A DNA stretch of 64,000 bases from Alphaproteobacteria bacterium (GTDB lineage: Bacteria; Pseudomonadota; Alphaproteobacteria; MPNO01; UBA830), in the NCBI GenBank assembly GCA_964291215.2, contig OZ219791.1:480001-544000 (forward strand), read 5' to 3'. Both the position numbers and the translations under genes were made by a program. Under the pieces are notes generated by a model. That model ran no database searches. It was not told the DNA's origin and saw only the letters and a list, made by a program, of their open reading frames with translations. Below, in pieces: positions 1 to 64,000 of this stretch (position 1 is the first letter of the stretch; the number at the start of each line of letters is the position of its first letter).

Positions 1-79
1 TTCCAGAACATCGCCGGCTTCTCGCGGCAATGGCGCTGGGGCGCCGGGTGCCACCCGCAACCAGGAACGGACCTCAACC

Positions 80-454
80 ATGAATGCCGCAGGACTACGG
101 AAACAGATCGAAGCGATCGAGGAAGCCTACGAATATATGCTCGCCTATGCCGCCCAGGGCCGAGCGGACGAGGGGGCGGGACCGGATGGTGCGCATATCA
201 GGACCTTCCTCGCTCAGTTCGAGGCAGCCGCCGTCGCCATCGCAGCCAAACTCGACGACACTCTCTCCGGCAACGAGGCGGCGGGGTTCCACGCTGCCCT
301 TGCCCGCGATTCCGAAACCGTGCTATCGGTACTTCGGGTCATGCAGATCCGCGATAACATCTCGTCGGAAGTCGTCGACAACGCCAACGGCCTAATTGCC
401 GTCCGCTCCTACCTGACGTCGCTGTTCTTCCTTGACAAGGTGGCACTGCCCTAA
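80..454 (+). CDS. hypothetical protein (124 aa, helical)
   Basis: ORF with natural amino-acid composition and a possible upstream RBS; no motif recognised. Confidence 0.7.
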   Translation: MNAAGLRKQIEAIEEAYEYMLAYAAQGRADEGAGPDGAHIRTFLAQFEAAAVAIAAKLDDTLSGNEAAGFHAALARDSETVLSVLRVMQIRDNISSEVVDNANGLIAVRSYLTSLFFLDKVALP

Positions 455-547
455 ATTCCGGCACTTTCGGCCACGGACATGCCGACGCCTGCCACACCCG
501 TTTGCGGAGCGTGGCACTCGCCATCGCGGTAGGGAACCGGGTTACCC

Positions 548-735
548 CACGACGATCCCATGCTAATTCGGAGACGCGAAATCCGAATACGTTGGGGCTC
601 ATCACAGATCGCCTCCTTGATCGCAATTTTCGTGCCGAGAAGGCCCCATAGAGCCTTGGCGGCACGATTGCAGCGCGACGCAAACTGAGAAAATCTCGCC
701 AGTCGTCGCCGGATTAGCAGCGTGGGATCACCATG
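548..735. mobile_element. ~190 bp MITE, copy 1 (ISAs1-type ends)
   Basis: Homologous to 15787-15978 and 52794-52985; imperfect TIRs CACGACGATCCCA...TGGGATCACCATG; no TSD match at this copy. Confidence 0.8.
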
Positions 736-744
736 GATGCACGC

Positions 745-1133
745 GCGCCGCGCTGTGCGCCATAGCCCTCGCGAGCGAAGCGGCGACCTTCCAGCTGCTG
801 GAAACCGGCCACGGAATCATGCCGACCATCGCGACATCTTCCATAGCCGATCGCGTTCCGCGCAAGGCGCTGATGTACCTGACCTATTCCACCAGGGCGA
901 TCGACGCGCCGAGAGCCCTTTCCACGAGGATCGTCAGCGACGTGTTCGCAGCCGACGCGCTGTAGAGCACGCTGGAAGAACTCTGCGCGGCGATCGAAAA
1001 GGCGCCACGGCCGGCCATCCTCGGGATCAAGGAATATGCGCGCTCGGCGCTGTCCATGGACATCTCAAGCGCTGTCGACTTCGCGCGCAACCTGCACACG
1101 GCCGTCAATTCGGCTCCGGGGATGCACGGCTGA
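745..1133 (+). pseudogene. enoyl-CoA hydratase/crotonase C-terminal remnant with internal stop
   Basis: Manual translation AALCAIALASEAATFQLLETGHGIMPT...DRVPRKALMYLTYS...AL*STLEELCAAIEKAPRPAILGIKEY...; 5' part missing at the MITE. Confidence 0.6.
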
Positions 1134-1201
1134 GGCTGCCGGGAGCGACGACAACGCGTTCCGGCCACGGAACAGTTCGAGAGGCCGGTCCGCGGCACCC
1201 G

Positions 1202-2569
1202 CTATTCGGACAGCAGTCGGCCGATCCGAGCCCGAATCTCGTCTTGTGCTGGATCGTCCCGGTCGAGCACCTCAGCAAGGGTCCGCCAGTGCGCGAGCGC
1301 CACCGTCCTGTCGCCACGCGCAAGCGCCAGCGATCCCGCGAGATCGAGGCCGCGCCGGTTGCGGCCGTCGAGCGCGAGTATTCGCTTCACGACGGGATTG
1401 ATCTCGGCCGGATCCGGCGGATCCGGCCTCGCGGCGGCGACGATGCCGTCGGCCCAGGCCACCAGGATGTCCACATCATCCGGACGCAGCGTCGCCGCTC
1501 GCGCCCAGGCCGCCCTTGCCTCATCCAACTCGCCCAGCGCCGTCCGCGACTGCGCCAGGCGGAGCCAGCCCGCCACGTTGTCGGGTTCCGACGCGAGGCG
1601 ATCGGCGAGCCCATCGACCATCGCGCGGATCATGGCCGCACGGTCTTCGACCGAAAGGCTTGCCGCCACCGCAACATCGCCGCGGGTCGGGTCGCGCATC
1701 TCCTCCGCTTTTCCGCGCGCCGCGCCGTCAGCAGCCGCCCGAGCACCCCGAGTGTCAGTCATCTCGGCTTCGAGAGCCGCCACGCGCCCCCGGACGAAGA
1801 CCGCCCAGGGCGCGTCCGGCGACAGATCAGCCACCAGCGTGCGCCAGCGCGCAAGCGCGGCCTCGGGCCGGCCGGCCCGTCGCTCGGCTACACCCACATA
1901 GTAGGACGCCCGGGGCTCTCCGGGATCCCGCCGCAGCGCCTCCTTGAACGCCGCCAGCGCCCGGGGGGTGACCCGTCCGCCGGCTGCCAGCGTCAACGCC
2001 CGGCCCGCCAGTGACGGATAGGCCGCGTTCGAGGCGTCGAACCGCGCCGCATGCCCGAAGGCGACGCCCGCCTTTTCGTGATCCCCGAGGCGGGACAATG
2101 CCTCGCCCAGCGCCGCCCAGCCGCGGGGGTTGTCCGGCTCCCTCTCGAGAGCGCCCGCGATTTCGGCGACCCGCTGCCGCCCGTCCACCGCGGGCCCGGC
2201 CCGCAGAACCACATCCGGTTCCCCCTGAACCAGGTAGAGCAGAAGCCCCAGCACCGGCACGCAGGCCACCATGCACAGGCCCGCAATCAGCCTGGGACCT
2301 GACCGCAGACGTTTTCGGGAGGAAGCCGGCGAGTCCGCAAGCGCCAGCACGCGGCGCTCGATTTCCGTTCTCGCCGCCGCCGCCTGTTCCGCGGCAAGGG
2401 TGCCCCGCGCGAGATCGCGCTCGATCTCGTCGAGCTGGCCGCGATACATCTCCAGTACCGGATCCAAGCACCGCTCTTCGGCGCGGACACCGCGAAGCAG
2501 CGGCCAGGCCACGAGCAACGCTCCGGTGAACCCCACCATCAGCACTAAGACGATCCAGAGTTCGATCAT
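1202..2569 (-). CDS. ccmI: cytochrome c biogenesis protein CcmI/CycH (TPR)
   Basis: N-terminal [17 protein letters not shown] motif, TPR repeats, last gene of the ccmFGH operon. Confidence 0.9.
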
Positions 2570-3033
2570 TCCCCCTGTCCGCCCAGGACCGTTTCAAGCC
2601 GCCGTCTCTCGTCCGCAGACAGCGGTTCCGGCTCCCTGGCTCCGTCCCGGCGGCGGCGGATCACGATCCACGCGATGCCGGCTGCGAGCACTATCCAGGG
2701 CCCGGTCCAAAGCGCCAGGGTCGACGCCTTGAACGGAGGCTTCAGGAGCACGAAATCACCATAGCGCGCGACGACGTGATCGATGACCTCGGCATCGCTC
2801 GCGCCAGCCTTCAGCCGCTCGCGCACAAGAAGCCGGAGGTCGCGCGCCAGAGTCGCGCTGGAGTCGTCGATCGACTGGTTCTGGCACACGAGACAGCGCA
2901 GTTCCCTGCTAATCGCGCGCGCGCGCGCCTCAAGGCCGGGATCCGTCAGGACCTCGTCCGGCTCGACCGCGCTGACGGACAAGGCGGCCGCGAGGCAGCC
3001 GAAGACCAGGATGGCCGACAGCGCGATCCTCAT
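2566..3033 (-). CDS. ccmH: cytochrome c biogenesis protein CcmH/CycL
   Basis: [14 protein letters not shown] and [11 protein letters not shown] motifs. Confidence 0.95.
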
Positions 3034-3581
3034 TCCAGGCCGACCCTTTGCAGGACCGGACGCAGCACATTCTCGAGATCGCCGGGATTGATCGGACCGA
3101 CATGGCGGTAGCGAATGCGTCCCGCTCCGTCGACGACGAAGGTCTCCGGAACGCCGTACACACCCCAGTCGATTGACACGCGTCCATTGATGTCGGCGCC
3201 GAGCCCGGTGTAGGGATTGCCCAGAGTTTCGATGAAGGCGCGCGCATCTTCAGCCCGGTCCTTGATGTTGATGCCGTGGATCGGCACACCCTCCCGCGCC
3301 AGCTGAATCAGCGCCGGATGCTCCGTACGACAGGGCGCACACCACGAGGCCCAGACATTGACCAGGGACGGCTTTCCCAGCAGGTCCGCCGTCTTCAGGC
3401 CGCCGGGAAGTCCGGTTATCGGCGGAAGCGCAAACTCAGGCACCGGCTTGTCCAGCAATGCCGACGGAATCCGCGAGATGTCCTTGCCGCCGGCACCGAT
3501 CTGCCAGAGGTAAAATCCGAGGACCCCGGCGAGCGCAGCGAGGACCACGACCGGAACGAAGCGAGCCGGAGACAGGATCAT
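3030..3581 (-). CDS. ccmG: thiol:disulfide interchange protein CcmG/DsbE
   Basis: [17 protein letters not shown]; ATG at 3581 overlaps the ccmF stop. Confidence 0.93.
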
Positions 3582-5548
3582 GGCGACGGCACCGCAACGG
3601 GCGCGGCGCGGCGGCGTACGCGAAGCCGCCGGTCGCCGAGCGATATCGCCCCGCCGACCGCCATCAGGGCCGCGCCTGCCCAGATCCACGGCACCAGAGG
3701 GTTGTGGTAGAGACGGGCCGTCCAACCACCCCTGCCGTCGGATGCCCCGAGCACGGCATAGATGTCGGCGAGCCATGTGGTATGGATCGCCGCCTCTGTG
3801 GTGGTTGCGCGCTCGGCGGGATAGCTGCGGTTTTCAGGGAGCAACGCAGCGACGGCGCGGCCGCCGCGGCGGACCGCGAAGGTGCCCTGCACCGCCGTGT
3901 AGTTCGGCCCCCTCCGGAGGCCGGTACCCTGGAACTCCACCTCGTAGCCCGCTAATTCGACGGTGTCGCCGGAGCGCATGATCAGGATGCGCTCCTCCTG
4001 CCAGGCCGACGACACCGTGATCCCGGCAACCATGACGCCGAGCGCGGCATGGGCGCAGGCGGTGCCCCATGCGGAAGCGGGAAAGCCGACGGCGCGGCGG
4101 ACCGAATCGCGCAGCGGAACCCGTGCCAGCCCCGCCTGTCCCGCGATGCCGACCGCCGACCCGGCAATCAGCCATGCCGCCAGCCCGAGACCAAGCGCCC
4201 CCAGAATTCCGCTCCGTGCCTCGACACCGGCCGCCGCGGCCGCGACGGCAATCGCAACCACCGCTGCCACCCACAGTCTCCCGAGCACGCCTGACAAGTC
4301 GCCGCGTTTCCACGCCATCATGGCTCCGATCGGACAGGCGACGAGCAGGGGAATCATGAGAGGCCCGAAGGTCATGTCGAAGAACGGTGCGCCGACAGAG
4401 ATCTTGCCACCGTCAAGGGCATCGACGAGCAGCGGATAGAGCGTGCCGAGGAGAACGACGGCGCACGCCGTAGCCAGCAGAAGGTTGTTGAGAACCAGCG
4501 CCCCTTCCCGGCTTATCGGCGCGAACGGTCCACCGGAGACGGCGCCGGGAGCGCGGAGCGCGAAGAGGGCCAGGGAGCCGCCAATCACGACCACCAGGAG
4601 AACGAGGACGAAGACCCCGCGCTCCGGATCCGCGGCAAAGGCGTGTACCGAGGTCAGTACGCCCGAGCGCACGAGGAACGTGCCCAGAATCGCCAGCCCG
4701 AACGTGACGATGGCAAGGAGGATCGTCCAGTTCGCCAGCATGTTGCGCCGCTCCACCACCAGCGCGGAATGCAGCAGCGCAGTGCCTGCGAGCCACGGCA
4801 TCAGGGACGCGTTCTCGACCGGGTCCCAGAACCACCAGCCGCCCCAGCCAAGCTCGTAATAGGCCCACCAGCTTCCGAGCGCGATGCCAACCGTCAGCGA
4901 AATCCAGGCTAGCAGAGTCCACGGACGCACCCAGCGCGCCCACGCAGCGTCGACCCGACCCTCGAGAAGAGCCGCGACGGCAAAGGAGAAGGCTATCGAG
5001 AATCCGACATAGCCCAGATAGAGGAACGGCGGATGGAAGGCAAGACCGGGATCCTGGAGAAGGGGGTTGAGGCCGCTGCCCTCGATCGGCACGGGATCGA
5101 GCCGGGTGAACGGGTTGGAGGTGAAGATCGAAAAGGCAAGAAAGCCGGCACCCACGGCGCCGTGGATGCCAAGCGCTCGCGCCCGAAGGGTCGCCGGCAA
5201 GGCGCGGCCGAACTCGGCGACCATCAGCCCGAACAGCGCAAGGATCAGTATCCACAGCACCATCGAACCCTCATGATTGCCCCAGACGCCGGTCAGCTTG
5301 TAGAGCATCGGCTTGAGGGTATGGGAATGCGACGCAACCAGCGCGACCGAGAAATCCGAGTTCACGAACGCCCATGTCAGCGCCGCGAAGGCGATCCCGA
5401 CCATCAGGAACTGGCCGCGCGCCGCCGCACCCGCAACGTTCATGAGCGCCTCGTCGCCGCGACGGACGCCGATGAACGGCACGGTTCCCTGAACAGCCGC
5501 GAGGACCAGCGCCAGCGCGAGGGCGTAGTGCCCAATCTCGGGAACCAC
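3578..5548 (-). CDS. ccmF: heme lyase CcmF
   Basis: WGNHEGS, HPPFLYLGY, WAYYELGWGGWWFWDPVEN, SVHAFA. Confidence 0.97.
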   Translation of the reverse strand: MVPEIGHYALALALVLAAVQGTVPFIGVRRGDEALMNVAGAAARGQFLMVGIAFAALTWAFVNSDFSVALVASHSHTLKPMLYKLTGVWGNHEGSMVLWILILALFGLMVAEFGRALPATLRARALGIHGAVGAGFLAFSIFTSNPFTRLDPVPIEGSGLNPLLQDPGLAFHPPFLYLGYVGFSIAFSFAVAALLEGRVDAAWARWVRPWTLLAWISLTVGIALGSWWAYYELGWGGWWFWDPVENASLMPWLAGTALLHSALVVERRNMLANWTILLAIVTFGLAILGTFLVRSGVLTSVHAFAADPERGVFVLVLLVVVIGGSLALFALRAPGAVSGGPFAPISREGALVLNNLLLATACAVVLLGTLYPLLVDALDGGKISVGAPFFDMTFGPLMIPLLVACPIGAMMAWKRGDLSGVLGRLWVAAVVAIAVAAAAAGVEARSGILGALGLGLAAWLIAGSAVGIAGQAGLARVPLRDSVRRAVGFPASAWGTACAHAALGVMVAGITVSSAWQEERILIMRSGDTVELAGYEVEFQGTGLRRGPNYTAVQGTFAVRRGGRAVAALLPENRSYPAERATTTEAAIHTTWLADIYAVLGASDGRGGWTARLYHNPLVPWIWAGAALMAVGGAISLGDRRLRVRRRAAPVAVPSP

Positions 5549-5901
5549 GCCGGCGATCCCTTCAGCCCTGCCGGCCCTGTCGGCAGGAGTCGACGGCAGG
5601 CGCCCGCACGCCGACGGGATTCCACGCAGAAGCCCTGCTGCGAAGCCGCATGCGGGTCGTGCGGGAGGAGCCGGAATATCTCAAGGGGAACCCCTCCCTG
5701 TCATGGAGCCCGCCATACGGCGACTTGTTTCAGCCGGTTAGGAACAACGGTGAGGAGATCGGCTACGGCTGGAATCTATCCCGGCACCACGCCGTTTTCA
5801 ACGTCCCGCTTCATAGGTTCAGCGATGACAGGGCCACGGGAAGTAGTACCCCTTTGCTCGAACTCACTTGCGACAGCCCAACTCATCAGCCTTGCCCCAG
5901 G

Positions 5902-7401
5902 GTAACTGCTCACCCCCTAGTTCCGGCTTGATGTCGGGGTAGAGCAACGAACGGGTTTTCGTGGAGATTTGACACTGCAGGCCGATTCGTTTAGTGGTGG
6001 TCATCGAGAACGACGGGGACCGCCAGTGGGCTACTTTGGATCGAAGGCGACGAGCGGGCTGTGCCAGCTGCTTCCGGGGCTCCAGCCCCCGCATGATCTG
6101 TATGTGGAAACGCATCTCGGAAGCGGCGCGTTGATGAAGCGCAAGGCCGGGTGATGGCGACGGGCGGCGCGCGAGGAGTTCGAAGCGGCCAAGACCGCGG
6201 CGCTGCCGGCAAGGTGGCGGAAGAGACCGTCATCCGCGTCCTCCTGCTCGACATCATCATCGTCGTCCTTCTGGAGAAGACCACGCACGAGCCGGAACTC
6301 CGGTCTGCCGCCGTCACAGACGGACAAGAGCGTGCCGGGAGCAAGGGCCCGAAGCCAAACCGGCAGATGGGCGACAACCTGCGCAAGACCATCATCGAGG
6401 AAACGGTCGCGGCCTGCGACGCCTGCGGCGCTGACATCGACGGCCCCATCGATCGGGAGCGCCGCACGACATCGTGTTCGAGGTCGTCGAGCGCCGCGCC
6501 GAGATCAAGGAATGCCCGAAGTGCAAGGCCCGGGGCCGGTTCCCCGACAACATCCCGTGCAGTACGGCATCCAGGCCCTCGTCATCAACCTGCTGGTCGC
6601 CCAAATGCTGTCCCTGCGCCGTGCCGTCGCGTTCGTGCAGGCGATCTCCGGCATCAAGCTCTCCGAGGCCTCGGCTATGCTTTCACGATGCGTCATGGGA
6701 GGAGGCCGCCGTGGCGCACCTCCTGCAACGCCCGATGTCGACGATTTCGGATCAACGGCAAGTGGCTTCATGTCGTGGGACCCTGACGTGCAAGTTCCCG
6801 CACCGCAAGCGCGGGCAAGAGATCGGCCCGTGCTACAAGGGCGTCCTGGGCCTCGTACATGGGCCAGTGTAGCCACCAGCTGTGCGGCAGCCACCTGCTG
6901 CGCGAACTGACCTTTGTCGTCGAGGCTACCGCGCGACTGATGAAGAGCCTGCTCCGCGAGATCTGCCACAAGGTCAACAAGAGCGCATCCAAAACCCTGA
7001 ACGAGGCCGACCTCCGGGCCGTGCGCAAGCGCTACCGCACCATCAGGGCGCCAGGGAACTGCCCGACATCCCGACGAAAGGAAAACGTGGACGCAAGTCC
7101 GACACGCACAACCTGCACGAACGTCTCGTGAAACACGAAAACCTGCGCTTCACAGACGACCCCAACGTCAGCTTCACCAACAATGCCGGAGAACAGAAGA
7201 TCAGGATGGCAAAGGTCAAGGTGTCCGGATGCTTCCGCTCCACGCAAAAGCATGGTGCCGGGGCTCGAGCTACCTCACCTCCATGGCCGCACTCGGCTAC
7301 AACCCACTCGTCGCCACCCAGATCGCCCTCGACGGAAAAGCCGCAGACATCATCAACGAGCACTACGACCAATCAGAACCCAATTAGGGGTGAGTAGATA
7401 C
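5902..7401 (+). mobile_element. degraded IS66-family element (single-ORF type), copy 1
   Basis: TIRs GTAACTGCTCACCCC / GGGGTGAGTAGATAC; transposase fragments HQLCGSHLLREL, FTNNAGEQKIRMAKVKVSGCFRS; second copy at 59641-61195. Confidence 0.85.
6026..6154 (+). pseudogene. N-terminal fragment of a Dam-like DNA adenine methylase inside IS66
   Basis: VGYFGSKATSGLCQ...PPHDLYVETHLGSGA resembles the N terminus and motif I of D12-class N6-adenine MTases. Confidence 0.6.
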
Positions 7402-7527
7402 GCTTGGCGATACAACCGACGATACCAACTCAACTCCATGATCCCACGCTTCATTCACAGCGCCGTCAGAACACAACCCATCCCATATCAACAACTCATC
7501 GCAGGATGATCCTTAGGAATAAGCAGG
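7402..7527 (+). pseudogene. IS1595-family transposase C-terminal remnant
   Basis: AWRYNRRYQLNSMIPRFIHSAVRTQPIPYQQLIAG directly after the IS66 right end. Confidence 0.6.
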
Positions 7528-7599
7528 AAACCAAAATACGCCCACCAGGACGCTCAAATCATTGTAGGAAAGGCATTGGACAACATGCCACACTTGCCG

Positions 7600-7616
7600 C
7601 AGCTCGCCGATCAGGG
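7600..7616 (-). repeat. isolated IS1380-type terminal inverted repeat
   Basis: CAGCTCGCCGATCAGGG is the exact reverse complement of 8866-8882. Confidence 0.75.
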
Positions 7617-7627
7617 GTAAACACCGG

Positions 7628-7656
7628 TTGACGTTTCAAAGGCGAGTTCCTATTAT
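7628..7656 (+). promoter_or_regulatory. sigma70 promoter for the DUF3800 gene
   Basis: TTGACG-17 bp-TATTAT. Confidence 0.7.
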
Positions 7657-7675
7657 GCTGGCAGAAACTCTAGAT

Positions 7676-7728
7676 TGCTGACCCCATCGCGGGCAGCGGA
7701 CCCTATGGCCACCGCGAGGTGGCCATAG
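7676..7728 (+). ncRNA. candidate structured leader/ncRNA (two hairpins) upstream of DUF3800
   Basis: TGCTG-A-CCC...GGG-CAGCG stem, then perfect 11-bp stem CTATGGCCACC-GCGA-GGTGGCCATAG with GNRA loop. Confidence 0.45.
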
Positions 7729-7745
7729 CCATGTTTGGGGGGAAG

Positions 7746-8585
7746 ATGAAGGTTTGCTTCGTCGACGAGGCGGGCGACCTCGGAGCGTTGTCCGATCCGC
7801 CACGGCAGAACGATCAGCCCGTCCTGGTGATCGGCGGCCTTATTCTCAATGCCGGCGATCTCCACGATTTCACGGTGCGCTTCCTCGATCTGAAAGCCCA
7901 GTACTTCCCGAGGTTGCCTTATCCGTCCCCGAGACCTCTGGATCGAATCCTGCCCGAGATCAAGGGACAGGACCTTCGGCGGAACGTAACGCGCGGCAAC
8001 GCCCGGCAGCATAACCATACGATAGGTTTTCTGGACCGGATTCTGGGCCTGCTGAAAGCCCATAGCGTCCAACTGGTGGCACGGATCTGGGTGAAAAGCC
8101 TTGGTGGGCAGTTCGATGCCACATCGGTGTACACATCCTCAATGCAGAGTATCTGCTCGCACTTCAATCACTATCTGACCCGGACCGGCGATCCCGGTGT
8201 GTGCATCGCCGACAGCCGGAACAATTTCAAGAATGTCAGTGTGTCCCATTCGATTTTCACGCAGAAATTCGGGCGGGTGACCCGGAAATACGAAGGAATG
8301 GCAGAACTCCCCACGTTCGGGCACAGCGACAATCATGCCGGTCTTCAGGTGTGCGATTTGGTTTGTTCCGGCCTTCTCTTCCCAATCGCTTGCTTTGCAT
8401 ATTGCTCGGGCCATGTGAACAACGTCCATGTGCAGCCGCGAGTGGCGGAACTCAGGCTGCGTTACGGGCAACAGCTGAAGGCGCTGCAGTACCGGTACTA
8501 CGACGAAACGCTCAGCCGCTACCGAGGCGGCTTCACCGTGTCGGATGCTATCGGTCACCAGAGCGGGTCGCGGATGTTTATCTGA
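7746..8585 (+). CDS. DUF3800 domain protein (RNase H-like fold)
   Basis: N-terminal FVDEAG, central CIADSR, C-terminal LQVCDLV pattern typical of DUF3800. Confidence 0.8.
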   Translation: MKVCFVDEAGDLGALSDPPRQNDQPVLVIGGLILNAGDLHDFTVRFLDLKAQYFPRLPYPSPRPLDRILPEIKGQDLRRNVTRGNARQHNHTIGFLDRILGLLKAHSVQLVARIWVKSLGGQFDATSVYTSSMQSICSHFNHYLTRTGDPGVCIADSRNNFKNVSVSHSIFTQKFGRVTRKYEGMAELPTFGHSDNHAGLQVCDLVCSGLLFPIACFAYCSGHVNNVHVQPRVAELRLRYGQQLKALQYRYYDETLSRYRGGFTVSDAIGHQSGSRMFI

Positions 8586-8588
8586 CAG

Positions 8589-8865
8589 ATGCGGTCCTTC
8601 ATACAGGATCGCGCGGAGTAGCCGCCGAGAGCTCTATGAGCAAGGGCGGTCGCCAAAATTGGCGCAAGGGACACATCGGGAAGCTCTCGCGCATCCTGAC
8701 CGCTCTGGATCGGAGCTCCGGCCCGGAAGGTATGGATATTCCCGGCTTTCGCCTCCACCCTCTCAGGGGACGTATGCAGGGACATTATGCAGTATCCGTT
8801 TCCGCCAACTGGCGAGTGACATTCCGGTTCGAGGATGGCCACGCAGCGGATGTCGATTATATGGA
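8589..8865 (+). pseudogene. higB: HigB/RelE-family toxin, frameshifted and cut by IS1380
   Basis: PGFRLHPLRG...YAVSVSANWRVTFRFEDGHAADVDYMD; N terminus in another frame; last codons replaced by the IS end; no higA nearby. Confidence 0.75.
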
Positions 8866-10365
8866 CCCTGATCGGCGAGCTGATTTTTTTGCGGCTGGGT
8901 TTTGGCTTTCTTGGAACCGTTGTTGAGTGTTGCCGCGTCGTTCAGGCGGGCGTCGTCGGGTTTGGTATGGATTGGGGGCGGTCTGGCCGCAGTTTTTGCG
9001 ACGATCCGGTCTTGATCGGGACTGCCCGGGCGCGCGTTTTCCTCCGGTGGGGTGCCGGTCGGGTTTTTCGGTGGGGCTCCTGGGCGCGGGGATCAGCCGG
9101 GCGCGGGCGGCAGCATGGCGAGGTTCATCCTCCGGCACGCTGCCATCAGATGGGGGCCGGCGTTGCCGAGCACGAGGGTGATCCGGCGGCCATGGTGGAC
9201 GACACGGGCGACGAGGTGGATTCACATCGCGCGCAGACGCTTCATCCGCGTCCATTGCCATTCCTGCCCGCAGGCGGTGCGGCACAGCAGCGCCAGCACG
9301 TTCATCGCCAGGGCCGCGAGCCACAGCCAGGCGGCATTCGCGCCGAACCGCCCCGACGGCATCATCCCGCCCGCCAGGTCGGACTTGAGCACCGCATGCA
9401 CCTCCTCGCCGTGACCGCAGCGGGCATGCGCCGCCGCGACCACCTCGAAGCTGTCCATGGTCTCCAGCCCGTTCGCCTTCTGCGCCCGGATGGCATCGGG
9501 GGCGGGGAAGTTGGTGACATAGGCCCCGATCCTGCAGGCGGGCCTGCCTTGGGCCGCAGGCAACTCCCCTTCGTCCAGGCCCAGCTCGCCCGGAAGAGCG
9601 CGCCGGGTCACGACATGGCGAACCACGTGATGCGGCTTCATCGCCAGGGTGCTTGCCGGGACATAGGGCAGTTCGGCGCATTCCAGCGGCGCCCTGTCCG
9701 GCGCCGCGCGCCTGTTGCGTCCGCTCACCGGGCGCCAGGCGTCTTCCCCGAGCCGCGCCACCTCCGCCATCAGCGGCTCCGAGCGCACCGCGCCGCAGAC
9801 CAACCCCACCGTGCCGAACCGACGCGTCTCCTCCCTGCGGAACGCCGGGTCGTTGCAGGCGCGGATCACCTCCTCCTGATAAGCGGCCGCGTCGCTGCGC
9901 AGCACTACACGACCTATGTCGTCGGGAAGCTGCAACAGCGCCTCTTCAAGCCCGCGCCGGTTGTCGAGCGTCGCCGGCACATTGCCATCGCGCATCTCAA
10001 GCCACGGGACCATGCCGAGCTCCGGGCAGAACGCAATCAGCGGCTGGTAGCCCCGCTCGCCCCGAACTACCCTCTCCGCAGCCCGGTAGGTGTACAGGCA
10101 CTCACGCTTGCCGGACGCGATGATCGTCGCGTCGAGGTCGATCGTCACCGAGCCCGCCTCCCGCACCCCTTCCGCCACAAGGCGCCGGTTCACCTCGCGA
10201 AGCAGGCCGTCCCTCTCACCCGGCACCGGGATGAACGCCGTCCCCTTCTCGCGTTCGGCGTCATGAACCCCCGCAACGTGAAAACGGTCCAGCCAGTCAC
10301 GGATCGAGCGCGCCGACGGCAAGCACCGTGTCTTTCCATCGCCCCTTGATCCGACCTTGCCCATA
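8866..10365 (-). mobile_element. IS1380-family element, 5'-truncated and frameshifted transposase
   Basis: TIDLDAT, GYQPL, MRDGNVP, LRSDAAAY, EEVHAVLKSDL, PSGRFGANAAW; TIR CCCTGATCGGCGAGCTG at 8866. Confidence 0.85.
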
Positions 10366-10369
10366 TCAC

Positions 10370-10626
10370 GGTCCATGAGATTGTGGCTCACCCTCCGCAA
10401 GCAAGCAGGCCTTGATGATGTCCGCCTCCATGATCTGAGACACAACTTTGCCTCTCAGGCCGTCCTGAACGGTGTGCCGCTTCCGACCGTGGCGAGGCTT
10501 CTTGGTCACCGGCAGGTTTCGATGACCCTGCGCTATGCCCACGTTGCGGACAGCGAGGTCGAAGCGGCGGCGGAACGGGTCGGGAACGCGATGACACAGA
10601 TCATGACATCGTGCGCGGCATCCTGA
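10370..10626 (+). pseudogene. tyrosine recombinase/integrase C-terminal fragment
   Basis: RLHDLRH...LLGH...TLRYAH catalytic motifs; N terminus absent. Confidence 0.85.
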
Positions 10627-10896
10627 AGCCTTACTCGGGGTCGGTCCAATCCGGTTTCTTCGACCACGGTGCATTGGACACTGGTACGTAGTCCGGTCCC
10701 CGGGCAGGAATACACCGAAGATCGAAACCTTCGTCGAGGTTGCTGAGCGGCGCAAGCGAAGAGCAGCTCCTGTGATGGCTTGTACGGATACCGGCTGGCA
10801 CGGCGCGGCCTCTCCGGTCGGGGTGTCGTGTCGCTGTCTTGATTGCATCGCAGTCGCCGATAGGATGCAGTTGGCCGGCAGGCGGAGGACAGGAGT

Positions 10897-11139
10897 ATGG
10901 CGAGCATCACGGTCCGCAATCTCGACGACGAGGTGAAAACGCGGTTGCGCGTGCGGGCCGCGAAACACCATCGGTCAATGGAGGAAGAAGTGCGCATCAT
11001 CCTGCGCGAGGCTGTCGAGCTCAGGGAGTCCCCGAGGAATCTCGCAAGCGCCATTCGCGCCCGCATGGCGCCTCTCGGCGGCGTGGATCTTGAACTGCCG
11101 CCGCGCGGGCCGATGCGCGAACCGACCGCCTTCGATTGA
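10897..11139 (+). CDS. FitA-like RHH antitoxin (plasmid stabilisation)
   Basis: MASITVRNLDDEVKTRLRVRAAKHHRSMEEEVRIIL; GGAG RBS; upstream of a PIN toxin. Confidence 0.88.
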   Translation: MASITVRNLDDEVKTRLRVRAAKHHRSMEEEVRIILREAVELRESPRNLASAIRARMAPLGGVDLELPPRGPMREPTAFD

Positions 11140-11149
11140 GCGTGGCGCG

Positions 11150-11567
11150 ATGACTATCCTGCTGGACACGAATGTGGTATCCGAACTGTTGCGCCGGTCT
11201 CCCAGTCCGATCGTCGAGGCTTGGATGGGAGACCACCCTGCAACGGACCTGTATTTCTCGGCGATCGGCGAAGCGGAACTCTGGTACGGCGTTGCGATCC
11301 TCCCGGCCGGTCGGCGTCAGGCGGCGCTTGCTTCTGTCATCGAGACGATCCTGCGGGAAGACTTCGAAGGCCGCATCCTTTCCTTCGACAGTGCGGCGGC
11401 GCGGTACTATGCGGACATCGCAGCGTTCCGCCGGACGTCCGATCGGCTCGGCGGACTGCCAGATCGCAGTCATTACCCGGTCTCGCGGCATGGCGGTGGC
11501 GACCCGCAATGTCCGGGACTTCGAGGATACCGGCATCGATATCGTCGCCCCTTGGACAGCGGCATGA
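11150..11567 (+). pseudogene. vapC: VapC/FitB PIN toxin, frameshifted near 11440
   Basis: ILLDTNVVSEL in one frame; ADCQIA...ATRNVRDF in another. Confidence 0.85.
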
Positions 11568-11802
11568 GCGGCACGACGGAAGCCTTCGCCCGGGCAAAGA
11601 TCGACGCGTTGCTCAAGGACGCGGGATGGGACCTGACGGACAGTTCGAGCGTCCTGTTCGAACATGCGCTTCCCGACGGCACGCAGACCGACTACGTGCT
11701 CTGCGACCGGCAGGGTCGGCCCATGGCAGCGCTGGAGGCCAAGCGGGCGAGCATCGATCCCATTACGGCTCAGGACCAAGGCCGGCACTACGCCGAACAG
11801 CT
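11564..11802 (+). pseudogene. hsdR: type I restriction enzyme R subunit N-terminal fragment
   Basis: EAFARAKIDALLKDAGW...DYVL...ALEAKR...QGRHYAEQLGV, truncated by the IS4 end. Confidence 0.75.
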
Positions 11803-14800
11803 CGGGGTCTTTCAACTGATCACTGTAAACTCGAAGCAACTGACGCCGTATATACGGTTCCATGAGAATCGGCCTGCGACATCATGGTGGCGGGACGGTG
11901 GCTGAAGGCACGGCTTGGCGCCAGGGATTGCAGGCGGACCTTTCTGGCACGTGAGCTCTGCGAGCGTGAGGACTGGCGGAACGCGAAGGGAGAACTATGC
12001 CTCGGCCGCGCTTCCAAAGTTCTCCGCCGCACTCGGTCTGCCTCTGCCGGAGGCTCGTCCGATGAGAGGAGTGACCCCGGAGTCCTTGGCCCCGTCGCCG
12101 GATTATCCCGACAAGCTCCTGTCGTGCCGTCTCGGCGATCTTGGCGTGGTTCCGGTTGCCGACGAGGACAAGTCGCTGGCGCGGTCGATGATGGCATCGC
12201 ACCATCCCGACGCGGCCTGTCCCGGGCATCCGCTACTGGATTCTCTCGTCCCTGCACGGCGTCCTCGGCGGCCTGGCGCTGCGTCATGGCATCACAAGGC
12301 GCGGGACCTCCACATCGGCTGGCGGCGCGGGACGCTAACATCGGGCGGGTTGTCAACAATGACAGGTTTCTTCCCGGCGTCCGCGGGCTTGCGTCCGTGT
12401 CGCTGTTCCATGGTCGCGTGGCGAACGATCGGGAGGAGCGCTACGGTGTTCGCCTGACGTACAGCTACGTGGGTGCAACTACGTGGGTGCGGAGCCTACC
12501 GTGCGGCGGCGTGCTGCAAGGGGTTGCGGGTGTACGTGAAGCCGCTGTCGGCGGACTGGTCTCTCGGGCGGGCCGGGTGATCGGTTCAGGCCCGCGTCGA
12601 GGGAGGATGGCGGAGTACGGACGGAGCGCGCACAGCGCCTTGTCACGATGGGCGAGGTCTGGTTCGGTCGTCCGGGTGCGCCGGTGATCTTTCCCGGCGA
12701 GGCGGAGCAGCTTGCAGGTTCCTGTCGAACCCGAGGATCGGCATGCAAGACAGCCGCATCAGGAGGCGATGCGTTGCCGCAGCCAGTCTGTTGCGGTTCA
12801 GGGATGCTGAACTACAGCGAGGCGACGCAGGGCCTTGTCGACATCGGCGGCTCCGGAAGCAAGGGGCTCATGTCGGCGTTGCGTTCAGCGGCTGCGCACT
12901 GGGGGTATTCAGCCTTGATTCCGCGCGGAGGACAAGGCAACGGCGGGCGAGGAAAGCGGACGGACGCCTTCGCCGAGGCGGCCTGTCCGCGAACTCGCCC
13001 GTCTGCGACCGTGAGGGCGACATGTGCTCTCTTCTGTCGGAAGCCGCCGCGCCCGGCGGCCTACTGGTCCGCGCCAGCCGTTCGGGCGGGCCATCACGGC
13101 GGACGGCAAGGTCAGGGACCTGTTCGCGGCCGAATTGGACATCGTCGCGGAGAAGACGATCGACCTGTGGCGGCCCCCGGACGCGCAAGGGGCGCAACAA
13201 GCTGCGGACCGCCCTGGGCACGGCCCCACTCACCATGCTTGCAGTGCGCGTCCTGGAGAAGACGCCGCCGACAGGCAGGGACCGGCTCAACTGGTTGCTC
13301 TTGACCACCGAAGGTGAGCCCACGCAGGAGAACGCGATCCGCGCCTGGAAACGCTGGCTGAGAGTGGTTCGCGGCCGTCAAGACCGGAACGCGGATCAAG
13401 GGGCTCAACGCCGCCGACGACCTGAAGAAGTGCCTCGCCTGCCATTACTGCATGCACCGTCATGTCCGTCGAGCGCCTCGCGCGGAGCGCATGCCGGCGC
13501 GCACGATCGTCCACGAGGACGAGATCCATGTCCTCGCCGTCCACATACCGAACCACCGCAGGCAACGCGGCCCAGGCGATCGCGGAGTTCGCCGTCAACA
13601 CCGCGCGCCTCGCCGGATTCATCCCGCGCCAGCCGGGCACCCACAAACTCTGGTGCGCCAGGCGAACTGGCAGAAGGTAGGGGGTGCAAGTCCCCCGAAA
13701 CGAAGGAGTAGCCAAACCACGTTTCTCCGCGAGCGTCGGTCCCCGTGAGGGGGCAGGCGAAGCGTCGGTAGCGGGGCTAATGAGCACCGAAAAAGGGATG
13801 ATTCGGGGTGCCGAGGCTTTCAGAGTGGTCGAAGGCAACATCGCAGACATCGGTATGGTGAGATGAGCCCCGCGGTGTCCAAGAACCCGTCCGTACGCCT
13901 TTTGTTGGGACCCTAAGAGATCTTCAAACTATCCCGCCTGTCGGGACCGTGTAGGGAAGGAGAAAGCCTGTGACGAACGGTTTGAAGAAGGGGCCCTGTG
14001 AAGGCGGCGAACAAGGAAGCTTCTGCGGAGGAGGAAAGGGCCTCAACCAAGGGGAATTCGGGACGCCAAAGCACGCGCCGAACACAGAGTCGGGTGCCAC
14101 AGAAGGCGGACCGGAGCTGCAAAGAGGAACCCGAAGGAGCGTGCGCTCTTCCACCACGCCGGATGCACTCCGGTTGGCCTGAAGAAGGAAGCCGCGGCAG
14201 GGGGCGTGACGGCGAAGATCTGGACGAGCGCCTGCTCGACTTGCACTCGCGCCTGCGGGGGAGCGTACCGGGCGTCGCCAGTGGGTGGAGATACCCAAGG
14301 CGGGATACGACCACTTGCTGCACTGGAGGACAAGATCGTCCAGAAGGCAGTTGTGGATGTGATCCTGACACCGATCTACGAGGTGGAGTTCCTTGGCTAC
14401 GGGTTCGGGCCGAAGGGCGCTCTCGACGCCCTGGCGTACGGGATCGAACGGCGCAAGGTCAACTGGATTGTTGATGCGGACATTCGGGCATACTTCGACA
14501 CGGGGATTGGTTGATTACGTTCCTCGAGTACCGCGACAGGCGAGTGCTGATCCGCAAGTGGCTGAACGCTGGCGTCATGGAGCGACACCGGTGTCGGGAC
14601 GCCGCAGGGCGCGATTGTCAGCCCCTGCGAACATATTCCTGCACTACGTGCTTGATCTGTGGTTCCACAAGGCGTCCGAAGGTTCCGGACGGTCAAGCGA
14701 TCATTGTCCGGGACGATATCGTGGTCGGGTTTCAGCACAAGCGGGATGCGGAGCAATACCTTCGCGATGTTCGGGAAAGGCCGCTTTGGTCTCACCCGGA

Positions 14801-15358
14801 CAATCGTCGAGTTCGGCCGGTTCGCCATGGCGAACTGCCTGAAGCGCGGGTTCGACTTCCCGGGTTTCAGGCACTTCTGCACGAGGACCCGGACAGGACG
14901 GTTCAGGCTCGGTCGCAAAACGGGTCGCAAGGACCCGCATCGAGGAGGGGCTTCGCAAACGATGGCATTACGACATATGGGAGGTCGGCAAATGGCGAGT
15001 CTGTCAAGGCTGGCTCAACTACTTCGCCGTTCCGGGCTGTACACGTTCCGTCAGAGGCTGAAACGCCGGTGGATGCGGGCGATACGCCGCCGCTCCCAAC
15101 GCCACCGCTTCAACTGGAAGCGATTGGAGCGCATGACCGAACTTCTTTGGCCGCCCATCCGTCACCCATGGCCGGACCAGCGGTTTGCCGTCAAGCACCC
15201 GACGCCGGATGGATTAGCGTCCAAGTCCGGATCTGTGCGGGGGGTGCGCAGCAATGCGCATTCCTACCGCGACGGAAGGATACCTGATCTTGTTCACTGA
15301 AAACTACCGGGGCGACTACGCCAACATCGAGTCGACAGTGTACCATTGAAAGGCCCTG
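11803..15358 (+). mobile_element. degraded IS4/Tn5-like element with DUF4338 N-terminal region, interrupted by a group II intron
   Basis: TIRs CGGGGTCTTTCAACTGATCACTGTAAACTCG / CGAGTCGACAGTGTACCATTGAAAGGCCCTG; fragments ARDANIGRVVNNDRFLP (DUF4338), VCDREGDM, LNWLLLTT, ARLAGF, PGTHKLWEG. Confidence 0.75.
13653..15273 (+). mobile_element. degraded group II intron with reverse-transcriptase remnant
   Basis: 5' GTGCG; domain V/VI GCCGGATG...GTCCGGATCTGTGCGGGGG and 3' CCTACCGCGAC; RT fragments RPLAALEDKIVQKAV, VNWIVDADIRAYFD, ANIFLHYVLDLWF; removal restores LWEGYLI in the IS4 gene. Confidence 0.88.
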
Positions 15359-15786
15359 CTCCGCCAACGCGGGCCTCCAACACCACAGGCGCCGCCATGA
15401 CGGCACCGACATCCCCGCAGCACAAACGGTGGGCATACCGTCGCGCCGCTCTGCGTCCTCATGACATCAGACTGTCGTCCACAGCCCTCCAGAACCCCAT
15501 GCCAGGGCGATCGCCCGCGTCCTGCAGGCCCCACATCCTTCGTCACAGGCCGAACATCACGCACCGACATCGGACAACACGCCTCCTTGCGCGTCCGTAA
15601 ACAACACCTCCTTCACACTTTCTGCATGTCGACACCGGGGCGGCGCGGCCTTCGTCCAAACCCGCTTGGTGACGGCGCTCCGGCCGTCACTAACCAGAAT
15701 CTTTAAGGTGACCCGATTTTTTGACTACCGATAGATGAGCATTCACGTCGCAACTTGGTCACGCAAGGAAATCATCCCCTTTTCAA

Positions 15787-15978
15787 CACGATGATCCCAT
15801 GCTGATTCCGAGATGCGAAATCCGAGTGCGTTGGGGCTCGCGTCATCGCAGATCGCCCCTTGATCGCAATTTTTCGCGCCGAGAAGGTCTCATTGAGCCT
15901 TGGCGGCACGATTGAAGCGCGACGCAGACCGAAAAATCTCGCCGGTCGCCGCTGGATTAGCAGCGCGGGATCGTCGTG
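15787..15978. mobile_element. MITE copy 2 (192 bp) with 9-bp TSD CCTTTTCAA
   Basis: TIRs CACGATGATCCC / GGGATCGTCGTG; direct repeat at 15778-15786 and 15979-15987. Confidence 0.85.
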
Positions 15979-16252
15979 CCTTTTCAACCGGTCGGGGAAG
16001 GTATGATTGCGAACGGAACGGCCGACGACAAGGCGGCCCAAACCTTGCCGCCTGCCATCAGCTATGCTACAGGGGCCCTGCGCAGGGGTCGGGCGGTTCG
16101 GCGACCGAACGGACAGGCTGCCGCTGACCGGCCGCGCGGACAGACTAGGAGTGCGGTTCAAGGATTCCGCACTTTCGGGGGCGCTTTCTCTCAGCGTCCC
16201 GCGGAGGTGGCGGACCGGGCCGAGCAACATGACCCCGCTGGGAGGCAGAATC

Positions 16253-16825
16253 GTGACTGACAGGATGCATGGCCGAGCCGGGGCGCTCGGCATTGTGACA
16301 GTCTTGGCCGGTTCTCTCATGCTGGCTGGCTGCGAGAACGCGGTAATCCCCGGTTCGCCTGAAGATCCGCATCCGCCAGGAACCGGCCTGCCCGGAACCG
16401 AGGGAGCAGAGGGTAGCATTTTCGGCGAGGGCGGCCTGGATCTGACGCGCCTGACAGGCCTCGACTCCGACGAGGACGACCGGGGCGGCGTCCTAGGCGT
16501 GAACAGCTTCCTCTGGCGAGCCAGCCTCGACACTATATCGTTCATGCCGCTGGCTTCGGCCGACCCCTTTGGAGGCGTGATCATCACCGACTGGCACTCG
16601 CTGCCCGAAACGCCGAACGACAGGTTCAAGGTCACCGTATACATACTCGACCGCCAGCTGCGCGCCGACGGCCTGCGCGTTTCGATGTTCCGCCAGAACC
16701 GCGCTGGCAGCGGCGCGGACTGGCAACCCCAGCAGGTCGCCCCGAAAACAGTGACCCAGCTGGAAGACCAGATCCTCACCAGGGCGCGACAGCTGCGGTC
16801 CGTCGCCACGGCCGGATCGCGCTAG
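16253..16825 (+). CDS. DUF3576 domain lipoprotein
   Basis: LAGC lipobox; GVNSFLWRASLDTISFMPLASADPFGGVIITDW; conserved position upstream of leuS. Confidence 0.88.
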   Translation: MTDRMHGRAGALGIVTVLAGSLMLAGCENAVIPGSPEDPHPPGTGLPGTEGAEGSIFGEGGLDLTRLTGLDSDEDDRGGVLGVNSFLWRASLDTISFMPLASADPFGGVIITDWHSLPETPNDRFKVTVYILDRQLRADGLRVSMFRQNRAGSGADWQPQQVAPKTVTQLEDQILTRARQLRSVATAGSR

Positions 16826-16926
16826 CGCCCGGCCCTTGAACATACCCCGGCTGTTTCAGGCGAAGCACGGAAAGATGCCGGTCCGGGCGGTCGCAAGGCG
16901 CCCGCGTTCGGCAATAACCTGCGGTC

Positions 16927-19503
16927 ATGGCAACCGATAGCACCTCCTCAAGATATCCCTTCAAGGACACCGAAGCGCGCTGGCAGGCGGCATGGGACGA
17001 GCGCCACACCTTCGCCGCCGAAGAGGATGCGCAAAGACTCAAATACTATGTTCTCGAGATGTTCCCGTATCCCTCGGGCCGCATCCACATGGGACATGTC
17101 CGCAACTACACGATGGGCGACGTGGTTGCGCGCTACAAGCGCGCCCGTGGCTTCAACGTTCTGCACCCCATGGGTTGGGATGCTTTCGGCCTGCCCGCGG
17201 AAAACGCGGCCATGGAACAGAAGGTCCACCCGGCCGAATGGACCTACAACAACATCGACACCATGCGTGACCAGCTCCGGATGATGGGGCTCTCGATCGA
17301 CTGGAATCGCGAGATCGCGACCTGCCACCCGGACTATTACCGCCACCAGCAGCAGATGTTCCTCGATTTCCTGGAAGCCGGGCTGGCCTATCGGCATGAA
17401 GCCTGGGTGAACTGGGATCCGGAGGAACAGACCGTGCTCGCCAACGAGCAGGTCATTGACGGCCACGGCTGGCGGTCGGGAGCGCCGGTCGAGAAACGCA
17501 ACCTTGCCCAGTGGTTCTTCCGGATCTCGGAATATGCGCAGGATCTGCTCGATGCGATAGGCGACCTCGACCGGTGGCCCGAAAAGGTGCGGCTGATGCA
17601 GGCGAACTGGATCGGACGCTCGGAAGGCCTGCGCATCGCCTTCGAGATCGAGAACCCGCCGGACGGCGCCGATACGCTTGAGGTCTACACGACCCGGCAC
17701 GACACCCTGTTTGGTGCGAGCTTCTGCGCCGTTTCCCCGGAACACCCGCTGGCAGCCAGACTCGCGGCAGAGGACGCCGCCCTTGCCGATTTCATCGCCG
17801 AATGCAGCGCGCTGGGCACTTCGGAAGCCGTTATCGAACAGGCCGAGAAGCGCGGCCACGACACCGGGCTGCGCGTCAGGCATCCCTTCATTACGGGCAC
17901 GACGCTGCCGGTCTATGTCGCCAACTTCGTGCTCATGGACTACGGAACCGGCGCGATCTTCGGGTGCCCGGCGCATGACCAGCGCGATCTCGAGTTCGCC
18001 CGCAGATACGGACTCGATGTCCTTCCCGTCGTCATTCCGCCGGACGAGGGTCAGGATTTCGAGATCGGCGACCGCGCCTATACCGGACCGGGATTGCTGG
18101 CCAATTCCGATTTCCTCGACGGAATGGATATCGACTCGGCCAAGGCCGAGATCGCGGCGCGCATCGAGGCCGCGGACACGGGCCGCCGCGAGGTCAATTT
18201 CCGGCTGCGCGACTGGGGCGTTTCGCGACAGCGCTACTGGGGATGCCCGATACCCGTCATCCATTGCCCAAATTGCGGCGTGGTGCCGGTGCCGAGAGCG
18301 GATCTACCGGTCATCCTTCCCCATGACGTGACGTTCGACCAGCCCGGCAACCCCCTCGACCACCATCCGGACTGGGCCGATGCCGCCTGCCCGCAATGCG
18401 GCACCAGCGCGCGGCGCGAAACCGACACCTTCGACACCTTCGTCGATTCGTCCTGGTATTTTGCGCGCTTCTGCTCACCGCAGAGCGACCAACCGGTCGA
18501 CGGGACCGCAGTCGATTACTGGCTGCCGGTGGACCAGTATATCGGCGGCGTCGAGCATGCCATCCTGCACCTGCTCTATTCCCGCTTCTTCACCCGCGCG
18601 ATGAAGCGGACCGGTCATACGCGGATCGACGAACCCTTCGCCGGGCTGTTCACCCAGGGCATGGTCCTCCACGAGACTTACCGAACCGAGAGCGGCGAGC
18701 CGGTGGAGCCGATCGACGTGGTCCACGATGAAGCCGGTGCGCTGCGTCATGTCCGGACCGGCCAGCCGCTCCTTGCCGGCCGTTCCGAAAAGATGTCCAA
18801 GTCCCGAAAGAACGTGATCGATCCGGTCCACATCATCGAAACCTACGGTGCCGACACGGCGCGGTGGTTCATGCTGTCGGACAGCCCGCCGGACAGGGAT
18901 CTGGACTGGACCGAGGCCGGAATCACCGGCGCATCGAGGTTCGTCAACCGACTCTGGCGGCTAGTCGGCGGACACGCCGCGCATCTGCCGCCGCCCGGCG
19001 TCCACCCGGCAGGCAGCGATGCCGGGCACGAGCTGAGACGCGCCGCGCATGCCGCCATCGCCAATGTGACCGAGGATCTCGAGACATTCCATTTCAACCG
19101 CGCGGTTGCCCGCGTCCACGAGCTCGTCAACACGGTATCGCTTGCCGACGAGGCCGTACCGGGGCCGGTGCTGCGCGAAGCTCTCGAGATCGCGACGCTT
19201 CTCGTCGGACCGATGATGCCCCATCTCGCCGAGGAGCTGTGGCGGATGCTCGGACACGGGACCCTGGTCGCCGAGTCGCCGTGGCCGAAGGCCGACGCCG
19301 ATCTCCTGATCGACGATTCCATAAGGGTTGCGGTGCAGGTCCGCGGCCGTCTTCGCGGCACGATCGAACTGCCGCGTGACGCAGGCCAGGAGCAGGCCGA
19401 GGATCTGGCGCTGGCGCTTCCGACCGTCGTGGCGGCGCTCGCCGGGGCCCCGGTGACCAAAGTGATCTATGTGCCGAACCGCATCATCAACGTCATCCAT
19501 TGA
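16927..19503 (+). CDS. leuS: leucine--tRNA ligase
   Basis: [13 protein letters not shown] (HIGH), KMSKS, editing domain GCPAHDQRD. Confidence 0.99.
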
Positions 19504-20032
19504 CCGGCCGGCCCTGCGCCGCGCCGTCTGCGCAGCTGCCGTCCTTGCCGCCACGGCGCAGGCCTGCGGCTTTCAGCCCATGTACGGCGCCAAGGACCCC
19601 GCGGTTCCGAGACTGCTCGAGAGGGTCGAAATCGCATCGATTGCAGATCGCACGGGCCAGCTGCTGAGGCACGAATTGACGCGGCGGTTCAAGCCGCGGG
19701 GCAACTCGGGCCCGGATCTCTACACGCTCACGGTGTCGCTCAGCGAAGAGTCGGAAGGGATCGGACTTCGCATCGACGAAACCGCGACCCGGATCAACCT
19801 GTCATTGACGGCAAGGTTTGCCATGCGCGACAAGGCTACAGGCCTGACGCGGCTCCAGGGAACCGAGGTGTCGGTCAACAGCTACAACGTTCTCAGGTCG
19901 GATTTTGCCACGGTCCACGCCCGCGCCGACGCCCGCCAACGCGCCATCACCCGGATCGCCGAGAGCATCACGAGGCGGGTCTCGATCTGGATTCTGCAGA
20001 GCAACCAGGCGAAAGACGGGAGCAAGGGGTGA
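19469..20032 (+). CDS. lptE: LPS assembly lipoprotein LptE
   Basis: ACGFQPMYG lipobox; leuS-lptE-holA synteny; start codon uncertain. Confidence 0.85.
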
Positions 20033-20075
20033 CGATGCACGACGCGCCGGCCACGGCCGTACTCCCGGCCCGGCC

Positions 20076-21086
20076 ATGAAGGTAAGCGCGAGGGACGCGG
20101 ACGGCTTCTCGCGGTCGCCGCCGCCCGATGTCCGCGCGGTCCTCTTCTACGGTCCGGACAGCGGGCTGGTCAGCGAACGCGCGGAAACCGCCGCGCGCGC
20201 TGTTACCGCCGACATCACCGATCCATTCTCGGTTGTGACCCTCGATGCCGCCGCGCTGGAGGGTGACCCGGTGCGCCTCGGCGACGAGGCCGCCGCGCTT
20301 GCGCTCGGAGCCCAACGGCGAATCGTCTGGCTCCGCGGAGCGAAAGACGCTACCGCTGTCGCGGTCCGCACGGCCCTCGCCATTCCCTGGGAATCCCTCG
20401 TCATCGTCGAGGCCGGCGACCTGTCGTCCCGTTCACGGCTGCGCACCCTCTTTGAAGGCGCCGCCGACGCTGCGGCCGTGGGCTGTTATCTCGACGACAC
20501 CAAGGGGCTTGCCGCTCTCGCCCGCCAGACGTTCTCGGAGGCCGGCATCAACACGGAGCCCGGTGTCGTCGAGTGGATAAGCGGCAATCTGGGATCCGAC
20601 CGCAAGGTCACCAGGATGGAGCTGGAAAAGCTCACGCTCTACGCCGGAGACGCGAAACGCATCACGCTCGAAAACGCGCAGGCGGTCATCGGAGATTCCG
20701 CCCTGGTCACCGTGGACGATGTCGTCTATGCGGCGTTCGGCGGCGACATCGAAGCGCTTGTCCAGGCGCTCGCACGGGCGCGTTTCGAGGGCGTCGGGCC
20801 GATTCCCGTGATCCGGGGCGCCTTCGCGCACCTGACCCGACTCGAGGAGGCCGCCGCCGCGGTCGCAAATGGCCGGCCGGCCGATCAGGCCGCGCGGGAC
20901 CTGCGGGTGTTCTTCAAGCGGCAAGCGGCATTCAGCGCACAGATCCGGAGATGGCCGGGCGCCAAGCTCGCGCGCGGCCGCACCGAACTGGTCCGGACCG
21001 AACTCGACTGCAAGTCGACGAACCTGCCGACCGACGACGTATGCGAACGCGGCCTCATGCGTCTCGCCGCAATCGCCCGCGCCTGA
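20076..21086 (+). CDS. holA: DNA polymerase III delta subunit
   Basis: LFYGPDSGLVSERA, ELEKLTLY; synteny with leuS-lptE. Confidence 0.93.
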   Translation: MKVSARDADGFSRSPPPDVRAVLFYGPDSGLVSERAETAARAVTADITDPFSVVTLDAAALEGDPVRLGDEAAALALGAQRRIVWLRGAKDATAVAVRTALAIPWESLVIVEAGDLSSRSRLRTLFEGAADAAAVGCYLDDTKGLAALARQTFSEAGINTEPGVVEWISGNLGSDRKVTRMELEKLTLYAGDAKRITLENAQAVIGDSALVTVDDVVYAAFGGDIEALVQALARARFEGVGPIPVIRGAFAHLTRLEEAAAAVANGRPADQAARDLRVFFKRQAAFSAQIRRWPGAKLARGRTELVRTELDCKSTNLPTDDVCERGLMRLAAIARA

Positions 21087-21158
21087 GGGGTTTCCGCCTC
21101 CGGTCAATCACACCCGCTTGCCGGCAAGACCCGCCGGAAGACGGCCGGACCGGCGCCG

Positions 21159-21929
21159 TCAGCAGTCGGCCGCGCGGCGCGGCCGCATCACGTGCGCATG
21201 GCCGGGATCGTAGAGCGCCGAGTCCCGGAATTCCTCCGGCTCGAGCACCCGGCCCACGAGTATCAGGGCCGTGCGCGTTATGCCGGCATCGCGAACCTTG
21301 GGGCCGATGTCTGCGAGCGTCCCCCGGATGATCTTCTGGTCAGGCCAGCTCGCCCGGTAGACCACCACCGCGGGACAGTCGACGCCGTAGCGCGGCGTCA
21401 GCGTATCGCACACATGCCTGAGGTTGCGCACCGACAGGTGAATGGCGAGCGTCGCACCGCTGGCGCCGAGCGTTGCGAGATCCTCGCCTTCGGGCATGTC
21501 CGACGCCTTCATGGATGTCCGCGTGAGGATCACCGTCTGCGCCACTTCCGGAAGGGTGAGCTCGCGCCTGAGGGCGGCGGCGGCGGCGGCGTAGGCAGGA
21601 ACGCCCGGCACGATCTCGTAATCGATCCCGAGCCCGTCGAGACGCCGCATCTGCTCCCCCGTCGCCCCGTAGAGGGACGGGTCGCCGGAGTGCACCCGCG
21701 CTACATCCTTGCCCCCGGCGTCGGCCCGGGCAATTTCCCCGACGATCTCGTCAAGGGTCATCGATGCCGTGTCCATCACGCGGGCACCCTTCGGGGCATG
21801 CGCGATCACCGCTTCGGGTACCAGCGATCCGGCGTAGAGGCAGACCGGGCAGCGCGCGATCACGTCGCGCCCACGCACCGTGACGAGATCGGGATCGCCA
21901 GGCCCGGCCCCCACGAACCAGACGGTCAT
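21159..21929 (-). CDS. cobM: precorrin-4 C11-methyltransferase
   Basis: VWFVGAGPGDPDL, CLYAGSLV, RVHSGDPSLYGA. Confidence 0.95.
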   Translation of the reverse strand: MTVWFVGAGPGDPDLVTVRGRDVIARCPVCLYAGSLVPEAVIAHAPKGARVMDTASMTLDEIVGEIARADAGGKDVARVHSGDPSLYGATGEQMRRLDGLGIDYEIVPGVPAYAAAAAALRRELTLPEVAQTVILTRTSMKASDMPEGEDLATLGASGATLAIHLSVRNLRHVCDTLTPRYGVDCPAVVVYRASWPDQKIIRGTLADIGPKVRDAGITRTALILVGRVLEPEEFRDSALYDPGHAHVMRPRRAADC

Positions 21930-23764
21930 TGCCCCGTCCCTTCCGATTCCGACAGGTAGCCCCGCGGCGTGTAGATCCATCGGCCGCCATCGTTGCGGCC
22001 AACCGCCCGCGTGCGCGACGAGCCGACAAGCACGGTTGTCAGCATGTCGGCATCGGCCGGATCGAGATCGCCGAGCGTCGTCGTGCGAACGCTCTCGCCA
22101 TCACGCCCGAGATTGCGGGCGATGATGACGGGCGTGGAGGCCGCGCGGGCGGCAAGCAGAACCTCGCGGGCGCGAGCGAGGTGCCCGGCACGCGACCGCG
22201 AGGCCGGGTTGTACAGCGCCACCACGAAATCGCCATCTGCCGCCGCCCGCAATCGCCGTTCGATGACGGACCACGGCGTCAGCAGGTCGGACAACGATAT
22301 CGCGCAGAAATCATGCCCGAGCGGCGCTCCGGCGCGCGCCGCCGCCGCCTGCAGAGCCGAGACCCCGGGACAAATCTCAAGCGCCGCCCGCCGCCAGTCG
22401 GGGCGCTCCTCCGCATCCATGAGCTCGAGGACCAGGGACGCCATCGCATAGATCCCGGGATCTCCGGACGAGACCAGCGCCACGGTCCTGCCAGCAGCAG
22501 CCAAATCGAGGGCTGCGCGCGCTCGCGCCGCCTCCTCTCCGAGTGCGAAGCCATGACACGCCTTTGCCGAGGCCCGGGGACCGAGCAGATCGAGATAGAG
22601 CGTGTAGCCTACCAGGTCCGAAGCCGCCGCAATCGCCGCCTCGCTCTCGGCAGTCATCCAACCACCACTGCCGGGGCCCAGGCCTACCACAAGCAGCCGC
22701 CCGCGAGGACGACCCGCGGGGGCCGCGTCAAGGGGCTGCGGCGCCCGGGCGACGGCGCAGGTCGTACGGCACGATTTCTTCTTGGCGACAACAAGCGTCC
22801 CCGCGGGACCGGCCGCCGCAAGCGCCGCGCCTTCGGCGACGCCGTGACAACCAACCTCGCGAAAGACGATCTCGGACGGTGTAACCAGCCGCGGGGTCTC
22901 AGCCTCAAGGGCCGCCGCGTCGAAAAATCGGGCTTCCGTTCCCAACATGCCCGCGGCGGCATGCACCGCGGGTTCGTCCATTTTCAGGTCCAGCGAGAAC
23001 AGTCCGGCAACGGCGCGGCGCGCCAATCCCGCTTCCTCGAGCGTGCGCCCGACCAGCTCCGTCAGTTCGGCCGGATCCGCGCCGCGCTCGCAGCCAACGC
23101 CGACGGCGAGCGCACGGGGGTGATAGACGAGATGGCCGGTGCCGCCCGGCACCGCCCGCACCGTCGTCGTGATCCGGAGTGCGCCGGCCCCGGAGCGTCG
23201 GATCCCGGCCCGTTCGATGAAGGGCGGAACCTCATCGCCATTCGAGCGCACGGCGGCGCCCGCCAGCAATGCAGCGGCGAAATTCCTGGCGTCCCCGGGA
23301 TTTGCCAGGACCCAGCCTTCGGGCGGCTCGTCGAGGGCGACTCCCAGTACGACATCGCTGGCGGTCGTGACCGCCGGCGCAACACCAAGTTCCGCGGCGA
23401 TGCGCCGCGCCAGATCGTTGGCTCCGCAATGGCCGCCGACGAGAGGAACCACGGCCGAACCGTCCTCGGCCACCGCCACGACCGGTGGCTCGACGCGCTT
23501 GTCGGCGAGGAGCGCGGCGAGGGCGCGGATCAGGATCGCTGTCGCGCAGACGCCGATCACCGGCCGGCCAGCCGAGAACAGCGCGCGGATCTGCTCCCCG
23601 GCGTCGTCGAACGTGATGTCGGCGCCGTCGACCCGCCGCGCCAGACCGAACACGCGGGCGTTGGCCAGGAGGTTCGCAATGCGGCGACCGATCGCGAGCC
23701 CGCCCGGCCCGAGCACCACGATTGCGGGCGCTGCGCCGGCCCGATCCGCGTCGGTCATCGCCAA
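21926..23764 (-). CDS. cobJ: CbiG/CobE-CobJ fusion (precorrin-3B C17-methyltransferase)
   Basis: DKRVEPPVV, GGHCGAN, GVAEGAAL then VGLGPG, SSGDPGIYAMA, HDFCAISLSDLLTPW, YTPRGY. Confidence 0.93.
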   Translation of the reverse strand: MAMTDADRAGAAPAIVVLGPGGLAIGRRIANLLANARVFGLARRVDGADITFDDAGEQIRALFSAGRPVIGVCATAILIRALAALLADKRVEPPVVAVAEDGSAVVPLVGGHCGANDLARRIAAELGVAPAVTTASDVVLGVALDEPPEGWVLANPGDARNFAAALLAGAAVRSNGDEVPPFIERAGIRRSGAGALRITTTVRAVPGGTGHLVYHPRALAVGVGCERGADPAELTELVGRTLEEAGLARRAVAGLFSLDLKMDEPAVHAAAGMLGTEARFFDAAALEAETPRLVTPSEIVFREVGCHGVAEGAALAAAGPAGTLVVAKKKSCRTTCAVARAPQPLDAAPAGRPRGRLLVVGLGPGSGGWMTAESEAAIAAASDLVGYTLYLDLLGPRASAKACHGFALGEEAARARAALDLAAAGRTVALVSSGDPGIYAMASLVLELMDAEERPDWRRAALEICPGVSALQAAAARAGAPLGHDFCAISLSDLLTPWSVIERRLRAAADGDFVVALYNPASRSRAGHLARAREVLLAARAASTPVIIARNLGRDGESVRTTTLGDLDPADADMLTTVLVGSSRTRAVGRNDGGRWIYTPRGYLSESEGTGQ

Positions 23765-24471
23765 GCCGCGCCGCGCCTGTGGACGAGAATGATCGAGAAA
23801 TACGGCGCCTCATCCCGCACCTCCTCGAACGGGACCACGCGTTCGGCCTCCATCGTCGCCCTCTCGACATAAAGCGCATCGCCCGCCAGGCCGAGCTCGT
23901 GAAGGAGATCCCGGATCTTCTTCACATGCCGCCCGACCTTGATGAACGCCGCAGCGTCGGCCGTCCGCAGCCGTTCCCTCATGTCCTCGACGGGAAGCGG
24001 GCCGGGGATGACCGCAAGAGTGTCCTGGCCGGCCGTCAACGGCGCTCCGAGCACGGCGGCGCACGCCGTCAGCGAGCAGATGCCGGGCACGATCTCGGTT
24101 CGGTACCCGCCGGCGAGGCGGCCGAAGAGGTAAATGAACGATCCGTAGAAGAACGGGTCGCCTTCGCAGATCACCGCGACATCCTCGCCGTCGTCGAGCG
24201 CCGCACCGATGTCGCCCGCGGCGCGGTCATAAACCTTGGCGGCCGGAAATTCACCAGCCGTCAGCGCCATGCGAATCGGGATCTCGCGCTGCTGTCCTGT
24301 CAGGTGCGGCGCCGCGATGCGGCGCGCGAGGCTCGGGCCGCGCTCGGGGCCCGGCCAGGCAATGACCGGCGCCGTCCGGAGCACACGCCGCGCCTTCAGC
24401 GTGATCAGCTCGGGATCGCCGGGCCCGACGCCGACGCCGTAGAGCGTGCCCGCTGCGGCGGCCGCCGTCAT
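23755..24471 (-). CDS. cobI: precorrin-2 C20-methyltransferase
   Basis: GVGVGPGDPELITLKA, CEGDPFFYGSF, PYFS. Confidence 0.95.
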   Translation of the reverse strand: MTAAAAAGTLYGVGVGPGDPELITLKARRVLRTAPVIAWPGPERGPSLARRIAAPHLTGQQREIPIRMALTAGEFPAAKVYDRAAGDIGAALDDGEDVAVICEGDPFFYGSFIYLFGRLAGGYRTEIVPGICSLTACAAVLGAPLTAGQDTLAVIPGPLPVEDMRERLRTADAAAFIKVGRHVKKIRDLLHELGLAGDALYVERATMEAERVVPFEEVRDEAPYFSIILVHRRGAAWR

Positions 24472-25676
24472 GGCCTGGTCAGGACGAGCTGGGTCACAGG
24501 CATGAACGGCTTCCAGCCGGCAAATGATCCGACCGGAGCCGCCCGCGACACCGAGATGCGGCCGAGGCGTCCGTCATGGCGTCCACCGAACGCGATCAAT
24601 ACGGTCTCGCTCTCCAGCGTTACTGCATTGGCGACAAGACGGCCACCGGACCGGAGCGCCTGCCAGCATGCCTCCAGCATTCCGGGAGCCGTGACGCCGC
24701 CGCCGATGAAGACCGCATCGGGCGCATCGAGCGCTGCCAGCGCCGCCGGCGCCTCGCCCTCGACTACCTCGAGCCGCGGCACCCCGAGCGCCATGGCATT
24801 GGCCGTGATCAGCGCCGCGCGTTCCGGGCGCCTCTCGATCGCGACGGAACGGCACGCGGAATGGGATCGCATCCATTCGACCGCGACCGTTCCGCACCCC
24901 GCTCCGACATCCCACAGCCTTTCCCCGGGACCGGGCGCCAGCGCGGCGAGCGTTACCGCACGCACCTCCCGCCCCGTCATGTTGCCGTCGCTGGCGAAGA
25001 CATCGTCGGGAAGCCCGGCGATGCGCGACAGGACAACAGCCCCGGATCCGGCCACGCAACGGACGGCAATCGTGTTGAACGGCCGTATATCGCCGCGGTC
25101 CCAACTGGCTGCGGTGCCCCGGATGATGCGCTCGCCGGCGCCGCCCATATGTTCCAGCACCGTCAGTTCACTGTCCCCGTAGCCGCGCCCGGCCAGCAGC
25201 GCGGCAAGCGCGGCGGGCGTTTCCACGCCGTCGGCGAGGACCAGCAACCGCGCACCGGGGGCGATGAACGGAATCACAGTCTCGAGCGGACGCCCGTGCA
25301 GCGTCAGCGTCTCGATATCGGCCAGCGGCCAGCCGACGCGCGCTGCCGCGAGCGAGAACGCTGAGAGCGAGGGAATGATCTCGATCTCGTCCGCCGCGAA
25401 ATGACGCGCGAGCACGACGCCGACCCCGTAGAACATCGGGTCGCCGGTGGCGAGCACGCAGACGCGCCGTCCGCGGTGGCGCACCAGCTCCGGAACCATG
25501 GCCCCGAGCGGACGCGGCCAGCCCAGACGCGGGCGGCCGTCGTCGGGAATCATGGCGAGATGGCGGTCGCCGCCGACAAGGATCTCGGCGCCGTCGACCA
25601 GGGTTCGGGCGCGCTCGCCCAGGCCCTCGAGACCGTCCTCGCCGATGCCGATCACCGAGAGCCAGCGCGCCGTCAT
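24468..25676 (-). CDS. cobL: precorrin-6Y C5,15-methyltransferase (CbiE/CbiT)
   Basis: IGIGEDG, LATGDPMFYG, LWDVGAGCG, LVANAVTLESE. Confidence 0.95.
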   Translation of the reverse strand: MTARWLSVIGIGEDGLEGLGERARTLVDGAEILVGGDRHLAMIPDDGRPRLGWPRPLGAMVPELVRHRGRRVCVLATGDPMFYGVGVVLARHFAADEIEIIPSLSAFSLAAARVGWPLADIETLTLHGRPLETVIPFIAPGARLLVLADGVETPAALAALLAGRGYGDSELTVLEHMGGAGERIIRGTAASWDRGDIRPFNTIAVRCVAGSGAVVLSRIAGLPDDVFASDGNMTGREVRAVTLAALAPGPGERLWDVGAGCGTVAVEWMRSHSACRSVAIERRPERAALITANAMALGVPRLEVVEGEAPAALAALDAPDAVFIGGGVTAPGMLEACWQALRSGGRLVANAVTLESETVLIAFGGRHDGRLGRISVSRAAPVGSFAGWKPFMPVTQLVLTRP

Positions 25677-26302
25677 GGTGCCGGCCGTTCGAGCACCGCG
25701 TTCACGGCGGCCGCGGCCATCGCGCTGCCGCCGAGCCGGCCCGAGAGCGCAAGATACGGCACGCCGTGGGTTCCGGAGGCAAGGGCATCCTTGGATTCCG
25801 CCGCGCCCACGAACCCGACGGGGAAACCGAAGATTGCCGCGGGCCGGCGGCCGGGCTCGGCATCGAGGATCTCGAGGAGGCGGAAAAGGGCGGTCGGCGC
25901 AGTGCCGATGATGACGACGCTTCCGGGCAGGAACGGTTTCCAGAGTTCCACCTGGGCCGCCGAACGGGTGGTGCCGTGCTGCCGCGCCAGCTCCGCGACA
26001 TTCGGCATGTCGAGCATGCTCAGCAGGCGGTTGCCGGCGGGCAGCGCCGCGCGCTGGATTCCCGATGTCGCCATCGCGCTGTCCGAGATGACCGGCGCGC
26101 CGCCGTCGAGAGCGCGCCGCGCCGCGGACGCGACATCGTCCTTCCAGCGCAGGTGGGAGACGATCTCCGGCATGCCGGAGGCATGCACCACGCGCAGCGC
26201 GATACGGGCGATGTCGTCCGGCAGCGCCGTGAGATCAGTTTCGGCGCGCACGATCTCGAACGATCGCCGGTAGATCTCCGCAGGATTGCGGAGATAGTTC
26301 AT
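25673..26302 (-). CDS. cobH: precorrin-8X methylmutase
   Basis: YLRNPAEIYRRSF, TTRSAA, APTALFRL, PVGFVGAAESK. Confidence 0.95.
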   Translation of the reverse strand: MNYLRNPAEIYRRSFEIVRAETDLTALPDDIARIALRVVHASGMPEIVSHLRWKDDVASAARRALDGGAPVISDSAMATSGIQRAALPAGNRLLSMLDMPNVAELARQHGTTRSAAQVELWKPFLPGSVVIIGTAPTALFRLLEILDAEPGRRPAAIFGFPVGFVGAAESKDALASGTHGVPYLALSGRLGGSAMAAAAVNAVLERPAP

Positions 26303-27309
26303 CACCGCTCGTGCTTCGCGCCATCGGCGCGCTTCATGCTCTCCGGACCGAGCGGGTGCCCGGCATGGGGATAGGGATGATGATGGCCGTGCCGGTGCGC
26401 ATGCCCAGGATGATGGTGATGACCGGTCCCGATGCCCTCGACGTGATGATGATGACTCTGCTGCGGCAGGCCGACCTCGTCCTCGAACCCGAGCACCGCC
26501 TCCCGATACTTGCAGAGTTGGCAATTCATATTTCCGGCACCGTTCCGGATTTCGTCGATCCGCTCCATAACGGTATCGAGAACCGCCGGATGATCGCGCA
26601 GATACGGCGCCTTGATGAACTCGATCTCCGGATGACGCACGGCCGCACGGTCGACCTCGTCATATATGCGCCGGACTAGGACGCCGGTGAACAGGAAATA
26701 GGGCAGGACGACGATGCGCGGGAAGCCAAGCCTCGCCGCATAGTCGAGCGCCGGTCCGGTCAGCGGGAAGGTGACGCCGGAATAGGCGGTCTCGCCCCAC
26801 CCGAAGCCGAAACCTTCCCAGAGGAGGCGCATCACCTTGGCCACGTTGCTATTGGCGTCAGGATCCGAACTGCCACGCCCGACGACCACGAGAAGCGTCT
26901 CCGCCGCCGGCACCTCCCGGTCCGCCGTGGCCTGTGCCTCCCGGATGCGCCCGCCCCCGGCCTGCAGCATTTTCGCATCGACGCCGAGTTCGCGCCCGTA
27001 GCGCACCGTGACCCCGTTCGTCCCGGCCGCCCACCGGTTCAGCACCGACGGGATGTCGTTCTTTGCATGGCCGGCGGCGAACAGCATTCCGGGAACCGCC
27101 AGGATCTCGGTCGCCCCGCGCGCGGCCAGGGTGTCGAGACCGTCCCGGATCACCGGGGTCGCGAATTCGAGAAAACCGTGTTCCACCGGCATCCCCGCCG
27201 CGCGCGCGCGAATGGCAGCCGCGAACGCCTCGAACTCGGCAACGGCTGCCGCATCGCGGCTGCCATGCCCGCAAATCATCAGCCCAGTGGTCACGATCGC
27301 CTCCCGCAT
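26302..27309 (-). CDS. cbiX: CbiX-family chelatase (long form, Fe-S motif, His-rich tail)
   Basis: CGHGSRD, FAAGHAKNDIP, GRGSSDPDAN, PYFLFTG, MNCQLC, poly-His C terminus. Confidence 0.92.
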   Translation of the reverse strand: MREAIVTTGLMICGHGSRDAAAVAEFEAFAAAIRARAAGMPVEHGFLEFATPVIRDGLDTLAARGATEILAVPGMLFAAGHAKNDIPSVLNRWAAGTNGVTVRYGRELGVDAKMLQAGGGRIREAQATADREVPAAETLLVVVGRGSSDPDANSNVAKVMRLLWEGFGFGWGETAYSGVTFPLTGPALDYAARLGFPRIVVLPYFLFTGVLVRRIYDEVDRAAVRHPEIEFIKAPYLRDHPAVLDTVMERIDEIRNGAGNMNCQLCKYREAVLGFEDEVGLPQQSHHHHVEGIGTGHHHHPGHAHRHGHHHPYPHAGHPLGPESMKRADGAKHER

Positions 27310-28299
27310 CGACTGTCCCCGCCACGGCCATTGATCTGCGTGGCCGCAGGCGCAATGTTAGCAGCATGGTCCTGGATTGGTACTCTCACGATGCCGCCGT
27401 TGTCCACCCGCTGCTCGTCGTGCTCCTGGCGCTGGCGATTGATGCCGCGATCGGCGACCCGCCGCGACTCTACGAGCGGCTTCCCCATCCGGTTGCGCTC
27501 TTCGACGGGCGATCGCATCACTCGAACGGCGGCTCAACCTTCCCGGGCGCGGCGACCGCCGCCGGTTCGCCGCCGGGATGTTTGCGAGTCTTCTCCTGAT
27601 CGCCGCCGCCGCCGCCGCCGGATACGCCGTCCAGTGGGGCCTGTCGCAGTTTCGCTACGGCTGGATCGCCGGCGCTGCCGTGGCCAGCACCCTGCTCGCA
27701 TACCGGTCGCTGCACGACTATGTCCGCGCCGTCGCCGACGGGCTCGACCGCTCGCTCGCCGACGGCCGGGCGGCGGCCGGGCACATCGTTGGCCGCGACC
27801 CTGACTCGCTCGACGGCCACGGGGTCGCCCGCGCCGGAATCGAGTCGCTTGCCGAGAATTTCTCCGACGGGGTGGTGGCGCCAGTGCTCTGGTTCGCGCT
27901 GCTCGGCCTGCCCGGCATCTTTGCCTGCAAGGCCATCAATACCCTCGACAGCATGATCGGCCACCGCGACGCGGACCACGAACATTTCGGGAAATTCGCC
28001 GCGCGCGCCGACGACGCGATGAACGCGGTCCCGGCGCGCATCGCCGGCCTGCTGATCGTCGTCGCGGCGGCCTGGGGCCGCAATACACGCGCTGGCGACG
28101 CGTGGGTGGCGATGGTCCGCGACGCCGCACGCCACCGTTCGGTCAATGCCGGCTGGCCGGAGGCGGCGATGGCCGGCGCTCTCGGCCTCGCCCTTGCCGG
28201 ACCCCGACACTACGCCGGGACGGCCGTCGACGACGCTTGGTTGAATCCCGACGGCCGCGCCGGAGCCGTCGGCGCCGACATCCACACGGCGCTCAGCCT

Positions 28300-29802
<1,503 letters not shown>

Positions 29803-29960
29803 GGGCCGGTTCCGGCACAGGAACGGCGCAGGTTGCCGAGGACAGAAAGCCTGTCGTCCCGCCGAAAACCGGGCAATGCCCACAGCACGGGGCGGATCAT
29901 CATTCGCTTGTCCCGGCTTGAATCACCTGTCCGATCGCGCCATCTGTTCGCGCATGCGAA

Positions 29961-30584
29961 CTAGAATTCTATCCCCTTCTGGGCGCGCACGTTCTGCTCG
30001 CGGAAGGGATGCTTGACCTGGGTCATCTCGGTGACGAGATCAGCCGCCTCGATCAGTTCGGGCCGTGCATTGCGGCCGGTCACGACGACATGGAGCATGC
30101 GCCGACGGCCGCCGAGAACCTCGAGCACTTCGCCGAGATCCAGATAGTTGTAGCGGAGGACGATGTTGAGCTCGTCGAGAACGACGAGGTCGTAGGACGG
30201 ATCGGCCATCAGCTCACGCGCAACTGTCCAGGCGCGTTCGGCCGCCGCGATGTCACGCGCCCGATCCTGGGTTTCCCAAGTGAAGCCCTCGCCCATGGTG
30301 CGAATGGTAACCTGATCGGGAAAGCGCTCCAGCACCGCGCGCTCCCCGGTCTGCCATTTCCCCTTCACGAACTGGACCACGCCGACCTTCATGCGATTGC
30401 CGACGGCGCGGGCCACGAGGCCGAACGCCGCGGTCGACTTGCCCTTGCCCTTGCCGGTGTGAACGATCAGCAAGCCCTTCTCGACGGTCTTGTCTGCGAG
30501 CATGCGGTCGCGCGCCTGTTTGCGCCGGCGCGACTTCTCGTCGGCGCGCGCCAGCTCCTCGGCGGTCTGCGGTTCTCGGGTCAT
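29961..30584 (-). CDS. cobO: cob(I)yrinic acid a,c-diamide adenosyltransferase
   Basis: HTGKGKGKSTAAFG, GEGFTWETQ, VVTGRNA, GIEF. Confidence 0.97.
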   Translation of the reverse strand: MTREPQTAEELARADEKSRRRKQARDRMLADKTVEKGLLIVHTGKGKGKSTAAFGLVARAVGNRMKVGVVQFVKGKWQTGERAVLERFPDQVTIRTMGEGFTWETQDRARDIAAAERAWTVARELMADPSYDLVVLDELNIVLRYNYLDLGEVLEVLGGRRRMLHVVVTGRNARPELIEAADLVTEMTQVKHPFREQNVRAQKGIEF

Positions 30585-33500
30585 TGCGATGGTGCTCCCA
30601 GTTCCCTGAGCCGATGATACGCCGCATTGGATCGCGGGCGCCAGAGCTCGCGCTCGCGCGCCTCGAGAAGGCGGTCCGCAATCTCGCGAAGCGCCGCCGG
30701 GTTGCTGTCCTCGAGAAACGCGAGCACCTCGGGGTCACCGAGATAGGCCTCAAACACGAGGTCGAAGTGATGGTTCTTGACGCAACGCGCGGTCGCGGCG
30801 AAGGCGAACAGGTAGTCAACGGTCGCAGCGATCTCGAAGGCGCCCTTGTAGCCGTGGCGCATGACGCCGGCGATCCACTTGGGATTGACGACGCGAGCGC
30901 GCACGACACGGCCGATCTCGTCCTCAAGCGTGCGGATGCGGGGCGATTCCGGGCGTGAATGGTCGTTGTGCCAGACTGCCGGCTGGCGCCCGGAGAGCGT
31001 GCGCACTGCAGCCGTCATGCCGCCCTCGAACTGGTAGTAATCGTCGGAATCCAGAAGGTCGTGCTCGCGGTTGTCCTGGTTGTGAACGACCGCCTCGACA
31101 TTGCCGAGACGGCGCTCGAGCAGCCCGTGTTCGGCAACCCCCTCGGCCCCGTCGCCATAGGCATAGCCGCTCCAGGCAACATAGGCCGAGGCGAGGTCCG
31201 CATCCGTGTCCCAGCCGCGCTCGTCGATCAGCGCCTGAAGGCCGGCGCCGTAGGAACCGGGCCGCGATCCGAACACGCGGTGACCCGCACGGCGGCGGGC
31301 GGTTTCGGGATCGGCGCCCGCGGCAACCAGCGCCGCGGTATCATGCGCGACCTGCGCGGCCAGCGGGTTCCGTTCCGGAGGTTCGTCGAGCGCGGCCACG
31401 GCGCGAGCCGCCGAATCGAAGAGATCGATCTGCGCCGGAAACGCGTCGCGGAAGAATCCGGAGAGCCTGAGCGTGACATCGACCCGGGGCCGGCCCAGCA
31501 CGTCGGCGGGCATGACTTCAAACCCGCTGATGCGCCCCGAGCCGGCGTCCCATTGCGGGCGCGCGCCGATGAGCGCCAGCGCCTGCGCGATGTCGTCACC
31601 GCCGGTGCGCATGTTCGATGTGCCCCACGCCGAAAGCGCCATGTGCCGGGGCCACTCGCCATGTTCCTGGACGTGCCGTTCGACGAGAAGCGATGCGGAC
31701 TTCCAGCCCAGCGTCCAGGCCGCCGCGGTCGGGATGGTGCGCGTGTCGACAGAGTAGAAGTTGCGCCCCGTCGGCAGGACCTCAGGGCGCCCCCGCGTCG
31801 GGGCGCCGGACGGTCCCGGATCGACGAAACAGCCGTCAAGCGCAGCCAGCGCGCCGCCAATCTCCGCCGCGCCGCAGGCATCGACCTGCGGCGCCATCCC
31901 GGTGACGATCCCGTCGAGCACGGCGCGGGTCGCCGCCCAGCCCGGCGGCGCGGCGCGGCGGTCGGCGACGAGGTCGAGCGCCAGTTCCTCGAGCCGCTCA
32001 ACGGTGTCGCCGTTGGTGCGCCACGGCGCGCCGCCGGCAAGCTCGGGCGGACGCGCCCCCGTCCACGGCGCCCCCAGCACGCAGTCGAGGGGATCAAACC
32101 CGGCAAATCCCAGATCCCCGGCCAGCGCCCGCAGGATCGAGGCGTTGCCGTCACGCCCGCCGCCCCGGGAGAGGCGTGCCAGCGCGACGAGGAGCGCGTC
32201 CCGTTGCGTCCCCGACGGGCTCTTTCCGAAAACGTGAAGGCCGTCGCGGATCTGCATTTCCTTGAGCTCGCAGAGATAGTTGTCGAGCTTGGCAAGCGCC
32301 TCGTCAGCCGGTTCGGCGGCGCCGATTCCGCAGTCCGCGTCGAGCCCGGCGCTGCGCGCACATTCGAGGATTTCGTCGCCGAGGAGGCGGAGGCGCCGCG
32401 GGTCGACGCCGGCGGCGTCGTAATACTCGTCGACCAACCGCTCGAGGTCAGCAAGCGGTCCATAGGTCTCGGCGCGCGCCAGCGGCGGCGTCAGATGGTC
32501 GATGATGACGGCCGCCGCGCGCCGCTTCGCCTGGGTTCCTTCCCCGGGATCATTGACGATGAAGGGGTAGATGTTGGGAAGCGGGCCCAGCGCCGCTTCC
32601 GGGAAACAATCCGCCGACAGCGCCAGCGACTTGCCGGGAAGCCATTCCAGGTTGCCGTGTTTGCCCATTTGGATCACCGCGTCGGCGGCGAAGCCCCGGC
32701 GCAGCCAGGCGTAGAAGGCGAGATAGCCATGCGGCGGCACCAGCGCCGGATCGTGGTAGCTGCGGGCCGGGTCGAGATTGTAGCCGCGGGCTGGCTGCAG
32801 GCCGATAGCGATATTGCCGCAACGGAACGCGGAAACCGCAAACCGGCCGCGTGCGCCAGGCCCGGCAAGAAAGAACGGATCGCGCGACGGCGGTCCCCAC
32901 CGCGTGATCACCGCGTCGCGCACGGCGTCACCGAGCGAGGCGAGAAACTCCTCGTAGTCGGCAAGCGGCAGCGTTTCGGCGATGCGCCTTCCGGCAACGC
33001 CGGCATTGGTCGGGCCCGAAAGCAGCCGGGCGACGAGCGCATCGCCGCTTTCCGGCATGTCCGCAACCCCGTACCCGGCACCGGCCATCGCGCCGAGCAG
33101 CGCCATGGTTCCCGCCGGGGTGTCGAGCCCGACGCCGTTGCCGATGCGCCCGTCGCGGTTGGGATAGTTGGCCAGGACCACGCCGACGCGGCGCTCCGGG
33201 GCCGGCCGCAGGCGAAGCCGGACCCAGGCCGCCGCCAGATCGGCCACGAACGCAATCCGGTCGGGCACGCTCCGGTAGCGGACGGTCGCAATCTCGGTCC
33301 GGGGATCGAACGCGCTTTCGGATTTGAAGGCGACGGCGCGGGTGACGATGCGGCCGTCAACTTCCGGAAGAGCGACGTTCATTGCGATGTCGCGCGCCGC
33401 GAGGCCGTTGTCGCTGGCCTTCCATCCGGCCTCGGTGGCCGCGGCGAGGACGGTCTGCAGCACCGGCGCGCGCGACGGGGTGAGCGGCGCGGCGCTGGCG

Positions 33501-34324
33501 GCGCCGGGCGACGACACCGCGAACCCCGTGGCATTGAGCACCACCGCCGGTGGCATGGCGGACAGGAGCTCGCCGGCGACGGCCGCGCATACGCCGTCCC
33601 TGAGGCTCTGCACGAAGAGCGGCAGCGGATTGAGTCCGCGCGCCGCAAGCGCCGCGATCAGCGCGTCGATCGGCTCGAGGTCGCCCGACTGGAGCAATGC
33701 GCGGTAGAACACGACTGCCGCCACGGGGTTGTCGCCGGTCCATTGCACCCGGATCGCTGCTGCATCCGGCATGTCGAGCCCGGTCCAGTAAAGGCCCGCC
33801 GGCATCAGCGGCAACGGTTCCGTCCAGCTGCCTTCGCGGCCTGTCAGATGGGCCGCGAAGGCAAGGAAACCGTCGGCGTTTGCGGCGCCACCGTGGACGA
33901 GGTACTGCCAGAGCCGCCTTGCGTCCTCGTCGGCCACCGTCGAGAGCTGTGCCAGTTCAGGATCGGGCCGCTGGTCCCCGGGCAGGGCCGCGAAGTCTAT
34001 GTTCCGGCACCTGCAGGTCTCCGCGATCCGGTCGATCCCGTAGGGCCAGTAAGCGGCGCCACCGAGCAGGCGGACGACCACGAGCCGGGCGTGGCGGACG
34101 ATCTTTTCGACATAGAGGTCGACCGACACGTGGTGGCGGAGCTGCAGGAGGTTGGCGAGGCGGAGCGCGGGCGCATCGGCAGGCTTCCGGGCCTGCGCCG
34201 CGGCGAGGATCGCGAGTTCCGTGTCGGCCGCCGACAGGACGACGATGTCAGCGGGCGTCTGATCGAGGTCGACAGCTCCGGCGCCGTCGGAGACAACGCC
34301 GGGCTTCGCCGCGAGGAGGTGCAT
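30581..34324 (-). CDS. cobN: cobaltochelatase subunit CobN
   Basis: MHLL start, GKHGNLEWLPGK, PSGAPTRGR, RHGYKGA; 1247 aa. Confidence 0.97.
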   Translation of the reverse strand: MHLLAAKPGVVSDGAGAVDLDQTPADIVVLSAADTELAILAAAQARKPADAPALRLANLLQLRHHVSVDLYVEKIVRHARLVVVRLLGGAAYWPYGIDRIAETCRCRNIDFAALPGDQRPDPELAQLSTVADEDARRLWQYLVHGGAANADGFLAFAAHLTGREGSWTEPLPLMPAGLYWTGLDMPDAAAIRVQWTGDNPVAAVVFYRALLQSGDLEPIDALIAALAARGLNPLPLFVQSLRDGVCAAVAGELLSAMPPAVVLNATGFAVSSPGAASAAPLTPSRAPVLQTVLAAATEAGWKASDNGLAARDIAMNVALPEVDGRIVTRAVAFKSESAFDPRTEIATVRYRSVPDRIAFVADLAAAWVRLRLRPAPERRVGVVLANYPNRDGRIGNGVGLDTPAGTMALLGAMAGAGYGVADMPESGDALVARLLSGPTNAGVAGRRIAETLPLADYEEFLASLGDAVRDAVITRWGPPSRDPFFLAGPGARGRFAVSAFRCGNIAIGLQPARGYNLDPARSYHDPALVPPHGYLAFYAWLRRGFAADAVIQMGKHGNLEWLPGKSLALSADCFPEAALGPLPNIYPFIVNDPGEGTQAKRRAAAVIIDHLTPPLARAETYGPLADLERLVDEYYDAAGVDPRRLRLLGDEILECARSAGLDADCGIGAAEPADEALAKLDNYLCELKEMQIRDGLHVFGKSPSGTQRDALLVALARLSRGGGRDGNASILRALAGDLGFAGFDPLDCVLGAPWTGARPPELAGGAPWRTNGDTVERLEELALDLVADRRAAPPGWAATRAVLDGIVTGMAPQVDACGAAEIGGALAALDGCFVDPGPSGAPTRGRPEVLPTGRNFYSVDTRTIPTAAAWTLGWKSASLLVERHVQEHGEWPRHMALSAWGTSNMRTGGDDIAQALALIGARPQWDAGSGRISGFEVMPADVLGRPRVDVTLRLSGFFRDAFPAQIDLFDSAARAVAALDEPPERNPLAAQVAHDTAALVAAGADPETARRRAGHRVFGSRPGSYGAGLQALIDERGWDTDADLASAYVAWSGYAYGDGAEGVAEHGLLERRLGNVEAVVHNQDNREHDLLDSDDYYQFEGGMTAAVRTLSGRQPAVWHNDHSRPESPRIRTLEDEIGRVVRARVVNPKWIAGVMRHGYKGAFEIAATVDYLFAFAATARCVKNHHFDLVFEAYLGDPEVLAFLEDSNPAALREIADRLLEARERELWRPRSNAAYHRLRELGAPSQ

Positions 34325-34325
34325 T

Positions 34326-35360
34326 TCAGCAGCCGAACGCCGCGGCCACCGAAGCCCGGTCGAGGCCGGCCATGCCGATGATCACGAGCCGTGAGCGGCG
34401 CGCCTCCTGCAGCCGCCAAGGCCGGTCATAGTGATAGCCGATCCGCGCGCCAACCCCCTGCACAACCAGCCGCATGTCCTTGCCGGCCACATGCACGAAA
34501 CCCTTGGCGCGAAGGATGCCGTGATCCACCGCCATCTCGCGGAGTCGTCCAGCGAGCTCCTCCGGCGTGCTGGCATCGGGCAGGTCAAGCACCATGCTCT
34601 CGAACTCGTCGTGATCGTGGTCGTCGGAACCGTCGTGATGGCCGGGGCGCGCCGCAAGGTCGTCTTCGGCGGCTGCGGCAAGCCCGAGCAGGATATCGGC
34701 GCCGATCCTGCCGTGTGCGGTGCGGATCAGCCCGACGCCCGGCCGCAGGGATCCCCGGACATCGGCCGAGACGCGTTCGATCGCGTCAGCATCCATCAGG
34801 TCGGACTTGTTGAGCAGCACGAGGTCGGCGCAGGCAAGCTGGTCCCCGTAGAGCTCGTGGAGCGGGGTTTCGTGATCGAGCCCGTCATCGGCAGCGCGCT
34901 GGCGCGCCACCATGCCCGGATCGTCGGCAAACTGGCCGCGGGCGACCGCCGGCCCGTCGAGCACGGCGACGACCCCGTCGACCGTGGTCCGGGTGCGCAC
35001 CTCGGGCCAGTTAAATGCCTGCACCAGCGGCTTGGGAAGCGCCAGGCCAGAGGTCTCGATCACGATGTGGTCAGGCGGTTCCCGGCGGTCGAGAAGCGCC
35101 TGCATGGTAGGCAGAAAATCGTCGGCGACCGTGCAGCAGATGCAACCATTGGCAAGTTCGACGATGTCGCCGTCATCGCAGAGCGGGTTGCCGCAATCCC
35201 GGAGAAGCTCGCCGTCGAGCGCAAGCTCGCCGAACTCGTTGATGACGAGCGCAAGCCTGCGGTCGCGGACATGCTCGACGAGGTGGCGGATCAGGGTCGT
35301 CTTGCCGGCGCCGAGAAAGCCGGTGACGACCGTGGCCGGGATCTTTCCTGTCATTTCCAT
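34326..35360 (-). CDS. cobW: cobalamin biosynthesis GTPase CobW
   Basis: GFLGAGKTT, NGCICC, IETSGLALPKPL. Confidence 0.96.
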   Translation of the reverse strand: MEMTGKIPATVVTGFLGAGKTTLIRHLVEHVRDRRLALVINEFGELALDGELLRDCGNPLCDDGDIVELANGCICCTVADDFLPTMQALLDRREPPDHIVIETSGLALPKPLVQAFNWPEVRTRTTVDGVVAVLDGPAVARGQFADDPGMVARQRAADDGLDHETPLHELYGDQLACADLVLLNKSDLMDADAIERVSADVRGSLRPGVGLIRTAHGRIGADILLGLAAAAEDDLAARPGHHDGSDDHDHDEFESMVLDLPDASTPEELAGRLREMAVDHGILRAKGFVHVAGKDMRLVVQGVGARIGYHYDRPWRLQEARRSRLVIIGMAGLDRASVAAAFGC

Positions 35361-35487
35361 AGCCGCCTCCCGGCCGACTGCGCTGCGCCTGCCGATTGTT
35401 CCGAAGCCCCGTTATCGCAAAAAGGCCGCCGGTCTGTCCATATGGCGGCGGGCATCCGCCACGGCGATCCCACGCCAGGTTTGTTGG

Positions 35488-37197
35488 AAGGGTCGGTTTC
35501 GCTTGTTCAGGATGATTCGCATTTTTGCCGGCTTTTTGTGAAGCGGCGCAGTATCCGTTGTCGTGGAGGCAGCGGATTTTTTTGAGACGACTCCGGAGGG
35601 TTTTGCGCTCCGGGATGTGGTTGTGCGCCTTGCGCGGCCTGATGTCGCTGGAATCGTGTCGTTGACCGTCATCCTTGGTTTCAAGCAGTTTGCCGGTCGA
35701 GGTCTGCGTGTTCACCTGGCGCGGGCGGTGGATTGGCGCTGCGGGCTGGCAGACGGGCGCCCTCAGCTGCGGGACCGTTGGATTGGCTGGCGCCGCGAGG
35801 AACAGTTCAGGCGGTTGCCGGGAACAACACGAGGTTTGTTGTTCTTGGTGGTCGTTTCCGGGCCTTGCCTCGTTTGCGTTGTCGCGGATGGTGCGGCGGC
35901 GACCGGGAGGCTGCCGTTGCTTGTTGGGGAGTCGTTTGTCTCGCCGACGAAGTTCAGCGGCACCATGTACAAGGCGGCGAACCGGGAGTGCGTTGGCAGG
36001 AGCCATGCGCGCGCCAGCGGGCGCCGACCGGGGAGGCGAAGGATCTTTACGTGTTTCCGCTGCGTCGCGATGTCGGCTGCGGGATCGTTCGCCGCTTCCT
36101 GTGGCGTGGGAGTTGCGGGCGCCGCTGGTCGGCGCAGGAGTTGCGCTCGATTTATCAGCGGCGCTTTCCGGCGCGCGCAGGGGCATCGCCTCGGTACTGT
36201 GCGTGATGGCGCGGCTTGCGAACCGGCGCGGTGGCGCACTACGCGATGACGCAGAAAGAGCTGGAGCGGCGTGGAAGAACAGGGACAAGCCGGTCTCCAC
36301 CGTGCACCGGGTGCTACCGACCCGGGATGGATCGAGGATGCGGCGCGCAGCCGCAGGTCGGCAACGCGGTCGACGGCAAGCGCACCGGCGAGGATCATTA
36401 CGAGACGGCCTCGCTGGCCGGTATTCGATCCTCAACTGTCACGACGGGGAGATCGCTGCCGTCCACGCCGCGACGGCGTTGGCCGTCTGCTCACCCTCGA
36501 CGCGCTCCACACCACCCGCGAGGCTGATCGTCGAGACCCATCGCGCGGACTGATGGTCAAGGGCAACGCACCTTCGAGAGCATCAACTGGAAGACCGCGA
36601 GCGCTACAGCGAAAAGCCCGCGCATGGCCGCCAGCGCACCATCTTCACCCCGCTGGCGAAGATGATCAACTAGTCAAGCAGATCTTCCGCGTCACCCGGC
36701 ACGTCGAATTCAGGAAAACCGAACACGCCATGACCTCGGTCGAACGCGCCTCGCCGCAACAGCTGCTCGCATGGAATCGCGGACACCGGGTAGTCGAGAG
36801 CCATCACCACATACCCACCTTCCGCGAAGACGACTCCATGCTCCGAACGCGCCCGCAAACAACGCGATCACCCTCGTAATCGCCGTCATCATCCACAACA
36901 AGCGTAAGCTGCGCAAACCCTTCAACAGCTTCGTCGACGCCCGCCATGCCGACAAGCGCAGGCAGGTCCTGCACGCAATCACAAGACCAGGCTGACCGCG
37001 CCTCTCTCCCCGACAGAAATCGCAAGCTTTCGAGCCCGGCAACCAAGGCCTCTCGCTCGCCCCGGATACGCCGACCAATCGCGCCCCGCGCCGCAACAGC
37101 GCGTCAGCAAATCTCAAAATCGCAGCCTCGAACGCGTCGACCCGCGCCGCGATCAGGACTCCGATCACATCACATCAACAAGCATGGGATCACCTTG
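35488..37197 (+). mobile_element. heavily degraded ISAs1-family element with DUF4338 remnant
   Basis: Fragments RDRWIGW, ESFVSPTKFSGTMYKAAN (DUF4338); AVDGK, TLDALHT, VKGN, NRGHRVVESHH...FREDDS (ISAs1); right end CATGGGATCACCTTG; left boundary approximate. Confidence 0.7.
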
Positions 37198-38615
37198 ATC
37201 TGTCGGGCTTGCCGGCTGGGGTTCTCGAGGCACTGACGGGGTTGGCGGCCGTGTGCCGTGCGGCGCTTGCCTCGGAACCCTGTCCGGCGGCGTTCGAGGA
37301 GGTGGAGCGGCGAGTTCGGGAGGGCGTGAACGTGCTGGGCTGCGCGGTGCTGGGGTCGTGGATCGAGCGCCTTGACGACGGGGCGGGTCGAACGGGCCGG
37401 GCAGCGGCGGTTCCGTGTGGCGGCGACGCCGAAGACGATCATGGGCACGCTCGGCCCGGTGACCTACAGGCGGGCGCGCTATCGCCACGGCGTGGGTGGC
37501 CCCTCGTTCGTGCCGGTGGACGAGAGCCTGGGGCTGGTGAACGACTGGCTGACGCGCCCGGCCGCGCGGCTCGGGCTGATGATGATGGGCCATTGCACGG
37601 CGCGGGAAGCGGAGGCGTTCTTCTCGGAGATGGGCGCCATGGCGCCGTCCGCGAGCACGCTGCAACGGCTCGTCCGGACCATGCATGAGCGCTGGGAAGG
37701 CCTCGGACCGCAGGCGCTGGAGAGTATCCGCGACAGGGAGGACATCCCGCCCGAGGCGGTCAGCGCCTCGGTCTCGCTGGACGGCGTGATGGTGGCGTTG
37801 CGCGCCGGCGAGGACGGGCGCGACGAGGCCTGCTGGCGCGAGGCCGCCTGCGGCACGGTCTCCTTCCACGGCCGGGAAGGCGAACGGCTCAAGACCCTCT
37901 ATCTCGCCCGTATGCCCGAGAGCGGCAAGCGCACGCTGAAGGCCCAGCTCGCAAGCGAGATCGCGCATATCCGCCACGCGCGCCCCGATATCGCGGTCGC
38001 TGCGCTCGCCAGAGCCTGCCCCTGCGAAGGCGGGGGGCGCCCCCGACAACCGGACCTTCCTGGAGAGCCTCTCGCCCGAGGCCGTCGACTTCTGGCACGC
38101 CTGCGAGCATCTTCGCACAGCCTCCGACCATGCCGTCGATCCCCGCTGGTTCGAGGCTTACCGCCATACCCTGCGACACGACCCGCACGGCAGCGCCAAG
38201 GTGATTCGGGCGCTGCGCTACCTGCGCGACAAGGCAGGCAGCAACCGCACCGCGCGCCCCGCCATCGAGCGCGAACTCGCCTTCTTCCGCAAGCACCGCA
38301 AGCGCATGCGATACCGCAACCTCAGCGACCGGGGCATCACCATCGGCTCCGGCGTTGTCGAGGCCGCAAACAAAACCCTCGTCACACAGAGGATGAAGCG
38401 CTCCGGCATGCGATGGCGCATCCACGGCGGCCAGGCCGTCCTCACCGTCCGCGCCCTCATCAAATCCGGACGCTTCGACCGCGCATGGAATGCCCTCATG
38501 AGCGATGCCGATACCCCCGCAAACGAAAACAAACGCACCGGAAACCAACACAGCCGCGCCGCATGAACCTTGACCCTCAGCCCAGCGCCATCATCGCCAT
38601 ACGAGATTCACGCCC
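37198..38615 (+). mobile_element. ISKra4-family element, 5'-truncated and frameshifted
   Basis: TLGPVTYRRARY, SLDGVMV, DFWHACEHL, IGSGVVEAANKTLVTQRMKRSGMRW; right end GAGATTCACGCCC. Confidence 0.82.
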
Positions 38616-38741
38616 TGTGGTCTTGCCTACGTCACCGCCGCCGAGAATGACGTTCATCCCGGATGCCGGATTCCACTTGAGGCTTTCGATTCCCCGAAAG
38701 CGCTCGATGTGTAACTGGCGAACAATGGCGGTTTGAGACAT
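38616..38741 (-). pseudogene. N-terminal 42 codons of an OLD-family/AAA_15 ATPase-nuclease, truncated by ISKra4
   Basis: Manual translation MSQTAIVRQLHIERFRGIESLKWNPASGMNVILGGGDVGKT (FRG motif + Walker A). Confidence 0.7.
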
Positions 38742-38840
38742 CGGTTTGATCTCGCGACTGCTAACTCATGGCTACTCCAGCTGCACATTGGCAGGCCAGG
38801 ACCTGGCACCCTCTACCGGGCTTTCGACTTTTGTGTGCAC

Positions 38841-40379
38841 TCACGCTGCCTGCTCAAGTGACCACGCAACCCGGTCCGCCACAAACTGCGCGAACGGCCC
38901 GATATCTTGATCGATGCTGGCGCTTTCAAGCGCCGCCAGGTAGACATCACGATCCTCGACCCGGATGACGGTCCATGGATAGCCGCCGGATGCCAGCATC
39001 GCGTTCATGACAAAGCGTGCCATACGCCCGTTGCCGTCCGGGTAAGGATGGATATAACCGAACAGCCAGTGCCCGAGCACGGCGCGAACGGAAGGCTCGG
39101 TTTCAGTTTCCAGCAGATCGAACAAGGCTGGCATGGCATCGCGCACCGCCTCCCAGCGCGGCGGCACATGCCGCGATCCCCGCAGAAACACGGCATCGTT
39201 GCGGTAACCCGCCAGAGCGGAAGCCGCGATCAGGCCGGTGGCGACGCAAGGCTGAAACAGCTCGCGATACCAGTCGCGGTGGGCCTTGCGGACTAGAGCA
39301 CCGGCTTCACCGTCGCCAATGATCTCACTGACCGCCGCCCGCACAAGCTGGAACGCCTGCCAATAACCTCGCGCGGCCAGCGCATCGCGGCTCTGCCGGT
39401 CGGCGTCATGATTGTCCGGGTCCCAGCTGCCCGCGCGTACCTGGTCGATCAGCTCCGGCGTGACGCGGTAGCCCTCGATCGACAGCGAGTGATAGGCATC
39501 GTTCTGATAGATATCGTCAACGAAGGACAAATAGGCTTTGGTATCTTTGGGCAGGCCGGGCGCTTCGGGAAATGCTGCGATCACAGGCTCCCGCATCGTC
39601 TCCCACAACGATTGCAGGCGGCCGACAATCGGCGCCTGCGCCCGGCTCAGCGCACCAAAAGCGTGTTCCGGCTCAAACGGATCGGCTTCGCGGACATCGT
39701 AACCGGCGCGTTTCATGACGCTCAGAATCTCATCGGCCACGTCACCCCTGCCGATCCGGCGGAAGGCGCCGGCCAGCCGGCCGGCGATCACCGAATGACC
39801 GCCGTCAAGCAGCCGCCCGAGCACGTCAGCCGCATCGCGGATGCCCGAGAGTACGACCTGCGCTTCGACCGGGTGCCGGACAAAAAACGCCTCCGGCACG
39901 CGCACCAATGCCGCCTCGGGCACAAACAGCCGCAGCCCGTCCCGGTCCATCAGGTCGGCGTCCGGCGGCGTGTCTTTTTGTCTGAGGTCGTATAAAGACG
40001 TGCCGAACAACAGTTCGACGGTGTTGTTGGCGCCCTTGGGCGTATAGATAATGACCTGCTGCGGAATGACGGTGTTTTCCGCGAGGAGCAGCAATGACTG
40101 TTCCGGGGACAGGTGCCAGTCCGGCCCGAACCGGGCCGTACAATAGGCCGCGCAGAACTCCCAGAAAGAAGCGAACCAAGGCGTCGTATCGCCCGGATCG
40201 GCATCAGGGCTGCAAGAGATCAGCCAGCCCTTCATCACCTCGCGCAAGAAACCGTTCCTGACCAGCCGCTGGCGGTGAAAACGCGTCAGCTCGCCGGAGC
40301 GGAAAACCCGCCGCCCTCGGCCCCGGAGCTTCTGGAGCTGCGCCAGCGACGCAGCGAGTTTCTCATTCGGTGTGACCAT
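38841..40379 (-). CDS. Fic-domain protein (512 aa)
   Basis: HPYPDGNGRMAR Fic motif; SLSIEG. Confidence 0.93.
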   Translation of the reverse strand: MVTPNEKLAASLAQLQKLRGRGRRVFRSGELTRFHRQRLVRNGFLREVMKGWLISCSPDADPGDTTPWFASFWEFCAAYCTARFGPDWHLSPEQSLLLLAENTVIPQQVIIYTPKGANNTVELLFGTSLYDLRQKDTPPDADLMDRDGLRLFVPEAALVRVPEAFFVRHPVEAQVVLSGIRDAADVLGRLLDGGHSVIAGRLAGAFRRIGRGDVADEILSVMKRAGYDVREADPFEPEHAFGALSRAQAPIVGRLQSLWETMREPVIAAFPEAPGLPKDTKAYLSFVDDIYQNDAYHSLSIEGYRVTPELIDQVRAGSWDPDNHDADRQSRDALAARGYWQAFQLVRAAVSEIIGDGEAGALVRKAHRDWYRELFQPCVATGLIAASALAGYRNDAVFLRGSRHVPPRWEAVRDAMPALFDLLETETEPSVRAVLGHWLFGYIHPYPDGNGRMARFVMNAMLASGGYPWTVIRVEDRDVYLAALESASIDQDIGPFAQFVADRVAWSLEQAA

Positions 40380-40559
40380 GCCGGACTATCCGCGTGCTTT
40401 CACAAGTTTAACGCGCTGTATAAGAACAAGTATATAGTGCCGTATCTAGCCAAGTCAATAATGCTGCACATATACACGTAAATTGCGACGTGGAGACACA
40501 AGTCTCAGCTGCAGAGCGATGACCGCAGGAAGCGCGGATTTCTGCCGCGCTCCAGAAAT

Positions 40560-40599
40560 TTGACAATGTCAGATTTTTTGCATATAATACCTGACATTG
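40560..40599 (+). promoter_or_regulatory. perfect sigma70 promoter overlapped by an inverted-repeat operator
   Basis: TTGACA (40560-65)-17 bp-TATAAT (40583-88); CAATGTCAG (40564-72) / CTGACATTG (40591-99) inverted repeat. Confidence 0.85.
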
Positions 40600-40608
40600 G
40601 AGGTTGCC

Positions 40609-41175
40609 ATGAGCGATGGTCCCCACAGAAGCCTGAAAATGCCGCGCGGCTGGAAAAAGCTCGCAGAGCGCGCCGACAACAAGGCCTACGCGCCCGAAGA
40701 GGTGCGCGACGCCCTGCCGGAAGCGCTTGAGCAGGATTGGCGTGCAGAAGTGCCGGACAGCGTCTGCAGACGCGTCCGTGACATACTTGGCGATAATCAG
40801 AGTTCGCTGTTTGGCGATCAGCGGGCCGAGCGGCTCGAAGCCCTGCGCGGAGAGACGGCCGGATACGCGCTTGGCAATGCCTTGCTCGATTATGCGATTG
40901 AGGTGGCTGCGCAGGGATGCGACGGCGATGAGGCGTTGAGAGAAGCGGCCGGCAAGGCGTTGACGGATCGCGCCGCGCGCGGCGCCCGCCAGGTCGAGGA
41001 GCACTATTGCCGCGAGTCCACGCTCCACCGTGCCGCTCACGTGCGTGAAAGTATCGAAACCGGGGTAACGCAATCGGACATCGACGGCATTGCCGGGCGG
41101 CTCGTCGGCACCGACAAGAGTGAAAAACCGCGACCGGCCAAGCAGACGGGCCTCGATGACGGGGTGCAGCTATGA
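40609..41175 (+). CDS. hypothetical helical protein, coupled to the QueC-like gene (QatB-like position)
   Basis: GGAGG RBS; MSDGPHRSL N terminus; ATGA overlap with the next gene. Confidence 0.85.
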   Translation: MSDGPHRSLKMPRGWKKLAERADNKAYAPEEVRDALPEALEQDWRAEVPDSVCRRVRDILGDNQSSLFGDQRAERLEALRGETAGYALGNALLDYAIEVAAQGCDGDEALREAAGKALTDRAARGARQVEEHYCRESTLHRAAHVRESIETGVTQSDIDGIAGRLVGTDKSEKPRPAKQTGLDDGVQL

Positions 41176-42566
41176 AGGGCACTGCCGCCGGGAACGCCGC
41201 CGAACTGCCAATACACCGTGTAGACGTTGTCGAGCCGGGGGTGCCGGCACGGCGGCATCGTATCAGGTGCGAGATCGGGGAGACCCTGAGATTCGATACG
41301 GCTGGGCTGGAAGCCTATTGCCTTGCGAATTGGGATGCGCGGGTCTTTGACGCGTTCGTACTCGCGGCCGCCATACAGTTCTGCGACCACACGAAAGCCA
41401 GGCCTTCCGCCCGCTGGGGCCGCGAGATCATCCTGCGCATACCCGTCCATGAACCTACGCATTGGCGTTCGGCGGCGGTTTCAGAGGCATTGCACGGGGC
41501 GTTGGGATTTCTAACCGGCGACCGGTGGCACATCGAATTTGTCGCGCGAAAGAAGTCGGAGTCCCCGCCCCGGCAGCAAAACCTGAGTCTGCCGGACGGC
41601 GAACGCGTCGTTATCCCGTTTCGCGACGGCCTGGACTCGCGGGCGGTCGCCGGTCTGGCGGAACGTGAACATGGCCATAAGCTGATTCGAGTTCGGCTAG
41701 GGTCGCGGTCGCTCAACGGCCATCGCGCCAAAGGCGAGCGCGTGCCCTTTGCTTCGGTGCCGTACCATGTGCGTTTTGGTCGTCGGGGGTCGGTGGAAAC
41801 GAGCGCGCATTCGCGCGGGTTCAAGTTTGCGCTGTTGAGCGGGATCGCGGCCTATCTGTCGCAGGCCCGGCAAGTGATCGTGCCCGAAAGCGGCCAGGGA
41901 GCCCTCGGCCCAGTCCTCGTTCCGGTCGGCCAGGCCTATGAGGACTACCGGAATCATCCGCTCTTCACGGATCGTATGGAAGTCTTTTTATCCGCACTAT
42001 TTGGCCACGAAATTCGGTACACCCATCCGCGTCTCTGGCACACCAAGGCCGAAACGGTGGCAGCGTTCACTGCCGCGTGCCCGGACGGGACGAACTGGGC
42101 GCAGACGCGCTCGTGCTGGCAGGGACAGCGGCAGGCATCCGTATCCGGAAAGTGGCGCCAATGCGGCATCTGTGCCGCCTGCTTGCTCAGACGTATGAGC
42201 GTGCACGCCATGGGCGGCACTGAAGACAGAGCGACGTATATCTGGGAGGACTTGAGTGCCGCCCGCTTCGATGACGGCGCCACCACTGGTTTCAGGAAAA
42301 CCAGGCCGCAGGGCGCCCTCTACGAGTATGCGATTGCGGGGGCGCTTCACCTCGATCATCTGGCGGGGCTGCAGCATTCGCCGGCAAACCAGGTTCTGCT
42401 GGACCGGCAGGTCTTTCAGCTAAGCCGGTCGCTCGGCGTTGCGGAACAGGAAACGCGGCAAAAACTGGAGCGACTGCTCAGCCAGCACGCAAAAGAATGG
42501 AAAGACTTTGTCGGGTCCCTGGGTCCACGCTCATTCGTGGCGCAGTGGGCTTTGGGGGGACCATGA
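41172..42566 (+). CDS. QueC/QatC-like PP-loop protein
   Basis: PP-loop variant PFRDGLDS, HP, TKAE, Zn motif TRSC...CGICAACLLRR; QatC-like N-terminal segment WGREIILRIPV; 464 aa. Confidence 0.85.
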   Translation: MKGTAAGNAAELPIHRVDVVEPGVPARRHRIRCEIGETLRFDTAGLEAYCLANWDARVFDAFVLAAAIQFCDHTKARPSARWGREIILRIPVHEPTHWRSAAVSEALHGALGFLTGDRWHIEFVARKKSESPPRQQNLSLPDGERVVIPFRDGLDSRAVAGLAEREHGHKLIRVRLGSRSLNGHRAKGERVPFASVPYHVRFGRRGSVETSAHSRGFKFALLSGIAAYLSQARQVIVPESGQGALGPVLVPVGQAYEDYRNHPLFTDRMEVFLSALFGHEIRYTHPRLWHTKAETVAAFTAACPDGTNWAQTRSCWQGQRQASVSGKWRQCGICAACLLRRMSVHAMGGTEDRATYIWEDLSAARFDDGATTGFRKTRPQGALYEYAIAGALHLDHLAGLQHSPANQVLLDRQVFQLSRSLGVAEQETRQKLERLLSQHAKEWKDFVGSLGPRSFVAQWALGGP

Positions 42567-42567
42567 T

Positions 42568-43746
42568 ATGGCGCTGGAGGAACTTAACTCTCAGGATGTC
42601 GGTGAACGTTTGCGGATTGCACGCGAAGAGGCCGGCATTACGCAGGCCGACGCTGCGGCGGGCATCGAAGTCGCGCGAACGACGCTTGTCGCCATAGAAA
42701 AAGGCCAGCGGCGCATCCGGCCGGACGAACTTCAGCGTCTCGCCCGCCTTTACGATACGTCTGTCAATGCGCTGTTGCGGCGCGAGTCCGTCTATGTCGA
42801 TCTCGTACCGCGCTTTAGGAAAGTTAGCACGAGCACTGACGAGGCAGCGGATGCAGCGGCGCGCCTGCTTGCCGATCTGGTCCGGGCCGAAGTGGAGCTT
42901 GAAAATATCCTGGGGATCAAGCGGACGCGGAACTATCCGCCCGAGCGCCCGATCATGCCCGGCGATGTGCGAGCGCAGGCGGAAAACGATGCGACGGAGC
43001 TTCGTCAGTGGCTTGGCCTTGGGCAAGCCCCGGTACGTGAGCTCATCAGCCTTCTGGAACTCGATCTTGGCGTTCGCGTCTATGTCCGGCGTGTTGATCC
43101 GCGCATTTCCGGGCTGTTCGCCTATGACGAGGAGCTCGGCGCCTGCATGCTACTCAACGCGAATCACCCGCGGGAGCGCCGGATGCAATCCGGAGGCCAC
43201 GAACTCGGCCACTTTGTTTCAACGCGGCGGAAGGCTGAAATCCTGCATGTCGACGAGGAAGAAAACTCACGGGAAGAACGCTACGCAAATGCGTTTGGCC
43301 GCGCTTTCCTGACGCCGGCGCGCACTGTCATGCAAAGATTCCGCGAAATCACGGCGGGGGCGTCACGCCTGACGCGCCGGCATGTCATCCTCCTGGCTCA
43401 TGCTTTCGGGGTCTCGCGGGAAGCGATGGTGCGGCGGCTGGAAGAGCTAGCCCTGGCCAAGCCAGGCACGTGGGACTGGTTCGTGGCCAATGGCGGCATC
43501 ACCGATGCGCAGGCCCGGCAGGTTCTGGGCGATCTGACCCCGCTCGATATGGGCAAACAAGATGCGGACCGGCCTACGACGTTGCGGCTGAATCTGCTGG
43601 CCGCGGAGGCGTGGCGCCAGGACCTCCTCAGCGAAGGTCAGCTCACCCGCTTATTGCACCTTGACCGCCTCGGCTTGCGCGAAATTCTGGACAATGTGGA
43701 GATCGAAGGGAGCGAGGCGGATGGAATGCCAAAGCTGCCTGAATGA
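42568..43746 (+). CDS. XRE-HTH + ImmA/IrrE (M78) metallopeptidase fusion
   Basis: GERLRIARE...TQADAA...RTTLVAIEKG; HELGH; ERYANAF. Confidence 0.92.
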   Translation: MALEELNSQDVGERLRIAREEAGITQADAAAGIEVARTTLVAIEKGQRRIRPDELQRLARLYDTSVNALLRRESVYVDLVPRFRKVSTSTDEAADAAARLLADLVRAEVELENILGIKRTRNYPPERPIMPGDVRAQAENDATELRQWLGLGQAPVRELISLLELDLGVRVYVRRVDPRISGLFAYDEELGACMLLNANHPRERRMQSGGHELGHFVSTRRKAEILHVDEEENSREERYANAFGRAFLTPARTVMQRFREITAGASRLTRRHVILLAHAFGVSREAMVRRLEELALAKPGTWDWFVANGGITDAQARQVLGDLTPLDMGKQDADRPTTLRLNLLAAEAWRQDLLSEGQLTRLLHLDRLGLREILDNVEIEGSEADGMPKLPE

Positions 43747-44332
43747 TCCCACGACCCTCGTTGTCGCTGATGCCAGTGTCGCAATCAATTTGAATGCGAC
43801 CGGCTTCGCCGCTTCCATATTGGAGGCGTTGCCGAACAGGTTTGCCGTAGTCGAGGAGGTCGCCCTTGAGCTTGAGAACGGGCGGCGGCGCGGGCGCAAC
43901 GACGCCGATGCCCTTAACACTCTTGTCGTTGCCGGCCGCGTTGACATCGTGCGGCTGGGAAACCCCGCCATAGGGTATTTCACGTCGCTTGTTTCAGGGT
44001 CGGCGGCAGAGACACTCGATGACGGTGAGGCCGCGACGATCGCCTACGCCCTGGAACACGGCGCCACAGCCCTGATCGATGAACGCAAAGCCAAGAGGAT
44101 TTGTGCGGAGCGGTACGGCGCTCTGGCCACCGGCTGCACCATCGACATCCTGGCCCATAACGGGGTCGAAGCGGCCCTCGGGCACAGCAGACTTGCCGAT
44201 GGGGTATTCAACGCCCTGTATCACGGCCGCATGCGCGTGCTGGCGCAACACATGAATTGGGTCGTCAATCTGATTGGTTCTGAGCGTGCGGCGCAATGCG
44301 TTTCTTTGCCAAGATCAGTTCGACCGCGTTGA
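43721..44332 (+). CDS. PIN-domain protein
   Basis: VVADASVAINL, LDDGEAATIAYA, IDERKA; overlaps the peptidase 3' end. Confidence 0.8.
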   Translation: MECQSCLNDPTTLVVADASVAINLNATGFAASILEALPNRFAVVEEVALELENGRRRGRNDADALNTLVVAGRVDIVRLGNPAIGYFTSLVSGSAAETLDDGEAATIAYALEHGATALIDERKAKRICAERYGALATGCTIDILAHNGVEAALGHSRLADGVFNALYHGRMRVLAQHMNWVVNLIGSERAAQCVSLPRSVRPR

Positions 44333-44407
44333 AGTCCTACAAATGATGGCAACTTGCAGCGTTCTGCTCACTCAGCTCCAATTAGCAGAGGCGGGAGAAG
44401 AGGACTA

Positions 44408-45282
44408 GGTCCTGTGGACAAATTGTCTCAGGCCTTGGTTATGGGATTCCCGTGCGGGGATTTGTGTGATTCATGAGACGTCGACGATTCGAGGGTTTCG
44501 GCGATGTCGACGAAGATGACGGCTTCGGACTGGGAGGTTGCGCTGGAGGTTTTCCGGCTTTGCCTGCCGAGGCGGGGTGCGAAGGCGAAGGATGATCGCC
44601 TGTTTCTTGAGGCGCTGCACTTCTTTGCCGTTCACAACATTACCTGGCGGGCATTGCCCGAGCGGTTCGGACACTGGAATACGGTATGGCGGCGCTTTCA
44701 TCGTCTGAGCCGGTCGGGAGTGTTCGAGGACTTTTTCGCCACGCTGGCGGATTCGAGCGACACGGCGCACTTGGTTCAGATGTTCGATTCGACCGTGACC
44801 CGCGCGCATGTATCGGCGGCCGGCGCAAAAGGGGGCAGCAGGGCCAGGCGCTCGGGCGTTCACGGGGCGGTTTCAGCACCAAAATCCACCTGAAGACCGA
44901 TTTCGACGGCCTGCCGATCGCCTTCGACCTGACCAGCGGCCAAGCGGCCGACGGTCCGCATTTCGAGACCCTGATGGACCTCGGCCCCGATGTCCGGCCC
45001 CGCGCCATTGTCGCCGACAAGGCCTATGACAGCGCCAAAAACCGCCAACTCGCCCGCAAAAGAGGCGCCCTGACCGTCATTCCCTACCGCAAGAACACCA
45101 AAAACAGGCCAAAGTGGTTCGCAAGGGCACTCTACAGGGCCCGCGCCCGCGCCGAACAGGCTGTCGGCAAGCTCAAACGCTTCAAGCGCATCGCCCTGCG
45201 CTGCGAAAAGACCGCCACTAACTTCAGTTCCTTCGTCGCACTCGCCGCCGCATTCATCTTGATCAAATCCGTCCACAGAACC
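44408..45282 (+). mobile_element. apparently intact IS5-family (IS427-like) element, two ORFs with programmed -1 frameshift
   Basis: TIRs GGTCCTGTGGAC / GTCCACAGAACC, TA flanks; WRALPERFGHWNTVWRRF, DST, GRSRGGFSTKIH, ADKAYD; GCAAAAGGGGG slippery site. Confidence 0.92.
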
Positions 45283-45334
45283 TAACAGAGCTTCGTTCCG
45301 CTTGGTGCTCTACGGTCTATCCCTCCCGCCGGTT

Positions 45335-45625
45335 CTAAACGAGGAAAGCCGCGCCGTCTTCCTCGAACAGCGCCGCCCGAATCGGTTCTGGAGAGCTGGG
45401 ATCGTCGAGCTGGACGCTCAGATAGTCGCACGGTTCCTCGCCGTTGGACTCGGCCTTCCAGGCGGCGCCGAGCTCGGCCCGGCCGACATAGACGCGGAAG
45501 TCCGGTGCACCCTCACTCTTCTTCTGGTCGTTGGCGACGATCCTCGCCTTGACGTTGACCGTCAGAGTCCGGATCGTTCCGACATAGCTGTCCTTGCCGG
45601 CCATGAAGCTTCCAATGGTAGCCAT
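45335..45625 (-). CDS. DUF736 family protein
   Basis: MATIGSF...GTIRTL...APDFRV...ELGAAW...YLSVQLDDPS; typical of conjugative elements. Confidence 0.85.
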   Translation of the reverse strand: MATIGSFMAGKDSYVGTIRTLTVNVKARIVANDQKKSEGAPDFRVYVGRAELGAAWKAESNGEEPCDYLSVQLDDPSSPEPIRAALFEEDGAAFLV

Positions 45626-45628
45626 CGT

Positions 45629-45872
45629 TCAGGTCTCCTTTGGTTGGGTTGCAGGTGAGGACGGGCGCGTCTCGTCGAGCTTTTTGCGCGCCCGTTTGAA
45701 GCCCGGGTTGGCGTTCATGAACGCCTCCAGCATGAAGGGGATGAGATCGGCGACGCTCTCTTTCTGCCCATAGGCGCGCCGGTAGATTTCGGCGTAGTCG
45801 TTGAGCGTCGCCTTGAGGTCGGCATCGGCCGTGAAGGTGACCTTGACGCTCTCGCGATCGGGCAGCCTGTCA
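45629..45872 (-). pseudogene. DUF2274 family protein, N terminus removed by IS66
   Basis: RLPDRESVKVT...DYAEIY...LIPFMLEAFM...F; abuts the IS66 TIR. Confidence 0.75.
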
Positions 45873-48800
45873 GTATCCGTTCGGGTTCCGGGGGATCGTA
45901 TGCCGCCACGGATTTTCTGACTGGTAACTACTTCGCGCATGCGCTACGGTCTCTCGCATGGCGGTTTTCGGCGCGGATTTCTGCACCGACCTGACGCCGG
46001 CCGAGGGGGGCGACACCTTGTGGTCGCCTCCCATGGTGATGCCGGCGTGCGAGCCGCTCGACTGGGCGTCTGTGCTTGAAGAGGCAGAGGCGCGGATCGA
46101 GGAGGAACGGGGTCGCGCACGCGTGGCGGAGTTGCGCCGCGAGGAACTGCGCTGGTCGGAGAGGGACGCCTGTACGCGCGTGCGTTCGCTGGAGAGGCAG
46201 CTTGAGACTTGCCGGTTCAAGCTCAAGTTGGCCGTAACCAAGACCGCGTCGCGGGCCATGAAGGCGTTGGAGCGCAGGGTCGAGTATCAGGACGACGAGA
46301 TCGCCGGTCTTTACCTCTCGTTGCGCCGGTCTCACGAGCACCGGGAGCGGGTCGAGGCGCGCCACCGGGACGAGATCAACTGGTTGAAGCAGGACATCGA
46401 CCGGGAGCGCTCGCGGCTCGCGAAGGTGCACCGCGAGGGCGAGCGTGTGGCCGAATCTCTGCGCGGGCGGTTCGACCGGCATCTCGCGGCGGCCAGGCGG
46501 CTGGTGGAGGCCCGGGAGGGCACGATCGCGTGGCTGCGCGCGCAACGACCGGCTGCGGTCGTGCAGGCCACGGAGCTGATCGCGTCGCTGCGGGAGAAGA
46601 ATGCCGGGCTGCGCGCCGAGGTGCGGGATCTGAAGGGCGAGAACGCCGCGCGGGTCGAGAAGCTGGAAGGCGACCTCGACAAGCTGCGCTCGACCCGCAG
46701 CGTCCTGTCGAAGGCGCTCTATGGCAGCAGGAGCGAGCGGCAGAAGAAGCCGGGCGCGAGCGCGGCCAGCAGCGCGGCACCGTCGGGCACGGCCGCACCC
46801 GGCGCCCCGGGCTCAGGAAGAAGAAGGAGACGCGCGACCCGCCGGAAGATGCGCGGATCTGCCCGCGTTGCGGCAAGCCCCATGTCGCCAACGGCGAGCG
46901 GCGCACCACCCTCTTCGAGATCGATGTCGAAGCCTGCGAGCGCACCATCGTCCGGTCGCGCTGGCGCCGGGCTTGCGACTGCGCCTCCGCGCCGCGGGAG
47001 GTGGCCGCGCCGCCGGCGGTGCGACTGTTCGAGACCACGCCTTGCGGGATCAGCGTCTGAACGTGCATGCTCTACGAACGGTTCGTCTGCTGCCGGCCGC
47101 TGCATCGGGTCGCGGCCTGGCTGGCCGACATGGGGCTGACGATCTCGCCGGGCACCCTGCAGCATCAAGCGCTTCGTGCCGCTGTTCGAGCCGCTGGCCG
47201 AGGCGATCCTTGCGCACCAGAACACCGCGGCCCTGCGCCATGCCGACGAAACATCCTGGCGCGTTCGGGCCTGGCGCGAGAAAGGCCGGTCGAGCCGCGC
47301 CTGGCTGTGGACCTCGGTGAGCCCGGACGCGGTCTATTACCACATCGATCCCTCGCGCAGCGCCGAGGTCGCGATGAAGCTGTTCGGTTCGACACAGGGC
47401 ATCGTGGTTCTGGTCTGCGACCGGTTCAGCGCCTACAGAAAGCTGGCCCGCAAACTCGCCGGCAAGGTGATCCTGCAATGGTGCTGGGCGCACCAAAGGC
47501 GCTCGTTCATCGACGGCGCGGCCGGGCGGGTGCGGCTCAGGCGCTGGTGCCAGAGATGGATCGAGCGGATCGCGGAGATCTACCGGCTCAACGAGGCGCG
47601 GCTGGAGCATTACGACCCCGCTCACCCTCTCGAACGCCGGCGTTCGACGTCGCGCACGCCAGGCTGAAGAAGGCGGTCGACGAGCTGTTCGCGGCCGCCG
47701 AAGCGGAACTGGCCGGGCTGACGGACAGGGCGCGCAGGGCCAGGCCGCTGCGCTCGCTCCTCAAGCACCGCGAGGGGCTGTGCGTCTTCGTCGACAAGCC
47801 GTTCGTGCCCATGGACAACAACCGCGGCGAACTCTCCCTGAGCTTCGCGGTCATCGGGCGACGGCTCTCGTTCGGCTCCGACAGCGAGAAAGGCGCCGGG
47901 TTCACGGCGACGATGTACTCGGTGGCCGGCACGCTGGCGATCAACGGCATCGATGTCCGGCGCTGGCTCGGTGAATGGCTGACCGCGTGCGCGGAGAACG
48001 GCGGCGAGCCGCCGGAAGACCTCTCGCCCTGGCTGCCGTGGTCAATGAGCGAGGCGCGCCGGCGCGAACTCGCGGCGGCGGGATGACCGGCGCGGTCGAG
48101 TGCCGCTATTACGGGCGCGACTTCACCGAAGATGAAATGGCGCTGCTGCGCGCCCTGATCGCCGATCCCGCCCCGCTCTCCCGCCGCGCCCTGTCGATCG
48201 AGTTCTGCCGGCGCATCGGCTGGCTCAAGCCCGACGGCGGACTGAAGGACATGATGGCCCGTGTCGCCATGCACAAGGACGGGCTCATCGAGCTGCCGCC
48301 GCCGAGGGGGCGGAAGCACCGGCCCAGGCCGGTCCAGTTCGGACCCGACACCGAACCGCCGCTGTTCCCGGCGCCCACGACCCTCGACGAGGTCCGCCCG
48401 CTCGACTTCCGCACCGTCGTGCACAGCACCCGCGAAGGCAGGCTCTGGAACGAGTTCATCGCCCGCTACCACTATCTCGGACACAAGACACTGGTCGGCG
48501 CCCAGATGCGCTATGCCGTCCACGACCGCAACGGCTGGCCCGTCGCCATGCTCGGTTTCTCCACCGCCGCATGGAAGCTCGCTCCGCGCGACCGCTTCAT
48601 CGGATGGACGCCCGAGCTGCGCGAAAAGAACCTTCCTCTTGTCGTCGACAACCCGCGCTTCCTGATCCTGCCCTGGATCGAGATCCCCAAACTCGGCTCG
48701 CACATCCTCGCCATCGTGCGCCGCCGCCTGCCCATCGACTGGACCGGGCGCTACAACATCACGCCGGTGCTGATCGAGACCTTCGTCGAAACGCCCCGCT

Positions 48801-49034
48801 ACACCGGTGCCGTATACCGCGCATCGGGCTGGACCCGCGTCGGGACCACCCAGGGCCGGGGACGCTACGACAGGCACAACAAACGAGACCAGCCGAAAAA
48901 GGACATCTGGCTCCGCACACTGCGAAAAGACTGGCAACGCACCCTCAATCGGTAGAAGTACAACCGTCGGGCCGGTGTGAAAATGCCGACAAGCGGATAA
49001 CCCAATCCTCATCCCCCGGAACCCGAACGGACAC
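45873..49034 (+). mobile_element. IS66-family element with frameshifted transposase and DUF4338 passenger
   Basis: 24-bp TIRs GTATCCGTTCGGGTTCCGGGGGAT / ATCCCCCGGAACCCGAACGGACAC (one mismatch); HADETSW, CDRFSAY, CWAH, MDNN. Confidence 0.88.
48083..48955 (+). CDS. DUF4338 (Druantia DruA-like) protein inside IS66
   Basis: YHYLG, RDRFIGW, NPRFLILPW, ETFVE...Y.ASGW..VG.TQGRGR. Confidence 0.85.
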   Translation: MTGAVECRYYGRDFTEDEMALLRALIADPAPLSRRALSIEFCRRIGWLKPDGGLKDMMARVAMHKDGLIELPPPRGRKHRPRPVQFGPDTEPPLFPAPTTLDEVRPLDFRTVVHSTREGRLWNEFIARYHYLGHKTLVGAQMRYAVHDRNGWPVAMLGFSTAAWKLAPRDRFIGWTPELREKNLPLVVDNPRFLILPWIEIPKLGSHILAIVRRRLPIDWTGRYNITPVLIETFVETPRYTGAVYRASGWTRVGTTQGRGRYDRHNKRDQPKKDIWLRTLRKDWQRTLNR

Positions 49035-49221
49035 CCAACCGGAGATGCGGTGAATGCGACATCGGCGCGGATTCGGGCGCGGAGCTTTGAAATCAACTGG
49101 TGCCTATTCGATACCCGAGAGCTGCAAGTTTCCTGCGCCTGCCTCGGTTGATGTAAATAATAGATTGTTTTTATTATATAATTTTCGTATTTATATGTCT
49201 GGCATCCAAATTCGGATTACC

Positions 49222-49790
49222 TCGACATCGTGCTGCGTGACGTGCTGCCTGAAGTAGGTAGGAGCGGCAGCGGTCGCCAGGGCTGCATCGACGGCAAGCG
49301 ACCGGAAATCCATCTTCAGCCGCTGATGATGTGCAGTCTTGTAAATGTAGACGGACTGCGCGACCGGATTCCATGCAGGCACTACCAATCGAGTCCGTGC
49401 ATGACCGATCCGTCGATTGCCTAGGATATTACAGAGCGCATTCCGCAACGCTTCCGAACCGTACTTGTTTCGGTAGAGCCGCCGGAGACTGCGCAGCCTC
49501 CTCCCGAGAAGACCGGCCAGACTGTCCCGGTTCTGGCCGAAGATTTCAGGGTCCCGGCTCTCGTACAGGCCGAGTATCTCCGAGGCCGGATGCCCAAGCG
49601 CCAGGGCGACACCGATAATGCCGCCGGTCGACGTTCCGGCGATCAGGTCGAAATAGGATCCGATCGGGCGATCGAGGTGCTGTTCAAGTTCCGTCAGGAA
49701 GGCTGCCGGAAAGGTGCCGAGAATGCCGCCCCCGTCAATGCACAGGAGGCGGCGTCTCGTTTGGCCCGGTCGTTCGTCCTCTCCTGCCAT
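49222..49790 (-). pseudogene. patatin-like phospholipase (CBASS CapV-like), C-terminally truncated
   Basis: IDGGGILG, AGTSTGG, ATAAAPTYF; breaks before the expected DGG motif into AT-rich foreign sequence. Confidence 0.8.
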
Positions 49791-50006
49791 CGGCACTTCC
49801 TCGTATCCGTGCCAGCCGCCTCCCCCTTGGCCGAAGAACCCATCGCACCGACATGCCGAAGCCGAATGGCCTTGCGCTGACACTGTATCTATATATGTGC
49901 GTTTTCCAATCTGTCAATGGAAAGTTTTGACATTATATGTTTGATAACGGAAACTCGCTCCGATGCCGCTGCAGCGGCGGCATTTCAGCAGGGAGGAAAC
50001 AACACC

Positions 50007-51245
50007 ATGCACGCGAAGGATCTGGGATCACGATTGCGCAGGGCGCGCGAATCCCGCGGCCTCAGCCAGCAGGCTGCTGCCCAGGCGTTGGACCTTCCCC
50101 GCACCGCCGTCACGCAGCTTGAGGCCGGTAGTCGATCCGTATCCACCCTCGAACTGATCCGGCTTTCCGAACTCTACCTGCACCCCGTCTTCGATCTCTT
50201 GCATGACGGCCCGAGGGACGAGGATCAGGATGTCCTCGTCGCTCTGCACCGCATTGCCCCGGGGCTGGAGGAAGATCCGGACACGCGCGAGCAGATCACC
50301 CGTTGTGTTCACCTCTGCCGGGAAGGCGTTGCGCTCGTACGTCTGCTGGGCACCGAATACCGATCCGGCCCTCCCAGCTACGACATGCCGATCCCCCACT
50401 CACCCGGAGAGGCTGTCGCACAGGGAGAGGAGACGGCCGAGCAGGAGCGCCGCAGGCTTGGAATCGCCAATGCGCCGATTGCTGACGTATCCGAACTCAT
50501 TGCTTCCCAAGGCATCTGGGCATCCGGCGTCACGCTTCCCGACGGTATGTCAGGCCTCTTCCTGCGGCATCCGAGCATCGGGCTGGCCATTCTCGTGAAT
50601 TCGTCCCATCCGAAAGGACGGAAGCGCTTTTCCTACGCGCACGAATACGCGCACGCCCTCCTCGACCGGAATGACTACGTGACGATTTCCAGCACCGACA
50701 ATTCCTCCGAAATGGTCGAAAAGCGCGCGAACGCATTTGCCGCAGCCTTCCTCATGCCGAGGGCCGGAATCCGTACTTCCCTGCAGGCCCTCGACAAGGG
50801 CCTGCCGAGCCGCCAGGACCACACCATCTTCGACGCCGCGAGCGGGGGCCACATCGAGGCGGCCCAGCGCCCGCCGGCTCGCTCCCAGCGCATCACCTAC
50901 AAGGACAACGCCATGCTCGCGCACCATTTCGGCGTGAGCTACCCGGCGGCCGCCTATCGGCTCAAGAGCCTTCGATACATTTCCGCGCGCGAGTGCAGCG
51001 ACCTGCTCGACCGGGGAAGCGTCGGACGAGAGTATCTTGTTGCCCTCAGCAAGTTCGATGACGTCGGCAAGCGCGAACGGCGACAATACTGGGATCGGGA
51101 GCTTCGCAGCGAAATCGTGCATCTCGCCATCGAGGCCTATCGCCTGGAGGAAATCTCCCGCGGTCGGATCCTGGAACTGAGCAAGACCCTTCGGATCCAA
51201 GGAGACACCCTGCTCAACTTGGCCGAAGCGGCCCGCAACGGATGA
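50007..51245 (+). CDS. XRE-HTH + ImmA/IrrE metallopeptidase fusion (second copy)
   Basis: GGAGG RBS; GSRLRRARESRGLSQ; RFSYAHEYAH; EKRANAFAAAFLMP. Confidence 0.92.
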   Translation: MHAKDLGSRLRRARESRGLSQQAAAQALDLPRTAVTQLEAGSRSVSTLELIRLSELYLHPVFDLLHDGPRDEDQDVLVALHRIAPGLEEDPDTREQITRCVHLCREGVALVRLLGTEYRSGPPSYDMPIPHSPGEAVAQGEETAEQERRRLGIANAPIADVSELIASQGIWASGVTLPDGMSGLFLRHPSIGLAILVNSSHPKGRKRFSYAHEYAHALLDRNDYVTISSTDNSSEMVEKRANAFAAAFLMPRAGIRTSLQALDKGLPSRQDHTIFDAASGGHIEAAQRPPARSQRITYKDNAMLAHHFGVSYPAAAYRLKSLRYISARECSDLLDRGSVGREYLVALSKFDDVGKRERRQYWDRELRSEIVHLAIEAYRLEEISRGRILELSKTLRIQGDTLLNLAEAARNG

Positions 51246-51772
51246 CATTCGTAGCGGGAGAAACCAAGCCGGCGATCATCGTCACCGACACCTCGGTGCT
51301 CATCAATTTTCTACGCATTGACCGGACAGACCTGATCGCCGGCCACTCCCACGATTTCCTCGCCACCGACCATGTCACGGCGGAAATCAGCGACCGCTAT
51401 CCCGACCAACAGCAGAGGTTCGCCGAAGCTCTCGATGCCGGCACCATTTCGGAGACGCGCGTTACCATGCCGGAAGAGCTTCAACTCTTCGAATCCTTGT
51501 TCACCACCGGGCGTCTGGGAGCGGGAGAATGTTCCGCAATCGCCCTCGCCGTTCACCGCGGCTACATCCTTGCCATAGATGATCGCCTCGCTATCCGCCA
51601 TGCGCGCGGGGCTGATGCCCGTCTTCGCATCCTCGCAACACAGGACCTGATGGTCTCAATGATCCGCGAAGGCCTGCTCGAAGTGGAGGAGGCCGACCGC
51701 ATCAAGGGGGACTGGGCCACGCGCCACCGATTTCGCCTCAAGCTGGACAGCTTCCGGGATCTGATCCGCTAA
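51242..51772 (+). CDS. PIN-domain protein (DUF3368-like)
   Basis: VTDTSVLINF, LGAGECSAIALA, IDDRLA; ATGA overlap with the peptidase. Confidence 0.82.
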   Translation: MTFVAGETKPAIIVTDTSVLINFLRIDRTDLIAGHSHDFLATDHVTAEISDRYPDQQQRFAEALDAGTISETRVTMPEELQLFESLFTTGRLGAGECSAIALAVHRGYILAIDDRLAIRHARGADARLRILATQDLMVSMIREGLLEVEEADRIKGDWATRHRFRLKLDSFRDLIR

Positions 51773-52430
51773 CAGGCTGCTGAAAAACTCCTGGCGCGTG
51801 TGGCCCTGACGTGATGGCGCGTGTGGCCCTGACGTGATTCGGTGCGCGGCGAGCGATCCGGTGGGGGCGGCGATGCGTGGCAAGGACGAGAGCAGCAGCA
51901 GCCTTTTCAGCTATGTGGACCTGAAGGCGCGCGTGCCTCGGGGTCATCCCTTGCGAGCGGTCCGCGACCTGACGAACGCGGCGCTGGTGGAGATGTCGGG
52001 AGAGTTCGAGGCGCTTTATTCGCACACGGGCCGTCCGGGGATTGCGCCGGAGAAGCTTCTGCGGGCGCTTTTGCTTCAGGCGTTCTACTCGATTCGCTCG
52101 GAGCGCCAGCTGATGGAGCATCTGGAGTTCAACCTTCTGTTCCGCTGGTTTGTGGGTCTGGGGATCGACGACCGTGTGTGGGCCGCGACGGTGTGCACGA
52201 AGAACCGCGAGCGTCTTCTTGCGGGTGATGTGGCGTCGCGCTTTCTGGCGCATCTGGTCTCGCTGCCCGCGGTGAAGCGTCTTCTGTCGCAGGAGCACTT
52301 CTCAGTAGACGGGACGCAGATCGAGGCGTGGCGTCGATCAAGAGCTTCCGGGCGGTCGATGAGGAGCCTCCGGGGGAGGATGGCGACGGAGATGGCACAG
52401 GCGGCGACGGTCGCAATGCTGCCCGCGACC
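51773..52430 (+). mobile_element. IS5-family transposase remnant (3'-truncated)
   Basis: End CAGGCTGCTGAAAAA; LFSYV...HPLR, GRPGIAPEKLLRA, SERQLME...FRWFVGL, VDGTQIEAW; 23-bp tandem duplication at 51792-51837. Confidence 0.82.
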
Positions 52431-52793
52431 GTGCACTGTGCGCAAGAACGCGCCCGGCAAGCATGGCCTTTTTTCACGGTCTGGCGGAACGCTGGCCGTC
52501 ATGCCCTTCGGGCGATGGACCGTTTGTCGGCATGCGCGAGCCGGCAACGCCTCATTTCGGATCGATCCGGTCTCGGGCCGCTATCTGGAAACAGGATTGA
52601 TTTAGCGGAGGCTAGGAAAAACCAGTAAAATCAAGGCTGTATAGAAGATTCAAAATATTTCGCCTCATTGGGGGTAAGTAAATAACTCTCCACGAAGCAC
52701 CTGCTTCGGCATCCTTGCCAGGCCCTTCCATTCGAGGCATGTGTGACATAACCAGGGCTATTCTGTTGTCGTCCCAGCAATCGGCGCATGCTG

Positions 52794-52985
52794 CACGGTG
52801 ATCTCATACTGATTCCGAGACGCGAAATCCGAGTGCGTTGGGGCTCGCGTCATCACAGATTGCCCCTTGATCGCAATTTTTCGCGCCGAGAAGGTCTCAT
52901 TGAGCCTTGGCGGCACGATTGCAGCGCGACGCAGACCGAAAAATCTCGCCGGTCGCCGCTGGATTGGCAGCGTGGGATCGTCGTG
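52794..52985. mobile_element. MITE copy 3 (192 bp) with 10-bp TSD GCGCATGCTG
   Basis: Direct repeat at 52784-52793 and 52986-52995; TIRs CACGGTGATC / GATCGTCGTG. Confidence 0.88.
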
Positions 52986-53145
52986 GCGCATGCTGATTTT
53001 GGTCCGGGCATTCCGTTTTCGCCGTGGCAGTGTGCCGGCATGGTGGCACTTGCGACCCCGGATTCCCTCCTTCGCGAGGTGACGGTGCGCCCGTGGCGCA
53101 CGTGAGCACCGGCTCCGGGACCGCCTGGTGAAGGAGCATCACTAC

Positions 53146-54292
53146 GGACTCTCGCCAAAATAAATTGGTCGTCATGTCCGTGGCGTGAGGGTGTAGTTCC
53201 ACTCGCCGTGGAACGGGTCTCTGCGGATGGCGAGGCCGTCTATCTCATCGTTGCTGACCTTGACCCCGAGCGGATAGCTGTTCTCGTCGAGGTCCGAGCG
53301 TATGGTGAGGCCGGTGGTGGTCGCGGCGATCAGCTTGACGATCACCTGGTAGCTGACGAGGGGCCGGCCGCGCCAGTTCCGGGTGATGTGGCAGAACATC
53401 CGGTGCTCGATCTTGTTCCACTTTCCGGGCGGGAAGTGGGCCACCGACACCTTCAACCCGAGTTCGTCGGCGAGGTGCTGCAGCTTCCACAGCCGGTTGC
53501 GGCTGTTGTTGGAGCCGTCGGCGGTGATCAGCAGGCGCTTGGCATAGAGCAGCCGGCCCATCTGCCGCCACCAGCGGCCTCGACCGCGAACGCCGCCGTG
53601 TCGTGCCCAACGCTGACCCAGCCGGCGTTGGCGGTGAGATCGTAGACCCCGCAGGGGATCCGAGCTCCGGATCGGGGAAGTCATGCACGTTGACGGCTTC
53701 AGGGTCGCCCTTGGGGCCCGGCCGCCATTGCGGTACTGGATTTCCTTCTTCCTGATGTCACCACGGGCTGGCTCAGTCTCCGGAACGCGCGCACCCGGCG
53801 CGTCGGAACTGCGCATCCCGGGCTGGCGGCCTTCCAGCGTCTTGCGATTGGCCTGGAGGCTGTACCCCAGATCGTGGAGCAGCCGGTTCACCGTGCGCTC
53901 GCTGACGCGGTGGCCGCAAGACGGTCCGCCAGCGGCACTGTGACACCGCAGCGGACTCTCCGGATCGCCGCGCGTCATCGGTTCAAGCTCGCGCGCCGCC
54001 ACCAAACCCGGATCCGTTGCGCCCGCCGCCGGGGCGACGCAAACGTCCTGAAGGAATCTCACTCGAAGACTCCGAATCAAGCTCCTCCGGCGCGAACGGT
54101 GCCCATCCCCGTCGCCTCGGCCACTCGCCTCCGCGCCCGATGGGCCTCCGTCGCCGCCCACAGGCGCCGCGCACGTTCGTTCAGAACCGGACGCAACACC
54201 ACAAATTTGGATCGTAGCGTATCGACTATCGCTTCCATGACATCATTAATAGCAGATCCACATCAAAAAACAATCTATTTTGGCGAGAACCC
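53146..54292 (-). mobile_element. degraded ISAzo13-family element, 3-bp TSD TAC
   Basis: TIR core TCTCGCCAAAATA(A/G)ATTG; GYSLQANRK, LLITAD, KWNKIEHRMF, FHGEWNY; removal restores HHYL of DUF4338. Confidence 0.85.
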
Positions 54293-55992
54293 TACCTGCG
54301 ATTTCACGGCATCAAGGGTCTGCGCCATGTCGCCCTGCACGGCGAGACTTGGGTGGTCGGCTGGCGGCACTTCAAGCTTGCTGCACGCGACCGCTGCGGA
54401 GCAGCAGTGCCTGCATCTGATTGCGAACAATTCCCGGTTCGTTGGGGGGATGCCGAACCTGGCGTGCCTTCGACGGCTGGACATCGAGGCCGCGCGTTCC
54501 TCGCGGAGATGTTCGTCAAGCGCTTCGCCGGAACCTGCTATCGCGCGACGAACTGGCGCTCGCTTGACGCTCGGTCGCGAGCGGCTCCGCGCGCTTCCGT
54601 CACCACGGCCAGGAGATCTTCATGTACGAACTGGGACCGCCGGGACGCGATCCCGGAGAGCGCAGCACGACAGTGCCGGGCCTCGGCTGCGCAGCCTGTG
54701 CCTGGGCGAGGTATGCCGCAAGCGCTATCCGCTGAGAACCATTCTCGCGGCTCGCCGGCTACCGCGGCGTGACCGCATTCGCCGCCCTCCAGGAACAGCT
54801 TGCGGCGGTGAACTCGTTCTTCAGCCCGAAGCGCTACACCGCACCCACACCTTCCACACCATCCTCGCTGACCTGCCGCCCGAGACTCTGCCCTGTGGAC
54901 GGCCCGGCAGCAGACACGCCGGCAAGGACATCCGCGGTGCCTCCAGCCGAGAACGCCCGGCGGGTCGCAGCGGTCGAGCACGGATGGTTCTCGGCCAGGC
55001 GAAGAGCAACGAGATCCCCTCGCCAGCAGCATCAACGTCACCGGCCGCATCGTCACCATGGATGCGATGCACGCTCAGCACGAGCGGCGGCTTCTCGAGC
55101 GCCGCATGTCGTCACGGCGATCAGGAATAACCAGGAGACCATACTCGACGACCTCAAGGCCATCGACTTCGAGGGCTCGTTCGAAACCCTCGACAAGGGC
55201 GCATCGAGCGCCGCCGCCGTGGTCGACATCTCCGGCGCCGAGCGGGACCGCTGCGCTGCTCTCCACGGTCGCCGCCAAGCCATCCGCATCAAGCGCGAGA
55301 TCTGCAAGACCAAAGAGAGCAGTGTCGAGACCACCTGGTACCTCACCTCGCTCGGCCCCGAACGCCCCGAGATGCTTCTGGCGCGCGGGTCATGGAAAAT
55401 CGACTCCGCTACGTACGCGATTTCACCTGCGACGAAGACCGCTGCAGGGTGCGCCGCGCAACCTCTTGACAAACGCCGCCATCGTGCGCTGCGGTGGACA
55501 CTTCATGCCCGAGGCCAACCGGCACTACGCCGCCCGCGCCCGGGACGCGCTCGACGCCATCCTCATCCCGCAGATAAACCTTCGCCCCTGGCCCCGCGCC
55601 ACAAGCCGGGAACGCGCCGACGCAACAGGACAGCTCTGCTCGAACACTCGAAAAAGCGTGCCCGGCCTGATGCACCAGCCACTGAAACCAGCCCACAGTA
55701 AACCCAAGGTGCCTCAACCATGCCAGGTCCCTGTCACATCAGCAATCCACAGGCCCGACAAAAGAATAGTCCTGCCTGTCGCTCGGGCGGCGCATCATGT
55801 GAAGCGGAGCCATCTGTACCCCGTGACGCGGTATCATATTGATCTGTTGGGCAGCGTCGGCGACGCCGGAACGGCGGCATGCGGTCCACGGGATCCTTTC
55901 CTGCCCGAACCGTGTCGGCCAAGTATGCAGTGGTATTCGTAGAGCCGAGTCGGCAAACTGTATCCACGTTGGCGGCCAAGGATTCAGGCTAT

Positions 55993-57527
<1,535 letters not shown>

Positions 57528-57531
<4 letters not shown>

Positions 57532-57925
57532 CGATGGCCTCTTCCCATCCTTTGCATGCGCTGGGAGACATGTCGGTAAACCAAGGCGCGCGGCACCTTC
57601 CAGTGAAGGCTGTTTTCAGACAGCCTTACCCTTGCCATGATCTGCGAAGGGTTGTCGATAACGATATCGTCGATGACAACGGGAGAGACTTCGCCGGGGC
57701 CGCGCTGAGGCTGCCGCCCGACTTTATCGCCGATGCCCGGGCGCTGGCGGACATGATCGAGGCGGCACCGGATGACTGACCGGCTGCATCTCCAGCCGAA
57801 GCATCGCGAGGCGCTGTTGAGGGAACATCTGCCCGATGTCGAGGTGTGGGCCTATGGCAGCCGTGTCAACGGGCGCAGCCATGACGGCAGCGATCTCGAT
57901 CTGGTGCTGTGCGGGCCAGAATTGA
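57528..57925 (+). pseudogene. eroded hsdS-like start plus duplicated HEPN tail and MNT fragment
   Basis: ~57705-57915 is homologous to ~58420-58640 (PDFIADARALADMIEAAPDD / MTDRLHL...YGSRVNGRSHDGSDLD); 57528-57680 weakly resembles an HsdS target-recognition domain. Confidence 0.55.
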
Positions 57926-58067
57926 TTCCGGTGGGCAATGTGGCGCACGCCTGTGTCATACAACGGTTGCTGAGGCTCATAATCTTGCCGAAACTGATCG
58001 ACCAATCGGCCTGCCGCTCATGGATGAGCCGCAACGGGTCTGCGCACCGGGGACGGAGCAGCGGGGC

Positions 58068-58493
58068 ATGAGCATCGATACCACCTTCTTGCGGCGCTGC
58101 ATCGGAACGCTGGAGACAGCTTTCGGCGAGATCGACAACCAGCGCGCGACGGACGATTTCATGTATGACATCTATCGCGCCGCCTGCGTGAAGGAGTTCG
58201 AGCTGGTGTTGGAGCAGAGCGGCAAACTGTTACGTAAGCGGCTTGCCGCCTTCTTCGCCAGCAACAGACAGGCGGACCGGCTTGCCTTCAAGGACCTGTT
58301 CCGCCACGCCGCCCGGCACGGACTGATCGAAGCCGTCGCGGCGGAACGCTGGTTCAGCTATCGCGACAACCGCAACGATACCGCGCACGACTACGGCGCA
58401 GGCTTCGCCGAGGCCACGCTCAAGTTGTTGCCCGACTTTATCGCCGATGCCCGGGCGCTGGCGGACATGATCGAGGCGGCGCCGGATGACTGA
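58068..58493 (+). CDS. HEPN toxin (HI0074-like nucleotidyltransferase substrate-binding protein)
   Basis: KEFE, RNDTAHDY (Rx4H). Confidence 0.88.
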   Translation: MSIDTTFLRRCIGTLETAFGEIDNQRATDDFMYDIYRAACVKEFELVLEQSGKLLRKRLAAFFASNRQADRLAFKDLFRHAARHGLIEAVAAERWFSYRDNRNDTAHDYGAGFAEATLKLLPDFIADARALADMIEAAPDD

Positions 58494-58887
58494 CCGGTTG
58501 CATCTTGAGCCGAAGCACCGCCAGGTGCTGACAGCCCTGCTGCGGGAGCATTTGCCCGATGTCGAGGTATGGGCCTATGGCAGCCGCGTCAACGGGCGCA
58601 GCCATGACGGCAGTGATCTCGATCTGGTGCTGCGCGGGCCAGGACAGGGGGAGATCCCGGCCGACAAGTTGGCGGACTTCGAGGAGGCGGTGCGGGAATC
58701 GACCATTCCCTTCTTGGTCGAGGCCCGCGACTGGGCGCGCCTGCCGGAGCGGTTTCACCGGGAGATCGAGCGAGATCATGTGGTACTGGCTGATGCGGGG
58801 CGTTCTTCCATTACGTTTGGAACCGCGATATTGGGCAAAGTCACCAAGCCAACTCTGAGTAGTGTCGACAAAAAAAGTAAGAATTGA
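58486..58887 (+). CDS. minimal nucleotidyltransferase (MNT) antitoxin, running into HsdS-like sequence
   Basis: YGSRVNGRSHDGSDLD (GSx10DxD); C terminus SSVDKKSK resembles the start of an HsdS TRD. Confidence 0.85.
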   Translation: MTDRLHLEPKHRQVLTALLREHLPDVEVWAYGSRVNGRSHDGSDLDLVLRGPGQGEIPADKLADFEEAVRESTIPFLVEARDWARLPERFHREIERDHVVLADAGRSSITFGTAILGKVTKPTLSSVDKKSKN

Positions 58888-59640
58888 GAATTTACTGTAT
58901 CACTTTGCAACTATATGGATGTCTATTCAAGGAGCTTCATCCAAGCTGATATTCCATTCATGACGGCGACTGCTACAAGGAAAGAGATTGAACGGTGCAG
59001 ATTACAAACCGACGATGTCATTATTACTAAAGACTTGGAAAAACATGATGACATTGGAGTTCCCGCACTTGTCCGTGAGAATATCAAAGGGCTTGTGTGT
59101 GGGTATCACCTCGCGATTCTTCGCCCATCAAAAGATGAACTTCATGGACCTTATCTGTACTACGCACTTCAAACCGGAGAGGCTCGGCACCAATTTCACA
59201 CCTTCGCCAACGGTGTGACAAGATTTGGCCTGCGTAAAGACGATATTTTTCGTGTCAAGGTTCCCCTCCCTCCCCTCCCGAGCAGCGAGCGATTGCGGGC
59301 CTCCTCGGCGCGCTGGACGACAAGATCGAACTGAACCGGCGGATGAACCGGACGCTGGAGGCGATGGCGCGGGCGATCTTCCAGGACTGGTTCGTCGATT
59401 TCGGGCCGGTCCGGGCGAAGAGGGAAGGGCGTGCGCCCTATCTGTCTCCCGAAATATGGAAACTGTTTCCTGATGCGCCGGACGGCGAGGGCATTCCTTT
59501 CGGTTGGGAAGTTTCAGCAATCGGTAGAGAAGTCAATACTGTCGGAGGTGCTACCCCGAGCACGAAGGATCCCTCGTTTTGGGAAGGCGGCGAGTTCCAT
59601 TGGGCCACACCAAAGGATCTGTCGAAATTGTTGTCGCCGG
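58800..59640 (+). pseudogene. hsdS: type I R-M specificity subunit S, frameshifted and truncated by IS66
   Basis: [76 protein letters not shown]. Confidence 0.85.
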
Positions 59641-61195
59641 GTAACTGCTCACCCCCTGGTTCCGGCTTGATGTCGGGGTAGAGTAACGAACGGGTTTACG
59701 TGGAGATTTGACACTGCAGGCCGATTCGTTTAGTGGTGGTAATCGAGAACGACGGGGACCGCCAGTGGGCTACTTTGGATCGAAGGCGACGAGCGGGCTG
59801 TGCCAGCTGCTTCCGGGGCTCCAGCCCCCGCATGATCTGTATGTGGAAACGCATCTCGGAAGCGGCGCGCTAATGAAGCGCAAGGCCGGGTGATGGCGAC
59901 GGTCAACGCGGCGCGCGAGGAGTTCGAAGCGGCCAGGATCGCGGCGCTGCGTGCGGCCGGCAAGGTGGCGGAAGAGGCCGTCATCCGCGTCCTCGTCATC
60001 CTGCTCGACATCATCATCGTCGTCCTTCTGGAGAAGACCACGCACGAGCCGGAACTCCGGTCTGCCGCCGTCACAGACGGACAAGAGCGTGCCGGGAGCA
60101 ACGGCAAGGGCCCGAAGCCGAACCGGCAGATGGGCGACAACCTGCGCAAGACCATCGTCGAGGAGACGGTCGCGGTCGATGTCTGCGACGCCTGCGGCGC
60201 TGACGGCGTCGACCCCGTCGATCGGGAGCGCCGCACGACATCGTGTTCGAGGTCGTCGAGCGCCGCGCCGAGATCAAGGAATGCCCGAAGTGCAAGGCCC
60301 GGACCAAGGGCCGGTTTCCCGACAACATCCCGTGCAGTACGGCATCGGCATTCAGGCCCTCGTCATCAACCTGCTGGTCGCCCAGATGCTGTCCCTGCGC
60401 CGTGCCGTCGCGTTCGTGCAGGCGATCTCCGGCATCAAGCTCTCCGAGGCAACCTGCCTCGGCTATGCTTTCACGATGCGCTCGTGTCATGGGAGGAGGC
60501 CGCCGTGGCGCACCTCCTGCAACGCCCGATGTCGATGATTTCGGATCAACAGTAAGTGGCTCCATGTCGTGGGACCCTGACGTGCAAGTTCCCGCACCGC
60601 AAGCGCGGCCGGGAGGCAAGAGATCGGCATCATCCCGTGCTACAAGGGCGTCCTGGGCCTCGTACATGGGCCAGTGTAGCCACCAGCTGTGCGGCAGCCA
60701 CCTGCTGCGCGAACTGACCTTTGTCGTCGAGGCTACCGCGCGACTGATGAAGAGCCTGCTCCCTGCCACAAGGTCAACAAAAGCGCATCCAAGACCCTGA
60801 ACGACGCCGGGCGCAAGCGCTACCGCACCATCAGGGCGCCAGGGAACTGCCCGATATCCCGCCGAAAGGAAAACGTGGACGCAAGTCCGACGCGCACAAC
60901 CTGCACGAACGTCTCGTGAAACACGAAAACCTGCGCTTCACAGACGACCCCAACGTCAGCTTCACCAACAATGCCGGAGAACAGAAGATCAGGATGGCAA
61001 AGGTCAAGCTCAAGGTGTCTGGATGCTTCCGCTCCACGCAAAAGCATGGTGCCGGGGCTCAAGCTACCTCACCTCCATGGCCGCACTCGGCTACAACCCA
61101 CTCGTCGCCACCCAGATCGCCCTCGACGGAAAAGCCGCAGACATCATCAACGAGCACTATGGCCAATCAGAACCCAACAAGGGGTGAGTAGATAC
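59641..61195 (+). mobile_element. degraded IS66-family element, copy 2 (with Dam-like fragment)
   Basis: Same TIRs and near-identical sequence to 5902-7401. Confidence 0.87.
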
Positions 61196-61661
61196 GTTCC
61201 GTCAATCTCCTTCAGACCCCGTCAAATCGTCGAACGCGCAACTCCGTGAGATCCGAGACCTGCGTAATTCCGCTGCGCCCAAGACACTGCGCCTCAACCG
61301 CCGCGAGCAACCGGCGACTCCTTTCGTCAAGATGAGGAGGAAGGACTGCAAACCGGTGCCTTATGCTCTCTGCCTGTTCCATGCACCGAAGATAAACATC
61401 CCAACAACGCCGGAGAATCCGCCGACAACCAAACTGACCGACAAATCATCCCCGAAAGACCTCAGCACCAACCAGCCGAAGCCAGCAGACTGACCCGTCA
61501 GCAAACGCTCAACCAAAACCACCGGACAGACAAAACGCCACCGCAAACAACATGGATTCGATTATTTAGTGACTAACCCTTAGCATGGGATCACCGTGGA
61601 GCATGCGCGACGAGCCGCAGCAGCGGCGCGTCGGAGTTCATAAAGCAAAGAGGCTTGCCGG

Positions 61662-62849
61662 GTGTCGCATCAACCGTTGCCGCTCAGCCGTTTCAGAGTG
61701 CTTGATCTCACCCGGGTGCGCGCGGGCCCGACCTGCGTCAGGCAGCTGGCCGACTGGGGCGCGGACTGCATCATGGTCGAACAGCCGCAAACGCCGGGCG
61801 CGCCGGAAGGAATCACCGGCGCCCGCGGCGGGCCCGATTTCCAGAATCTTCACCGCAACAAGCGGTCGATGACCCTGAATCTCAAGACGCTCGTGGGCCG
61901 GGAGATCTTTCACCGGCTGGTGAAGGATGCCGATGTCGTCGTCGAAAACTACCGACCCGACGTCAAGCACCGGCTCGGCCTCGACTATGAGAGCCTGAAG
62001 GCGATCAATCCGGGGATCGTGCTCGGGTCGATTTCCGGCTTCGGGCAGGACGGGCCCTACGCGAAGCGTCCCGGCGTCGACCAGATCGCCCAGGGTCTCG
62101 GAGGCCTGATGTCGATCACCGGACTGCCGGGCCAGGGCCCGGTGCGGGCCGGCACGGCGATCGCCGATCTGTCCGCGGGCCTCTATTGCGCGATCGGCAT
62201 ACTGGTCGCGCTTCTTGAGAGGGAGGTCTCGAGAGAGGGCCAGTGGGTTCACACCTCGCTTCTTGAGGCGCAGATTTCCATGCTCGACTTCCAGGCGGCG
62301 CGCTGGCTGCTCGGCGGGGAGGTCCCGTCGCAGGCCGGCAATAACCATCCGACCTCGATACCGACCGGCGTCTTTCCGTGCAGCGACGGCCACCTCAACA
62401 TCGCAGCGGGAGGCCAGAGCTTGTTCGAGCGCCTCTGCGCCGCCCTCGGGGCCGAGGATCTCGCCGCCAATCCGGACTACGCGACGGGCGAGTTGCGCCT
62501 GCGCAACCGGGATCGGCTGAATGACGAGATCGGCGAACACACGAAGCGCCGGACCAGCGCCGAATGGATCGATCTGTTCAACGATGCCGGTGTGCCATGC
62601 GGCCCCATACATACCATCGACAGGATGTTCGAGGACCCCCAAGTCAGGCATCTGGGCATGGCTGCTCCGGTGCATTCACCCGCACGGGGGGACATGCACG
62701 TTGTCGGCCAGGCCGTCAACATGAGCCGCGCATCGCGGGAGATCCGCAGCGCGACGCCGGAACGGAGCCAGCACACAGCCGACATTCTGGCGTCTCTGGG
62801 CTATTCCGCAGAGGCGATCGCAGGATTCCGCGCCGACGGTGTGGTATAG
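61662..62849 (+). CDS. CaiB/BaiF family III CoA-transferase
   Basis: RVLDLTRVRAGP, RNKRS, DVVVENYRP, ISGFGQDGPY, catalytic D in PGVDQIAQG. Confidence 0.95.
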   Translation: MSHQPLPLSRFRVLDLTRVRAGPTCVRQLADWGADCIMVEQPQTPGAPEGITGARGGPDFQNLHRNKRSMTLNLKTLVGREIFHRLVKDADVVVENYRPDVKHRLGLDYESLKAINPGIVLGSISGFGQDGPYAKRPGVDQIAQGLGGLMSITGLPGQGPVRAGTAIADLSAGLYCAIGILVALLEREVSREGQWVHTSLLEAQISMLDFQAARWLLGGEVPSQAGNNHPTSIPTGVFPCSDGHLNIAAGGQSLFERLCAALGAEDLAANPDYATGELRLRNRDRLNDEIGEHTKRRTSAEWIDLFNDAGVPCGPIHTIDRMFEDPQVRHLGMAAPVHSPARGDMHVVGQAVNMSRASREIRSATPERSQHTADILASLGYSAEAIAGFRADGVV

Positions 62850-62882
62850 GAGCCGCGCCGGAACAACCGTCGGACACAAGCC

Positions 62883-63692
62883 ATGAGCAACGGTGAAGAG
62901 GCCGCGGCCACTGGACGCATGATCGCCCGCAAGGACGGCAATATCGGCTGGATGATCTACGACCATCAGGCGCGGCACAACGCGGTTACCTACGACATGC
63001 GGCGCGCGATCCCGGGCATCCTCGCCGATTTCGAGGCCGACGATGCCGTGCGGGCGGTAGTGCTGGCGGGGGCCGGAGACACGGCTTTCATTTCCGGTTC
63101 CGACATCTCGCAATTCGAGACCCGGCGCTCGTCGGAAGAGGCGCGGCGGATCTACGACGAGGTCTCCGCCCGGGCCGGCGCCGTAATGGCCGCCTTTCCC
63201 AAACCGATGATCGCGATGGTTCAGGGCTATTGCCTGGGGGCCGGCGTCATGACGGCCATGCATGCGGATATTCGCATCGCCGCCGACAATGCGCGTTTCG
63301 GCGTACCGGCAGCAAGGCTGGGGCTGGGATTTAGCTACGGCGCCGTCCGGGAGCTGATGAATCTCGTCGGACCGGCCTGTGCGGCCGAGATGCTGTTCAC
63401 GGGGAAGAGATACTCGGCCGGAGAAGCGCTGAAGATGGGGCTCGTCAACGACGTGGTGGCAATGGCGGATCTGAAGGATGCCGCTATCGGCATGGCGCGG
63501 ACCATCGCCGCCAACGCGCCGCTGACGCTGCGCTCGATCAAGACCTCGATCCGAGCCGCGCTCGCCGATGACGGCGAATGCGACATGGAACGGGTCCGGG
63601 CCGAGATCGAGGCCTGCTTCGCCAGCGAGGATTACGCCGAGGGCCGCAAGGCATTCATGGAAAAGCGCCGGCCGATGTTCAGGGGCAGGTAA
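62883..63692 (+). CDS. enoyl-CoA hydratase/isomerase family protein
   Basis: AFISGSDI, PKPMIAMVQGYCLGAG, FGVPAARLGLG, EGRKAFMEKRRP. Confidence 0.93.
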   Translation: MSNGEEAAATGRMIARKDGNIGWMIYDHQARHNAVTYDMRRAIPGILADFEADDAVRAVVLAGAGDTAFISGSDISQFETRRSSEEARRIYDEVSARAGAVMAAFPKPMIAMVQGYCLGAGVMTAMHADIRIAADNARFGVPAARLGLGFSYGAVRELMNLVGPACAAEMLFTGKRYSAGEALKMGLVNDVVAMADLKDAAIGMARTIAANAPLTLRSIKTSIRAALADDGECDMERVRAEIEACFASEDYAEGRKAFMEKRRPMFRGR

Positions 63693-63906
63693 CGTGCGGC
63701 AGCGGGCGGCCGGGGAGCGCTTCGGCCGGTTCGCCGAGCGCTCGCGGTCCCGGAATGGCGCTGCGCCAAGCACCTGCCGAATGGCCGCGGGCATGCAGAA
63801 AATCAGATGAACCCGCCTGTTCCTGCGCCGCAGTGCAGCTTGCATTGTCGCGGCCATGACGGCATAAATGGCGCGATCGTCACATTGGCGGATTGGAGGA
63901 GTTCCC

Positions 63907-64000
63907 GTGACTCGCAACGCAACACTGATCGCCCGGCCGAAATCCACGCGAGCCGGCATCGCTGTTCCGGCGGCCGTGGCCATCCTGTTCGGCGTCTTTC
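63907..64000 (+). CDS. 5' end of an unknown secreted/membrane protein (runs off the window)
   Basis: GGAGGAG RBS, GTG start, basic then hydrophobic N terminus. Confidence 0.4.
   Translation, partial: MTRNATLIARPKSTRAGIAVPAAVAILFGVF

Follow-up and report, generated by a model that had tools for sequence, protein, structure and literature searches.

A conserved, mobile four-gene operon with a QatC-like enzyme, a predicted acceptor protein and an Xre-M78/PIN pair of predicted toxin-antitoxin type

Enzymes of the QueC family act in two anti-phage systems, type IV CBASS and QatABCD. The N-terminal ligation chemistry of Cap9 in type IV CBASS, as described in the accessible part of its report (10.1101/2025.04.06.647259), serves as the model for the enzyme considered here. 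QatC is characterised by the motifs DxxxxRxxxxWxR, DxWxxxF, RxRxxxF, ExxxG, HP, TK and CGxCxxCxxRR (PMC13329287), and the MGTS tail of its partner QatB is essential (PMC13279940). The 2026 structure papers on QatBC leave two questions, the identity of the group that QatC attaches and the way in which its partner, once modified, blocks phage. Among toxin-antitoxin systems, the available portions of PMC5499597 and PMC2701414 present HTH-DUF955 together with COG2405 as a predicted three-domain module, and that of PMC5499597 reports UPF0175 beside COG2405 alone. We analysed a window of 64,000 nucleotides of an alphaproteobacterial contig (OZ219791.1), in which the original prediction had placed a distinct QueC-based architecture of four genes, here called A to D (Table 1). 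Of that proposal the four-gene linkage, the QatC-like nature of gene B and the non-glycine start of gene A stand, whereas RDGLDS as a PP-loop variant of the family and a replacement of QatA and QatD by genes C and D do not. In the literature searched, mostly outside subscription journals, we found no description of the four-gene set; the terms M78 and DUF3368 are absent from one supplement of PMC13329287, the neighbourhood table of which may be in another file.

Table 1. Features of the operon and private changes of the copy in the window (positions in the window)
Feature	Position	Strand	Remark
Gene A	40609-41175	+	188 aa, open frame
Gene B	41172-42566	+	464 aa, open frame
Gene C	42568-43746	+	392 aa, open frame
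Gene D	43721-44332	+	203 aa, open frame
Sigma-70-type promoter TTGACA-17-TATAAT	40560-40588	+	consensus 12/12
Palindrome TGACAATGTCA	40561-40571	.	covers the -35 box; predicted operator for the Xre HTH of gene C
Second half-site TGACA	40592-40596	+	near the predicted transcription start
R148S, gene A	41050-41052		private
S151R (CGC), PP-loop of gene B	41622-41624	+	private; Ser in 120/120 homologues
R213H (CAT), RxRxxxF motif of gene B	41808-41810	+	private; Arg in 120/120 homologues

Among the genomes, 28 of 28 loci have all four genes in order, as do five of five distant plasmid loci that were opened, with gene B identity down to about 39%. Metagenome loci with enough flank contain gene A in 70/70, gene C in 58/58 and gene D in 55/55 cases, so that the co-occurrence on which the original prediction hinged was found in every locus with enough flank. 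The gene A family comprises 895 representatives at 50% identity, and the operon occurs patchily, in 2 of 40 relatives. Gene A is found in 16 plasmid records; the operon resides on conjugative plasmids and also adjoins integrases, resolvases and toxin-antitoxin genes, and searches of viral contigs and phage records yielded no relatives. The four genes make up an operon that is both conserved and mobile. Within 1.5 kb of the loci, 23 of 72 single-occurrence flank ORFs match PADLOC at E<=1e-12 (a raw count), the matches being to Hachiman, RM I/IIG/III, AbiE, AbiJ, PD-T7-1, Bil, HerA and HEC-05. The island of broken neighbours described for the window consists indeed mostly of IS pieces and fragments, but a Fic gene, a second HTH-M78 and PIN-like pair (49917-51772) and HsdM are open. 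The divergent Fic gene was rejected as a fifth operon member because the nearest upstream gene varies among 108 loci (Fic/DUF4172 cluster in 14, HipA in 12, AbiE in 5).

The genes are tightly joined, by an ATGA overlap (A/B), a 1-bp gap (B/C) and a 26-bp overlap (C/D); the description of four intact coupled ORFs holds for frames and junctions but not for the active site of gene B, which is altered in this copy. The perfect promoter was borne out, and a scan for sites scoring >=9/12 found 2, the shuffle mean being 1.2. Across 21 of 21 aligned upstream regions the -35 TGACA is identical, and the -10 region is AT-rich yet variable. At the -35 box, 83 of 95 loci carry a perfect copy of the palindrome TGACAwTGTCA and 94 of 95 a copy with at most one mismatch, and none of 261 control regions, taken from in front of genes B, C and D, contains it; 94 of 95 loci also have a second half-site, GACA, 28-42 bp past the start of the palindrome.

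The gene B product carries a QueC-family PP-loop, TKAE and a Zn site (C315/C331/C334/C337), the TKAE and C..CxxCxxC motifs being present as first noticed, and a family motif Y256-x-D258-Y-R260-x-H-P. It matches the PADLOC QatC profile (E 8e-30) and scores 103.6 bits against NF041925 (QatC), short of the curated cut-off of 280, and 16 bits against TIGR00364 (QueC), for which the cut-off is 150. Structure comparisons were made with a model built on the homologue L001. VIA gave a Z score of 28.2 against QatC 9y01_B (rmsd 3.6, 390 aligned residues), 11.2 against QueC and 9.2 against Cap9, and Foldseek gave E 9e-16 and TM 0.63/0.67 against QatC; the fold matches full-length QatC with both extensions included, in agreement with the QatC-like N-terminal extension proposed for the protein. 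In the phylogenetic tree gene B forms its own branch beside QatC (support 99, midpoint root), apart from housekeeping QueC, and this branch together with the fold scores rules out the housekeeping identity that would have counted against the original prediction. Gene B keeps the QatC motifs listed above. At the position of the QatC T-x-T (T278/T280), D258 and R260 align, each in 120/120 homologues. They may fill the T278/T280 slots, or else Y256 and D258 may mimic the YPDC of QueC with a two-residue insertion. The most distant locus, L136, reads A-P-D-L-R-T-H-P and retains only D and R of the Y/D/R motif, and L142 reads YPDYR, a QueC-like YxDxR motif.

As for the remaining Qat components, profiles for QatA (NF041923) and QatB (NF041924) found no match in the genome, nor did tblastn with two partial QatA queries in loci L001-L108; TatD gives a single sub-cut-off match on the other contig, and in homologous loci gene C follows gene B directly. 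QatA and QatD are thus missing, as had been stated. Neither CD-NTase nor Cap10/TGT was detected among the four proteins with Pfam, PADLOC and NCBIfam profiles. The claim that no queD, folE or tgt is nearby also proved correct: the only tgt of the genome and its folE are on the same contig at distances of >1.8 Mb, and neither QueD/PTPS nor canonical QueC was found in the 99%-complete genome. A separate QueC over cut-off is present in 16 of 29 operon hosts. QueD is absent in 10 of the 29, which argues against host CDG as substrate; since 4 of 10 canonical Qat hosts, examined as a control, also lack it, its absence is no family-specific trait.

Gene A encodes an all-helical protein with the N-terminus M-S-D-G-P, a conserved RQxEEHYxR motif and a C-terminal tail [LIV]D[DE]G[VP]. 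Its most conserved part is the first five residues, M[ST]DGP being found in 114 of 120 matches and in 124 of 150 representatives (50% clusters), most of the others having mis-called starts. Residue 2 is Ser in 120, Thr in 4 and Gly in none of these 124 full-start representatives, so the MSDGPHRSL start, pointed out as differing from MG, reflects a conserved non-glycine N-terminus. A Ser/Thr start is not universal, because L136 begins (M)RDGIW. No family over cut-off was found for gene A in Pfam, PADLOC or NCBIfam, and no clear match among PDB sequences (best E 0.19), in the ESM Atlas or by Foldseek; a wide VIA search reached a best Z of only 5.9, QatB being absent among the Foldseek and wide VIA matches listed. 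Such blank searches do not demonstrate a new fold. Directed comparison with the globular domain of QatB by VIA gave a weak colinear alignment (140-145 residues, rmsd ~6) at Z 4.1-4.4, where Z ~4 is the noise level, and hhalign gave a weak E of 0.019 in a profile comparison and 0.59 against a two-sequence QatB alignment. Judged from its sequence, gene A is a predicted acceptor in the role of QatB, to which homology is not established; its fixed first five residues mirror the essential MGTS tail (PMC13279940).

The gene C product combines an Xre HTH, an M78 (ImmA/IrrE) metallopeptidase with HELGH and a weak C-terminal UPF0175-like domain, the HExxH being present in 83/83 intact loci; with a threshold of E<=0.05, 36 of 43 members match UPF0175, the best at 8e-6. 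It matches RmrA (best E 3e-26), CapP and CapH profiles. Gene D encodes a PIN protein of the DUF3368/COG2405 type (ESM Atlas score 0.98 to DUF3368 clusters; PADLOC PDC-S70, E 1e-10) without a match to the PADLOC RmrT models, and D17, E50, D101, E103, D120, E121 and D142 are invariant in 81/81 members. Gene C is a predicted autorepressor and antitoxin and gene D a predicted RNase toxin. With Xre HTH and HExxH M78 fused in one gene and a COG2405 PIN gene following it directly, the pair is by its domains of the Xre-M78/DUF3368-PIN toxin-antitoxin type, already known as a prediction. Genes C and D are not functional stand-ins for QatA and QatD, as had been suggested, but a separately known predicted module.

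The RDGLDS loop is present in the window copy; the family PP-loop, however, is S[DEN]G[LM]DS, and RDGLDS as a family variant is ruled out by the invariant Ser at 151, leaving a private S151R. At this site the contigs of sequencing runs X1 and X2 have the same letter as the window and those of X3 and X4 a Ser codon; X3 has Cys at the R213 site and a 1-bp insertion at 42257. A sequencing error behind S151R was rejected, as the X1 and X2 contigs agree (X1 may be the source sample). No RNA data set was among the listed carriers of the sequence. Judging from S151R and R213H, the gene B enzyme of this genome is probably inactive. Conserved sites are hit by three private changes in genes A and B of this copy and by none in genes C and D, and the latter two look intact by sequence.

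The reading towards which we lean, if only slightly, is that of a QatBC-like N-terminal ligation module with M78/Xre control and a PIN effector, likely anti-phage. The gene C product would bind the observed palindrome over the -35 box and keep the operon low, and infection or ssDNA would activate its M78 protease, leading to cleavage of the repressor by analogy with CapP/CapH and PprI/DdrO. Met removal would expose Ser2 of the gene A product; gene B would adenylate a carboxylic acid and join it to the free N-terminal Ser/Thr amine of A, as Cap9 does and as has been proposed for QatC, and the conserved N-terminus and catalytic motifs are consistent with such a reaction. The modified A-B complex and/or the freed PIN RNase D would then arrest the cell, the link between the two modules being the weakest step. 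In a more specific version, which we regard as speculative and rather improbable, B captures an infection-specific acid through its Y-x-D-Y-R pocket, possibly the 7-carboxy-7-deazaguanine of DNA-modifying phages (phage-made, because many hosts cannot make it), and ligates it to the N-terminal Ser/Thr, whose hydroxyl would be required, for example in a further ATP-driven step, a cyclodehydration that yields an oxazoline and resembles the second half-reaction of QueC; modified A would activate the M78 protease or free the PIN RNase, resulting in abortive infection. If true, this would be a third QueC-based immune chemistry, in which a sensed phage metabolite leads to abortive infection.

Three other explanations have to be weighed against the ligation module. 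Genes C and D alone could form a DNA-damage-responsive toxin-antitoxin or addiction module, with A and B a separate QatBC-like defence pair that has the promoter control by C in common with it and no biochemical link to PIN. HTH-M78 and PIN pairs do occur by themselves, as in the second pair of this island, QatBC suffices against some phages (PMC13279940), CBASS operons are regulated by M78/HTH pairs according to the available part of PMC10904395, and the private changes of the window copy fall in A and B only. Yet every locus with a gene B of the operon branch and enough flank also has C and D, and one would expect a cassette with a solely regulatory role to have lost or exchanged its PIN gene here and there, so that we hold this explanation to be unlikely, if a serious contender. 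It is doubtful that the operon serves plasmid/ICE maintenance or a stress response, B modifying a small molecule or nucleic acid rather than A: its residence on conjugative plasmids beside integrases, resolvases and toxin-antitoxin genes would fit, and small molecules are common targets of the QueC family (PMC13329287), but a protein acceptor is indicated by A, whose extreme N-terminus is invariant, and by B, whose fold is that of full QatC with both extensions, and the flanks are by raw count rich in phage-defence genes.

Finally, the operon could be a divergent qatBC operon, with a genuine orthologue of QatB in A, the same chemistry as QatABCD, and a toxin-antitoxin pair that has taken the place of QatA and QatD. 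The branching of B beside QatC (support 99, midpoint root), the weak colinear alignments of A with QatB and the dispensability of QatA and QatD against some phages (PMC13279940) speak for this; with B at 104 bits for a cut-off of 280, Ser/Thr in place of Gly2 in 124/124 full starts, no long Pro-rich QatB tail on A, and Y-x-D-Y-R in place of the invariant QatC T-x-T, we consider it very unlikely.

The operon family represents a widespread natural variant with a changed acceptor residue and substrate pocket, which offers a direct comparison to Qat for finding a first substrate, and the recognisable nuclease and the protease-repressor fixed in the operon are ready candidates for its output and its trigger. 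That QueD is often missing from hosts, canonical Qat hosts included, questions host CDG as donor. Should the ligation module be real, QueC-type protein conjugation would extend beyond N-terminal glycine.

Compared with known systems, gene B shares with QatABCD (9y01/9y02, 9vlk, 9zee) the QatC fold over its full length, the N- and C-terminal extensions included, the PP-loop, the Zn site and most QatC motifs, and the operon shares an adjacent helical partner gene with an invariant extreme N-terminus and a defence-island setting. It differs in lacking QatA and QatD, in a gene A product of 188 aa with M[ST]DGP for MGTS and without the 30-90-aa flexible Pro-rich tail of QatB, in the substrate slot of gene B (Y-x-D-Y-R-x-H-P for S-T-R-T-T-H-P) and its separate branch, and in the linked HTH-M78 and PIN pair and predicted operator palindrome. 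Type IV CBASS (Cap9-CdnD, 9nto) likewise has a QueC-family enzyme with an SxGxDS loop, but Cap9 is ~185 aa where gene B has 464, the acceptor here is not Gly, and there is no CD-NTase, Cap10/TGT or effector of that kind. Canonical QueC (~220 aa) has the PP-loop core, Zn site and YxDxR-like motif in common with gene B, which is twice as long and on a separate branch. To RosmerTA RmrA and to CapH/CapP the likeness lies in partial profile matches of gene C that reflect shared domains; here HTH and protease are fused, and gene D has no RmrT match. With the Xre-COG2856 (DUF955/M78) and COG2405/DUF3368 PIN toxin-antitoxin module, genes C and D share domains, order, overlap and the UPF0175-like C-terminus, but here the module is consistently preceded by a QatC-like pair that goes unmentioned in the available portions of PMC5499597 and PMC2701414.

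The layout of the operon, put forward in the original prediction as four coupled ORFs (an ATGA overlap, a 1-bp gap and a 26-bp overlap) behind a promoter, was borne out. The same genes, A (small helical protein), B (QatC-like enzyme), C (HTH-M78 protein) and D (PIN protein), occur in this order at all 28 genome loci retrieved with B, whose named hosts are Alpha- and Gammaproteobacteria, Acidobacteria, Binatia, Entotheonella and Chloroflexota. A metagenome scan confirmed 483 stretches; among the best 80, which were retained, A is present in 70/70 loci with sufficient upstream DNA, and C and D in 58/58 and 55/55 loci with sufficient flank. As genome and metagenome loci were gathered with close patterns and include near-copies, these counts are not independent. 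Five of 25 plasmid records in which at least 80% of B is covered were therefore opened, four of them from a distant tier (38-40% identity). All five carry the four genes in the same order, the first matching the A profile; the set is thus co-conserved, as the prediction required. Gene A comprises 895 representatives at 50% identity and is patchy among kin (2/40 relatives of the window genome). In 76 fully covered loci a length filter flagged broken copies of B (5), A (2), C (2) and D (3), some of which may be assembly or start-call errors.

Features of the operon and its surroundings (window coordinates)
Feature	Position	Strand	Remark
Fic gene	38841-40379		512 aa, divergent, upstream of operon
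Sigma-70 promoter	40560-40588		12/12 match, 5' of operon
Gene A	40609-41175		ORF
Gene A C-terminal tail	41142-41175		disordered
Gene B	41172-42566		ORF
Gene C	42568-43746		ORF
Gene D	43721-44332		ORF
DruA-matching ORF	48083-48955		Pfam E 9e-36; immediately 3' of IS66 fragment
Second HTH-M78/PIN-like pair	49917-51772	+	29% identity to C, then 176-aa ORF without Pfam match

Gene B matches QatC in PADLOC (E 8e-30) and scores far below the cut-off of the NCBIfam QatC model. The predicted structure of its homologue at locus L001 (pLDDT 87.8) matches QatC from end to end (Z 28.2, rmsd 3.6, 390 residues); QueC and Cap9 score Z 11.2 and 9.2, respectively. A quick tree of 34 rows separates the gene B family, 9 QatC and 6 QueC sequences each by a branch (99, 95, 99), with the gene B family adjoining QatC under a midpoint root, in agreement with the proposal that B is QatC-like rather than a housekeeping QueC. 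The QatC motifs listed in PMC13329287 are retained. Where QatC has an invariant T-x-T, at the Tyr/Asp positions that read CDG in QueC and Cap9 (PMC13279940), gene B has Y256-x-D258-Y-R260-x-H-P, with Y256, D258 and R260 present in 120/120 homologues. This motif may represent either a QueC-like Y-x-D clamp, to which the YPDYR of the L142 homologue is relevant, or a new D-x-R pair. At L136 (2408-6141), the most divergent member, which is followed by a Shedu-family gene, B reads A-P-D-L-R-T-H-P in place of Y-E-D-Y-R-N-H-P.

The prediction had also called RDGLDS a variant of the QueC PP-loop; as a trait of the gene B family this did not hold. Residues 151 and 213 are Ser and Arg in 120/120 homologues; the window copy has Arg (S151R) and His, and two private changes of this kind occur in only 4/121 rows. 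Contigs of runs X1 and X2 match the window. In X3, whose organism label is the same, residue 151 is Ser, residue 213 is Cys and 1 bp is inserted at 42257, an independent lesion in this gene. Gene A of the window carries R148S (Arg in 92/95), and no private change at conserved sites was found in C and D. Double mutants indicate that the corresponding PP-loop serines of QatC (S156A/S161A; PMC13279940) and Cap9 (S18A/S23A; 10.1101/2025.04.06.647259) are needed for defence. RDGLDS is thus best read as decay of the window's gene B, not new chemistry, and experiments are best done with an intact homologue.

Gene A is predicted to be all-helical (pLDDT 86) and had no family match in family-profile, PDB-sequence and ESM Atlas searches. 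It starts with M[ST]DGP in 114/120 hits and 124/150 representatives; in eight of the remaining 26 an over-long start precedes the motif, 16 start from the second Met or close to it, and two show slight differences. Gly2 occurs in none (0 of the 124 full starts), upholding the claim that A starts MSDGP, not MG. The initiator Met is removed alike before Ser, Thr, Gly and Ala, yet A is restricted to Ser/Thr, which suggests that the hydroxyl of residue 2 matters. At L136, gene A starts (M)RDGIW. In QatB, the MGTS start is indispensable and inserts into the QatC site (PMC13279940; PMC13376578; PMC13639016); a low-level NDG peptide is reported in PMC13639016. QatB chains appear at ranks 24 and 37 of A's structure-search list (Z 4.4 and 4.1), with the longest aligned spans in it, and the profile comparison gives E 0.019, together a weak hint of homology. 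Across all homologues the disordered tail of A closes with a conserved [LIV]D[DE]G[VP], similar to the SDGP at the protein's N terminus; this might act as a further ligand in the groove of B, or as a cleavage site for M78.

QueD was not found in the window genome and 10 of the 29 other hosts searched, including L001 and L006, each assembled as a single chromosome and with intact operon frames; host-made CDG is therefore not generally available. Four of ten near-complete genomes with canonical Qat (G009, G188, G349, G404, G407, G426, G428, G455, G506, G247) likewise lacked any match to QueD/PTPS, a result relevant to the question of host CDG as the QatC substrate.

Gene C combines an Xre HTH with an M78 domain, whose HExxH is kept in 83/83 intact copies, and ends in a tail weakly resembling UPF0175; gene D is a DUF3368 PIN protein with invariant acidic residues. 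A palindrome, TGACAwTGTCA, lies over the -35 box in 94/95 loci, with a second half-site downstream; it occurs in 0/261 control regions and twice in the window genome. Gene C is its obvious predicted binder. Known precedents for ssDNA-activated M78 cleavage of a repressor are CapP and PprI (PMC10904395). In a distant rhizobial subgroup (L135, L137, L138, L119) two operator-like copies precede A, one reading TTGAC[AT]TTGTCAG and the other, further upstream, [AT]TGTCAG; neighbours at L135 and L137 are annotated as dGTPase or HD-domain.

The surrounding island, judged from 25 scanned ORFs with rough ORF calling, contains IS pieces, ICE remnants (DUF736, DUF2274), a short patatin, the second HTH-M78/PIN-like pair, HsdM with HsdS fragments and nucleotidyltransferase pairs. 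The second pair has neither A nor B beside it, and the patatin, divergent from it, matches CBASS phospholipase effector models. The DruA-matching ORF might be cargo of an IS element and not a Druantia gene. The Fic gene recurs at L011 and L030; across L001-L108 the divergent neighbour 5' of A is often a toxin module (Fic/DUF4172 at 14 loci, HipA at 12, AbiEi/ii at 5). Among flank ORFs that occur once and lie within 1.5 kb, 23 of 72 match PADLOC models at E<=1e-12 (a raw count, some matches partial), as do 11 of 17 further, hand-picked ones. At L071 the operon is followed directly, on the opposite strand, by a CapP-like peptidase, two unknown ORFs and a prokaryotic E2 family E gene (7550-10292).

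No description of the four-gene set was found in the literature searched, which left most subscription papers outside its reach. Compared with QatABCD, the operon falls short of the QatC cut-off and lacks T-x-T and Gly2; QatA and QatD were searched for in it and, as predicted, not found, nor was QatB. It is therefore not a QatABCD member. C and D are the same pair as a published, predicted toxin-antitoxin type, Xre-M78 with DUF3368 PIN (PMC5499597, PMC2701414). We infer that the operon functions much as QatBC would if an M78/Xre switch controlled it and a PIN protein were its effector: B would bind A and modify it by ligation, C would regulate and the whole would act in defence.
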